Assembly: GCF_011745625.1 (NCBI RefSeq)
Contig: NW_027191495.1
Coordinates: 1 to 64,000, forward strand
Direction: 5' to 3'
Length of the DNA: 64,000 nucleotides
Origin: Cladosporium halotolerans
Taxonomy: Eukaryota
The translations under genes and the position numbers were made by a program. Each line of letters opens with the position of its first letter. Position 1 is the stretch's first letter. Positions 1 through 64,000 of this stretch are shown here, piece after piece. The notes beneath the pieces are model-generated. The model had not been told where the DNA came from. It was given only the letters and a program-made list of their open reading frames with translations, and did no database searches.

Positions 1-148
1 GGAGTGACTGTAGGAGAGAGGCACGTGTCCCGTGTGCCCCGCTGCGCGTGTCAAGACTGCCGCTGGGATGTGATGAGTGTGTACACACAGTAGGTAGGTT
101 GGAGGGTAGGTTTCCCGGTCGGAAAAGCCGATTTATGGCCGCGGAATT

Positions 149-171
149 GGGGTCGGGGTCGGGGTCGGGGG
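149..171 (+). repeat. (GGGGTC)3GGGGG hexamer microsatellite
   Basis: Read directly from the sequence; four G4-G5 tracts. Confidence 0.85.
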
Positions 172-2873
172 ATGGGCTGGGAAGGGCCTGCGGGGACCTG
201 AGGCTGTGTGATGGGGACGTGATTGGGTTGGGTTTGCAGGCTTTTGCGATGGATGTGAAGATGAGGCGGGTTTTGGGATTGGGCAGGAGGGTGTGGCGCG
301 TCGAGGCGCGGAAGGATGTTTGGGTTGAGAAGGTGGTGCGTTGAGGAGGTTGAGTGATTGGGAGGGAGGTGGTGGTAGAGGCAGCGCAATTGGAATGGAT
401 GTGTGATGGCAAGGGAATGCACTGACGATGCACATCCGTGGAGGCGTTCGCGGCGTTCGTCGTTGCGATCGATCAATCGTACGTCGATGGCGCTCGTTGC
501 TTGCGACACCCCAACTTACCTTGCGCGATGATGTGCTCTGTGGCACCGCTACTGAGGAAGGCCCAACATGCTGTTGACGTAACAAACATTGTTTGCGCAA
601 GTTGTGTCGTCAACATGCATGTTGAATATCCAAGTCTGACGTCGACAAACAAACCTTGCTGAGGATGATACGGTCGTTGTTGTTTCACAATCAATTGTCC
701 GATCGACTCCAGGGTGTGCGACACAAATCAGGGAATCGCAGGAGGATTGCGCGAATACTCTCTCACGGGTGGGACCCTCCTGCCGTTCGAAAGGCCAGCA
801 TAGGGCACGATGACCACATCCACAAACAATGCCTCGTCACGACCCTGTACACAAGTGACAGTCGCAGGCTCCTCACCGGCAGAACTCTGCATCGTTTCAG
901 GTATTTCTGTGACGAGCTAAGTCTACAGCGCTAGTGAGAGCATCACGCGGTGAAGAGTGGGTAGGCTGAGCCGGACGAGACGGATGGAGGATGGGCGCGC
1001 GCCGGCCGCATGGAGGCGTGCGTTCACCAGCTTTACCCACACCGGTAGGTCTCGTAGAACGTCGTATGCCGATCGCAGCATTGGTGTTGTAGGGCGACGC
1101 AGACGTTGAGCTCGTGCGTGGTGGCCGAGCGCGACCGGCGATGTTTCGAAAATCAGCCTTGCGCAAGAGGCGATCTGCGAGGCCCGCGGTCGATCCCCTT
1201 TCTTTTGACGGTCGGCGCGGTCTGTGTACTGCGACCTCGACTACGCTCGCACGAATCGTCTGAAAGGTTGTTCCTGGCTAGTCTGCTCTTCGAGTTGCGA
1301 GCTGACGCCGGCGAGCCGGTAAGTTTCCCAGGAAGACCTTGTGGCCAAACCGCGCGATCTACGAAAGCGCTCCATCGCTGCGCTACTCGTGCGACAGGTC
1401 ACGCGGTTCGGAGGCGTTGGAAAGGAGAACAGAGCGCGCCGATCGAAGAGTCGAGAACTGCGACCGTTGACGATAAGATGAGGCCCAAAACAGAGCGAGG
1501 AGGGCAGGATTGCGTCGGCAGGTTCGGCACCGCGTGCGCGCAGTTCGCTCTTGGTAGCGTCCGTCCGGATGAGGGCAGTCGTCCGAACACGGGACGAAGT
1601 CACATTTTGCCGGCGGACGACGTCGTCGATGGCCAGCGGGGAGCAGTGGCCACCTCGATCCTACCGAGTGATGATTGGCTTGGCAACGGGGTGATCTGGG
1701 ATCTGCAGGCCGTGACGCGAGCGCCGAAGAGGCCGGTAGTGGTGAAGAGCACGAGGTGTTGCAGCGACAGTGCTGACCGCGGCTGCGCAGGTGAATATTC
1801 CGCGACGTGTTTCATGTCTGCCAGACCTGGCGATCATACAGGCACAGAAGTGTGGTGGCCGGGATGACCAGGGTCGAGTGCCGCGCTAAGCTTTGTCCAC
1901 TGAGGGGCGTCGAATGGTGTGCAGGTGGCAGCGTGTTCGCGACAACGGCAGTGCGTCGGGCGCATCCGGATCGCACGCCCGCTCTGGCAGCACGCCCAAA
2001 TCGCGCAGCAGTACGAGGGCGATGTGATGTCGTGCGAGTCGGGCGCGCGGCAGCGCTCACGTTGGCTGTCGTCGGAGATTATTCTGCGCTGACACGGCTC
2101 GTCCTGAGTGAGTCCTGCAGACGGCCCAAGGGGCGCTCGGGGCGGGACACGCGCAGCGGCAGGGTACAGACAGCGCCAGCGGTGAGACAAGCGCCTGTCG
2201 GCAAGCCACGCGCATCGCATTCGTGCGGGCGCGCAGCTGCTGCTCGCTATGCGCGCGCCAAAGGGGCCGGCGGAGGAGAGGCCTGCGCGGGCGTCACATG
2301 GGCCCTGTCGCTGTGGTGGCTCAGACGGCGAGGCTCGTCGCGGCGGCATGTCGACTGGCCGGCAGACGGCGGCCTCTACAGGGTGTGAGACGCGGTGGCA
2401 GGCCGGCATTGCTCGTTCTGCACGTCACTGGCATCGCGAGTGTAGGCTGACTGCAGGCTGCGTGGCTGCGGACAGGCTTCGACTTGTGTTTCAGGATGCT
2501 GCTCTGCCGGCGCAGAGGGCTGGCCGGCAGCGGCAGCCCGCACAGGCGACCTCAGCTCTTGGCCGGGCGGGCTCGCATGGAAAAGAGCGTTGCTAGTCGG
2601 CATGCCCATGACTCTCTCGCAGGCGGCCTTGTGCAGATTGCGCGGGAAGGTGGTGCTATTTCTAGGGCCGTGATGGCCTCTGTGCGCGCAAACGACGTGA
2701 GCACTGGGCGCGCGCGCGCCAGAGACCAAAATGGCAGATATTACATTGCGGTGGGGCGTGGAGCGGGCGGGCGGCTACGGCTGCTGCTGGTGGACGGAGG
2801 GGAGGCATAGAGGTGGGAGTGGTAAGGTATGGCACGGGAGGGTGCCTGGGGAGGGAGGTATAGGGGCAGACTG

Positions 2874-2875
<2 letters not shown>

Positions 2876-2904
<29 letters not shown>
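2876..2904 (+). repeat. (CCAG)n tetranucleotide microsatellite upstream of STE12
   Basis: About 7 perfect CCAG units, read directly. Confidence 0.9.
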
Positions 2905-3864
2905 GGCGTGAGGCCGGGATGGGGCGCATTGGCAGGACGGGGAGCAGCGGGCTGGAGTGGTGGTATACATCGCACATGGTGTATGCATGAGGTACTGTGC
3001 ATACAGTGGGAAGTAGTGTATGGGCGTCTACAGTCGCTGGTACCTTATGGTGAGGTACGGCACTCTGCCAGGCACTCTAAGGCACATACCACGCACCCTG
3101 CAAGGCCGCCCTCTAAGCGCCCGACCAGCCCGGCCGTCCACGCTCTCGCACGCGCCGCCCCGCTTGGCGCCTCAGGCACGGGCCCCCTCCCGCCGCGGCT
3201 TGAAACAGTTTCGAGTGCTTTAGCCCGGCCGCCGCCCGCCGCCCGCGTCGTCTCATCGCCTCGTCTCATCCTCCCAAACACCCCCATCTGCTCCCAGCGC
3301 CCAGCTGCTGCCATCTGCTCGCTGCCCGCACTCCACCGCCCGCGCGCTCAGGCACACCAGGCACACCAGGCACACCACGCCCGCTCTCGCCTGACTCTCT
3401 CTCGCGCACGCTCCTCGCGCCTCTCGCCCTCTCGCCCTCGCACGCTCCTCGCGCATCCCCCCACCGCACGTCCGCCTGCCTCCCTCTGATCCGCCAGCTC
3501 CAGCGACGGCCGGCCCTCGCTATCCACTTCTTTACCTCGCTGCCTCCCCATATCTGACACGCTCGCTCACGCCTGCCCTTCCCTCGTTTCGTCGCGTGTC
3601 TGCTGCTTCGTCGCCTTCTCTTCCTCGCCCGCGTACAGACCTGGTTGTCGTACCCGCCGCATCCTCTGCACCTCCTCGCCGCACATCAAACCGGCCCAGT
3701 CTGAGACGGGCCCTCTGCGACGCCTTCACCAAACCCAACCTCATCGCCGCCACCCTCACCAAACACTCACCACCCTCACCTCACCTCACTTCACCTCCGT
3801 CGCGCAGTCGTCCGGCCCGCGTCCGGCACAGCGTGCCCTGCCTCACCGCGACTCGCCTTCCGCC

Positions 3865-6177
3865 ATGTCCGCCATCTACCCCTCACAGCACCCGCCGGCC
3901 ATGATGCCGCCGCAGCAGCGCCCTGTCGCCCCGGAGACTTTTTTGCTTGACCAGGATGCGCAGCAGAGCTTGCCTGCAGACTCGGTCGTTGCATTGCAGC
4001 AAGTCGACAACCGTACGTCCTGCCTCTAAAGCTTGCCCCTCACTTGCGCCACCAATGCGCGAGATCGCAACGCAGACCCAATGGCTGACCCGCATGCGCA
4101 GTGAAATACTTTCTCATTTCTGCCCCCGTCGACTGGGCGCAGGACCAATACATCCGAAGATTCCTCCTTCCCACTGGCGAATACGTTTCTTGCGTTCTTT
4201 GGTGAGCTTTGGCGCCGATCACCCTACCACTCCGCAATTCTAACATCCTCCAGGAGCAACCTCTTCCACATCTCGGGCACCGACATCGTGCGATGCCTGT
4301 CGTTCCGCTTCCAGGCCTTTGGCAGGCCCGTCAAGAACTCCAAGAAGTTCGAAGAGGGCATCTTTTCCGACCTGCGCAACCTCAAGTCCGGCACCGACGC
4401 CTCGCTCGAGGAGCCCAAGAGTCCCTTCCTTGATTTCCTTTACAAGAACAACTGCATTCGCACCCAGAAGAAGCAGAAGGTCTTCTACTGGTACAGCGTC
4501 CCTCACGACCGCCTTTTCCTGGATGCTCTGGAGCGCGACCTGAAGCGCGAGAAGATGGGCCAGGAGGCCACGACCGTAGCCGTCAACGAGCCAGCGCTCT
4601 CCTTCGAGTTCGACTCTTCGCAGTCACTCTTCGAGCAGCTGACCAAAGCACAACAGAGCTCTCAGTCAACATACCCCACGCAGCCGCAGTCGCTTCCTCA
4701 GTCTCAGAGCGTGTCACCCATGGTTCGCGCTGCCGACTCCATGCCGCCGCCGCCATTGATGCCCCAGCAGCAGCTCATCGCAACTACATCCATGCCCGCT
4801 CCCAGTATGCCCATGCCTACTGCCATGCATGATGATTCGATGTCGCACATGCCAACCTACTCCCAGATGGCGATGCCTCCGATGCCTTCCCAAATCCAGA
4901 GAACGCGCGAGCAGTCAGTGAACCCGGTTTTTGATCGCAACGGCGTCCCTCTCTCCCAGATTGGCAACAGACACAGCTCGATGCCAGCCTACATGGAATA
5001 CTCTCCCGCCCCGTCGTTCGTCTCGTCGCACTTCGAGGACTACAGCACTCGTGGTCTTTCTTACGAGCCGCTCACTCCACCCCAGCACGCAACGGGTATG
5101 CCCAACGAATCAGCCTACATTGCCAACGAAGACACCGGCTTGTACACTGCGATTCCTGAAGTCGGTCTGCAGCAGCCCTTCAACCCGCTCATGGCGGTCG
5201 CGTCGAGCTTCCCCGGGGCTCAGTACCCCTCCATGGCCCGCAATTTCCAGCCTCAACAATACTCCGTGCTTGAAGGCTCACCTACCTACAAGCAGCGCCG
5301 TCGCCGCTCGTCTCTCACCTCTGGAGCCACCGCTCACGCTACTCCCACTCACTCAGCCACCGCATACACACCTCATCGCCCTAGCGACCTGAGGAGATCC
5401 GTCTCGCAGTCTGTCGCTCCCCAGCCCATCCCTGAGGCGCAAGAGTTGGAAGCGTACCACGACTCGCCGGCCAGTCTTCACACATCCCAGAACCAGAACC
5501 CGATGATGCAGGGTGAGCACAAGGAGCTTCTCGATCTTTCGCGTCAGGGCACTCCTCAGGGCGAGACCGTGGCTGAGGACTATGCTCAGAGACAGCCGAT
5601 GCCCATGGTGCACAGCGAGGACTTTGCCAACTACGAAGCTAGCCCGAACCGCGGTTACAGGTCTATGCCGCAGCACCACGCCGTTCAGAGAACCGCCAAC
5701 GGTGTCTTCCGTCGCGCTCGCAGCGCTACTCTGACAGAGATGGCTCCCTACCCACAGAAGAGCCACTCTTGCCCAATTCCCATGTGTGGCCGTCTCTTCA
5801 AGCGCTTGGAACACCTGAAGCGTCACGTCCGCACGCACACCCAAGAGCGTCCTTACGTCTGCCCTCTCTGCAGCAAAGCTTTCTCCCGCTCAGACAACCT
5901 CGCCCAGCACCGCCGCACGCACGAGACCAACCCGGATGCCATTGCGCCTTCGGAGGAAGAGATCGAAGAGGAGCGCGACGCGCTCAACGACGCCCTCGCC
6001 GAGAACATGAGCGGCGGCCAGAGCAGCAGCCCGTACCAGCCAGTAGCCATGTCCACCGGCCCCGACATGCAGATGGGCATGCCGCCGACTCACCTCGACA
6101 TGAACAACCTCTCCAACACCGGCATGAGCAGCTCTCAGCAAATGGTCGGCGGCGCCGCAATCGGCGACTACCAATGA
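3865..6177 (+). CDS. STE12: Ste12-like transcription factor (STE domain plus two C2H2 zinc fingers)
   Basis: Exons 3865-4012, 4102-4201 and 4254-6177, with GT-AG introns, splice into MSAIYP...[15 protein letters not shown]...[19 protein letters not shown]...[32 protein letters not shown]-terminal fingers are [23 protein letters not shown] and [21 protein letters not shown]. Confidence 0.97.
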
Positions 6178-7654
6178 ACCGGCCCACATCAGCTCGCAGC
6201 ATCTTCTTGACTGCCTTGCTCGCTGGTTCGGCTCGGTTGCTCAAGTGGCATTATCTTCTCTTCGACCGATCACTGTTTGATCGCCTTTTTCTTTGAACCA
6301 CTAGTGCGCTTTAACATCGTTCAGATACCTCTGGTTCTTGTTTGGTTTTTGAATCACGCGCGCTGGCACTGTTTTTCTGCGATCTTCTTTCGCCGGGGCA
6401 TGGGCAACGCACGGCGTCCGCGGGGAAAAAGCTTGGGGCGGCGCACCGGCTCTGACGAATATACGCCGCGGCTCTACATTTCGTCTTTCTTAATTTTTGC
6501 GGCTTGCTGCGAGCAATGGGGATGGAGGGGAGGACACTGGATATCATGCGAGGTTGGGAAAACGGTTTGAGTCGGCGCTCAAGCATAGCGACTTCAAGGC
6601 ATTTTTCACGAAGTCTGACGAGAGCGGGAGGGAAAAATGGAATGGAAGAAAGGCAAGGACTCGCTGTTCCCCTGTCGGCTTTGCGGGTTGGTTGGGGGAA
6701 TCAGGACGAGGCGGTCTTCGGAAGGAGACCGGGAGGGCAGGAACTGGGACTCAGATATGGTCAGGGAAGGGAATGGGGATTTGATAGCATGACAGGATAT
6801 CCTGGAGGAGAGGAGCGGAAATGAAAATTGATTTATTATGAGCTTCGATTCCGCTGTCATGACTTGCGTGAGGTGCCTGAGGTTGCTGTGTTGCAGAGGC
6901 ATTCTCGCGTTATTGCTAGACGTCGGACAGCTACACCGTCTTCGGCACACGTGGCCGGGACCTTGCCGATCGACCACCATCCGGTATTGCATCTCTCGCC
7001 TCGCTCCCAAACCCGACCACAATCCACACGCACGCGCAGTCCGGCTACCGCACCCACTCACCGGCTCAATTACATCGCACATACGTCCACAACACCAAGA
7101 CCGCCCAAGGAAGGCCCTACGACATCAACGCATATCACGAGCGCGCCAAGGATACCTGCGCAAACCCTCGCCAGCCGAAAGTTGCCTGTTTGCGCCAATT
7201 CGCCTCGGCTCCTGCCATCCATCCTTCCCTGTTCGGAACCGGCAAAAGTCGCGTCGCAAAGCGATCAGCAACCCCGGATTGTGGAGGCCCCGCAGGGAGA
7301 GCGAAAGCATGATGAGTTGATGGTCCTGAGTTTCGTTCCTGGTTTTGACTTCGTCATGGCCTGGGGGCTCCACCATTTTTCCACCAAATGAGCGCCTTCC
7401 CCGCAAACGAGGGCGAGGGCGCACGGTGTTGGACGGACCTCGTGCCCTAACGTGAGCCGCTGCAGCTAGGTAGGTTCTCTCTTAAGGTGTTTATGTGCAG
7501 TTTGCCGCTGAGCCTCGACCTCCGGCTGCTTGGGTCTCTTCGTCTTCGGGATGTGGACTGCCAGCGCTGGATGATTAACCGCGTGGGTATGGACATGGAC
7601 TTCACTATTTTCCACGCGACCTAACGTGTCGCCGATCACCTCGCCAGGCGAGGA

Positions 7655-7660
7655 TATAAA
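7655..7660 (+). promoter_or_regulatory. Probable TATA box of the GH93 gene
   Basis: TATAAA about 85 bp upstream of the ATG at 7742. Confidence 0.55.
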
Positions 7661-7741
7661 CTCCATGCTCGCCAGGCCATTGACCTCCAGATTCCACCAC
7701 CACCGCCACCACCATCACTTCCAGAGAAGCACTCGCCCACC

Positions 7742-8875
7742 ATGAGGCTCTCCACGCTCTTCCTGTCTCTCCTCCCCCTCGTCTCCGCCGCCCCCGGCAA
7801 ACCCAAGGCGCCCAAATACTTCTCCAACCGCGAGATCTTCACCCCGCCCTCGAACGCCAACTGGACGGACCCCAAAGTCCTCTACGCGCGTGCCGCGCAG
7901 CTCGACGACAACACCTTCCTCGCGACCTGGGAGAACTACTCCCCGGAGCCCCCCTCCGTCTACTTCCCCATCTTCCGCTCCACCGACGGCGGCTACACGT
8001 GGAGCGAGTTCTCCCGCGTCGAAGACCAAGTCAACGGCTGGGGCCTGCGGTACCAGCCCTTCCTGCACGTCCTCGCCAAACCCCTCGGCGGCTTCCCAGC
8101 CGGCACCGTCCTGCTCGCCGGCTCCTCGATCCCAACCGACCTCTCCCTGACGCAAATCGACCTCTACGCCTCGACGGACGCCGGCAAATCCTGGGCCTTC
8201 GTCTCCCACATCGCGTCCGGCGGCGAAGCCCGGCCGACCAACGGCCTCACGCCCGTCTGGGAGCCCTTCCTGCTCGAGTACAGCGGCAAGCTCATCTGCT
8301 TCTACAGCGACCAGCGGGACCCCCGCTACGGGCAGAAAATGGTGCACCAGACGACCACCGACCTGAAATCCTGGGGCCCCGTGGTCGACGACGTGCGCTA
8401 CCCGACGTACACGGACCGCCCCGGGATGCCGACGGTGCAGCAGCTGCCGAACGGGAAGTACATCATGGCGTACGAGTACGGCGGCGGACCCACCGATACC
8501 GACGCCTACGAGTTCCCCGTGCACTACAAGATCTCTTCGTCGCCTGAAACCTTCGACGCCGCGGAGGGCCAGAGGCTGGTGGCGACGGACGGGACGATCC
8601 CCAAGGGCTCGCCGTACGTGGTGTGGAGCAAGGAGGGCGGGAAGAACGGGACGCTGATCGCGAGCGCGCACAGCAGCGGGGACGTGTATGTGAACAAGGG
8701 GCTGGGCGAAGGGGAGTGGGTCGCTGTCAAGACGCCGCAGCCGAATGCGTACACGCGGTACCTGGGTGTTGGGAAGGATCAGAAGAAGCTGATGATTATG
8801 GGGGCTGGGCAGTTGCCGCCGAGCGAGGACAATCAGGTTTCTGTTTCTGTGGTGGATGTGAAGAAGCTTTCTTGA
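7742..8875 (+). CDS. Secreted GH93 exo-alpha-1,5-L-arabinanase (BNR/Asp-box beta-propeller)
   Basis: Intronless, 377 aa. Signal peptide MRLSTLFLSLLPLVSA; motifs LYAR, ATWENY, Asp-boxes RSTDGGYTW and ASTDAGKSW, VWEPFL, YSDQRDP, RPGMP. Confidence 0.88.
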   Translation: MRLSTLFLSLLPLVSAAPGKPKAPKYFSNREIFTPPSNANWTDPKVLYARAAQLDDNTFLATWENYSPEPPSVYFPIFRSTDGGYTWSEFSRVEDQVNGWGLRYQPFLHVLAKPLGGFPAGTVLLAGSSIPTDLSLTQIDLYASTDAGKSWAFVSHIASGGEARPTNGLTPVWEPFLLEYSGKLICFYSDQRDPRYGQKMVHQTTTDLKSWGPVVDDVRYPTYTDRPGMPTVQQLPNGKYIMAYEYGGGPTDTDAYEFPVHYKISSSPETFDAAEGQRLVATDGTIPKGSPYVVWSKEGGKNGTLIASAHSSGDVYVNKGLGEGEWVAVKTPQPNAYTRYLGVGKDQKKLMIMGAGQLPPSEDNQVSVSVVDVKKLS

Positions 8876-9068
8876 GATTGTGGTTGGGTGGGGGAGATGG
8901 TGGTGGAGGATGCTTAGATGGTTGATGGTTTGACGCCAACATGATGAGTAGATATTGCATACATGCCATGCCAATCAAAAGGGCGAAGTCCAGCTTGCGA
9001 GCCCAGTGAACGCCAAATCTCCCTTCTCGGATCCCAAAGGTGCAGAAAATGTGCTTTAACCCCTTCGA

Positions 9069-9830
9069 TCACCTCACCCCACCACCACCGCCCTCAAACC
9101 TCCACCTCTCCCCTTCCAACCTCCCCAACACCGCCTCCCTCAACCTCCCCGCAACAGCAGGGTAATACTCCTCATAGCCTATTGCCACCGTCAGCACATC
9201 GCACTCCAGACCCTCAAAACCCCCTCCCAAAAAAAAAAAAAAAAAGAAAGAGAAAGAAAAAAACTCACTCCTCTCCCACCTCTCCCTCGCCCTCCCCCCA
9301 CCAGCACTCCCCGCCGGCGCACCGGCCCAAAACCCCCTCACGACCTCCCCGTGAAACTCATCGACCGCCCTCCCCTCCGCCTCAGCCAGCTCCTCCTCCG
9401 CAGCGGCGTGCGCAGCGAGACAGCTCTCGAGGCCGGCGATGGAGCGCACGAAGCCGCCGTCGTCGGCGCTGCGCAGCACAAATTCTGGTTCTGGAGGGGA
9501 GGCGTAGAGCGCGTCGCGGGAGGACTTCTTTCTCTGCTGCTGGCGGGGCGGGGGGGAGGAGGATGTGGTTGTGGTTGTGTTGGCGGGGGTGGTGCCGCGG
9601 CGGGTGCTGGCTGTGGGTTTGCTGGTGCGGGCGGAAGGGGCGAAGAGGGGGTTTTGCGGTTGGGACTGGGGGTGGTGGCGGAGGCGGGAGGTGCTGGCTG
9701 TTGATGTTGGTGGGTTTTGTTGGTGGGCGCGGGCGGCGGCGCGGAGGTTGGGCGGCGCGATGGTTGGGTGGCGGAGGGGGGCGGTTGTGAAGGGGTCTGG
9801 GGCTGTGGTTGTGGAGCGGGTTGGGGGCAT
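9069..9830 (-). CDS. Hypothetical protein with a low-complexity N-terminus and one in-frame intron
   Basis: ATG at 9830 after an A-run. A 90-nt intron at 9268-9179 (GTGAGT, poly-T, GCTGAC, TAG) explains the poly-Phe stretch in the ORF track. Helical C-terminus YEEYYPAVAGRLREAVLGRLEGERWRFE; family not recognised. Confidence 0.6.
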   Translation of the reverse strand: MPPTRSTTTAPDPFTTAPLRHPTIAPPNLRAAARAHQQNPPTSTASTSRLRHHPQSQPQNPLFAPSARTSKPTASTRRGTTPANTTTTTSSSPPPRQQQRKKSSRDALYASPPEPEFVLRSADDGGFVRSIAGLESCLAAHAAAEEELAEAEGRAVDEFHGEVVRGFWAGAPAGSAGGGRARERWERSEFFSFSFFFFFFLGGGFEGLECDVLTVAIGYEEYYPAVAGRLREAVLGRLEGERWRFEGGGGGVR

Positions 9831-10335
9831 TTTTTTTGTCGGAGTGTGGTGATGATTCGAGGTGGGAGGTCGTTTTGTTTACGCGAGGTGCAGACTGTGG
9901 GTGAGCTTGTTAGCTGTGTAGCTATGGCGTGGTACCTGCGTGGCGATCAGGATGTGCGGTTCCTGCATTGATGGACCCTGGTACGTCGCTAACGATCTTC
10001 GCGTGGGGTAACGGTGGAGCTTGAAGTAGTGTGGAGCTCTACATACATACATGCACATACAGCATGCACGACGATGTTAACGCCTGCATCACATGTGCGA
10101 TCGACAATAACACCAACTGCGCCATCACTCGCAACAACACCATCACGGGGCACAACACCAATACAACATGTGCACGCCAGGGCGAAGAGACTGACAGATG
10201 ATTAACGATCAAGGATCAACACGACCAATAACATCAATCACATTGCGAACACCACCACCGACACCACCAACAACCACCAAAACCCTCTTCTCCAACCACC
10301 TCGCAAGCGAAGTAAATCGGTGAAAAAGGTAAAAA

Positions 10336-10526
10336 GTGTTCGCGTCAGCCAGAGGTAGTGCGATACTGGCGACACTAACCGGCGAGGCATCGGCAAGCCG
10401 AGAGGCCCCCCCAGTGGTTCCAAAGAGTGAGTGATAGACAAAAACTGGCCGTAGCCAGGTTTCAGCGATCAAACTGAAAAGAACAGATACTACACATGAT
10501 CTAAGCCAAACGGCAAAGAGAGCTGG
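10336..10526 (-). ncRNA. U2: U2 spliceosomal snRNA (divergent variant)
   Basis: Minus strand reads CCAGCUCUCUUUGCCGUUUGGCUUAGAUCAUGUGUAGUAUCUGUUCUUUUCAGUUUGAUCGCUGAAA. This contains stem I, the branch-point recognition sequence GUAGUA and stem IIa. It is followed by stem IIb (CUGGC-UACG-GCCAG), stem III with a GCUUGC loop, and stem IV (GCCAG-UAUCGCACUACCU-CUGGC). Length is about 190 nt. Confidence 0.93.
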
Positions 10527-10655
10527 GGAGGGAAAGGTCGAGTCGTTGGGCGGCGGGGGAATGAGGTACTTCTAGTCCGGGAAACCGCGCTAGCGGCCCG
10601 CGAAGGTGCCTGAAGGGTGCCTGGCAAGACCGCTCACTGAGTCGGGTGAGCCGTG

Positions 10656-10747
10656 CACTCTAGGCAGCAGCGACATGGGTGCCTGAGCAGCCTGACCAAA
10701 GTGTTCACTCTAGGCAGCAGGCGTTGTGGGTGCCTGAGCAGCCTGAC
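10656..10747. repeat. Tandem duplication with about 50-bp period upstream of U2
   Basis: CACTCTAGGCAGCAG-N5/6-TGGGTGCCTGAGCAGCCTGAC occurs at 10656-10696 and 10706-10747. Confidence 0.9.
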
Positions 10748-11154
10748 GAGGGTGTGCAACGCTCGGTGAGCCGGCCGGATGCGGAGCACGTGATATGGCG
10801 GTGATTTGAGCCGGAGTCACGTGTGTAGAGGCAGGCAGGTGGTCGAGGGTCAGAGGCGTAGGCGTTGTGGTTGCAGGGATGTAAGGTGATATGTAGCCCA
10901 CATAAGGCGATCGCCGCCATCGATCGACGTCGGGAATCTGCACCGCGGACCCTTGCGACGACTGAAGGGTGCTTAGCCTTGCGATCTCACGTCTATTGTT
11001 CGTCGGAGCCAGTGTCACATCGAAAAAGCGGTACACAGATGATCCTGTGCTCGTAAACGTACACTACATTGTATCCAAGATTTTGCCCAACTTCGACATG
11101 CCTGTGCCAGAACGTAGCCAAAACCCGCAAAATGCTAGACCAAACAGAAAACCC

Positions 11155-12488
11155 TCAAACCGCCCGCCCAAAAATCGGCTCCTCCGACCTCTCGCTCCGA
11201 ATACTGTGATCTCTCGGAGTCTCATCGTGGCCATCATCCGCCAGCCTCGAACCCAACCACCCATCCCCCGACTCCCTGCCCCCAGCCCTCTCATCCCGCA
11301 CGACATTATAGCTATGCCGGACCCTGATCGCCGACGACAGCTTCCCGTCCTCCGAGGCCTCCAGGCTCTCCAAGCGCACGTCCTTCGGCTGCCCTGTTCC
11401 GCCGGCGGTGTTGTTGTTGCGGGTGCCGCTGGTGGAGACGAAGGTGCTGTCGAGGAAGGCGAAGACTTTGCCGAAGAAGGGCTTGAGAGCTGGGACGGAG
11501 AGGGCGACGAGCGTGGAGCCGATCTCGGCGACTTCGATTGTGAGCAGGGGGTTGTATGACCAAGATTGGTCGGCCTGGGAAGAGGGATTAGTCGTGGAGA
11601 CTGGAGGGGCTGAAGACGCGAGGAGAGACTTACGTTCCACTGCCCTACGATGACGAGGTACATCCTGGCGGAGGATATGGCGATGACGATCAGGCCGGGC
11701 ATCATGATTCCAGCGAGCTTGATCTTGTCCGTCGTGGCGACCTTGAGCTTCTTGATGATGAAAGCCGGGATGGTGAACAGCGCCAGGTCGCAGAGAAGGG
11801 AGATCACGCTGTTCGTCACGTAGACCAGGCCCCACTGTATGCAGGTGTAGTCTGCGTAGTTGGCCTCGAACGTGTAGGGCCAGTAGGCCGTCACCGGGAT
11901 GCAGTGGAAGATGATGAGGGCCATTTGCGGGATGTAGAGCGCTATCATCGTGATGGCTGTGATACGGATCGCCCATGTCAGTTTGCGGTGCCGATCTGCG
12001 ATTCTGGCGTAGAACGCGAGACCTGACAGTCTGCCGACCAGCAGACAGGTCGTGTAGATGAGATGCGCCCAGAAGTCCAGCACTTCGGTTTTCGACCTGA
12101 CCGGGTCGGTCATGACATATTGGATGTACGCGAAATGTCTGCCGGAGCCGAGGTGAATGAGAACAATTGAGAGTACGACAAATGCGATGAATGGAAGCTT
12201 TGCAGGATGTCAATATGCGTGTTCCGGCGTGAGATTGCACCGCAACCAACTCACCATCGCCCCGAAGGCAAGCCAGTCATCCAGTCCGAACTTCCCAGAG
12301 AGCGACAATCGAGCGTAGCATCGCAGGGCCATTACCACGCTGACGAAGCTAGCGATGAATAAGATCGCTATAACGGCCGGTCGATCCCTACTCTCCTGGA
12401 GCAGGGCGAAGGTGACATCTGGAGGTATGTCATTTGGCTGCGCAGCTAATGCGGCCTTGATGGCCTCCGTGTTGGTTGGAGATGCCAT
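11155..12488 (-). CDS. PTH11-like (fungal rhodopsin-domain) integral membrane protein, no CFEM domain
   Basis: Exons 12488-12255, 12197-11634 and 11574-11155. Motifs LRCYAR..GKFGLDDWLA, RLSGLAFYARI, CIPVTAYW, CDLALFTIP, EIGSTLVALSVPALKP; about seven hydrophobic segments. Confidence 0.88.
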
Positions 12489-13251
12489 CGATTCTGTGGC
12501 ATCAACAGATCGGCGAGGGTGGCAAGGCGCATTGCCTGCGAAATACTGCAGCGAGAGGGACTACCGCCGAACATAAAGACCGCCAGGCGCGCGTCCAGCC
12601 GGACGACAAAGGTTTGGTTCGTCCATGGGAACTCGCAATCCAGGATAGAGTTCGCCCGATGGATGCATGGGCGAGACATCCGGAAAGTGAAAGGTGACGA
12701 GACCCATGTCGCGGAACTTTGCGAGGCCTGCCTTATCTAGTGCATTGCACCATCTCCCTGCTGAAGATGCGCCGATCGCTTGACGTGCATGTGTCTACCG
12801 TGCGACCAAGGGCGATGCCACACACTTTTCGATAGCCGGCAGTGCGACAGGAGGCGTGAAGTCGGCGCATCAGCAGACGGCCAGCAGGCGCCACTGCAGA
12901 TCCCACCGGCCAGCCCTCCGCACTCGGTGCAACAACAATTGGAAGGCCGGAAGGCCTGAGGGCGGGGCGCCGCCACGACTTGGCCTCAGCGCCTCAGCCC
13001 TCGAAGACGTCCCAACTCAATGTCGATGGGCCCTCGGTCCTAATGAAACCTTGACAGATCCCTGGTGTCGCCTTGCATATGTATTGGCACTACGCTCGGT
13101 AGCTTGCGCTATGGGCACGCCGCAAAAGGTTGACGACGGAGGTGGCTTTCCCTGCAATTGACTTGTACCTGGCCGAAGCTACATCTTTCTCCATCACGTC
13201 TTGTAAGGCTCCCTGCATTCATTAGGTTTGCTGTTGCTGTACGACACCAAG

Positions 13252-15076
13252 ATGGCGATCACGTCCATTGCGATATGCCTGTTCGCGGCCCTGGCAGGGC
13301 GTGCAGCTGCCGCTAACGACTCCCACGTGGCGGCCATGTTCGCCATGCCTGATTGCAACGGCTTCCCGATCGAAGATGTCTCCATCGATGTCTTGCAGGA
13401 CTACATGTCCTCCGGTAACCTGACTTCCTCGGACCTGGTTGGGTGCTACATTCAGCGCCATCTCCAGACGGACTTCTACATCAAGTATGTCACGCTGGAA
13501 TCATGTCTTTCAATAACATCACAGCTAACAATGTACGCGCAGCTCGGTGCTGGAAATCAACCCTGATGTGTTCAGCATCGCCAAAAAGCTGGACAAAGAG
13601 CGCAAACGCGGCAAAGTCCGGTCCAACCTCCATGGCATCCCGTTCCTCGTCAAGGATAACATCGCCTCCAAGGACAAGATGCAGACGACCGCCGGCAGCT
13701 GGGCGCTGCAGGGCTCTGTAGTGCCACGCGATGCTTTCGTCGTGAAGAAGCTCAGGGAGGCTGGCGCCATCCTCATGGGCAAAGCCACCTTGAGTGAGTG
13801 GGCGGACATGCGCAGCAACAACTACTCTGAAGGTTACTCTGCCCGCGGCGGACAAGCCAGGAGCTCCTACAACTTCACCGTCAACCCCGGCGGCAGCAGT
13901 TCCGGCAGCGCGATCGCTGTCGCCAACAACGTTGTTCCTTTCACGCTGGGCACCGAGACCGACGGTAGCGTCATCAACCCTGCGATGCGCAATGCCGTCG
14001 TCGGCATCAAGCCCACTGTCGGCCTGACATCCCGCGCTGGCACGGTCCCCGAGAGCGAGCACCAAGACTCCATCGGTGCCTTTGGCAAAACCGTTGCCGA
14101 CGCCGTCTACGCCCTGGACGCCATATACGGCGTCGACGAGCGCGACAACTACACCCTCGCGCAAGCCGGGCACACGCCTGACGGCGGCTACGCGCAATAC
14201 CTGAGCAAGTCTTCCGCTCTGCAGGGAGTCAAGTTCGGCATCCCCTGGGATTCGTTCTGGAAGTACGCCGATGAGGAGCAGCTGGGCGTCCTTTCGGAGA
14301 TCCTGGACCTCCTTGAGGAAGCCGGCGCCACCATCACCAACGGCACCGAACTGCAGCGTCCCGACATCGTCAGCCCCGACGGCTGGAACTGGTAAGTTCT
14401 CGCATCCCACCCAACCATCTCCCCCCTCTCCCTCTCCCAACCCCGCAATCTAACACACCCTCCCAGGGACTACGGCACCGTGCGCGGCTACCCCAACGAA
14501 TCCGAATACACCTACATCAAAGTCGACTTCTACAACAACATCGCCAGCTACCTGTCCGAGCTCTCCTCGACCTCCATGCGCTCCCTCTCCGACATCGTGC
14601 AATACAACATCGACAACGTCGGCACCGAAGGCGGCACGCCCGGCATCCACCCGGCCTTCGGCTCCGGGCAAGACGGCTTCCTCGCCTCGCTCGAATCACA
14701 GGGCATCCAAAACGAGACGTACTTCCAGGCCCTCGAATTCTGCCAGCGCACCTCGCGCGAGGAAGGAATCGACGCCGCGCTGGCCAGCGCCGGCGGCCAA
14801 GACGCGCTGCTGCTGCCGCCGGACGTCGCGCAGGCGGTGCAGATCGCCGCGCAGGCCGGCTACCCGCTGATCACGGTGCCGGCGTCGGTGCACAGCGAGA
14901 GCGGCATGCCGTATGGGCTTGCGGTGCTGGGGACGGCGTTCAGTGAAGCCGGGCTGGTGAAGTATGCGAGTGCGATTGAGGACTTGCTGGTGGGGAGTGG
15001 GTCGGAGTATCAGAGGGCGAAGACGAGGCCGACGTGGGGTGGGTATCTGGAGAGGAATTTGCCGGTGCCGTTTTGA
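13252..15076 (+). CDS. Secreted amidase-signature family enzyme
   Basis: Exons 13252-13484, 13543-14391 and 14467-15076. Signal peptide; LHGIPFLVKDNI (Lys), PGGSSSGS and LGTETDGS (Ser-cisSer-Lys triad). Confidence 0.92.
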
Positions 15077-16007
15077 TGGGTTGGGAGGAGGGAGATGGGG
15101 AGGCGAGCCGAGGTGTGCTGGGTGGGCTTAATGTTGAGTCATGGGTTGCTTAAAGATCGAGCATGACCTCTAAAGATGTAGTCACATAAAACCCAATAAT
15201 TAGAGAAGACAGTCCTCTACGACCGATACAAGGCATATGCTATGCTAAGCGCGTGAATTGCATCCCCACATAGAGAGTAGAAACACACGAAGCATCATAC
15301 TGTCAACCCATCAATCGCTGAAGGTTAATGTGAAGACTTATTACACACAACGCCCCTCCCGGGCTTCACGGGGGCAGGCTCGGATCGGTAAGTAACAGTA
15401 ACTAAATCGCATTGTTTGCCTCTCATCTCGCAAAAGGAATCCGCGCATTCTCATCAGAGAAGTCAGCCATCCGTCTATGCAGTGAGAAATGCCAAGGGTT
15501 AGCAGGGTTAGGGTTGGGGTACCTCATCTCCCTCAGCGACACAACCTCGACGGACATCTAATCGTGACGTTTCATTCGGCCAGCAAGCAGAACACAGTTA
15601 GAAGGTCGCAGGGTGGAGACCTCTTCGATCCCTTGGTAGAATGTGGGAATGCGCGGCATCATGAGGAACGGCACGTCTGGAGGTTAATGAAGAAGTGTCA
15701 TTTGCAGGTGCGTGTCGGATCGCGGCTCAGAATCAATGATGAGGTATTGACAATCTATTCATAATGCTACTGTGATGTGCCTTTCAAAGCAGGCGCATAT
15801 GCCAATCCCAGCTCTCAAGCCCACCAATACCAAAAGAACAAGCCATGCATGCCGCAACAGCATTTCCAGCACCATGCAACGCCAGGAACAATACAATAGG
15901 GTATCAACATCGCCTCCACCCACCAACCCGGGCAGTCTCTCTCCAAAGACCTATATCATATCGTCGTGACAACCCCAAAGCCAACCCAATCACAAAATGA
16001 AATAAAA

Positions 16008-19000
16008 TCACATAACAACACACCTCTCCTCCGCCTCCTGCACAGTCCCCGGCTGCGCATGCGGCCTCCGACCTCCATGCCCACCCTGTCCCGCTCCCAT
16101 CCCCTGCCCACCACTCGCAGCCGGAAACCCACCCGGCGGCGCGCCCTGCCCCTGCCCACCGCCGAGCAAACTACTCCTCCGCCTCCCACTCACCCTCCTC
16201 CCGCCCTGCTGCTGACTCTGACTCTGCTGCTGCTGCCTCCTCAGCGCATCGTAAGTATTCAGCGGATGCCCGGGCAGCTGCGTAGCATTCGCGTTCGCAT
16301 TGGGCCCGGCGGCGCCGCCCTCGCGATAAGGCCTGTCGTTCGCAGCCTGCTCGTACGTGGGCGGGGCGGTCGGATCGCCTCCTGTGCCACCTCCTCCGCC
16401 ACCAGCTTCAGGGCGATTTGCAGCCGGCCTCGGCCCGCCACTACTAGAAGGCGGGCGCCCCCCGTTGCCGGACCTTCGGGGCGGGATCGCGGGCGGGCGG
16501 CCCTCGTTCTGGCGGGAGAGGTATTGTTCCGACAGTTCCTGCTCGCGGCGGCGCTGGGACTCGGCTTGGCGCTGGCGGTCTTCTTCTTCTTCTTGGAGCT
16601 GGAGGGCGAGGGCGAGGTCGTGGTCTTCTTGTTCGGAGAGGGAGGGTTGGTGGGTTGCGGGCTGTGGGGAGGGATTGGCGGGGGAGTGAGAGGAGGTCGG
16701 GCGGGGGCCGGGGAGGGGAGGCGCGAGGTCCGCGGCGTTGGTGGAGGGTTGCTGGGCTTGGGCGTCTGGTCTGCTGTTCCTGCTTGGAGGGACGGTCTGC
16801 CAGCCGTCGTTGTTGGCGCCGGCGGAGGAGGCTTGATTCGGTCGGCTGGCGTCCTGGCTGTGGCTGACGACGCGGAAGTCGCCGCTGAAGAGCTCGCTCG
16901 CGGCGCCGTTGACGTCGACGAGGCTCTCCCAGACGATTTCGTCGTGCGAGCCGTAACCAGCGTCGGTGACAAGGGTCATGAGCCCGCCGTAGGAGGGTTC
17001 TTTGTAGACGGTGCTGAAGTGGTCATTGCGGAAGAGGATTGCGATCTGGCCCGGTCGGAGCGTCTTGGAGATCGTCGAGAGGCCGTGGTCGGTCAGCTGG
17101 GTGGGCCAGGACGAGAGGAAGCTCTTGATGACCTGGATGTCCTGGAGTGCCAACTGTTCCTGGTCGGACAGACCTTCGGCGCGGAGTTTGTCTTCCAGCT
17201 CGAACTCGAGAAATTGAATGTTTTGGGCATCTTCGAAGCTCTGTGCGGACCGCTCAAACGCTGCGTAAGCGCCGGTGTCCTGCGCAGGAACCCAGCCGTG
17301 GATGAGCGGGATGCTGAAGGTGGAGTACAATCGCATTTCCTTGGTCTCTTCGAATGCGCCAGCCTTGCTCTGAGCTCTGTGCATTGGGTGAGTCTGGTTG
17401 AGATCGGGTGAGTGGCCATCCAGGGACCCTCTAGGGGCATGGACAGGAGTGATGAAGCGCGGGTTGACGTTCATGCCTGTGTGGAGAGCCAAAAGGAATG
17501 AGTACAGCTCGCTCACATCAGGGAGCTCCTGCGCGGAGTCGCCTCGTCTGCCAGACATGAGCTCATCGAACACCGCATCTAGCAAAAGGCCCAGGCTGAC
17601 TTGTTCCCGGGTCCTCAACGCCTCCACCAATGCAGTGTCTAGGTTTGGCGGTGTGCTGAGTACCAGAGCATTTACTAGAGCGAGCAGCGGACACGGGCCA
17701 TTCGCGTTCTGCATAAGAATGGGAGACTGCCGCATGGCGCCTGACTGGTCCTTCCAATTGATGTGCTTGATTGGGTAATGCTCATTTCGCTGCCTGCTTG
17801 CCTGGGTACGCGGAGTCTCGGGATTTGCGGGGATGGATTGTGATGCGGTCGTGGCTGGATGGGATACGTCGATTGGCGCTGGTACATTCCTTTCAGGTTT
17901 CGGCGGAGACGCAGTTCGCTGCTGGAACAATGTCGTAGCCGGCGTCTCGTCATCATCGATCAGGCTATGACCGTGGTTTGTATGAGGTACTGGTGGCACT
18001 TGAGGAACGCCATCTTCTTGAGGATACGGAGGCGATTGCGCTGAAGAGCCGGGAAGAGGCGGCGCTGGTGGTGGCACTGCCGCATGATCGTCCCATTTTT
18101 GCTCCGGCGTAGGCTGCTCCCACGGATTTACTGATGCGACACTCTCCGTCCTCTCGGTGATTGCTGACAGAGGAGGCTCCTGTATGCGTGATTTTGGAGT
18201 TGTCTCTGGCACGCTTGGAGGTTCATCACTCGATGGGTAGGGAGGTGCGCCAAGTGACATCTTCGACAATTCATCGGCGGGAGTGTGCACGGCTGGCAAC
18301 TCAGCAGGCGCATCAGGTGGAGGATTGATCGGCGGAGGTGGGTTTGCAGATGCACCCCATGGAGTGTAGTTCTTGGCTGTTTGCTGCCATGCAAGATGCT
18401 GCTGATCTTGCGAGGGAGGTATATGTTCAGAGTCTGGTCGTGAAGCTGGCGCACTGCCTGTCTGCTGAGTGTTGAGATAGGGATTGTTCGACTCGAAGCG
18501 ACCGTTGGGTTGCTCAGGTTGCTCCTGAGGTCGCTGAGTTTGTGACCAAGGGTTGGACTGTGCCTCCTCTTGATAATTTATGCCTCCATCTTGTGATCTT
18601 GCAGCCAGCGGGGCCGAAGCGCCGCCGGTAGGGCCTGGCCTGAGAGAGGCCGGAAGCTCTTCCTGTTTGTTCTCGCCATTTTCATTCTGCATCGCCTTTT
18701 GCTTCCCTGGTGCTATCCTGAGCGGCGGAGGAAGCTCATTCTCATCCGGAGTTTCGCGATCATCTTCGTCAGGCGAGTCCCACGTGCCATGCGAGGACAC
18801 GTCGGAATCTCTACGCGGGCGATTCTGAGCTTCTTGCATGTCGATCAAGTCGAAGGCGGGAGAAGTGCCTAGATTTGGGGAGTAGATGCTGTTGGTGCTG
18901 CCTGGGATTTTGTTGCTGTCAAGAGGAGTCGCAGGGTAAGGCGGGTTGGCAGTGTCTTGCGAAGCGTTGTTTGCTTGGGAGGTTGAGACCCGCGGGCCGA

Positions 19001-19019
19001 CAGGCTTTCTTGTCACCAT
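16008..19019 (-). CDS. MINDY-family (DUF544) K48 deubiquitinase with MIU motif and CAAX box
   Basis: Intronless. Catalytic Cys in QNANGPCPLLALVN, His in FRNDHFST, MIU-like EQEDHDLALALQLQEEE, C-terminal CVVM. Start chosen at ATG 19019 (MVTRKPVG). Confidence 0.92.
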   Translation of the reverse strand: MVTRKPVGPRVSTSQANNASQDTANPPYPATPLDSNKIPGSTNSIYSPNLGTSPAFDLIDMQEAQNRPRRDSDVSSHGTWDSPDEDDRETPDENELPPPLRIAPGKQKAMQNENGENKQEELPASLRPGPTGGASAPLAARSQDGGINYQEEAQSNPWSQTQRPQEQPEQPNGRFESNNPYLNTQQTGSAPASRPDSEHIPPSQDQQHLAWQQTAKNYTPWGASANPPPPINPPPDAPAELPAVHTPADELSKMSLGAPPYPSSDEPPSVPETTPKSRIQEPPLSAITERTESVASVNPWEQPTPEQKWDDHAAVPPPAPPLPGSSAQSPPYPQEDGVPQVPPVPHTNHGHSLIDDDETPATTLFQQRTASPPKPERNVPAPIDVSHPATTASQSIPANPETPRTQASRQRNEHYPIKHINWKDQSGAMRQSPILMQNANGPCPLLALVNALVLSTPPNLDTALVEALRTREQVSLGLLLDAVFDELMSGRRGDSAQELPDVSELYSFLLALHTGMNVNPRFITPVHAPRGSLDGHSPDLNQTHPMHRAQSKAGAFEETKEMRLYSTFSIPLIHGWVPAQDTGAYAAFERSAQSFEDAQNIQFLEFELEDKLRAEGLSDQEQLALQDIQVIKSFLSSWPTQLTDHGLSTISKTLRPGQIAILFRNDHFSTVYKEPSYGGLMTLVTDAGYGSHDEIVWESLVDVNGAASELFSGDFRVVSHSQDASRPNQASSAGANNDGWQTVPPSRNSRPDAQAQQPSTNAADLAPPLPGPRPTSSHSPANPSPQPATHQPSLSEQEDHDLALALQLQEEEEDRQRQAESQRRREQELSEQYLSRQNEGRPPAIPPRRSGNGGRPPSSSGGPRPAANRPEAGGGGGGTGGDPTAPPTYEQAANDRPYREGGAAGPNANANATQLPGHPLNTYDALRRQQQQSQSQQQGGRRVSGRRRSSLLGGGQGQGAPPGGFPAASGGQGMGAGQGGHGGRRPHAQPGTVQEAEERCVVM

Positions 19020-19766
19020 GATTGCAGGCTGGTCTCGGGTTGAAAGGCGGGCTGAGTGAATGAGGGAAATGCCGTTGTCCGTGTATCCCAGCTGGGGAGC
19101 TGCCAAGGTGGGTGTAAGCTTGGTATAGGCAACGCTTTGACAAAGGGCTGGGAGCAACGCGACAGCGCGCGCGATGGATGACGGCAGGGACAAGAGAAAA
19201 TAGGGGGATTTGAGGGTGAAAGAAGGAGAAGGTCGATTAATAGATGCGAGGAGGTGGAGGCGAGGACAGCATCCAGGCAGTCTTTACTGCGCGGTTCGCT
19301 TGAAGGCCGCCTGGGCGCGTTCGCTTGTTGGACATGACGTTGGCTGTGGCGCAGTTGAACCTCGAGCGTGAGCTTCTCCACGTCCGCCCGACAGCCCTGC
19401 CATGCCGCCCTGCCGAAGTCCGTAGCGCCTGCTCAAGGACGATATGGATACATGCCTTCTGCGGTGTGAACCTTTGTTGTAATGCTGAGCTCAAGATACA
19501 GGATAAATGGAGTGCTTAAAGCAAAAAACACCCTATCAACCCATCGTAACAAAAGCCTTCGAAACGTCATGATTCAGGCATCTTGATCTGCTTGTGACCG
19601 CAAAGGCCGTCTGCAGGCTGCACAGCCATAGCCGATCGACGCCACACCTGGGGAATTTTTGCGAGTGAATCAACGTCCAATGCCCGAACGAGCTCATGTG
19701 AGAAGTGACCCTGCTCGCCTGAGGCAAAGCAACACCCTTGCAATCACCCTCGAAAACACACACAAA

Positions 19767-21143
19767 ATGTCTGATTCGTCCCTGCGCATCCTCCTCGTCG
19801 GCAATGGCGGCCGCGAGCACACCCTCGCCTGGAAGCTGGCCCAATCGCCGCTCGTAGATACAATTCACATCGTTCCCGGCAACGGCGGTACCGCAGCGTA
19901 GGTGCGCCCTGATTCACGCCTTCTCGTCCTTCACGACCCACGCCGTATCAGAACACGGCTGACCGCATCATCCCACAGCGTGCCCAAATGCGTCAACGGC
20001 GCCGGCGTGTCGCAGGAAGACTTCGCCGCCCTGGTCCAGTACGCCAAGGCCAACAACCTCAACTTCCTCGTCCCGGGCCCTGAAGCGCCCCTCGTCGCCG
20101 GCATAACCGACTACTTCGAGGCCAACGCCCCCGATGTCAAGGTCTTCGGCCCCAGCAAAGCCGCCGCCCAGCTCGAGGGCAGCAAGACCTTCTCCAAGGA
20201 CTTCATGAAGCGCCACAACATCCCAACCGCGCGCTACGAGAACTTCACCTCCTACGATGCGGCCCGTGCGCACCTGGACGCCATCGACTACCGCGTCGTG
20301 ATCAAAGCCGACGGCCTCGCGGCCGGCAAGGGCGTCATCCTGCCCGAAACCACCGCCGAAGCCCAAGCGGCCCTCAAAGACATCATGGTCGACAACGAGT
20401 TCGGCGCCGCGGGCAACTCCGTCGTGATCGAAGAGCACCTCGACGGCGACGAGATCTCCATCCTCTCGCTCTCCGACGGCCGCGCGATCCTCTCGCTCCC
20501 GCCCGCGCAAGACCACAAGCGCATCGGCGACGGCGACACGGGCCCCAACACCGGCGGCATGGGCACGTACGCGCCGGCGCCCGTCGCGACGCCCGCGATC
20601 CTCGCCGAGATCGAGGAGAAGGTGCTGCAACCCACCGTCCGCGGCCTGCAGGCCGAGAAGCTCCGCTTCGCCGGCTGCCTGTTCACGGGCTTCATGCTGA
20701 CCTCCTCGGGCCCGCGCGTGCTGGAGTACAACGTGCGGTTCGGCGACCCGGAGACGCAGTCGTGCCTGGCGCTGCTGGAGTCGGACCTCGCGGCGCTGAT
20801 GCTGGCGAGCACGAACGGGACGCTGGCGGAGCAGAAGCTGGCGCTGTCCGACCGCCACGCGTGCACCGTCGTCGTGGCCGCGGGCGGGTACCCGGGCAGC
20901 TACGCGAAGGGCACGCCGATGAATGTCTCCGAGCCGAAAGAGGACGGCGTGTACGTGTTCCACGCGGGCACTTCGCGCGACGCGCAGGGCGCGCTGAAGA
21001 CGAGCGGTGGCAGGGTTATTGCTGCTACGGCGACGGGGGCGACGCTGAGGGAGGCGGTGGATAGGACTTATGAGGGCGTGAAGCTGATTCAGTTTGAGGG
21101 GATGCAGTACAGGAAGGACATTGCGCACCGGGCGCTGAAGTAG
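19767..21143 (+). CDS. ADE5: Phosphoribosylamine--glycine ligase (GAR synthetase), monofunctional
   Basis: Exons 19767-19897 and 19979-21143. Motifs LLVGNGGREH, PGPEAPL, AQLEGSKTFSK, KADGLAAGKGV, QDHKRIGDGDTGPNTGGMG, EYNVRFGDPE. Ends YRKDIAHRALK*. Confidence 0.95.
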
Positions 21144-21908
21144 GGGATGAGATATGCTTGATGGGGTTGATGAGATTATGAAGTTTCGGGTATAGATGAG
21201 AACAAAAGTTCGTGCGTGTATGGCTTCATGCTAGCATATTTCTGCAGTCGAAGGTAATCATAGAAGAGTCCAATGGTCCGATAAGATGACATAAAAATTG
21301 TGAGAGCGATCATCAACCTTTCGTCTTGTTTCCCCCAGCTCACATACCTAACGAGCCTACTGGCATATAACATGATCTCGCTCTCGTGCAATATTGAGCG
21401 AGGGGTTTGAAGTTCAGATGTACCATATTTGCGATAAATCGATATTCAGCCGGTGGTGCCTTGCAGACATGGACGAGTCAGTACCGTAGTGCTGACGGAA
21501 CATTCCCATCTTCGCCGACTCCCGGCCACCAATCGCGCGAAACCTGCAGCGAGCCCACGACATCGATTATACCCGATCACACTAGACAAGACCCTTTCGC
21601 CGAGGGTAAATGAACGAAACGAACAACCCTCCACAGCCCACCAACGGACCAAAAGCCGACATCATCGCGCCCCACCTCCACGGTCTCCATTCTCGCGCGG
21701 CGAGCCAAGTCGGGCAAGCCGACTGTGGATCTCTGCCTGGCGGGGGTCGCGGGCTTTTGCCCATGCGTTGAGCGGCTCCGTCATTGCTGTTTTGGTGGTG
21801 GTGTTCACTGACTACTTCACTTACTTGTACTTCACCTTTTGATAAATCGGTTGCTTGCTGAATCATAGAAAGATAAAAAGCATAGAGGACCAGAAGAAGA
21901 ACACAAAC

Positions 21909-23745
21909 ATGGAGCACGACACCAAGACGCGTGAGTCGCTCCGCCATCTACTACCCCTCTGTTTTTTGTTTGGCGGGGCTTCTGAGGCTGCGATCCGTTA
22001 TTTTATGGTGGCGGCATCACGAACACCATCTCGAAAAGCTGCCCCGGCGTCCTGGCGAAAACACAACATACGCTGACACTCTCTTCGTCCAGCCCCGTCT
22101 CACACGGCCGACAAGAACTCCTTTGGGTACTACTCTGCTCGCGACAGGTGGCCTATCATCCTCGTACGTCTGCCGAGTTATTCACCCTTAAATAAAGCCG
22201 TGTCAGATATTAACGCAAACACTCTTACCAGACGGGCGCCATCGACGACGTGCACAAGGCTGTCTCCGCCGAGAAAGACGGCGAGAAAGCCGAGGAGGGC
22301 AAGGCAATCACACAGGCGCTGGCTGCCCTCAAGTATGAGATCCAGCATGATCGTGTCCTGACGTGAGTTTTCATTTCCCCTGCTTCGCTTCTTGCCGACG
22401 AAAAGAGACTGATCAATTGCAAATTGCAGGCCCCTTCCTGATGATGGCGGTGCCGATATCGCCGGCTACAACAAGGAGATCGAGCAGCGCGGCAACCCGA
22501 CTTGGTTCAACGTGACTTGGTTGTTCTCGGAATGCTACATGTACAGGTATTATTCCCATGTTCTCATAAATGCCATGGTCGATTGCTGACTCCTCCCAGG
22601 CGCATTGCCACCTTGTTCCGCCTGTCCAAACACTGGAAGAACTACGACGTCTTCTTCAAGCAGAAGCAGAGCACTTTCCGCTCCTCCCGCGCCGGCGTCA
22701 TCGAGCTGTCCAACCACTACAACGAAGTCCTCAAGACCCTCAAATCCAACGAGTCCGCCCTCGCCCACGTCTCCGAGGAAGAGCGCACCAAAGCCGAGGA
22801 AGCCCTCTTCGTCGAAATGGGCGAGATCTGCCTCTGGGGCAACGCCACCGACCTCTCGCTCCTCATGCACCTCTCCCTCGAGGAAATCCAGAAACTTCAG
22901 GGCGCCGAGTCGCGCAAAGCGAACCAGGAGAAGATCATCGCGAACGACTTCCCGGCCGCCTTCCGCGCGCTCAAGGAGGCCCAGCGCAGCGGCAAGAAGG
23001 AGCGCCGCGTCGACATCGTGCTCGACAACGCGGGCTTCGAGCTCTTCGTCGACCTCGTCCTCGCCGGCTACCTGCTGGAGTCCGGCCTCGCGACCAACAT
23101 TGTCCTGCGCCCCAAGAACATCCCCTGGTTCGTCTCGGACGTCGTCCCCGCCGACTTCGCCGACACGCTCAACGTGCTGCAGAACGCGAAGGAGTTCTAC
23201 GAGACGCCTGGCGACGACGGCGTTGCGCCGCCTAAGCTTGCGCCTGAAGAGGAGCAGGCTATCGATGGCGTGTTCAAGCACTGGAGCAGCCTTTACGCTG
23301 AGGGCAAGATCACGCTCCGTCCTAACGAGTTCTGGACGCACGGCGGCAGCTACTGGCGCATGCCGGCCACTGCTCCCGCGCTGGTCGAGGACCTGAAGGA
23401 GAGCGAGCTCATCATCTTCAAGGGCGACCTCAACTACCGCAAGTTGACTGGCGATGTAAGTCTTCTTCCCAACCCAATACATTTCTCGAGAACCAGCGCT
23501 AACTATCGACCCAGGCTCTCTGGGACCCAACCACCCCATTCACAACCGCCGTCGGCCCTCTCGGCCCCGGCTCCGGCCTCCGCATCCTGTCCTTCCGTAC
23601 CGTCAAAGCCGATGTCGTCGTCGGTCTGGCTCCTGGCAAAGACGAGGAGCTCAGAGCTACTGAGGGCGGTGGCGGAGACAGTGGTGCGAGGAAGTGGGCT
23701 TGGGGAGGCAGGTGGGCGGTTGTCAGTTTGAGCGATGGCAAGTAA
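21909..23745 (+). CDS. DUF89/ARMT1-like damage-control sugar-phosphate phosphatase (YMR027W-like)
   Basis: Five introns (donors near 21931, 22164, 22363, 22547, 23456). Motifs RWPII, WLFSECYMYRR, CLWGNATDLS, VLDNAGFEL, PWFVSDV, FKGDLNYRKL, RTVKADVVVGL. Confidence 0.92.
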
Positions 23746-24307
23746 GCTGATAGAATAAGATGATGTGCATGACGGATCAAAAATGGCATAGACGTATATA
23801 GACGAAGGTCAGGTTGGGATGATAGATTCAAGATGGGATAACGAAATAGAATAGAGAAGCAAACCTTCAACAGGAATTATGATAATCGTTGTCTGGTCTT
23901 GATGCGTGCTTGTTCGGTGGCAAGGAGATTCAGGCCACTATAGACATACCGCTCGCACGACGAAAAGTTTGCACCAATGCCTTGGACACGTCCTTGTGCC
24001 ACGATTTTGGTTACTTGGTAATGTGAGTAGTCTTCAAAACCCTCATCGACCCCACAGTTGTCTCCATTGATCAATGGAGAGGGGCGTTCTTGGCAGTCAA
24101 CATCCGGCTTGCCGACACCTCTGCCGATGCGATAGACCGACTTATATGCGTCGCCGACAACATAAAATTGCAAAAGGCACGCAGTTAAGTTCATTGGAGT
24201 ATTTAGCCGTAGGTTGTTTTACGCATTCTTCTGGTCCACATTGTCATCTGCTTCCAATTAGACACTCCGCCACCCGCAACCCGCGATCCACACCTTGAGA
24301 CGAGATC

Positions 24308-25661
24308 ATGGACGATACAATACAACCCTACAAAATCAATATCCCTCAATCATCGATAGACGATCTCAATGAGCGCCTCCGCCTGGCTCGCTTCCCTGAC
24401 GAACTCGACGGCGCAGGCTGGGACCTCGGCGCACCGCTAGCAGACATCAAACGCCTTGCAACCTACTGGCGAGACAAATACGACTGGCGGGAATCGGAAA
24501 AGAAACTCAACGACCTTCCTCACTTCAAAACAACAATCACCGTAGACGGTTTCGACCCGCTCTCAATCCACTTCCTACACCAAAAATCCCCTGTCGCCAA
24601 CGCCATCCCCCTCCTCTACATCCACGGCTGGCCCGGCTCCTTCCTCGAAGGCACCAAGCTCCTCTCCTCGCTCACCTCCCCCAGCACCCCAACCGACCCC
24701 TCCTTCTCCGTCGTCATCATATCCCTGCCCAACTTCGGCTTCAGCGCCGCGCCCACCAAACGCGGCTTCGCCCTCAACCAGTACGCCGAAGCCTGCCACC
24801 GCCTGATGCTCAAGCTCGGCTACCCCCAATACGCCACGCAAGGCGGCGACTGGGGCTACTACATCTCGCGCACGATGGCGCTCCTCTTCCCATCCGCCGT
24901 GCGCGCGACGCACATCAACTTCGACTACGGCGGCGGGGCGCCCTCGTTCGCCGCGCACCCGCTGCTGGCGCTCGAGCACAGTCTGCGGCCTTACTCGGAG
25001 CGCGAGAAGGCGGGGCTGGAGCGCACGAAGTGGTTCATGGAGGAGGGGAGCGGGTACCGGGCGATTTCGGCGACGAAGCCGCAGACGCTGGCGTACGCGC
25101 TGGCGGACAGCCCGGTCGGATGGTTGGCATGGGTGTACGAGAAGCTGGTGGAGTGGACGGACGGGTATGCGTGGACGGACGAGGAGGTGTGCGAGTGGGT
25201 GAGCGTGCATTGGTTCAGTGAGGCTGGGATGTGAGTTCTGAGCTTCTGGCCAGAAGTCAACCCTTTCTTCCAAACATCCGTGTGCTAACAAATCCAGCGC
25301 CGCGACACTCCGCATCTACTACGAATCCACACACCCCTCTCCGAAACCCTCTCTCTCCAGCCCAGAACCAACGACCCGCACTCGCACGGGCGAATGGATC
25401 CCCGACGTCCCGATCGGCTACAGCCACCAACCTCGCGAACTGCGCATCGTGCCCTCGACGTGGTACCGCAAGCTGGGGACGATAGTGTTCGACAGGCACA
25501 ACGAGTCGGGCGGCCATTTCTGGGCGTGGGAGAAGCCGGAGAGCGTGGTGCGCGATTTGAGGGACATGTTTCGAAAGCCTGGACCGGGGCAGGGTGATGA
25601 GAAGGGGGAGGGCATTGGAGGGGCGTTTGGGGTTGTAGAAGGGAGGGATGGGTATGCCTGA
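24308..25661 (+). CDS. Microsomal-type epoxide hydrolase (EHN domain plus alpha/beta hydrolase)
   Basis: One intron at about 25231-25298. Motifs YWRDKYDWR, HGWPGSFLE, SLPNFGFS, nucleophile QGGDWG, RIYYE, catalytic His in GGHFWAWEKP. Confidence 0.93.
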
Positions 25662-25783
25662 GTTCTTTACAGAAGCGATTCTATGCAATAGCCCACATCG
25701 TTTCCAGGTGTGTAAGGGGGTTTTAGCAAACGACCAGAGCCGATGGATAAAGACACTTCGTGTCCGAATCCCGAGCTGCGTCT

Positions 25784-27645
25784 CTAATCGAAAAGCTTAA
25801 ACCCACCCGGCAGCTGCTTCTGAAACACACCTCTAGGATCATACTTCCTGCTCACAGCTCGCAGATGCGCTACACTCTCCGGGCCATACCCCCGAATCGG
25901 ATCCTGCCAATCCGCCGCATAGTTGAGATACTCATACTCATTGAACAATCCGAGTTCACTAGCGCTCGCTCTATTCTTCGCGAAAAGCGCTTTGGCCTCT
26001 TGCTCGATGATCTCATCGTCCGCCTCGGTATCCCAAGAGACATTGAGAAGCGCGTTGAACAGATTCCCGTCAGCTGCGCCGAGACCGAGCGAGTTGCCGC
26101 CGCGAGCGGCAGCTTTGGAAGTGATGGCCGTGGGCATCGGCTGGAAGGTCAGGCTGAAGGCGAGGTTCGGGACGTGTGAAAGGGTCTGGGCGGTGGCATT
26201 GGTGGCGTCGAAGATCTTGGACATAAGCTCCGCCGAGTTGGCGAAGGTTGCTGTGACCATCAATTGGCGGCGGCCGGAGGGGCTGGATTCGGCGATCTCG
26301 AGGGCGAAGTCCGTGAGGTTGGAGATGCGCATGGTGGAGTAGATCTGCGGGAGAGAGGTGAAGTTCTGGAAGAAGGGTGGGTTCTCTTCTGCTTTGGTAT
26401 ATTGGATGTTGTTGGCGATGATCCATGTTTTTTCAGCGGCCGAGAAAGCGTAGCTGTTGATGAGGGCAGCGTATGGGTCGTAGTTTGAGCTGCCAGCGAG
26501 GGCTTCGAAGGCGGCGAATTGCGCGTCTTTAGCGCTGATGTCGTTCACAATTGATCCGCCCCTACCGAAAACGATGAGAACTTGGTGATGGTAGCGTTCG
26601 TTCGAGAGGCATTCGCTTACCAGAACTTGCCCTGCTTGAACGCCATCGATTCAAATTCGGTCACAATGCCGAAGTTGTTAGAGCCGCCCTTGAGAGCTTT
26701 GAACAGATCGGGATGCGAAGCTTGTGTTACGTTGGTGAGAACACCTGAAGCTAAGACAATCTGTGACCGACCGTGAGTGAACTATTCAGTGACTGGATGG
26801 ATGGAAGACCTACTTCGAAGCGAACCACTTCGTCGCAAACGAACCCGTATCTAGGAGAGAAGAAAGATACACCGCCTGTGTTGCTACGTCAGTCATTCAT
26901 ACGTACAGCGCCCAGGTACGGTGCTGATCTGTGGAATCACTTACCTCCCAAAGTCAAGCCACCAACTCCCACCGAAGCTACTCGCCCGCCCCCGATGGCT
27001 ATGCCCAGGGCATCAAGCTGGGAGTACACCTGAGCCCAACGGTTGCCAACGCCGACCGTCACTGTCGACAAGTCCTCAGACGGCGAGACTCTCTTCAAGC
27101 CGCTCAGGTCGATCGTAATGCCTTGCTGAATGTTCGCTGCTCCCGCAAAGGGTGTGTGACTAGGAAACTATCAGTTCCGCAACTCGCATAGATACATCGT
27201 GACAGACATACCCGCCGCTTCGGACAGCGAAGTCGCATTTGCCTGGTAGAAATCGGCCTCCGATGTTGAGCAGGGCCATGGCGAGAGCGACATCATGGCT
27301 TTCGGTCGGGGAGACCACACATGTGGGACGCAAGTCTTCTTCTTGGAGGCTCCAATACGAGGCCAAGGAGTCATTGTAAGAAGAGCTGCCGGCGTAAGAG
27401 ACTTTCTCAGGAAGAGCGAGTTTGAGAGCGGCACACTATCGTTTGTCAGCAATCTCATCCAAATTCCGAAGAAGACGTCGACGAGGTCATCAACTGATCT
27501 TGAGAGCTGAACTTACGCAGGTCTTCCCCTGCGACAGAAAGCCTTCAGCTGCCGTCTCAGACATTGCAGGCGCCGCAGATGACATGGACGCCTCAACCCG
27601 CCAGCTTGCCAATAGAGGCAGCATGGAAATGAGTGAGCCCTTCAT
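25784..27645 (-). CDS. Secreted FAD-linked oxidoreductase (berberine-bridge/6-HDNO-like)
   Basis: Five introns. Spliced product has a signal peptide, SYWSLQ, FAVRSGGH (covalent FAD His), [27 protein letters not shown] and KYDPRGVFQ. Confidence 0.9.
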
Positions 27646-28935
27646 GCTCGCTACTTGATCTAGATAAGAAGAGGTAAAAGTGACCGTCGCTGCGAGCGAG
27701 AGGGAAGGTGAGATAGGATACCATTTCTACGAACAGCATTATTTAACAACTCTCTTCGGCGCCGGCGCAAGGCTTAATTTTAGCCACATGTGCCATCGAA
27801 TGCAGGGCTTCTTGACCGGTCCCCAAATTTGCATAAGACCTTGGCCACAACCTGCCAAGAAGTGCGCAAGCTGTGGTTAGTAAATGCTGCGATTGCGGAT
27901 CCCCATATTGTGTGGCTGAGAAACGAGACGGCAAGTGGTCCAGCGATTCGTGAAAGTTGAAAAGGATTCGTAGCCGAGCTGAAAGGTCGCGTTAGCGAGC
28001 TGCAGCGAAAGGCACAGCCTTCCAGCTGACAACCGGTCAAAGTCAAATCCGGGTATGAGACGGATTTGCGGTGACGCTATTGACGATTTTACATGCTCAC
28101 TACCGCGGCATTCATGGCGAGGTCCGAGACGAACGTATATTAATCCGGGGAAAAAGAATAATGATAAAGACTCAGCCGCATGAGGCGCGGCGAGCTGTAC
28201 CTGAGGTTCCTGCAGCTCGCCAGCTCGCGTCTGATAAGCGAGCTGGAGGATTTCCAAGGTATGGCAGCGTTGCAGCCTTGCATTTCGGCGATTTTCACTG
28301 ATGGAAGTGGTCTTAGTGACCGATGTCTCTAGCTGAAGCAAGGGCAATCTAGAATAAAGGCTGCAAAGTTAGAACTGACTTATTAGTACATGGTTAGAAC
28401 GGCCTAAAAAGCTAATTGGCCCAAAAGCCCATTGAAAACATCAAGACGGTCGTCACATTCTTGTTAAACCACGAGCGCCCTTAGACTACACTGCGCAACA
28501 GACCAGAGGTCCTGAATATCTGTGTGAAGACAATAGAAATGAATACTTATTATTGCAATGTCTTTAGTAGACCGTACTGGAAAGGAGAGAGGCAAAAGAA
28601 GCTCGGTAAGAGAAAAGCACAAGGAAGAAGAGGAGCATGATTAACGCCGGCTTGCATGCAACTTGTCTAGACTAATATTGAATAGCTTGTTGTGATTGTT
28701 GCTGACTTTGTTTTGATGGTGAAAACTCGGGAGGTCGGGCGCGTGGTCGTGAAGGGAGCGTGAGCGTAGCAGGTTGCTTGGTTGGTTTTTGATAGACTCG
28801 GTGCGTGGGTGCACTGTACAATTTCCCCACGGTGGGTGGGAGAGGCAGCGGTCGTGTCTGATCGAGCTGGACATGCCGGATTAATCGAGTCGTAGTGGCG
28901 ATTGCTCTTCCAGGCAAGGGTATCGTTCGAGTCAT

Positions 28936-30512
28936 TTAGCTCTGCTTGCACTCAGCAGCCTCCTGCTTGGGCCTGGAGCCGTCCTCCTGGAAATATGTCA
29001 GCAAGTGTTACTCAATGGACGGGCTGCGTGATAGAACACACCTCGTCATCCTCCTCCTCCTCGTCCTCGTCGTCATCGCGCTCCTCATCATCCTCATCGT
29101 CCTCATCCTCAAAGTCATCCTCGTCGAAGTCATCGAGACCCTGCTCGAATTGCAGAGCCTCGCCGGTGAACCAGTCGATGGCACGAGGAATGAGCTTCTC
29201 CTTGATGTCCTCACCGAGCTGGTAATCGAGCTCAAGCTTCTGCTCAATGTCCTCGTCAATCTCGTCGTCCTCATCTGAAGGCGGGGTGGCGGGGTTGAAG
29301 AAGTCGAAGAAGGAAGGTGTGGGGATGGTCTTCTTGACGACGCGGGTCTGCTTGGTGTCTGTATCATTGTTAGCATGGCAAGTTGCAATCCCAGTGGCGT
29401 TTGCGACTTACTCTTGTTCCTCTGCTTCTTGCTCTCAATCTTGACGGTGAGGTCCTGGCCCTCCTTCCAGTCAATCTTGTCACCCTCGGCGTGGTCGTAG
29501 ATGAAGTCGCCACCGTAGCCGTTCTCCTCCTGGTAGTAGTAGGTTTTGCTGATGGTTTTGTTGGTGAAGAAGGCGTTCTCGGCGAACTCGAAAATGAGGC
29601 GGAAGCCGGGGCGGTCAAGGTACTCCATGCGAATGTCGGTCAGGTCCTTGAGCGCCTCCTCGTCACGGTCGGTGATGGTCTCGGCAAGGGAAGAGTTCTT
29701 CATGGCGCTGAGCCAGAACTCGGGGATACCCTTCAGGTCAGCGGCGGAAGCCTCCTCCTCGGCGGAAGGCTTCTCGGCCTCCTCGTCGTCCTCGTCATCC
29801 TCGCGCTCAGCCTCGCCAGTCTTGATCTCCTCCTCGGTGGGCTCAGCCTGGCCGTTGACAATCTTGGCGCGCTTCTCGTACAGAGGGGTGAACTTGGCGA
29901 AGAACTTCTTCTCGAGCTCGAGGACCTCCTCCTGGAACTGGGCCTCGAGCTTGGAGTGCTCCTTCTGGACACCCTTGAGGCCGTCGACACGTCTCCGCAC
30001 GGGCGTGGGGAGCGACTCGACGTAGCCAGAGGAGCGGCCGACGAGGCCGGAGAGCTTGTTCTGCATCATGGAGACAAGGCGAGGGTTCTGGGCGAAGAGC
30101 GAGGCGGCGGCAGCGCGGTCGAGGTCCTCTGTGCAGCAGAGGTGGTCAGCATGTGTCTCCGGGTGCAGGCGACTGACGCAATGGCAGCGAGAGGGCACTC
30201 ACCTTCCTTGATGTCGGCGACGGTGGGTGCCTGGGCACGGCTGGAGATGGGCGCATTCTGGGCCGGGGTGTTCTGGGGCGTTCTGGTATCCATGGTGTTA
30301 GTGGGCGGCGGGACTGGGCGCGTGACCATGGTATGTGTAGGAGAGAGGAGCAGGCGGTGGCGGCAGGCTGGGAGAGGAAAATTTCCAGATGGGCCGGGTG
30401 TTGACGCGGAGGCGGTAGTGGATTGCTAGGGCGAGGGGAGGAGGAAGAGGAGGAAGACTCACGGGGCGGGAGCGTAGCTCTTGCCGCCTTTGATCGGCTC
30501 GGAGCCCGACAT
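28936..30512 (-). CDS. NAP1: Nucleosome assembly protein 1
   Basis: First exon [17 protein letters not shown] at 30512, four introns. Motifs [42 protein letters not shown]; acidic tail; C-terminal ECKQS*. Confidence 0.95.
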
Positions 30513-30905
30513 GGTGCTGGCGCTGGCGGTGGTGCGGGTCGACGGGGATCGAGCAGTTGGGGAGGGTGTGCAGGTGGTGAGAGCAGATGCAGGTGGCTCG
30601 CGAGTTGGGAACTGCCTGGGTTGGATGGCTCAACGCGCTGGGGGGCGCAGACCAGGCGAGAGAAGAAAACGGCGGGGTTCCATCCAGGCGCTGCCCGGCG
30701 GCAACTCCCGCCCCGGCCAGCCGCCAAGCCCGCGCCTTCAGCCCTACGCTCAGCGCAGCGGACGACCGCCGGCGCAGATTTGGGCGCTGCGGATGGGCCA
30801 GGCGGTCGTCGCAGTTCACTTCATCTGCCGCCCTCTCCCAAGCCACCGCCGCACACCTCTTATCGACCGTACCGCCGTCGCCCCGCACACATCCCGCCCG
30901 CCGCC

Positions 30906-31296
30906 ATGGACCAGCTTCAGATCTCCGCCGAGACCCAACAGGGCCTGCAGAACCTCAGCGCCAAAGACAAGCAGGAGCTCAACCAGTTCGTCGTCGGCGA
31001 GACGCAGAAGGCTCAGATCCAGTCCAGTACGCGCGTTCCAAGCCTGCGGCATTACCGTGCGCCTCTGTAGATCAAATGATTGGGGCGCATGTGTAGCTGT
31101 CTTATCTAGATACATCTGCTAACACATCGCCACAGCCATTCACGAGCTCAACTCCGTATGCTTCAAGAAGTGCATCACCGGCCGCATGTCGTCGGGCTCT
31201 CTCGAGCGCAACGAGGACTCTTGCATGAAGAACTGCGTCGACCGCTACATGGACGCCAGCATGCTCGTCGTCAAGAACCTTGAGAAGATGAGGTAA
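30906..31296 (+). CDS. TIM8: Mitochondrial intermembrane-space chaperone Tim8
   Basis: One intron at about 31027-31135. Twin CX3C motif (CFKKC...CMKNCVDRYMD); DKQELNQFV. Confidence 0.92.
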
Positions 31297-31748
31297 AAGC
31301 GATGACGATAGTGGATGATGTACGATACGTGGAAGCACGGACAGACAGAGGGAGACATGATGGACGGCAACCATGATGCATTTGCCATGTATATATGTGC
31401 ATTATACCCGCCGCACGTAGGCGGTGCAGGAAGGCTGCGCCCAGCGTGGGCACGGGAAGCATTTGTTTTGTAAGATAGACGAGACGGCCTGGGACGTCGA
31501 CTTTCACGGCCGAGCAATGGAAGTATGAAGAGAGTCAAAGCAAAATTGGCACCGGAGAAGCGGCGCGAGCGCCTTGTATCATACTGTCTGGTGTACTAGT
31601 ACGCTCATTTGATCTTGCCCTTCGGCTTTTCCACCTAAAAATGACCATGTCCCAGCCCAATCCTGACTGAGCTTCGAAAGGTATCACTGGCCAGTTTATA
31701 TACTCCTCCAGCGCCAAACTATCATGAAGCAGCCGACAACGAACCAGC

Positions 31749-32428
31749 TTACACAATGGCGAGCTTGGTGGCGGCGATGTCAAGGGCATCGACGTCAGGA
31801 GTCAGACGGGCGAAGGCCTTCTTGGAGCCATCGGGCCTAGTAATCTATTAGTTGCTGTCCCCTCTTCTTTCATTCTATGCGCGATTCTCCCATACCTGAT
31901 GAGGGTGTTGAGCTTGACGGTCTCGACATCGTAGAGAGTCTTGAGAGCGGCCTTGATCTGCCTCTTGTTCGACTTGGTGTCGACAATGAAGACCAGGGTG
32001 TTGTTCTCCTCGATCATCTTCATGGCGCTCTCGGTGTTGAGCGGGTGGATGATGACCTTGGAGGCATCGAAGCGAGGCTGACGCGGGATGCTCCTACGGG
32101 GGTAGGCGGGAGAGCGCGAGAGCTTGAGGGTCTTCGGCAGGTGGAAGGTGGTGCTGGTGCGCACCTTGCGGACCTTGTGCGAGTTGACCTGTTTTGACAC
32201 AGGCCGTCAGAATGATGGGTTCTCTGACACGCCTCATGGTAGCATTGTAGGTGGGATGGTGCTTACACCGCGAAGGGTGGCCTTGGCCGCAGCGGAAGCC
32301 TGCTGGGAGGGCTTGCTGGGCTTGCTGGCGTCTGTGAGGGAGTGGAATTAGCATGAATTCCTCTCTGGTGTCGCGGAAAGATCGTGATCCTCGCAAGGGG
32401 TTTTGCGCATACTCTTAGTGGCAGGCAT
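31749..32428 (-). CDS. RPL25: 60S ribosomal protein L25 (uL23)
   Basis: Three introns. [69 protein letters not shown]. Confidence 0.96.
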
Positions 32429-32990
32429 TGTCGATGGTCGTTGTCGTCGTCGCTGCTTTCGCGGGTGAAGTCGTCGCAAGCCAGTCGGCACACGAAAAGT
32501 TCGGGTGGTAGTCGTCGAAATTCGCTTGAGCGGCGCTTGGCAGAAAGTAATGCCTCAGGCTTTAAGGCATGAACTTCAAGCCTTCATCAGAAGCAAGCTC
32601 GCGGCTTGCCCCATCGCAGCGTTCTCGATGAGACATGAAATATCTTCATATCTTGCACTTGATAGTGACATCTACTCACTTAATACTGCGACTGATACTT
32701 GCATCGCTCGACACCGCTGCTGCAGTCACTTTGTGCACGCCTTCCATTCTACAGCGCGAACGCGAAAACCAGCAGTCTCGACAGATTAACATCTAATAAT
32801 AACTATCGCGGTAAGATGAAGTGCAACAGAACAGAGCGATCCGCGTCAATGGAGAATAGCATGAAAAAATGACCTGCAAGAAGTCGCGTCTGCTGGACAT
32901 GTCTTGCGCTCCACTCGCAATTCAACGCCAAATTGGGTATCATAAGGCACGTTTCCTCATCAAGGCGTATCTCATAAAATCAAAACGCAT

Positions 32991-33677
32991 TCACCTCCTC
33001 TCTTTCCTTGCTCTCCTTTCTTCGGAATTTGTTCTGTACCAGTTCTCTGCTGCATTTGTAGCCGCAGCTCCGGCGACCGCACCGCCTAGGACTTTCCAAT
33101 TTCGGTTCTTCTCGCCACCGAAGTGTCGAGCAGTCATCGCACCCAATGCGGCTCCAGCAGCTCCAGCAATGATACCATCGTAAGAATTGTCGAAATTGCG
33201 CTCCCACAGGTTGCCATCGCGGCGCTGTTTCATACCCTCATAGTAATCATCTTCGGATTGCGTGCGTCTGCGGTGCGAATGACGCCTTCTCCGGTCGCGA
33301 TAACGGCGTTCCCGTGAGGATTCACTGTCGCTTGGTTCTTCGTAGTATCTCTGAGGACCTCTTCCACGAGCTAATGGACGGTCGTAACTCCGACTTCTGA
33401 AGGCCTCATGACCGGGCACGCCATGCTCCATTGTCCGTCTGAAGGCGTAGTACTGTTGTTCACCCTCGCCATCTTCATTCCAACGATTGGAACGCTCTCG
33501 ACTTTTGCTCGCTCCACGCGACTGAGATCGAGACTTGTTGACAACTTCCAATTCGCGAGTGCGAATGTCCTCCATCTCATCTGGAGGTACTTCTTGGATG
33601 CGGCGCTCCCGAATCCTCTCGCCTGTCCGGGGATCATCGTAAGTCACATCAACAATCTGGGAGCGATTCGAAGCCAT
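32991..33677 (-). CDS. Hypothetical Arg/Ser-rich protein with a C-terminal glycine-zipper two-helix motif
   Basis: 228-aa ORF with good ATG context; GIIAGAAGAALG and LGGAVAGAAA segments. Confidence 0.7.
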   Translation of the reverse strand: MASNRSQIVDVTYDDPRTGERIRERRIQEVPPDEMEDIRTRELEVVNKSRSQSRGASKSRERSNRWNEDGEGEQQYYAFRRTMEHGVPGHEAFRSRSYDRPLARGRGPQRYYEEPSDSESSRERRYRDRRRRHSHRRRTQSEDDYYEGMKQRRDGNLWERNFDNSYDGIIAGAAGAALGAMTARHFGGEKNRNWKVLGGAVAGAAATNAAENWYRTNSEERRARKERR

Positions 33678-34322
33678 CGTGGGGCTCTTCTCTCAATTCT
33701 GTAGTTATGTTGAGCGCAAGGATGGCGCATCTCACCGTAAGTATACATGTAGTCAGACGAACCGCTGTCCTGCGCTTCTGAGGCGCCATCGACGTCACCG
33801 GGCCACCGAAACCTGTCACGCCTGTGTCTCTTGCGACGAGCCACCGCAGCCACCGCAATACCCCGGTTTGCCCCAGACCGCATCTTTGCGATCTGGGCTA
33901 CTGACCACCTGACATGCCGGGGTATGCCCGCCAAAGGCCGTACTTATACACGGAACAGCTCGATGTACCGTAATCGCCCGTGGTGCACCCGTACTGGCGG
34001 CTGACGCCAGGTGGACACGCCACTCGCTAGCCCCAGGAGCTACATTGAAACAACCTTGTAGTGCTCTCGCCTGTGCACTTCTCGATTGACAGTGACTTGT
34101 GAGCCATGAATTATTTGACACGGTTGCAGCACCGCCGTGTTCGATGTACGCTTGCAGGATGCGTAGGGCTGCGGGCAACGGGCCCCTCAAGGTTAATGAA
34201 CTAGGTTTGGCCCGGAAGTCGGGATTGCAATCTCTTCAACGCGCACTACTTCGATCGAGTTCGGCTGCTTGGCTCCTCTTCAGACCCGTCCATCCATCGG
34301 ATGAGCAACCCTGGCCACTAAA

Positions 34323-36939
34323 ATGTCCACGCCGCCGCAGTCGGATCCCGGGGCCACGCTTCAATCTGGCAATCCAGGCGCCCCATTACCGCCCAAGCGC
34401 CATCGACCGCGCGCATCATTGGCATGTGATACCTGCAAGACGCGCAAGACGCGGTGCGATGGCAGACAGCCGGTAGCTCTATCTATATCGGAGCATGACT
34501 AAGAACACTAACGGCTGACACGCTACTTCAGATCTGCTACGCCTGCGAGTCTCGCGGCCTTTCTGCTTCTTGCACGTGGAACTTTCCTCGCCGTCGCCAG
34601 CTAAAACGCAACAAGGCAGCTCAGCCTCCGGTGGCGAAAGCACCGTCGCCGTCTCCTACTCTACCGAGCATCCCCGCGACTTTCGGTAGAGAGCTGCCGC
34701 AACCATGGTCGAACAATCTCCCCGGAGTCGACAGTGCTATGGCACATCGGCCTCCTGCAACATACGCCTCATCGCAAGCGTCGCAGTCGCATTCGTCGGG
34801 CTCCTTCAGCGGCAGTCGACCACCGCCTCCTACCTTCACACTTCAGCCCCCTGATGCGCAACCACATGCTAGCAATGATGCCATCTCAACCCTCGTCGGC
34901 GGTAATGACCAATCCCTCTACGGGCCGTCATCGACTGTTGCTTTCATGAAGAACATCTTCCCAACTCCGAGTCGTCGCGCATCGCAAAGCCCACGAGAAT
35001 ATGAGCACCACGTGCAAGGCGCAGGAACCAAATCTGAAAAGCCAGAACGCCTGCCCGACTGGGCTTCCGGAGCTGCGTTACTTCCACGAAGACGAAATGC
35101 CGATGACTTCCTAGCCTGCTACTGGGAGTTCATCCACCCTCTGTTCCCAGTGCTCCACAAGCCAAGTTTCTTCAAACGATACCAGATGCTTTGGGCTAGC
35201 GAGTCGGAGCCGCAAAAGCGCGACTTAGAAACCTTATCGTTGGAAGAGCTCATCTTTACCGCTACGCTCAATCTGGTTTTCGGGCTAGGTTGTAAGTTCA
35301 GCAACCTTGTAGCTCCTGCACAGAAGAACTCAATGGCCGACGACTTCTACCAGAAGTCACGGCACTTACTGTTGTTCGAAGTGCTGGATACTACTTCTCT
35401 GTCCTTGGTGCAGATGATGTGTTTGACGGGCGTATATCTGCAGTCAACGCAGCACGCCAATCGCTGTTGGAATTCCGTTGGCCTCGCTATCCGTGTTGCT
35501 CAGAGTCTCGGGTTGCATTTGAACGCGGATAGTCGCAAACAAATACCCCAGCTCGAGCGGGAGATGCGAAGGAGAGTTTGGCATGCATGCGTCAACCTCG
35601 ATAGGTGAGACCGTCCTAGCGAACCTCGAATAGGCAACGAGTGGGGACTAACAAGCGCAGGCTGCTTGCGATGACATTCGGCCGACCGACAATGCTGTCG
35701 CAGTCATGGGACGTGCCTGTCCCGGCGCTCATAGATGACGAGTATCTCAGCAATGCCATAGAGGGCAAACAGCCTGAGGGCAAGCCTTCTGTAATGGGGA
35801 TGTTCGTCTCCTCTTGCAGCTTGTTCGATCTGCTTGAGGAGATACTCAACTCTTTCTACAGTGGAGAGCCCTTTCCAGATCTTTCAAAACAGGAAAAAGC
35901 GTCGGAAATGGCCAAGGCGTTCATTGCGCCCGTCTTGCAATATAACCGCCGTCTGGACAAGTTCATCGACTCAGTACCGGATTATCTCAAACTTACGGAG
36001 TCCTCAGATGGCGTCAAGTTTAACAACAATAACAGCGTGACTCTACAACAGCAGGTACTATACTGCAGGTACGATTATATGACATGCAAAGCAGCCAGAT
36101 CAGATCGAACAGCTACTGAACAAGATATTCCAGGTTTCTCTACGTCAGATTACTCTCGCTTCGCCGACTTCTAATGGTAACAACTAAGCGTGGAAGACGG
36201 ACGTCGACTCACATGTTGTCCGGCACTGCTCAATCATCGCTCGATGAAGAGGTGATTCAGCGATGTTGCACTTTGTGTGCTGAGACCGCCTCCCGCCTGA
36301 TCGAGACGCTCCATGAAAATCTCAACACACTTTATCGTAGCTCCGGATGGCATTCGGTCTATTGTATGTTCTGGCAACCAACAACTTTATTTCAACAACA
36401 TTGAGACTGACCGGTTCACAGTTACGTTCTCCGCAGCAACCGTTCTGCTTGCCGCCTGTAAATGCCCAGATGTCGCAGTAAGCGTCGGCGATTCTGGCTT
36501 CGAGAAGGACTGGGCTCGTTGCCTCTTCATCCTGCACCACTACGAAGACCAGATCCAATCGGCTTCCCAAGCAATCCAAGTCCTGGAAGTGATGAAGCAG
36601 TCGGTGTCCGGCAACGGTTTCCCGAGCCAACGTACGTATCGCGTGAACCACGACGTCTTCATTCTTAGAACGATGCTAACACCATCCGCAGCATCTTCCT
36701 CTCAGCAGCAAAATCGATCACCGTTCTCGGCAAACTACGCCATGGCGCCGCCAAATACCCAGCAGCAGATCAATCCCGTCCCAGCATCAAACATGCCCAA
36801 TTTCAACACCATGCCAGTCGACTTGCAAGGCGTCAATCCATTCATGCCAGGTATGGACAGCATGTCAGATGCATGGTTCGGCCAGCAGCTATTGAACATG
36901 GACTGGCTGGATCCCAATATGCCTTTACAGCCTGTTTGA
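34323..36939 (+). CDS. Zn(II)2Cys6 transcription factor with fungal-specific TF domain
   Basis: ACDTCKTRKTRCDGRQP|ICYACESRGLSASCTW spans the first intron. Also HPLFPVLH, GLAIRVAQSLGLH, RRRVWHACVNLDR|LLAMTFGRP. About five introns. Confidence 0.92.
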
Positions 36940-37596
36940 GAGCGCAATTTTATACCATTAAGTTTAGCATCTTTGAGCGTAGCACCCATGCGTGGGCGAA
37001 GAAACAATGCCCTCTAGTATCTTACATCGTTTTGAACTATAATCCCTCACATTTTGCTGGTCATTCATAACCTCGTTAGGTTGACAGCGCTCGGCCGCAC
37101 AGCTCGTCAACAAAACAATGGCTTGCTTCAGCAACCACCGCTCGTATTTTGACACGGCGGAAGGCTTCATACAAAGTCAATGCGACACTAGAAACGCAAA
37201 TGCAAGCCATAAAGATGTAGGTTCAGACGATAGGCTGGCCCATTCAAGAGCCGACTTCCGATGATCCGGCAATGCTCGGAAGAGGGAGCAGCGAAATACT
37301 TCGAAGTCAGACAGCACGGCAATCCACTTCGGCTTCAAAGCCAACACCAGAAGATAGGGCATGAGAGCATGAGGGTCCAAACATTCGTCTTTTAGTCTTT
37401 GGAGTAAGCCATAAGGCACTATTAGGGCCCATCAGCCTACATGCCGCGTATCAGGGCTGAGCCAATTACATCATGGTTGTGGGAAAGCTGGCGGCTTCTA
37501 TACCGCGATGCTGCCCCTCCTACCATAAATCATCACCACCTCGGCAATAGGCGATACTTTGAAAGAGTTTACTTTGGTATCAATCATTGAACCTAC

Positions 37597-37604
37597 TATA
37601 TAAA
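37597..37604 (+). promoter_or_regulatory. TATA box of the salicylate hydroxylase-like gene
   Basis: TATATAAA about 95 bp upstream of the ATG at 37694. Confidence 0.65.
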
Positions 37605-37693
37605 CACTTTCGTTGTCACGTTGATCTTTACCAAATCTCCTCGACGGCATCCTTCCAAGCTACTCCCAAGCTACAACGCTCAGTACCTCTCCA

Positions 37694-39156
37694 ATGGCTC
37701 CGCAAAAGAATTTCGACCTAGCCATAATAGGCGGCGGCATCGCAGGCCTAACGCTCGCCATCGCCTTGCAACACCGCGGCATCAAAGTGTCCATTTACGA
37801 GCAGGCGCACAAGTTCGGCGAGATTGGCGCCGGCGTGTCGTTCAGCCCCAACGCCGTGCAGGCCATGAAACTGTGCCACGACGGGATCTACGAGTCGTTC
37901 GAGAAAGTGTGCACGCGCAACCAGTGGTCCTCAAAGCGGCAGGTCTGGTTTGACTATCTGGATGCGTACGGCGAGGAGGGCGAGCAGTTGGAGCGCGGCA
38001 AGCATGCGTTCACCATCACCAACAGTCTTGGGCAGAATGGCGTGCATCGAGCGACGTTTTTGGACGAGCTCGTCAAGTTGGTGCCTGATGGAACCGCGAA
38101 TTTTGGCAAGAGGCTGAAGAGCCTTGAGCAGAATGACGCGGGAAAGTGTGTCATGGAGTTCGAGGATGGCACGACTGCTCAAGCGGATGCGGTCATTGGT
38201 TGCGATGGCATCAAGTCGAAAACCAGGCAGCTGATGCACGGCCTTGATCACCCTTGCGCTCATCCGACCTATACTCACAAGTATGCCTACCGTGGTGTGG
38301 TTCCTATGAAGCAGGCGATTGAATCCATTGGCGAGGAGAGAGCGCAGAACTCGTGCATGCATGTGAGTGGTCATCCTGCGCATAGGATGCATGTCTGCTG
38401 ACAATCTCTAAGATGGGCCCCGACGGACACGTCCTGACATTTCCCGTCAATCATGGTCAGACTCTGAATATCGTTGCTTTCAGAACGACGGACAAACCGT
38501 AAGATTCCATGAACCAAGCACGCGTACGGCGGCAAATGGACTGACAATGATGCTCTATCCGCAGATGGGTGAATTCAGACAAGCTGACCGCCCCGGCACA
38601 TCGAGAAGATGCTCTGAAAGACTTCGCCGGCTACAGCAACGACGTGATGGGCCTGCTGAAATTAACGAACGAGAACCTGGATGTGGTGAGTATAGACTTA
38701 AGCATCACTGGACGGCAGACAGCTTACGATGTATGACAGTGGGCAATTTTCGACCTGAGAATTAACCCACCACCCTCGTACACAAAGGGTCGCGTTGCCA
38801 TTGTCGGAGATGCCGCGCACGCAACTTCGCCCCATCACGGCGCAGGCGCGGGGTTGTGCATCGAAGATGCCGCCGTAATGGCCGAGCTCCTGGCAGACGA
38901 AGCAGTAAAGAACAGTAATGATGTCGAAGCCGTGTTCTCTACTTTCAATGAGGTCCGGAAGGAGCGTGGCGAATTTCTGATGCAGAGCAGTCAGAGGATT
39001 GGCGACACATATGAGTGGCGCGCGGAAGGCATTGGAAGAGATTTCAAGAAGGTGGAACATGAGATCAATTGGCGAAATGCCGCCATTGGAGACGTGGACG
39101 TCCCTGACATGTGCAAGCAAGCCAGGTCAAAGCTGAAGCAGAAGCTGTTGGCATGA
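37694..39156 (+). CDS. Salicylate hydroxylase-like FAD-dependent monooxygenase
   Basis: Three introns. Motifs AIIGGGIAG, EIGAGV, VHRATFLD, VIGCDGIKS, GDAAHATSPHHGAGAGLCIEDA. Confidence 0.92.
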
Positions 39157-39306
39157 GGAAACATCATGCGGAACGTAGATGCCTTTGATGAACAGCTTCA
39201 AGCAAGCGTCAAGCAAACCGTCGCGGTCAGGCTTTGGGCTGAACACACAGGCTCAGATATGTGCAGCATCCGTAGCGATCGGACATTAGCTGTAAAATTC
39301 ATTGAT

Positions 39307-40506
39307 TCAGCCTTCTTGCTCCACCATTGCAATAGAGCCGAGTATGTCTTCCTTCCATGCGGCAAAATCGGTTCTTCGATCATCGCTCAGCCAGTCCACT
39401 GCAGGCTGAAACATTGTGCCCAAGCCTGGCAATAATCCTGCTGCCCCAAATTCGTCTTCATCGATTTTCCGTGATCCATGTTTTTCCTTCCGTCGGAGAG
39501 GTGTCTTCGCTGGTCGCCGTCTGGGTGTTGTTGGGACGTCGTCTCCATCCATGCCAATAGCAGTCTCCCCATTGTTGGAATTGGCGATCTGCAAATTGTT
39601 GCACCATTCCAACTCTCGCCATCCTGGTTCCGCAGCTTCTAGATAGGTTCGCATGTCTTGCGACAGTGTCTCTGCCTCGACCTTGACGGGTGGGGTTTTC
39701 AATTTCTGGAAATATGATTCCACAGCGGCTTGGATTTTTGCAAGCCAATCGTCCTCAGAGGAATTGCGATTCTGCGTTGTGGAAGCAGCAACTGCATATA
39801 TGACAGCCACCAGCGCTGGCACTTGACCAACTGTGGGCACCGGTACCGATATGGGCTCAGCTGTATATGGCTCCCCTGAATTTCCTCTCCGTCGCGTGCT
39901 CGGTGTCCCAGGCGCACTTGAATCTTCGCTTCCGCTCTGCAACAATCGGTGTACCGACTCCGTACCCGCATACACATGCGTTGCCAATCGAGGGGTATCC
40001 ATTGCTGCGCACACGTGTTTAATCAACGGCATCGTGAATCGCGGTAGGTTCGCAAGTCCTACGTCCTTTTCTGTTGTCGCTCTATTTCTCTTTCCTAGCG
40101 AGGTCGGAGTCGCCTTTGCAGCAGAGGCTCCCTCATTCGCAGCTGGTTTAGCACTTCTCCCTGATGTAGGTGTCGCTGCCACATTCTTGACTCTGTTCGT
40201 GCGTGGTGTGCTCGGCGGAGCAGGCAGCGCGGAATCCAGGAAGGCATACAGTCTCTTGTAGATCCTGGGACCACATGGAGGGCCGACCTTTCCGATTTCA
40301 AGCCCAAGGCGATTCTTCAAGCGCTCTGAGGCGATGTGGCTGCAAGCGAATGTTCGTGCGATCTCTTCGTCCGGTTTGAGAGAGGGTGCTTTGGCGCGGG
40401 ACTGTGCGAGCAAGGACGTTGCGAGGTCGATGAGCGGCTCTGGGATGGTGGATGCTGTGGGTATTATGAGGTGTAGCGTTCTCTGGATGGCAGCAGCTGT
40501 GGTCAT
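39307..40506 (-). CDS. ORC6: Origin recognition complex subunit 6
   Basis: N-terminal LATSLLAQSR..LKPDEEIAR..ACSHIA...PPCGPRIYKRLY and C-terminal GLGTMFQPAVDWLSDDRR are typical of filamentous-fungal Orc6. Confidence 0.87.
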   Translation of the reverse strand: MTTAAAIQRTLHLIIPTASTIPEPLIDLATSLLAQSRAKAPSLKPDEEIARTFACSHIASERLKNRLGLEIGKVGPPCGPRIYKRLYAFLDSALPAPPSTPRTNRVKNVAATPTSGRSAKPAANEGASAAKATPTSLGKRNRATTEKDVGLANLPRFTMPLIKHVCAAMDTPRLATHVYAGTESVHRLLQSGSEDSSAPGTPSTRRRGNSGEPYTAEPISVPVPTVGQVPALVAVIYAVAASTTQNRNSSEDDWLAKIQAAVESYFQKLKTPPVKVEAETLSQDMRTYLEAAEPGWRELEWCNNLQIANSNNGETAIGMDGDDVPTTPRRRPAKTPLRRKEKHGSRKIDEDEFGAAGLLPGLGTMFQPAVDWLSDDRRTDFAAWKEDILGSIAMVEQEG

Positions 40507-40948
40507 CGTATTCGTCTGTCCCCGTCGAGGGAGCAGCCTGATGTTTGTCGTTGGGTCGCTTCGTCAAGTTCGCATGTGAAGCTGGTCGACGCGGGTCAGC
40601 AACACCATTCGCGCGCGAAAGCACGTGCAGGGCTTGAACCAATTTGGCAACCTCATTTGCATTCACCTTTCAACGACATACTCGCACACGCTACAGCCTA
40701 ATTCCTTGTGAGCCAAAGTCTGTTCAAGACAATGATGGTGCTTCTAGTCATTTTCGCTTAAAACACGGATGCTCGAGGAGGGCACAATTTTCGCATCCAT
40801 CGTCAACCCCGATCTCTTCAGGAAGCCATTTCGAACGCATCACCGACAAATCGATAATAAACGGTATTAGTGGAACAAGAGTCTAGAGTTGAACAAGCCA
40901 TTATCGAAATCTTCCAAACGTCTCCGTCTGGCGGAACTTCAATTCAAC

Positions 40949-41806
40949 ATGGCGCCTAAGACTCCAACCCTCCAAAACCGGACTCCATCTCCCGAGGAAG
41001 TCGCCCAACTAACCCACCTCTCCTCCCTCCTGCACCTCCTCCACCACCGCAACAAGAATCAACACCGGCGTTCAATCTGGTATCGCCACTTCTCCCTCTT
41101 CCGACGCCACCTCGCGGCTCTCCTTGCAGACTACACGACCCTCACGACCGTCCCGGCCACCAACCTCGAGCGCACACGGCTCAAAGCTCTGACGCCAACC
41201 CTGCAAGCGCGGATCACGCAGCGGCTGGAGCTCTGGAAAAATGTACTCGTGGCGCGGTGGATGCGGGCGTTCTCGCAGGTCGTGGCGGACGGGAGGTTTT
41301 CGGTTCTCGGGCTGGTCATGCTGGGCGTGCTGGGTGGGGTTTGTAAAGTTGTTGGAGTAGCGGAGGGATTGGAAGCTGAAGGGCAGGAGGAGGTGGAGAG
41401 GGTGTTGGAGGAGTTTGGGCGTGAGGTGTGGGGGCCTGGAGGTGGGGATGAGGGAGAGGTTGTGGCGAGGGCTGATGATGACGGCGAGGTTGTTGCGAGA
41501 GTAGATGAAGGGGAGGCTGTTGCGCGGGACGATGAGCACGATGTTTCTATCGAATTGGGGGAGGATTTGCGTGCTAGGGAAACGCCTGAGGACCCTCTGT
41601 GGGAGCATCACGAACCTCAGCGTAAAGGTCACGACACGAGTGCATTGAAGACTTTCCGACAGCCTTCGTTGAGCCCGCCTCCGAAAGCCGCCAAGATCAA
41701 ATCTACAAGTACGAAGAAACCCTCCGCAGACACAAAAGCAAAGCCTGCGAAGAAAAAACGGAAGAAGGGCGGCGACGCTATAGACGACTTGTTCAGCGGC
41801 CTCTGA
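40949..41806 (+). CDS. RMP1: RNase MRP protein subunit Rmp1
   Basis: LHLLHHRNKNQHRRSIWY, AFSQVVADGRFSVLGLV, and C-terminal KKKRKKGGDAIDDLFSGL. Confidence 0.87.
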   Translation: MAPKTPTLQNRTPSPEEVAQLTHLSSLLHLLHHRNKNQHRRSIWYRHFSLFRRHLAALLADYTTLTTVPATNLERTRLKALTPTLQARITQRLELWKNVLVARWMRAFSQVVADGRFSVLGLVMLGVLGGVCKVVGVAEGLEAEGQEEVERVLEEFGREVWGPGGGDEGEVVARADDDGEVVARVDEGEAVARDDEHDVSIELGEDLRARETPEDPLWEHHEPQRKGHDTSALKTFRQPSLSPPPKAAKIKSTSTKKPSADTKAKPAKKKRKKGGDAIDDLFSGL

Positions 41807-41919
41807 TTATCATACGGAATATCTACTTCGCAACCAAAATCTCAAAGAGCCTTGACCAGTCGTGAGGCTCCACTCGGGGCAGAGCTCATTCGATAGCAGC
41901 GACATGCGCCAACGCTCGC

Positions 41920-44900
41920 TCAGTAGCTGCTAACCAGCCCGCGGCAAGCGACATAGAACTCCTTGACGATCTCCTTGGTCTTGGCGCCTCCTCTAAGCAC
42001 GACGCACTGCGACATGAAACGGCGCTTCTCCGCGTCGCCCACGCCCGGCACGACGGGAGGGAAGTGCTCGCTCCACAAGCTCGCTTCAACCCAACCCTTT
42101 GCCTGCGCGGGCAGAGCGGTGAAGAGTGCTCTCAACGGTTCCGAGAGATAATCGAGCTCGGAGCGCTGGCCCAGTCCGCCGATCTGGCGGATCAATGTTT
42201 GCGTCAAAGACGGGCCGTACGCGTTCGCGACCTCCAATGCCTTCGCGGCTATTTCAGGCGTCACTTTGACGGCAGTGTTCGTGGGTCCGGCGGCTCTGAG
42301 GAGTCTATTCCAGAAGTCGAGAGAGGAGCGTTTAGGTAATTGGTCGGAGCCTTCGATGGCCTGGAGGGTGAAATTGAGGACCAGATTGATCTGATCTGGG
42401 GTAGAGTCGAACAGTACAGCCGCGTATTTGGGGAAAAGCCGACTGAACACGTCGATGCTTGTTTGAGATACGCCAGGATCCTCCCTTGGCTGACCTAGGG
42501 CTTGTGCGAATGATGCCACCTGCTGGTAGATGGCTTGGACCTCTGCGTCAATCCTGACAGAGCCAACTTGAGAATGCTGGTGTATCAGTGTGCATGCCGT
42601 GGCGAGCACTGATTCAAGCTGTGGAGTAGTGACTGAGCATTGCTGGAGGAAGTTGACAGTGATGGACGGTGGTAGGACGAATGGTCCTGGGGTAGTCTCT
42701 GTGTAGCCGGCTTTGAGCACTTGACAAGCGGCGTCGATTGCTTCTCCATCATTACCCAAAATTTCCAAAATCGAAAAGCAGCCAGTGATACGGCTTTGCA
42801 CGGCGTTGCCCTCCTCGCTGCTCCAGAAGCGCGCTTTCTTTTCGTTATTGATATCGTCATCGTCATAAAGGTTGATCGGTACGTCGTCGGGCACTTGCAA
42901 GTTCTTTCCCACACTCGCAAGGCACTGCAAGGCAGTCACTCCTGTCAATTGCGCAAGCTCCACATCCCCACCGCTGGCAACGGTCTCTTTGGCGAAAGCC
43001 ACGTCTCGCTCGATGTTTTCAAGCAAGGCCATGAGTGGCCTCACCTTCGCGCTCTCGGGCGTCAGAGCCTGGATAATCGCGGCCACGCCTCCGATGACTT
43101 TCTCCTTCGTGTACGGGTCACTGGTCGGACCGCCCAAAAAGCGCTGATACTGAGCGAGGAAACCATCCAGCTCGCCTGTCAAGTTGTGACGGCATGTGGA
43201 ACAGAGAAGGGCGATAGACTTGGCGGAAATGTTTGCGAAGGCGGCTGTTTCAAGCGAGGCGAACAAGAAGCGTACAGCGTCCGGGAGTGCCTCAGGATGA
43301 CGTTCAATGTATTGACCGTAATTTCCAAGCATGTCGATTGCGGTCTTGCGTGTCTGTGTAGGAATCGTGTGTGTGAAATCGCCCATTGTGCGGAAAAGGG
43401 CTGAATTGAAGAGCGGTGCGAGGATATTGTCACTCATTTGGTCCTCAAGCACATTGTCCGCCACGGCGTTAAGGCAAAGCATTGCTGCCTCAAGGGCGCG
43501 CCATTGCTGCTCCTGTAGTGCCCCGAGTGCAAGCTGCACGAGTTGCTGGAGCATTTCGCCCGTGAGGAAGAGATAAACGGAGACGAGGAGATCTGTCGCA
43601 TCGGTCCTAAAACTACGGAAGCCGTCTTTTTCTGCGTCCCCCCACTGCTTTGTGACTTCTCCAGGTGGTGTCCACATCTTCTTCCATAGGAGTGTGGTGA
43701 CCTCGGATGTGACCGACTTCGCGCTCCCTAGCCAGTCAGGTGCATCGTCGTGGGAGTCCTGAGAGAACAGTTCATCATTCACATATTCGATGTAAGTGTT
43801 CCAGAACTCAATCGTGATCGTTGAGAGCTCGTCATCATCTCCAGGATATCCAGGGGCTTTTAAGATGGCCGCCAGGAGGGGTAATGTGACTTGGGCCCGC
43901 TGCCCATCAGGCTTCTCGACGATGTCTTCAATGACAGCAATGGCGTACGAGACGACAAGCTGCCCTGCAGGGTTGAACATCGCGCCTTGGTCTCGTAATG
44001 ACTCCTCAAGCTGCGGCCCGAAGTGTGTGCGGATGATCGACGCAATAGCGTCAAGATGGTGGCGTTGAAAGAAACTCGTGTACGATTCCAGCAAGTCAAT
44101 GAACACGTCAAGGGCATCGACGTCAGCATCGTCGAGAAGAAGACACTGTATCGCCGGCTCCAGCAAGTCTTGCAGGTACTGGAGAGTGTCGGGCTTGGTT
44201 GGCCAGATCGGTTGCGCGTAATTCGCCCAAGTAAGGAAGCATCGCAGCGCCTCGCCTCTGAGCTTGGTAGAGTTATCGCCATTAGACTGTAAGCCGAATC
44301 TCAACATCGGGCTGACATCGAGCACTTCACGCTCCATTTGAACATGCAGCCCAGCCTGAGACGGATACGAATATTCGATTTTACCGATTTCGTCCGCAAA
44401 AGTGCCGGAGAAGGTGTACAGGCTGACCAGCTGCGCAGTTGAAAGTGTGGATATGAGCTCGCTGCTGTGAAGGCTGACGTTTTCGACCGCCTCCGCAGGC
44501 AAAGCATCGCCGTGGCTGAACGAGCATATCAGGTGGAACAGCGGTCTTTGCCAACGAACTGGAGACCGTGTGAAGTAAGTGACGAGAGTCGAGCACAGCT
44601 TACGAATGACCATCGGAGACTCGCTTTGGTTGACGAGTCGCACTAGCCAATGTATCAGCCTTTGAAGAACGGCCTGCGCATTTTGCTCATCGAGCGACGC
44701 CCTGTGAAGTAAATACAAGTAAGCAAATCGTGCTCACGCACCATATTGAGACTCATCTCAGGGTCGGCAGAAGAACTGACCCATCATTGTTGAGTTTGAC
44801 CGTAAAAGTCAAGGCTCCAAAGAAACGAACGTTGACGTCTTCGTAACCGAGAAGAGCATCAGCCAGCTGCCAACCATCGCTGGATCGTTGAAGAGTCTGC

Positions 44901-45013
44901 AGCTGGTCTTGAATCGAGCTGATAACTTGGGGATTGCCGGGTTGATAGAGGCGCTTAACAAGTTGAGCAACTTCATCCACCGACTGTGGCGGCGGGAATA
45001 CGTTTGTATCCAT
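41920..45013 (-). CDS. Importin-beta family karyopherin, importin-13/Kap122-like
   Basis: First exon LQTLQRSSDGWQLADALL...VRFFGALTFTVKLN, intron at about 44780-44702, then a long HEAT-like helical exon (IRKLCSTL, EFWNTY, FRTDATDLL). Confidence 0.85.
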
Positions 45014-45269
45014 GATCACAGGCCACTGGAGGATTCGATGGTCATCGCCGTTGTTCGAGACTGGAGACCTGTGGTGGAGACGCTTTCGAAGTCGAGTCAG
45101 CGCGCGATGGCTTCCATGTGAACAATAATAATTCTCCCGCCGTGGTGAAGTTCGGTGACGCGGAACCCTTTCCGGGCTGTGCAACCACGCGCGTGCTTCG
45201 CATCGCATCGACGCGCCGTGAATTGAGAGGTCACTTATGACAACATAGTGCGTGTCTGAGGACTCAGAT

Positions 45270-47009
45270 ATGGCAAAGAGACAGCGCGAAGGAGACGAAG
45301 TGGGCAACACGCCGACGCCCAAAAAAGCTCGCCGGGCGGTATTCGAAGACGAAGTCACTGATACTACTGCGGAAACACCATCGAAACGCAAGTCCATTCT
45401 GCGAGGAACCCCTACGAAAGCGAACGGTACACGAGACGCTGGGCCAACACCAACACCTTTGAAGAAGGTGCTTTTCTCGACGCCGAACAAACACCAGAGC
45501 GAAGATGAAATTGGGCTGGACACACCTACCGCTGCTCGCAACGATCGATCTGCTCGGAGAAAGAGTGCCAAAGCATTGAGGGCGCCAGTTGCAGATGAAT
45601 ATAGCGATGTAGAGGAAGACGCAACGGATGCGCGAATAGCGGCAGAGATCCTCGACAGCGAGGATGAAGATGGCGACGACTCGGCTGAGGAGACAATTGG
45701 TGTGTCGCATACATCGAAAGCACCGGACACACCTTCAAAAACAGGCAGGCCACGAGGGAGACCTAAGGGTAAAAGGCGTGAAAGGACGCCTACGCCGCCT
45801 CCCGACCTCCCGCCTCATGAGACATACTTCTTTCAGAACAGAGCGGGCGCAAACAAGACGTCCACCAACTCCCTGCCATCCAATATTCTGCTGAATCACG
45901 ACAATTTCCGGACCCACATCGAAGCCTACCAGGACCCTCACGAGCTCGACATTCGAAGACTTCAGAATCTTCATCATCGCGGCTTTGATCAATGGGTCTT
46001 CGAGCTTGAGCAAGGCTTCAACATATGTCTCTACGGTTACGGCTCGAAAAGGAGCCTTGCCATGAGCTTCGCCGAGCATCTATACCACCAGTCCGAGAAA
46101 CCGCCCAAAATCATAGTCATTAACGGCTACACGCCCGGTCTAACGATCCGCGACATCCTGACCACCGTCGCAGCTCAGACCCTGCCAAAATCAACAAAAC
46201 CGCCAGCCCAGCCCGCGGCCCTCCTCGACCTCACCATGTCAACCCTCACCACCCGCCCAACCCCCCTTACCCTCGTAATCCACTCCCTCGACCACCCGAA
46301 CCTCCGCAAATCGCAGCCCCTCCTCGCCCGCCTCGCCGCGCACGCCTCCATCTCCCTCCTCGCAACCTGCGACACGCCGAACTACGCCCTCCTCTGGCCG
46401 CTGACGCAAGCCCGGCAATTCCGCTTCCTGCACCACGACGCGACCACCTTCGCGCCCTACGCCGCCGAGCTCGACCCCGTCGAAGACGTCAACGCGCTGC
46501 TCGGCCGCAGCGGCCGCCGCCTGGGCGGCAAAGACGGCGTCGCGTACGTCCTGCGCTCGCTGCCGGAGAACGCGCGCAACCTGTTCCGCATCCTCGTCGC
46601 GGAGCAGCTCGCGCTCGCGGACGGCGAGGGCTTCCCCACGACCACGGCGCCATCCGGCGGTCTCGACTCAGACGTCGAGTCGCTCCTCGGCGCTTCGGAC
46701 GAAGAAGCCGCGCTGCAGGACACGCCCTCGCGCCGCGGGCGCAAAGGCCGGCCGCCGAAAACCAAGGCATCCAAGCCAAAACCTGTCGCTGTCGCAGCGT
46801 CAGCGCCGGAGGGCGTGGAGTACCGCACGCTGTACCACAAGGCTGTGGAGGAGTTTGTGTGCTCGAGCGAGGTGAATTTCCGGACGCTGCTGAAGGAGTT
46901 CCACGACCATCAGATGGTGGAGGCGCGCAAGGATGCAATGGGGACGGAGAGGCTGAGCGTGCCGTTTGGGAGGGAGGAGTTGGAGGGGGTGCTGGAGGAG
47001 TTGGTTTGA
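45270..47009 (+). CDS. ORC2: Origin recognition complex subunit 2
   Basis: Intronless. FDQWVFELEQGFNICLYGYGSKR, VINGY, HDATTFAPY, EEFVCSSEVNFRTLLKEFHDH; many TP (CDK-type) sites in the N-terminus. Confidence 0.94.
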   Translation: MAKRQREGDEVGNTPTPKKARRAVFEDEVTDTTAETPSKRKSILRGTPTKANGTRDAGPTPTPLKKVLFSTPNKHQSEDEIGLDTPTAARNDRSARRKSAKALRAPVADEYSDVEEDATDARIAAEILDSEDEDGDDSAEETIGVSHTSKAPDTPSKTGRPRGRPKGKRRERTPTPPPDLPPHETYFFQNRAGANKTSTNSLPSNILLNHDNFRTHIEAYQDPHELDIRRLQNLHHRGFDQWVFELEQGFNICLYGYGSKRSLAMSFAEHLYHQSEKPPKIIVINGYTPGLTIRDILTTVAAQTLPKSTKPPAQPAALLDLTMSTLTTRPTPLTLVIHSLDHPNLRKSQPLLARLAAHASISLLATCDTPNYALLWPLTQARQFRFLHHDATTFAPYAAELDPVEDVNALLGRSGRRLGGKDGVAYVLRSLPENARNLFRILVAEQLALADGEGFPTTTAPSGGLDSDVESLLGASDEEAALQDTPSRRGRKGRPPKTKASKPKPVAVAASAPEGVEYRTLYHKAVEEFVCSSEVNFRTLLKEFHDHQMVEARKDAMGTERLSVPFGREELEGVLEELV

Positions 47010-47365
47010 GGGGTTGGGGGAATGCAGGGATGGGGTCGAGGCTTTGCGCTCGGGTAGGCTGGGTGTTTTTGTGTGATAAACGAGGCCAGGTAATGGCCGC
47101 GGTATACGAATGATTCATCGATGGACGAACGAGTTAGAGCTGATCATCGCATCCCATGATCCACACAGGACAATCTTGTCCTGGTTGACGCAAGAATGTC
47201 CTATTCTTATCGCTGAAGAATTTATTCATTTGCAAAACATTTTCTACCCGCTCATACATAAAGACGTAAAAAACCCGTGAAACTCTTTTTCTTTTGCAGC
47301 GTATTGCAAGCCAGCGCCCAAAGCTATGCTGGATCACCAATCAAATCGTAATTGAGATTATCCGT

Positions 47366-48304
47366 TTACCACCCCCTCTTGGCCAGCTTCTGCTCGTCGC
47401 CCATCTTGTCGCAGTTAATACCGACCATGGCCTCGCCGAGACCAATGCTGACCTCGGCCAGCACCTTGGGGTCCTTGTAGTGGGTGGTAGCCTGAACAAT
47501 AGCCTTCGCGCGCTTCGCGGCGTCGCCAGACTTGAAGATGCCGGAGCCGACGAAAACACCGTCGCAGCCCATCTGCATCATGAGCGCAGCGTCAGCGGGC
47601 GTGGCGATGCCGCCAGCGGCGAAATTGACGACCGGCAGGCGGCCCTTGCGCGCGGTCTCCTTGAGCAGAGCGTAGTCGCACTCGAGCTGGCGGGCCATCA
47701 TGCGCAGGTCGTTGTCGGAGGCGGAGCTGGCGCGCGCGATCTCGGCGTTGACGGTCTGCATGTGGCGGACGGCCTCAACGACGTCGCCGGTACCAGCCTC
47801 GCCCTTGGTGCGGATCATGGCGGCGCCCTCGGAGATGCGGCGCAGGGCCTCGCCGAGGTTGCGGCAGCCGCAGACGAAGGGAGTGTTGAAGGCGTTCTTG
47901 TCAACGTGGTTTACGGGGTCGGCAGGCGTGAGCACCTCGCTCTCGTCGATGTAGTCGACGCCGATGCTCTGCAGGATCTGGCACTCGACGATGTGGCCGA
48001 TGCGAGCCTTGGCCATGACGGGGATGGTGACGGCGCGCATGATCTCCTGAATCATGGCCGGGTCGGACATGCGCGCGACGCCGCCCTGCGCGCGGATGTC
48101 GGCGGGCACGCGCTCGAGGGCCATGACGGCGCAGGCGCCGGCCTCCTCAGCGATGCGGGCCTGTTCGGCATTGACGACGTCCATGATCACGCCGCCCTTG
48201 AGCATCTGGGCCAGGCCGGCCTTGACGGCGAAGGAGGACTGCGAGGGTGCGGCGGAGGAGGAGGGCATGGTGGTGGTGGTTCCGTTGGTGCCGTTGGTGG
48301 ACAT
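47366..48304 (-). CDS. PDX1: Pyridoxal 5'-phosphate synthase subunit (Pdx1/Snz1/SOR1)
   Basis: [67 protein letters not shown]. Confidence 0.97.
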
Positions 48305-49555
48305 GGTGAGGACGAGGGAGGAGAGTGAGGAGGAGTGGATGAAGTCTGGCGGCGGTATCGGACGCTGGTGAGTCTGGGCCTCGGCGTCTGGTGAGAGGTG
48401 AGAGGTGGGAGGGTGATTGATGATGATGTGCAATGGGTGTGTTGGAGAGAAGTGCAGGAGGTCAAGAGTGAGAAAGCAGGGTGCTCACGTGTGAGTCAAT
48501 GAGGTGGTGTCAGTTCTACAGAGCGCGCCCTACCGTCGTTAGCCCTGTGTTGCCGCGACTGACCACCTCCGCCGCCTTCTCCAGTCTCGAGTGTCATCGC
48601 CCAAAACTTTTCCGCCGCCGCCCTGCAGGGACCCGTCCGCTCGTCGACCCCTCCTTCCTAGTTCGGACGGGAAGATGCCGAGGAGCTTGGCTCGAAGCGA
48701 CATGTCCTCGCGATTATGGCTGGGCATTGGCAAACGATAACCAAATGCTGACACTCCAAATGCTCCGAGCCACGAAGGCAAACGTCAACACCACCGTTTC
48801 CCATCGCAATTGCTCTCTGAAGACAAACAATACTCCCATGTCTGGAGGCCTTACTTGCTCAGCACGACCGCTTCGATCTCCGTCTAGAATCCACCCGTAC
48901 CCCGCCGATGTCCGCACGGACGGGCAAACGGTCTCTTTACGTGGGACCGATCCGAGCAATCCTCCATCCGGCCCGACCATCTTGCCACCAAGGTGTCTTC
49001 GCTGACTGTTCGAGGTGAAGGGTGCACGGAGTGGAGACGGATGGTCGTCCGACATTCTGAAACCTAATCTTGCAGCGTCTGGCCGCGAACGTAGATGCTT
49101 GCCTATCTATGCCTACTTTTGGCCTGCCGTCCCATGCGTTTGCACGTGAGAATCCTGCCGAAAGTCTGATTGCAAATCTACACGTGTGAGGACGCGTCCA
49201 TTATTCGGATTCGAAGACGACGAGCCGCCTCGAAGTCAGACGTGACACTACCGTAGGTGATCGTCTGGAAACAGGGAAATAGTACCGCTACGTGGCAGAT
49301 CAGCGGTACATCAGATGTCATGGCTTCATGAATTCATCAAATGGTCTGAAAGAGTGGTCATGAAGAAGGCCGCTATTTCATAACTACTCAAAAGCCACGC
49401 AGAATAATATGATGGACCCACGCGACAACTCGAAGCGCCTTCGTGACGACCAAAGAGCTCGGCCATGCCATCAAAAAAGCAAGAATTTTTCAGACATCCG
49501 CATCGAACGGACCAAACACATCAAGACGACCTCGTTGGTAACTACATGAGCATTC

Positions 49556-50407
49556 TCAACTTTCAGGTGCTACCTTCCCGGTTTTCTTGGCTGGTGTTGC
49601 GGAGTTCGAAGCCAGTTGCTCTGGAACCCCGAAGTTGTCTCCGGCGTGAGTAACAGAGTTGCCACCAAGCCTAAGGCCCGTATAGTTGCTGCCGGTCGCG
49701 AGGTGTCCTTCGCCACGAGCAAAAGTCGAGCCAAGGTGGCTCCGCGCATGGTCGGTGGCTTGTGTGCCCGAGTAATCTCTAGATCGGTTGCCCAACAGGG
49801 TTTTTGCTACCTCGGCGAGAGCAGGGTCCCGAGAAGAAACGAGAATTTGCTTGACGGTGTCCTCTGCTTTGAACAGAGCGTCGAGTGCAAGTTTCTCGAG
49901 CTCGGGCCCGATTTCTTTGTTGTGTCCCTCTAGACGACGAACTTGTCGGTGCGCCTCTTTTAAGAACTCACCCAAGCTGTCTTCTGTATAGAACTCCAAG
50001 GGCGTAGGGCGGCGCTCGAAAGTGTATCCGTCCAGGTTGTTGTAATAATCCTCCACGACACCACTGAGAAGCTTGTAGGTGTCAACGTACGGCTTGTCCG
50101 CCTTCTCCAGCCCATTCACTTCTTCCAGCAGATCTTCCTTCGGACTGGGTCCTTTCGTGGCCTTCTTGGCAGCGCTCTCCGCATGCCTCAGTTCTTCTAG
50201 GATTTCTTTGACAGGCTTCGCGTCGATGTCGACCAGACTGAGCTTGTGGCAGGCAAGGCAAAGCTGTAGGATGTGGTGCTCAAGAACTTTGATGCGTACG
50301 GCATCCCTGCCCCAAGTCGACTTGAAGGTTGTACTCAGCTTGAACTTTCCAACTTTCCTGGCGACAGCAATCATCTGACCCAAGTCGGTCTTTGCTTGGT
50401 CTGCCAT
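49556..50407 (-). CDS. Putative HeLo-like protein with a C-terminal HET-s-type two-repeat amyloid motif (HRAM)
   Basis: 283-aa intronless ORF with CACCATGG start context. Helical N-domain. Pseudo-repeats RDYSGTQATDHARSHLGSTF and SNYTGLRLGGNSVTHAGDNF resemble HET-s R1/R2. The HeLo assignment is by eye only. Confidence 0.68.
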   Translation of the reverse strand: MADQAKTDLGQMIAVARKVGKFKLSTTFKSTWGRDAVRIKVLEHHILQLCLACHKLSLVDIDAKPVKEILEELRHAESAAKKATKGPSPKEDLLEEVNGLEKADKPYVDTYKLLSGVVEDYYNNLDGYTFERRPTPLEFYTEDSLGEFLKEAHRQVRRLEGHNKEIGPELEKLALDALFKAEDTVKQILVSSRDPALAEVAKTLLGNRSRDYSGTQATDHARSHLGSTFARGEGHLATGSNYTGLRLGGNSVTHAGDNFGVPEQLASNSATPAKKTGKVAPES

Positions 50408-51318
50408 GGTGCGATTCTTTGCAATATAGGAAGGGCAAGGAGGACGGCGAAAGGGTCAAGGCATTTGGCGTTCTTACACGGTCCGGAAGAGCACCACCAT
50501 TGCATGAAGCGCAAGGCTTGCATCGTGAGGCTTTCAGCCTTGCCTGCAGACAAGGCAACTAATGCAAGCCTCGTTCGCGACTGGCGCAACATCAAGCTCA
50601 GTATCTAGAACTTACCCTGTGCATGAGGATCAGGTGAGTCTCTGGCACATACGAAATGCATGCACCACAGAAGCGCAGAGCGGCTACGAAACATGCAGAA
50701 GGCACCAACTGGCCGAGGAAGGTACTGGAAACGACTCGGACCGGTGAGGTGATGGTTAAGGACTGATACCATTTGACAAGGCACCTTTGCAGACCCCCAT
50801 CACGTCCCGTGTTGCACCTCGGTAAGCCATTTGGACGCGGCCTCTTCAGCCACTGCACGGCTGAGATGCATCGATGCGCTGGCAGGTAGCTTCGCACGAG
50901 GCTGAGAAGCTCCTCGCGTCTTGAAGATTATACTACCTCACTGTGCTATCTGTGGCAGGTCAGAGCTCAAAGCTGACTTGGTAAGACTTCAGCTGTTCAG
51001 TTCATAAGATGTCATTAGAGAATCTGCTCGTGATGTCCAAACAACCAACCAAGGTTGTTCTCGTCCCGTGACACCTGAGCGCAGAGTTTCGGACACCACG
51101 GGACGTGCCGTGAGCTTTGCTCTTCTGCGTAGGTATCTGGTCGGCACCGCATGTTTGGCCGCTTATGCTGGGTCCTTAGAATCGCAACTGGATGTCCTTC
51201 TGTGACGTTGTGGGTCGGAGCTAGACTCGGTGCTTCATATCAAAGGATATGCCGTTTAGCGAGTGGAGCATGAAACACAGTCACGGCTTGCGTTTGGCAC
51301 GCTTGAAGGAAACTGGAC

Positions 51319-51962
51319 TTATAGGCACTCTTTCGAGTCGAAGCGTGACCTGGTTTTGGTCATGAGTGAGACTACCTTAAGGAGCAGTTGTCTTCTGTGC
51401 TGACACCGGTCGTCTTCATGCTGCAAAGCAATCCTTGGCGCTTTGAGGTCGACATTTGGAAGAGCTTCATCGATGTTGATCTGGCTTTCTTGGGGAAGCT
51501 TGACAAGGCCTGGCTGGAATGATATTGTTTGCCTCAATGTTTCCTCCTGGGCTGGCCCATTCAAGCCTACTGAGATTGGATATCAGTATCTATGGAGTCC
51601 AAAGCATCTCGTGGTTTCGGGCACGCAAAGCGTATCCGTGAATCAGGGCATACTCCAATGGACAAACCGAATGCTCACCAAGCTGTTCAAAATGGCACTC
51701 TACATCTCATAGTCCATTTCCTGCAGCCTTCCCGCCCGCAGTGACAGAAGTTTGACTCGTCATGGGAGCACTGTCCCGCAAATGCACACTGTTCATTGAG
51801 ATCGCCGAGCGGCTCGAAGAGCTTGGATCACGATCGCGCCCTGGTCCCGCATAGTACGCCTCTTGCTCATTTTGCTGCAACATGAGTTTGCGAAATGATT
51901 CTTTGCATGACTCTTCGAATTAGGCACATGGCAGCAGCAATTCTATCAATGTCGCTTGCCAT
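51319..51962 (-). pseudogene. Possible degenerate gene remnant
   Basis: ATG at 51962, short reading frames broken by shifts and stops, an intron-like GTGAGC...CTGAT...CAG, and an 81-aa downstream frame. No family recognised. Confidence 0.25.
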
Positions 51963-52210
51963 CGTGATTAAACATCTCTGATTCCCAACAAACGCCGTTC
52001 AGGCGGATCTGGTGGTATCACTTCGCTCACTCCGCCTGATGCCTACATTCTGCCTGGAATCCAAGGAGATAGATCCCCGTCACCGTCCCAACCCGAATAT
52101 ACCTATGGCGACCAATTTTATTTGGGAATTCCCACCCGTCCAGTCCCTCGCCGACATCCAAGCTCTTGCTCACCCTTATCCCATTCTCCAACTCTCTATC
52201 TACCATCGGT

Positions 52211-53966
52211 TCAAGCCTTCGCATCCTCAACATGGACCGAGTGCGTCAGACTCGCCGCCCTTTTCGCTCCCTCTTTACTCACATCATCGATCGTCAGATG
52301 ATTCGCTTTCGCATCCTCAACAAGCGCGTCAAGACGTGACTCTCCGCGACGAGTCTGCCAAGGCCTCGGGCCGCCGTGGGCGAACATCTCCTCGATCTCC
52401 TCGAGAGTCTTGTTGGCCGTCTCGGGGTACGCGAGGTAGAAGTGGGCGGCGGCGAGGAAGCACATGATGCCGAAGATGATGAACATGGCGTATTTGATGT
52501 TGATGAACCCGGGTGGGATGTACAGGCCGAGAGCGAAGCTGCATTTTTGGTCAGCGGGTATAGCTCTTTGAAGTGGGTTTTGGGGAGACCTACTTGAAAA
52601 GCCAGTTCCCAATCGCGGCAATAGACATGCCGACCGCGCGCGTCTCCAGCGACCACACCTCTGCGGCGTAAATCCAGCAGACGGGCGCAAGCGTCATCGC
52701 GTAGACGATGATGAGCATGTAGGAAAAGGCGATCACGGCATTCGCAGGAGAACCGGTGAGTTCAATGGGCACGTTCCTATCGCCTTCGACGCCTCCAGGC
52801 ACGACTTCGCCCATGGATAGGAGGCCGCCCACAATGATGTGGCAGACACCCATCGCAAGAGCGCCGTAGATGAGGAGAGGGCGTCGGCCGACTTTGTCGA
52901 CGTAGAAGAACATGACGCCGGTGAAGATGATGAAGAGTGCGTATTGGACGCCGGAAGCGATCAGCTTGGTGTTTCCCTTGAGGCCGGCCATGGCGAAGAT
53001 GTAGACGACGTACTGCAAAGGTGTCAGCTGGTTCTTGATCAGAAGTCTACCGATGTGGATTCGACGACTCACGTAAGTCATCACGTTAGCGCCACTGTTT
53101 TGTTGCCACATTTGAACCGTAAAACCCGCGAATGTCCGTTTCCACATTCCATTGTAGACGAACTTTCGCCAGCCTGGGGCCGATTGTCTTTCAGCCTGGA
53201 GGGTCATTTGGATATCCTCCCATTCTGCGACAACTAGGGGGTTGTTTCTGTCACCTTGAGCCTGAATGCCAGCTAGGATCGCGACAGCCTCTTCGTTGCG
53301 GTCCTTCATGGCGAGCCAGCGAGGCGACTCCGGCAGGAAAGGCAGACCGATCATCAGAAAGACGCATGGCACGAACTGCATGGCCCAAGCGACGCGGAAA
53401 GAGGCGCTGCCGGGGATGAAGCTGCATCCATAGCCAATGAAGTACATAATGAAGATGCCCCATTCTGACAGCATGTCAGTCTATGTGTCTCAAATTCAAT
53501 CCCGTTGGACATTGACTGTACCAATAGCAAGTTGCTGAATGATAATTAGAGCGCCACGCTTCTCCCTCTTCGCGATCTCAGCTAGGTAAACTGGAACCTG
53601 AGAGCTCGTGATGCCAACAGTGATACCGTTAAGCACGCGGCCAGCGATGAGCATCCCAACACCAGTGACAGCAGCTTGGACCGCGGTGCCAATCAACCAA
53701 GGCACACACGCGATAGCGATGGAGTTGCGTCGCCCGCACCAGTTGGAGATCGGACCAGCAATAACGGAGCCGACAACGGAGCCCGCGGCGAGAGCTGCTC
53801 CAATGGAACCTTGGATGATGCCGGCCGGATTGTCGAAGTAATTTCTGTACTGCGGAGTGCCGATGATGGCGGACATGGAGGAGATGTCGAAGCCGAACAG
53901 AGCGCCGCCGAGTGTCGCGATCACCGCGACGAACCACGGATTGTAGATCTTCGGTAGTTTCATCAT
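52211..53966 (-). CDS. MFS sugar porter (Hgt1-like high-affinity hexose transporter)
   Basis: Three introns. LFGFDISSMS, GRVLNGITVG, VYLAEIA, PESPRWL, QQNSGANV, DKVGRRPLL, YAAEVWS, YPETANKTLEEI. Confidence 0.93.
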
Positions 53967-55403
53967 GTTTTCGGTGGTTGTGCCTGAGAATGGCACCCAG
54001 CAAGTCAACGTATAGTCCCTTTTGGAAATAGTTGGGGTTGGGAATCAGCGCCCATGAGTCGCGACGGAAGGAGGAGCTGTTCTCAGGTACTGGCAGCTGT
54101 CCAGCTGGTTATATGCATGTTGACTCCTCCAGCCATAGCGACACTGCTCCCCCAACTCGGGTAAGTGGAGAGCAACCCCAGATCCGAATCAACCGACCCC
54201 ATGGCTGAGCTCGCTCGCTCGCAGCAGCAGGCGTGCCATGTGCTCGTCCGTCAGACAACTCAAGGATTCCAGCCAAGGATGTGATCCTAAGAGCGTAGCT
54301 GCGTCCAATGTTTATCAAGTAAACGTCTCGCTAGCGCAAAGATAGGCGGGGAATCTCCATCTGGGGTAGAGCGTGTTCCTGGGCAGGGATCTGGCTAGTG
54401 CTGAAGAGGACATGATATGGCAGTCATGTTTGGGAGGCTGCCAGGCTGGTAGGATGCGCGTGGCTTTGACACCCGGCTTGGCTGCTCGAAGGCTCCTCCT
54501 CCTCCTCCTCCGGGACAAGCAGAGGAGCATACAGGCTATATTACTTGCAGGATCCCGACACCGCTTGGCAAGCGTCATGCGTATGAAGAGTTGGCTCCAC
54601 ACCATTGGTCTCGTTGTCCAGTCTGACTGTACGGCGCATGACTTGAGACACGAGTGATGGCGCGGCTCCTCGACAAGGTCAGCTCCGGAGTCATGTGACT
54701 CGTACTGATGTTCCCAGGGACTGTCCGGACAGCATTTGTCGTTGATGACATCCAAGACGAAGACTGATGAGTTTGAAAGGCACGCCCACCGCGCGCTTGG
54801 CCAGGCGTTCGAGTTATAAGCCACCTCGCAGTGACATAGGGGAAGGATCAGTGTGTGATAGAATGAAGGACTTTAGTGAGGTTCAATATATAAGAATAAG
54901 TTAGACCCCAGTAAAAGCACACTGTAAAAGGAAAATAAGCCAAAAAAGCCCTTCCATTCAAACCCAGCGGCGCGAAAAGGATGAGAGACAAGAGCTCACT
55001 CCTCCCCATCTCGATGTTCGCTGCGGCTCAAGAGATGAATGTTGAAGCCATCTCCGTGACGCCTACGCTAAAATTGATCAAAATTCTTTCGATGGAAAAA
55101 AAGTCGTCGACTTCGTTTCGTTGCCCCCTCCCGTGATTTTTTCGTCCAAGCAAAACGCTCGCGCAAAATTTGGTATCTTTTTGTTAAGAGCCCACCCAAG
55201 ATCTATGTTGAATAACGCTTCACATGCCCAGGGTGAGCGCGCTGTGATCGCATTGTTAACGCTCATGCAATCGTGTCTAGGAAGTTGTTGTTGTTGCTGA
55301 TGCTTTTTTGAGGTTGTTTTTTTCCACTTCGTTCAAATCAAACGCCGAGACCATGCCAAAGAGATTAGTGGTATATCATGCTTCAAGACTGAGCTCAAGC
55401 ATT

Positions 55404-56696
55404 CTAGTACTTGAGGGTCTTGGGCTTCTCCCAGCTGAAGTCCTGGTTGGAGAAGTGGCCGTTCTTGGCAGTCTCGCGGTAGATGGGCTTGGCGAGGTCG
55501 AGCTCCTTGACGATGACACCAGGGCGCATGTCGAAGTTGGCGTTGATGATATCAACGAGCTCCTTGGAGCTCTTGTCAGAGGTGCCGTAGGTCTCAACGA
55601 AGACGGAGAGAGGCTCGGCGACACCAATGGCGTAGGAGAACTGGACGAGAGCGCGGCGAGCGAGCTTGGAGTGGACGAGGGACTTGGCGACCCAACGGGC
55701 GAGGTAGGCAGCAGAGCGGTCGACCTTGCTGTAGTCCTTGCCGGAGAAGGCACCACCACCGTGAGCACCCCAGCCACCGTAGGTGTCGACGATGATCTTA
55801 CGGCCAGTCAGACCGGCGTCACCCTGGGGACCGCCAATGATGAAGAGACCAGAGGGTTGAATCTGCGCGGAACATTAGTCAAATGTCAACATGAACAAAA
55901 GCAAAAGGTCACTCACGTGGTAGACGGTCTTGTCGTCAAGGTACTTGGCGGGGATGACCTTCTGGATGATCTTCTCCTTGATCTCCTTGCGGAGCTGCTC
56001 AACACCAATCTCCGGGGCGTGCTGGGCGGAAACGACGACGGTGTCGACGCGCTGGGGAACGACAGCACCGTTGTCGTGAGCGTACTCAACGGTGACCTGG
56101 GTCTTGGTGTCGGGGCGGAGCCAGGGGATGGAGCCGTCGTTGCGGGCATCGGTCATGGCCTTGTTGAGCTTGTGGGCGAGCTGGATGGTGAGAGGGAGGT
56201 ACTCGGGGGTCTCGTCGGTAGCATAGCCGAACATGATACCCTGGTCACCGGCACCAAGCTTCTCAAGAGCCTCCTCGTAGTGAAGACCCTGGGCAATGTC
56301 GGGGCTCTGCTCCTCAATGGCGCACAGAACGTTGCAAGTCTTGTAGTCGAAGCCCTTGTCCGAAGAGTCGTAGCCAATGTCCTTGATGGCGTCACGGACG
56401 ACCTTCTGGTAGTCGACCTTGGTCTTGGTGGTGATCTCGCCGAAGATCATGACCATGCCGGTCTTGGTGGCAGTCTCGCAAGCGACCTTGGAGAGAGGGT
56501 CCTCCGCGAGGCAGGCATCGAGGACGGCGTCGGAAACCTGGTCGGCGATCTTGTCGGGGTGGCCCTGGCCGACGGACTCGGAGGTGAAGCTGGAGAAGCG
56601 GTCGTTAGGCAACGTGGTCGCTTGGGGAGCTCATTTGGCGCTGGTTACTCACAGGAAGGTGTCGGCCTTGCCGTTGACGCCGTTGGTGTGGACCAT
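55404..56696 (-). CDS. SAM2: S-adenosylmethionine synthetase
   Basis: Two introns. [71 protein letters not shown]. Confidence 0.98.
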
Positions 56697-57733
56697 GGTT
56701 GCGGCTTGTGATTGGGGGTGGAGGGGGTGGGAGGGTGGTGAGAGTGACAGTGATGAGAGGGAGGATGGAGGGCTGGAGAGGGTTGTGGTGGTGGTGGAAA
56801 CAATATCAAAGGCAAAGAAAGCAAAAAGGGAAATGCAGCGACATGCCACCAGCCCACTCTGCGCCTGCGCTGCTGCGAACTGCCGACCCTCGCCGCCCCA
56901 AAATTTCTTGTGCCCGTCGGCCAATCACGCCATCCACGCCCCTCACGGAGCACGTCGGGCGTTGAGATTTGAGCCCCTCATGTCTGCTGCCCCTCGTCTC
57001 TGCCCATGCGCCGAACCCTTTGCCCGCGGGTTAATTCACTTCGCATTTCCACATTCATCCCATCTGAACGCGTTCAATCACGGCACATCCAGCACAAATG
57101 CTTGCAGAGTCACGTGGCATCCGCATTGGGCCGCCATGGAATGCAGACAGACTAGCGCCAGCAGCGTTTGCAGGGGCGCTCGGTTACAGCAGTGATTCCT
57201 CCTCTCAACCGTTGCCAACTCGCCGATGTTCCCGAGAAAATCGCATCTCGGTATAAGCCCAAGTCGTACGTCTCCGCAATCGCTTGTGGAGTCGTACCAC
57301 ACTATCCATACATCATTACTTCGGCCTTGGCATTTGCGTCCATCCTTTCGTCTTCGTCAGACATTGGTGCAAGCTGTACACAGGTTATCAGATGATGTTC
57401 CGGAAATACCGGATGCCATGTTCCTGTGCAGATTGATACAAGGTTAAGGCGAAGGTTTCTAAACGAATAGCTACTCATGACGTGAGATTCGCTTACGCAC
57501 CCAAGTCGGGGAGCTTTCATCAATGGACTCAAAGTCAAGTTTGGCAGCCCCAAATGCAGCTATATACAAAAACAATGCTATTTGCACGGGTATCTTGTAT
57601 GACAATGATAGACACCAAACGCTCAAACAATGCGAGCAAGCAAGACCTCATAAGGTCGACATGTACTCTAGCGCCTCACTCCCCAGCCCATGCACGCACT
57701 GCAAGCAACAATGCATCATCGCACACCACATAC

Positions 57734-58729
57734 TTAGTGTCCCTCCATGTTCTCTAGAATGCCCTGAGCCACACCCTCAGGAGTGGGTTTCTCAGCAACA
57801 ACGTCCGGCTCGAACCCAAACTGCTCGATCAGGTATTGCTTTGTCGTAGGGCCAATGGCAGCGATTCTCGTCCTCATCGGTGCAGACATAACCTCCCTCA
57901 GCGTCTGGCTGAACTTCCCACTGCCCGTCTCCAACCACCCCAAAGCCATAAGCATAGCCTCGCAGCCCTGCGGCGAGAAAACCACCACCCACTGCTCCTT
58001 CACCTTCGCCCTCTTAGCTTCCTGGAGCAGCTGCGTGAAGTCCTCCTCGAACGTCGCCATCTCCCCCGTCTCGTACACAACGAGCTCAACCATCGCCGTG
58101 CGCTCCGCAGGCGGCAAATCTTCCGACGCCAGCGTCTTCGGGATGATGTCCCGCCTCTGCTCTCCCACAGGAAACAGAAGCGGCAACCGCCTGCCATCCA
58201 AATGCGTCACCTCCTCAGACAAAGTCCTCTGATGCTCCAGAATGAACTTCGCCAACGCATCCCCATTCCCTGTCTCCTCCCCGACAACCGGACACGGCAA
58301 CCCCAGCGCCCTCACACCATTCGCCGTCGCAGGCCCAACGACGTAAATTGGCATGAGCGGATCGAACAGCATCCCCTTCTTCGCCGGATCCAGCTTCGCG
58401 ACGACAAACGCAAACGCATCGACCGCCCTCTGCGACGTAAAGACGATCCCGCCATACCGCTTGGCGGGGTTGTGCGTGGCCTTCTGGCGCGCAGTGGCGG
58501 GGCTGCCGCCGGCGAAAGCGAAGCGCTCGGCCGACAAGCGCAGCTTCTTCAGCGTGTCGTCGCGGAACATGTGCTCGAGGACGGGGACGAAGATGGGCCT
58601 GAAGCGGCCATTTTCGAGCGTCTGGAAGTGCGATTCGTAGGCGTCGTTGGGCGAGGAGATGGTCTTGAGCAGGTAGATGGGGATTTGGTCGATTGTCAGG
58701 TCGTGGAGGGCGGAGGTTACGGTGTCCAT
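57734..58729 (-). CDS. HEM4: Uroporphyrinogen-III synthase
   Basis: IYLLKT, FVPVLEH, YGGIVFTSQRAV, YVVGPAT, LFPVGEQRRDIIP, VVYET, VFSPQG, AIGPTT, AEKPTPEG. Confidence 0.92.
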   Translation of the reverse strand: MDTVTSALHDLTIDQIPIYLLKTISSPNDAYESHFQTLENGRFRPIFVPVLEHMFRDDTLKKLRLSAERFAFAGGSPATARQKATHNPAKRYGGIVFTSQRAVDAFAFVVAKLDPAKKGMLFDPLMPIYVVGPATANGVRALGLPCPVVGEETGNGDALAKFILEHQRTLSEEVTHLDGRRLPLLFPVGEQRRDIIPKTLASEDLPPAERTAMVELVVYETGEMATFEEDFTQLLQEAKRAKVKEQWVVVFSPQGCEAMLMALGWLETGSGKFSQTLREVMSAPMRTRIAAIGPTTKQYLIEQFGFEPDVVAEKPTPEGVAQGILENMEGH

Positions 58730-59028
58730 GGTTTTGGTTGTTGCCTCCAGTGCTCTACTCTTATTTTTCTTTTTCTTCGTTTGGAAGGTTTTGTTGCTTG
58801 GATTAATTTTGAGACATGCGCTGTAGGACCGCGGCAGCCGAGATGGCTGCAAGCATTGGGGCTCCCTGAAGAGGAGGCACTGTGATTGGCTTTCAAAGTC
58901 GACCCGCAACGCGCGCGCGCGCGCATCGAAACGCGTGCACGTCATAGCTCTCGATGGATTCTAGTAGGCGAAAGATAATCTGTCATTGACTACAGCGCAC
59001 CACGATATTCCTTACACACCAGCGCATC

Positions 59029-60603
59029 ATGGTCGCAAAGAAACAAGATCAAGGCCTCAGCGAATATGAGCTCGCGCGACAAGAGAAGATCGCGAAGAAC
59101 CAGGCCCTTCTTAAGCAGCTGCAGCTCGATGCGCAGCAGACGGGCATAGGCTCGAAGCCCAAACCGTCCTCTACGGCTGGGCAGAAGCGCAAGAAACCGC
59201 AAGAGAAGAAAGTGAAAGAAGAGATCGTGCCTCGGAGATCATCTAGAAGACTTCAGGGCATTGTCGCAGACTCGGAAGTCGCACGACAGAAGCAAGAAGA
59301 GGAGGCGGAGGCGTTTCAGGAACAGCAGAGGGCGAAGCGCATGCGAGTGAGCGACGATATCAACCTCGTGGATGCGGTTGTCAATGGAAGGACTTGGAAT
59401 AAGGCGGGCAACTGGCTCACTGCTGCCGGGCCGGCCAACCCGGGAGAGCGGACGTTTGACGTACAGGATGTCAAGGACACAACGGACAAAGAGCTACGGG
59501 AGATACGTGAGCGCATGAGCAACTTGCAGCTTTGGGAGGGAGCGGAGCCGAATAGGATCAAGATCACTCCAGAGCGGATATACAGTCTTGGCTTGCATCC
59601 GACCAAAGACAAGGCGCTCGTATTTGCTGGTGACAAGTTGGGCAGCCTCGGACTGTTTGACGGGTCACAGACAGCACCAGAACAGATCAAGCAGGAGGCC
59701 GACGATGCTGATGAAGATGGAGACGAAGATTTCGAGCCAGCGATCACAACCTTCAAGATCCACACAAGAACAATCAGTGCTTTCCAGTTCGCACCACATG
59801 ACCAGAACGCCTTGTTCTCCGCTTCGTACGACAGCTCGATACGGAAACTCGACCTCGCAGAAGGCAAAGCAATTGAAGTCTACGCACCCGAAGACAAAGC
59901 GGCCGACGACCCCATCTCCGGCGTCGAAGTCAGCCGCCTAGATCCAAACATGCTCCATTTCGCGACCCTCAACGGCCAGTTCGGCATCAAAGACATGCGA
60001 GTGCCCACCCACGAAACCATCGAACTCTTCCAGCTGTCCGAAAAGAAAATTGGCGGCTTCTCCCTGCACCCGGCGCAACCGCACCTGGTCGCAACCGCCT
60101 CTCTGGACCGCACGATGAAACTGTTCGACCTGCGCAAGATCTCCGGCAAAGGCGCGAGCCGCATGCCGTCCCTTCTCGGCGAGCACAGCAGCAGCCTCAG
60201 CGTCAGCCACGCCGCGTTTAACGCCGCGGGGCAAGTCGCGACGGCCTCGTACGACGACACGGTGAAAGTCTACGACTTCTCGTCGCTCACGGACACCAAG
60301 CCGGGCGCGCAGCTGTCGGAAGCCGAGATGGAGCCCAGCACGGTGATCCCGCACAACAACCAGACGGGCCGGTGGGTCACGATCTTGCGCGCGCAGTGGC
60401 AGATGCAGCCGCAGGATGAGGTGCAGCGGTTTGTGATCGGGAATATGAACAGGTTTGTTGACGTGTACACGAGCAAGGGGCAGCAGTTGGCGCAGTTGGG
60501 CGGCGATGGGATTACTGCGGTGCCCGCCGTGGCGAAGTTTCACGATTCGATGGATTGGATTGCGGCGGGCACGGCGAGCGGGAAGTTGTGTCTTTGGCAG
60601 TAA
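59029..60603 (+). CDS. CMR1: WD40 DNA-damage-binding protein Cmr1 (WDR76 homologue)
   Basis: LSEYELARQEKIAKNQALL, RRSSRRL, KITPERIY, FAGDKLG, HNNQTGRW, IGNMNR, TAVPAV, SGKLCLW. Confidence 0.93.
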   Translation: MVAKKQDQGLSEYELARQEKIAKNQALLKQLQLDAQQTGIGSKPKPSSTAGQKRKKPQEKKVKEEIVPRRSSRRLQGIVADSEVARQKQEEEAEAFQEQQRAKRMRVSDDINLVDAVVNGRTWNKAGNWLTAAGPANPGERTFDVQDVKDTTDKELREIRERMSNLQLWEGAEPNRIKITPERIYSLGLHPTKDKALVFAGDKLGSLGLFDGSQTAPEQIKQEADDADEDGDEDFEPAITTFKIHTRTISAFQFAPHDQNALFSASYDSSIRKLDLAEGKAIEVYAPEDKAADDPISGVEVSRLDPNMLHFATLNGQFGIKDMRVPTHETIELFQLSEKKIGGFSLHPAQPHLVATASLDRTMKLFDLRKISGKGASRMPSLLGEHSSSLSVSHAAFNAAGQVATASYDDTVKVYDFSSLTDTKPGAQLSEAEMEPSTVIPHNNQTGRWVTILRAQWQMQPQDEVQRFVIGNMNRFVDVYTSKGQQLAQLGGDGITAVPAVAKFHDSMDWIAAGTASGKLCLWQ

Positions 60604-60891
60604 AGAATCCGATCGTATTCCGAGTTCAGGGATTGAGGTATTCTGGTGAGATTTGGACATTCAAGCATGGCGTCAAGGTAGGGTGTCGGTTTAAGGGTCA
60701 AGAGAGTGAATCGTATGATTATCATTGTATTGTTATCCGGGTTGAAACCCTTGTCGTTACCATTCTATGAGCTTTCCAATAGAAATGCTATTGTACAGTA
60801 TGTACCTCGCTAATGCGCACTTTCTGTGCGAAATCATCTACCGACTTCCTGATTCCTCCATTCCACACCTAAGCAGCTCCCTCCGAGCTGC

Positions 60892-61446
60892 TTAAGAGTA
60901 CTGCCAAGCGCCAGCCTGGGTAGAGTTGGAGGTGAGAGCGTCGAAGCCAAGGCAGCCGTCATCGAAAGAGACGCCCTCGAGCTGGACGAAGACCTTCCAG
61001 GAGCCCTCGTCGGACTCGCAGGGGCAGGCGAGCAGGCCGCCGTTCTCGTTGGAGAGGATGCCGAAGCCGTTGCCGGGGTTGGTGCTCCAGCCGGTGACGA
61101 TGGCGCCCTCGGGCATGGCGGCGGAGTGGGCGATGGTGTACTTGACGGCGCCGGTGTCGGGCTCGACGTAGACCTGCTGGCCGCCGGGGACGACGACGCC
61201 CATGCTCAGGGAGCCCTCGCCGCCAGCGAAGGTGGTGGTGTTGCCGGCGGGGCAGCCGTCGATGTCCTTGACGTTCTCAGGGCAGTAGGAGGCGGTGGGC
61301 TTGCCGAGCCAGAGAGACTGGCCGGAGGCGGAGACGCTCTGGTAGTGGATGGGGGAGGCGGAGCGAGCGGAGGTCAGGCCAAAGTACTGGGCGGAGGCAG
61401 AGGAGAGGAGGCCGGTGAGGGCGGCGACGGTGGCGGTGGTCTTCAT
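60892..61446 (-). CDS. Small secreted cell-wall protein (IgE-binding/PhiA-like)
   Basis: Signal peptide MKTTATVAALTGLLSSASA; SASPIH, SYCP, VPGGQQVYV, YTIAHSA, LLACP; 184 aa. Confidence 0.8.
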   Translation of the reverse strand: MKTTATVAALTGLLSSASAQYFGLTSARSASPIHYQSVSASGQSLWLGKPTASYCPENVKDIDGCPAGNTTTFAGGEGSLSMGVVVPGGQQVYVEPDTGAVKYTIAHSAAMPEGAIVTGWSTNPGNGFGILSNENGGLLACPCESDEGSWKVFVQLEGVSFDDGCLGFDALTSNSTQAGAWQYS

Positions 61447-63483
61447 TTTGGGTGGTGGGTTGGTTGGGTTGTTTGATTGGTGGTTGGTGTTGAGATGAAT
61501 TGACTGATGATTTTGATTGAGTCGTTGTTGGATGAGGAGATACAATGGAGGATCTGGAGAGGATACTTATACCTTCTACTCTCATGTGGCACCCGTTGGC
61601 ACCTGCTCGTTTCTCGTGTCCGGAAAGGACGTCCCCGAGGCCTCTGTGATTACTTTCGCGCGGTAGCACAACGATGGCAGACCATCCCTCCACCGCAAGA
61701 CCCGTGGTCACAGGCTAAGATTGAGCGCTGCGCGGTTTGTGGAAACATACAAGAAGATCTCTCGTATTCTGCCCGCTACCTATCCACCGGCATGTAGCAG
61801 CGTCCCTAAAAAAGGATATGACGCTGATCGCAGCGCGGAGCGAAGTCAAAACTACGCGCATAAGGGTTTAGCAGGCCGTCGGTAAAGCTTCGGCAAGGGC
61901 TCGTCTCATCTCCTGCCGAGCGGAGTAGCAACTTCATGCGGCTTTGTTTGCACCTCAAGAGCGCGGACGCTCCCCCACAGCAATATCTGATGGGCGCGGC
62001 GGGCGGGGTGCGCAGACATTCCCTGTCGACAATCTGTCATTATTCAAGAGTCGCGAAAGCACGCAGGCGACCGTTGGCGGGCCGGTGCAAGTGGCAATGG
62101 ATGTCGTTGCCGAGGCTATGTTTAGCACAAAGTTGGGCGCATACCAAACTGAGGCGAGTCCGGCTCGCGCGTGGTGCAACGCTGATCACCTCGACCGCTG
62201 TCGTGCTACCAGGACCTGAAGAAACGTTACTCGGTTGCTGGACGTGTGGACTTGGAACGTCATGTTAGGTCATGTATTATGGTTTCCGGGAGTCCCGATC
62301 CTGGCCCTTGTACCACGGAGACGCCTCGTATCGATGCTACCTTGCTAGCACGGCTTTTAGTCGCAGCGCATGATCACCTTCAAATTATATCTCGAGTGGC
62401 CGAAGCGTACACATGAATCGTGAGTGTACTTGTTCAATGGAGTAAGATCGTTCCCAAGCCTCGCTCGGTATGTACGGCAATGCTCGACCTCGTATAGCTC
62501 AGCTTCCGTTGACCGACTCGCCACAATGGAAGTGATAGTAATGCTGCGTTAGAACGATCTGAGCGTGGACATGTGAGGGACTTGACGAGGCGAGCTGCAT
62601 ACGCGATACACCAGTGCCGTTGTCCTCCGTTGCACATGGATAGTTTTGACTTCTGACCGATGCGAATTATGTGCAGGCAAGATCGCTCACTCCATGTACA
62701 GCTTCATTTACCATCGAACTTGTTGTCGTCGTTCTGATGGATCCTCCGAATATGCAGGGCGGCAAGGGAAGGATCGGCTAAAGCGAAGGCTGCGGCTGCA
62801 ACCTCCCGTGCCGAAGCCGCAGCCGAAGCGCGGCCGGCCGCGTGCGCTCCTTTGTCTTTGTCTTCAGCTGCCTTTGTCATGCTCACACCCACCACACACC
62901 TTCCCATTACCATCATCATCACCATCACATTCGTGCACATCGAGAGAGAATTGCCACTTTCCTCTCTGCTCAGTGAGTCAGTAAACAATACTGCCGGCGA
63001 CTGCAGTCCGAACGCACGACCGCGACCGAGCGACGAGGGCGAAGGTTAGGGACATCGGAGGCGCTGGGAATACGTGCAGAAAGAAAGCCTGCAAGCAAGA
63101 CAGAACAAAGGAGAAGACAAAACAGGCGGTTGGAAGCAGGAAGCTGTCGCACACTGACCCACAGATTGTCCCTATTGTCACAGACAGAGACTTCTGAAAT
63201 TGAAAAGACGAGCCTTGTTACTTGCAGGCCTTTGAGAATACCGTGCGCCTTTGGCCATAATACAAAGGCATCAGAGCTCTCGCTGTACATTACTTGCTCT
63301 TCCCTCGTATACTATACTCCCTACTTGCACTGAGGACATCCACCCGCGCGCATCCTGACCATTCACTACGACAACTTGCATCGACTGAGCGCCTGCACTT
63401 TGAACAGGACACCTCTGGAAACAGATTAGGCCACTTGGTACCCGGGCGTGACGAGCGAAAGTCCGCCTGACAAATACAGAAAG

Positions 63484-64000
63484 ATGTCTTCTTCCATTTT
63501 CTTCAAGTTCAAGTCACAGAAAGAGCCCTCTCAAATAACATTTGATGGCACTAGCTTGTCTGTATTTGAAGTGAAGCGCGACATCATCGCCCTCTCTAAG
63601 CTCGGAGATGGTACGGACTTCGATCTCGAAATCAACACATCCGACACCAATGAGCGTGAGTATCTATAGCGTTCCTCCACGCATTCTTTGAAGTAAGGCT
63701 AACACGTGGTCAGGTTATGATGATGATACCGTACAAATTCCACGGTCGACCACAGTCATCGCGCGCCGCCTTCCGGCCACGAAGCCGGGCGCAGGCAGAG
63801 CGGCGAGATACGTGTCGGGCAAGATGCCCGTGAATGCTAAGAACCAGCATCGCGTCGAGACTCTGCGCGGAGACTCCAACAAAGCAACTCCCATGGCGGG
63901 CGGTGCTGCCGCCAACGGCAAGCCCATGACTGAGGAGGAGAAGTTACAGGCTATGTTCAGTGAGAACAAGGCGTCCTGGGCGGCCGACCAGGCAGACATT
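63484..64000 (+). CDS. MPE1: Mpe1/RBBP6-like cleavage and polyadenylation factor (DWNN domain), runs off the window end
   Basis: MSSSIFFKFKSQKEPSQITFDGTSLSVFEVKRDII, intron at 63656-63713, then YDDDTVQIPRSTTVIARRLP...AARYVSG...TEEEKLQAMF. Confidence 0.92.

Follow-up and report, generated by a model that had tools for sequence, protein, structure and literature searches.

A divergent HET-S-like protein of Cladosporium halotolerans joins a HeLo-fold domain with a charged, amphipathic first helix to two putative amyloid-forming HRAM-type repeats

HET-S and HET-s of Podospora anserina are the closest described counterparts of the protein reported here. At 289 amino acids, HET-S is similar in length to our 283 amino acid protein. 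Its architecture is two-part: a HeLo domain (structures 2WVN and 2WVO) is followed by a prion-forming domain (residues 218-289) with two pseudo-repeats of approximately 21 amino acids. How HET-S kills cells is currently modeled around an N-terminal helix of the transmembrane type, and the sections of the source paper that deal with this helix report three facts about it: (i) residues 1-34 of HET-S form a predicted transmembrane segment; (ii) of more than 100 HeLo domains, nearly all have a hydrophobic N-terminal helix that is predicted to be transmembrane; (iii) the single substitutions D23A and F25S in HET-S remove the predicted helix, whereupon toxicity is gone and the phenotype is that of non-toxic HET-s (PMC3531502). 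In the same sections, the authors remark on the ease with which HET-S turns into a non-toxic prion.

A wider collection of 155 proteins with double HRAM motifs has been described (Daskalov, Dyrka and Saupe 2015, PMC4518210). An HRAM protein is defined there as a HeLo-type protein with two motifs of approximately 21 amino acids in its last 80 residues, separated by a loop of 6-18 amino acids, with an invariant Gly at motif position 19, hydrophobic residues at positions 5, 8, 10, 16, and 18, a preference for R or K at position 15, and complementary charges of the two repeats at outward-facing positions; a conserved His at position 3 is the mark of HRAM3. The sections on gene neighborhoods and domain matches count an adjacent NLR for 98 of the 155 and none for the other 57. 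They also count a match to the Pfam family HET-s_218-289 (PF11558) in 38 of the 155 proteins, so that this match is no strict criterion for an HRAM. Motifs of NLRs and effectors that are not adjacent also co-occur genome-wide, mostly in the HRAM3-like class, according to the relevant part of a second study (PMC9815663). The four-helix bundle of MLKL and the CC and CC-RPW8 domains of plant NLRs offer a functional analogy only; what activates them is phosphorylation or the assembly of an NLR, and no amyloid repeat is involved. MLKL and plant CC domains are described, in the part of a review that treats them, as helical-bundle executioners that act via an N-terminal amphipathic helix after oligomerization (PMC12881547).

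We analyzed the first 64 kb of a C. halotolerans contig (NW_027191495.1; hereafter the window), where one open reading frame had been proposed to encode an orphan HET-s-like amyloid-signaling protein. The frame (product P0001; features in Table 1) is real, and the original prediction was largely correct. The start codon stands in the context caccATGgc, with an in-frame stop 16 codons upstream. Public data hold four near-identical variants of 283 amino acids (98% identical), in all of which the frame is intact; 13 sites vary among them. A contig of approximately 95% identity from run X3 spans positions 48900-50406 without a joint, and all eight of its gap letters (8/8) fall outside the reading frame; an X3 contig with a depth of 474 begins at 50406 and continues beyond 48900 in the direction of the downstream SNZ gene. 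Contigs from run X2 are confined to positions 49374-50445, and the parts they leave uncovered count as no evidence; the kind of both runs is our guess. The GC3 of the frame (0.60) is at the low end compared to the neighboring genes (0.63-0.90). The window has no tRNA genes. Six relatives came out of a search that went exhaustively through 1.84 billion representatives. For the comparisons below we group P0001 with P0003 and P0004 in a small clade of three lineages at 29-37% identity. P0005, P0006, P0008 (KAM0720993.1 of Cladosporium fusiforme), P0009, P0010, and P0011 are canonical HeLo proteins, and P0007 (136 amino acids) has the repeats but lacks a HeLo domain.

Table 1. Features of the P0001 locus, in window positions.
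Feature	Residues	Position	Strand	Remarks
Complete, intronless-looking CDS, P0001	1-283	49556..50407	-	283 codons plus stop; ATG-to-stop frame
HeLo-fold domain (predicted)	1-206	49790..50407	-	AF2 model, structure searches, profile matches
Helix 1	2-20	50348..50404	-	Helix in AF2 model; polar, amphipathic
Repeat r1	208-229	49721..49786	-	Repeat HMM, alignment; G226 is motif position 19
Inter-repeat loop	230-237	49697..49720	-	Two glycines; 9 amino acids in the 21 amino acid register of PMC4518210
Repeat r2	238-259	49631..49696	-	Repeat HMM, alignment; G256 is motif position 19
C-terminal tail	260-283	49559..49630	-	24 amino acids, not conserved; tails of relatives differ

The N-terminal part of P0001 is remote enough from described domains to escape single-sequence searches. 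A Pfam scan of the whole protein gave no family at E ≤ 10, so that the direct match to HeLo or HET-s_218-289 to which the original prediction had looked was not obtained; phmmer with P0001 alone against the PDB retrieved no HET-s chain, only enterovirus VP4 noise (E-values 0.56-0.89); and the ESM Atlas gave no usable feature match, with structural neighbors at TM ≤ 0.35 on a model of pLDDT 0.40. Profiles do detect a relationship. The clade-only profile (alignment A2) matches the HET-S chains 2wvo, 2wvq, and 2wvn with E-values of 2.3e-4 to 3.7e-4 (positions 22-201 against chain positions 28-215), and a profile of alignment A1, which takes in canonical HeLo proteins, matches HET-S at 1e-21. When A2 is aligned by hhalign to the canonical relatives (A3), the probability is 99.7% (E-value 9e-26, 245 columns), with HeLo domain, r1, and r2 in register. 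Within the clade, P0004 is above the cut-off of Pfam HeLo (PF14479; 28.2 vs 23.2 bits), over profile positions 24-205 only, and the six canonical proteins score 81-95 bits, starting from profile position 6 or 15.

Structure prediction points the same way. The AF2 model built on A1 has a pLDDT of 69.7 and a pTM of 0.66; with A2 the pLDDT is 41.7 and the model is unusable, i.e., a confident fold needed the canonical HeLo proteins. The four best Foldseek matches of the model are all N-domains of HET-s/HET-S (TM 0.74-0.78, rmsd 2.7-3.0), and the fifth has an E-value of 0.37. VIA-align pairs the model with 2wvo_A at Z 22.9 (rmsd 2.7, 197 aligned residues), the next chain being at Z 8.2. Its weak matches to Rx-CC (Z 7.2), MLKL (4btf, Z 6.3), and the CC-R domain of NRG1.1 (Z 5.2) have values common for helical bundles and therefore indicate no specific relation. 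Model and profiles together identify residues 1-206 as a true HeLo fold and a HeLo homolog, at approximately 16-18% identity to HET-S in the structural alignment. The suggestion that the N-domain is HeLo-like is thus borne out, and since the domain is HeLo, a new effector domain is no longer an option. One detail of the early comparison fails: a GRD motif had been equated with GRD in HET-S, which is four residues off register, as G33-R34-D35 of P0001 lie opposite E39-R40-C41 of HET-S.

The C-terminal part repeats itself. Two 20 amino acid pseudo-repeats with a 10 amino acid joiner had been quoted in the original prediction, and they are found as such at residues 210-229 and 240-259 (nucleotides 49780-49631); the tail behind them, given as 23 amino acids, has in fact one more. 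In a 22-residue register anchored on both glycines, r1 and r2 have a BLOSUM62 score of 28 with 5/22 identities, and only three of 20,000 shuffles reach 28. We then scored P0001 with a repeat HMM from seven relatives (the six canonical HeLo proteins and the HeLo-less P0007), from which P0001 itself was excluded. The E-values are 5.3e-6 for r2 (1.5e-8 with an r2-only model) and 0.014 for r1 (0.0056 with an r1-only model), and no other match is significant when the window is cut into 1488 six-frame segments; the one that follows has an E-value of 0.43. The pattern is conserved in the relatives: G226 and G256 are invariant in the seven aligned relatives, as are G249 and A255 of r2, and across 20 repeats position 19 is always Gly (20/20), position 5 always aromatic (20/20), position 17 always H or Q (20/20), and position 22 aromatic in 18. 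The best-conserved segment of the protein is r2, with 12/22 residues identical to both P0003 and P0004; the HeLo part has 66/187 identities to P0003 and 41/187 to P0004. None of the 13 variable sites of the near-identical variants lies in r1 or r2, and one is in the loop between them. P0003 and P0004 stop three and two residues past r2, respectively, and the tails of the other relatives vary in length and sequence. AF2 places strands at motif positions 3-6 and 16-18 of both repeats, where pLDDT is below 50.

How do these repeats compare with described motifs? The HRAM layout is present, with r1 at residues 208-228, a 9 amino acid loop, and r2 at 238-258, all in the last 76 residues. Positions 5/8/10/16/18 are Y, T, A, S, and L in r1, with R at 15, and Y, L, L, T, and A in r2, with V at 15. 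In r1, T and S thus fall on core positions 8 and 16, which in HRAMs tend to be hydrophobic; a small or polar residue stands at 16 throughout P0001 and its relatives. We found no opposite-charge pair between r1 and r2 at the outward-facing positions 4, 6, 7, 11, 12, and 13 of P0001; some relatives have such pairs (e.g., P0005 at position 6). Among nine relatives scanned against PF11558, only P0006 gave a match, below threshold (13.4 vs 32.2 bits). As in HET-s, position 19 of the repeats is G and the loop between them is short and contains glycine, but each has only 4/21 residues in common (counted by eye) with the corresponding HET-s repeat, whose strings had been quoted correctly in the original prediction (PMC4518210, supplement file 2); unlike HET-s, P0001 has an aromatic residue at position 5 and lacks Asn at position 3. 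There is also a likeness to HeLo proteins with HRAMs, especially HRAM3-looking entries: both have a double motif in the last 80 residues, G19, an aromatic or hydrophobic residue at 5, and, apart from T at 8 of r1 and V at 15 of r2, hydrophobic positions 8 and 10 followed by A/S-R/K-x-H/Q-x-G-D/N over positions 14-20. Position 3, however, is not the conserved His of HRAM3 (PMC4518210). By string search, the most similar rows of that supplement file are a Cladosporium fulvum entry with an r1 ending in GGNARIQAGDE and entries with ..SRVHYGN.. repeats, while the r2 hallmark strings of P0001 and its relatives (GGNS, AGDN, AGNNY) occur in 0/155 of its proteins. The canonical relatives are homologous to P0001 over HeLo domain, r1, and r2 and share one r1/r2 consensus. 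Judged by alignment, these results support a C-terminus of two HRAM-type repeats in register with those of canonical HeLo proteins, and the claim of two HET-s-like pseudo-repeats stands. All structural elements of the first interpretation are supported in this way.

The first helix is where P0001 departs from the family. Its best 19-residue Kyte-Doolittle mean is 0.02, far from a hydrophobic N-terminal helix of the transmembrane type; seven of the first 24 residues are charged, and the hydrophobic moment of this segment is 0.95. The polar N-terminus without an insertion helix that had been noticed by eye is therefore also there by number. The five complete canonical relatives (P0005, P0008, P0009, P0010, P0011), unlike the clade, keep a hydrophobic helix 1, with 19-residue means of 1.58-1.91, one or two charged residues, and moments of 0.35-0.46. 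All three clade lineages (3/3) have a polar helix 1 with a moment of 0.88-1.10. Net charges of +3, +2, and 0 across the three indicate that the clade has not conserved a basic face for lipid binding. No described HeLo clade without a hydrophobic helix was found in the open-access literature that we searched. These comparisons suggest that helix 1 became charged and amphipathic in a small clade, with loss of its transmembrane-type hydrophobicity, a proposal that we weigh jointly with the explanation below.

HET-S has an adjacent nwd2-like NLR gene, and in gene pairs of this NWD2/HET-S type the NLR bears one matching motif (r0) at its N-terminus and is usually encoded next door; P0001 has no adjacent NLR gene in the 64-kb window. 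As the original prediction had it, no NACHT/NB-ARC gene lies nearby: none was recognized among 195 stop-to-stop frames of at least 110 amino acids in the window (0/195). A third repeat copy (r0), searched for in the 1488 six-frame segments of the window, was likewise absent; one match to the r2 model at 60462-60767 on the plus strand (E-value 0.23, 8 bits) shows no resemblance to the motif on reading and was rejected. Further afield, 21 candidate long proteins (497-2000 amino acids) sharing words with residues 205-264 include none at E ≤ 10, a weak test, and 330 pattern matches to P0003-like loci in metagenome contigs gave no confirmed case. The description of the gene as an orphan holds for the window, but it is a less unusual state than had been implied, as 57 of the 155 double-HRAM proteins share it (PMC4518210). 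Since so many lack an adjacent NLR, and since motifs of non-adjacent genes co-occur (PMC9815663), at least in the parts of these two studies that treat such genes, an unlinked partner encoded elsewhere than in the window is plausible.

We propose that P0001 is a divergent member of the HET-S family in which a HeLo-fold domain with an amphipathic helix 1 is joined directly to two HRAM-type repeats, and in which amyloid formation would be templated by a partner. We give this explanation as a whole, the changed helix included, a probability of about 0.5. A partner encoded outside the window, most likely an NLR with one N-terminal copy of the motif, would oligomerize and template r1 and r2 into a two-rung beta-solenoid. 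The conserved Asp of the last HeLo helix (D194) is 32 residues from G226 of r1, compared to 34 in HET-S. Because r1 follows the last HeLo helix directly at this spacing, amyloid folding would be expected to destabilize the HeLo domain in the way known from HET-S. The element then released would be something other than a membrane-spanning helix. Most likely, HeLo domains clustered on a fibril would act on membranes through many cooperating amphipathic helices, in a manner resembling MLKL or the plant CC resistosome. P0001 would thus be an amyloid-controlled HeLo protein that does without a helix of the transmembrane type. Templating partner, coupling of the domains, and membrane action are steps we infer, with the amyloid state of r1 and r2, from the likeness to HET-S.

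The output ranked second after membrane action is a non-lytic one. Under this alternative, which is possible but which we rather doubt, P0001 is a fixed natural form of the HET-s kind: the repeats propagate a beta-solenoid amyloid, and the HeLo domain does not lyse because helix 1 cannot enter the membrane. It might serve as a prion without toxicity, as a relay or adaptor for amyloid, or as a decoy or sink tuning an NLR pathway, and should other strains carry a lytic paralog that shares its motif, it could be an incompatibility partner. The composition of helix 1 (7 charged residues of 24, hydropathy 0.02) speaks for such a form, and so does the reported effect of D23A and F25S, since loss of the transmembrane helix alone gives HET-S the HET-s phenotype (in the sections of PMC3531502 cited above); the same result counts against amphipathic membrane action. 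The repeats are more strongly conserved than the HeLo part, as would fit a protein whose function lies in its amyloid part, and other fungi have canonical HeLo proteins (P0005, P0006, P0008-P0011) of this repeat subtype. Yet if the repeats were all that mattered, a full-length HeLo domain kept at 29-37% identity would be difficult to account for; P0007 shows that the domain can be missing. Conservation extends to the amphipathic pattern of helix 1, and no lytic paralog is known from this genome. A tentative version of this alternative, to which we give no greater weight, sees in the three lineages an old, selectively maintained clade that has given up the membrane-spanning helix for good, its members being fixed, non-toxic HET-s counterparts. 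If this were true, the clade proteins would not be killers but would take part in NLR signaling as amyloid switches that are heritable, as relays, or as decoys, and they would represent the first prion-only HeLo state outside Podospora to be a conserved, species-wide form.

It is improbable that P0001 is what is left of a HET-S-type gene in decay, one that has lost its partner NLR and retains leftover repeats with no present role in amyloid signaling. Such decay would agree with the empty neighborhood in the 64-kb window, with the degenerate core positions 8 and 16 of r1, and with a GC3 below that of the neighboring genes. Against it, the four 98% identical variants keep an unbroken frame, as does the relative of approximately 95% DNA identity, which has no indel there; homologs are full-length at 29-37% identity, with r2 at 55%; and polymorphism has spared the repeats (0/13 sites). 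Even less probable is a mis-called start, by which a hydrophobic N-terminal exon lies upstream and P0001 is an ordinary pore former of the HET-S type: short 5' exons are frequent in fungal genes as a general background, but the structural alignment pairs model residues 3-209 with HET-S 10-223, so that helix 1 is not missing and differs in its chemistry only, P0003 (from an internal Met) and P0004 have the same start point, MA(D/S), and equally polar helices, an in-frame stop stands 16 codons upstream, and, as a weak hint, the X2 and X3 contigs end at 50445 and 50406 while X1 continues.

This clade is invisible to Pfam and was for that reason missed by domain-based surveys of fungal amyloid signaling. 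It retains a HeLo fold tightly linked to well-conserved repeats, yet its helix 1 is charged and amphipathic, where the HET-S model (in the sections of PMC3531502 cited above) depends on a transmembrane-type helix. P0001 is thus a natural test of what the hydrophobic helix 1 is for. Either HeLo domains might possess a second, MLKL/CC-like way of acting on membranes, or a non-lytic, prion-only HeLo protein may have been kept repeatedly by evolution, and both possibilities can be tested with the 283 amino acid protein and a 60 amino acid fragment of it.

The minus-strand ORF (see table) encodes a protein for which a Pfam scan found no family at E-values up to 10 and a phmmer search of the PDB gave no relevant match. 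Run exhaustively against 1.84 billion cluster representatives, phmmer returned six proteins at E-values up to 1e-3: a 98% twin (P0002), P0003 (37% identity, E = 2e-38), P0004 (29%, E = 1e-16), P0005 and P0006 (25-28%, E = 4e-7 and 2e-4), and P0007 (136 amino acids), which matches in the repeats only. A profile search added P0008, P0009, P0010 and P0011. In P0004 the Pfam HeLo domain (PF14479) scores 28.2 bits (cut-off 23.2) over profile positions 24-205 only; in P0005, P0006 and P0008-P0011, the canonical relatives, it scores 81-95 bits and starts at profile position 6 or 15.

Features of the query gene and its surroundings (nucleotides of the window unless residues are stated)
Feature	Position	Strand	Remark
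SOR/SNZ (PDX1-type) gene	47366-48484	-	flanks query gene; housekeeping genes around
Query gene	49556-50407	-	283 codons
Repeat r1	residues 208-229		G226 is motif position 19
Repeat r2	residues 238-259		G256 is motif position 19
Sugar transporter	about 52214-54044	-	flanks query gene on other side
476-aa ORF	55281-56711	+	no Pfam match
S-adenosylmethionine synthetase exons	55407-56630	-	antisense to 476-aa ORF
WD40 protein	58990-60603		

Two of the relatives have unusual architectures. P0008 (KAM0720993.1, Cladosporium fusiforme, 525 amino acids) carries a canonical HeLo domain and the double repeat behind an N-terminal extension of about 220 amino acids. At residues ~50-71 of this extension, far upstream of HeLo, stands a third motif that resembles HRAM3 (..SSRAHYGDNY, with H at position 3). 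Either the gene model is fused or the protein has a three-motif architecture. P0007, from a metagenome contig of 1950 bases, has both repeats, with a Y/Q/N/P/G-rich stretch before them, and no HeLo domain. Its r2 is almost identical to that of the query. P0007 is perhaps a fragment, perhaps a prion-type protein without HeLo.

The N-terminal domain of the query is a HeLo domain by profile comparison and by structural modelling, as the original prediction of a HeLo-like domain had it. A profile of the clade (P0001, the query, with P0002, P0003 and P0004) matches three N-domain chains of HET-S/HET-s (2wvo, 2wvq and 2wvn) at E-values of 2.3e-4 to 3.7e-4, its positions 22-201 aligning with HET-S chain residues 28-215. 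Aligned by hhalign to five canonical relatives, it gives 99.7% probability (E = 9e-26) over 245 columns that span HeLo, r1 and r2, all in register. The AF2 model built on seven sequences (pLDDT 69.7, pTM 0.66) is helical over residues 1-206; it leans on the canonical sequences in that alignment, since the clade-only alignment yields an unusable model (pLDDT 41.7). In the PDB, Foldseek ranks four N-domain chains of HET-s/HET-S highest for the model, with TM (by target) of 0.74-0.78, rmsd of 2.7-3.0 and E = 3e-5 to 4e-4; the fifth match has E = 0.37 and TM 0.16. An independent all-against-all structural alignment pairs model residues 3-209 with residues 10-223 of 2wvo_A (Z = 22.9, rmsd 2.7, 197 aligned; next chain 8.2). 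The GRD tripeptide that had been equated with that of HET-S does not correspond to it: G33-R34-D35 faces E39-R40-C41 in the alignments.

The two 20-amino-acid strings lie where they had been reported, and the HET-s repeats given for comparison agree with rows 2RNM and HET-s in supplement file 2 of Daskalov, Dyrka and Saupe 2015 (PMC4518210), whose 21/22-position register we use. The repeats r1 and r2 are identical at 5/22 positions, with a BLOSUM62 score of 28 that only 3 of 20000 shuffles attained. We built a repeat HMM from the six canonical relatives and P0007, without the query, and ran it on the window in six frames (1488 segments). It recovers r2 with E = 5.3e-6 and r1 with E = 0.014, and the next segment stands at 0.43; models of a single repeat recover them at 1.5e-8 (r2) and 0.0056 (r1). 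Over the 20 repeats of ten family members, position 5 is always aromatic, 17 always H or Q and 19 always G; position 8 is I, L or M in 18/20 (exceptions: T in r1 of the query, A in r1 of P0003), 12 is G or D except in two, 14 is A, S, T or V, 18 is hydrophobic in r1 and A in every r2, 20 is S, N or D, and 22 is aromatic in 18/20. HRAMs are described as two copies within the last 80 residues, joined by a loop of 6-18 amino acids, each with G19, R/K at 15 and hydrophobic residues at 5/8/10/16/18 (PMC4518210). The family sequences broadly fit this description. They depart from it in three ways: the residue at 16 is small or polar, r2 has no basic residue at 15, and the r1/r2 pair of the query lacks charge complementarity.

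The query does not match PF11558 (HET-s_218-289), which is a loose criterion because only 38 of 155 double-HRAM proteins match it (PMC4518210). The r2 hallmarks GGNS, AGDN and AGNNY occur in none of the 155 entries by string search of supplement file 2, where those closest in appearance resemble HRAM3, among them an r1 from Cladosporium fulvum that ends in GGNARIQAGDE and ..SRVHYGN..-type repeats. We regard these repeats as an HRAM sub-type near-absent from the 2015 set, a placement by string resemblance rather than in a formal HRAM group. Conservation points at the repeats: r2 is identical to P0003 and likewise to P0004 at 12/22 positions, and the HeLo part at 66/187 and 41/187. Among four 98%-identical variants, the 13 variable sites lie in HeLo (9), helix 1 (3) and the loop between the repeats (1); r1, r2 and the tail have none. 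The tail shows no conservation, and P0003 ends 3 and P0004 2 residues past r2. In each repeat AF2 puts strands at positions 3-6 and 16-18 of the motif, at pLDDT below 50.

What sets the clade apart is its first helix. We compared 24 N-terminal residues, as far as the conserved Q/K-L in the 'QLG' box, leaving out the N-terminally short P0006. The query, P0003 and P0004 have 7, 4 and 4 charged residues, best 19-residue Kyte-Doolittle means of 0.02, 0.64 and 0.05, and hydrophobic moments of 0.95, 0.88 and 1.10; the corresponding ranges for P0005 and P0008-P0011 are 1-2, 1.58-1.91 and 0.35-0.46. The usual threshold for a membrane-spanning segment is about 1.6. Charge and hydropathy thus bear out the predicted polar start without a hydrophobic membrane-insertion helix. 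The helix, modelled at residues 2-20, pairs structurally with that of HET-S: it is present with altered chemistry, a change common to lineages at 29-37% identity. In HET-S, the segment that is expelled into the membrane comprises residues 1-34, and by TMPRED a helix of this kind is present in almost all of more than 100 HeLo domains (PMC3531502); a 2025 review likewise has HeLo and CC-RPW8 domains depend on the extreme N-terminal helix (PMC12881547). A limited search of open-access literature, partly in excerpt, found no description of a HeLo-plus-HRAM clade lacking the hydrophobic helix.

The window is fungal DNA; its ORFs belong by Pfam to STE12, the fungal Zn-cluster transcription-factor domain, the fungal rhodopsin domain, ORC2, ORC6, importin and similar families. 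The query gene gives no sign of foreign origin, its GC3 (0.60) being near that of the importin (0.63) and MINDY (0.64) ORFs. The 476-aa ORF is probably a GC-rich shadow frame and not a gene. Among 195 stop-to-stop ORFs of at least 110 amino acids, Pfam found no NACHT, NB-ARC or other STAND NTPase domain; the WD40 protein matches WD40-type families only, and the repeat HMMs found no third motif copy in the window (best other segment E = 0.23, 8 bits, unrelated on reading). The gene is thus an orphan for 49 kb on one side (-) and 14 kb on the other (+), as predicted. This state is not exceptional, since an adjacent NLR accompanies 98 of 155 double-HRAM proteins and is missing for 57 (PMC4518210). 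Motifs of non-adjacent NLRs and effectors co-occur, most often in the HRAM3-like NLR12 class, according to excerpts of PMC9815663.

None of the runs recorded as RNA contains the query stretch. In the coded run X3, a contig about 95% identical bridges the whole ORF without a joint, all gap letters lying outside it; contig ends lie at 50445 in X2 and at 50406 in X3, and X1 runs on. With run kinds guessed, this is at most a weak hint of an unspliced transcript beginning just upstream of the ATG. The X3 contig (2698 bases, covering 48900-50406 and beyond, depth 474 vs 3-6 upstream) begins in the ATG region and goes beyond 48900 by ~1.2 kb in the direction of the SOR/SNZ gene, which has the same orientation. 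If X3 is RNA, the two genes would seem to have overlapping or read-through transcripts in a relative. Parts of 49300-50700 (0.11-0.39 of words) recur in metagenomes of soil, mud and plants and in runs labelled with about a dozen coded organisms, so the source fungus or its close relatives may occur widely, or may often be carried along in other samples; the contigs compared with the stretch were those of X1, X2, X3 and X9.

The protein joins a HeLo fold to two conserved HRAM-type repeats. Repeat r1 starts directly after the last HeLo helix, and the conserved Asp of the 'DPxLAE' helix lies 32 residues before the r1 glycine, compared with 34 in HET-S. By homology with HET-S/NWD2, a motif-bearing partner would template r1 and r2 into a beta-solenoid, whose formation would unfold part of the HeLo domain. 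The output might then be membrane action by an amphipathic helix that depends on oligomerisation, as with MLKL or CC resistosomes; we give this whole chain a probability of about one half. A non-lytic, HET-s-like prion, relay or decoy, which HET-S mutant data favour, is a possible but weaker candidate: full-length HeLo has been kept over deep divergence although the repeats-only P0007 exists, and it is mainly for this reason that we rank an active HeLo output first. That the gene is a relic seems improbable, its frame being uninterrupted; a mis-called start is more improbable still, an in-frame stop lying 16 codons upstream. The start context is caccATGgc. The observations are confirmed, and they support reading the query as a Pfam-invisible, divergent member of the HET-S family, belonging to a small clade with a polar first helix.
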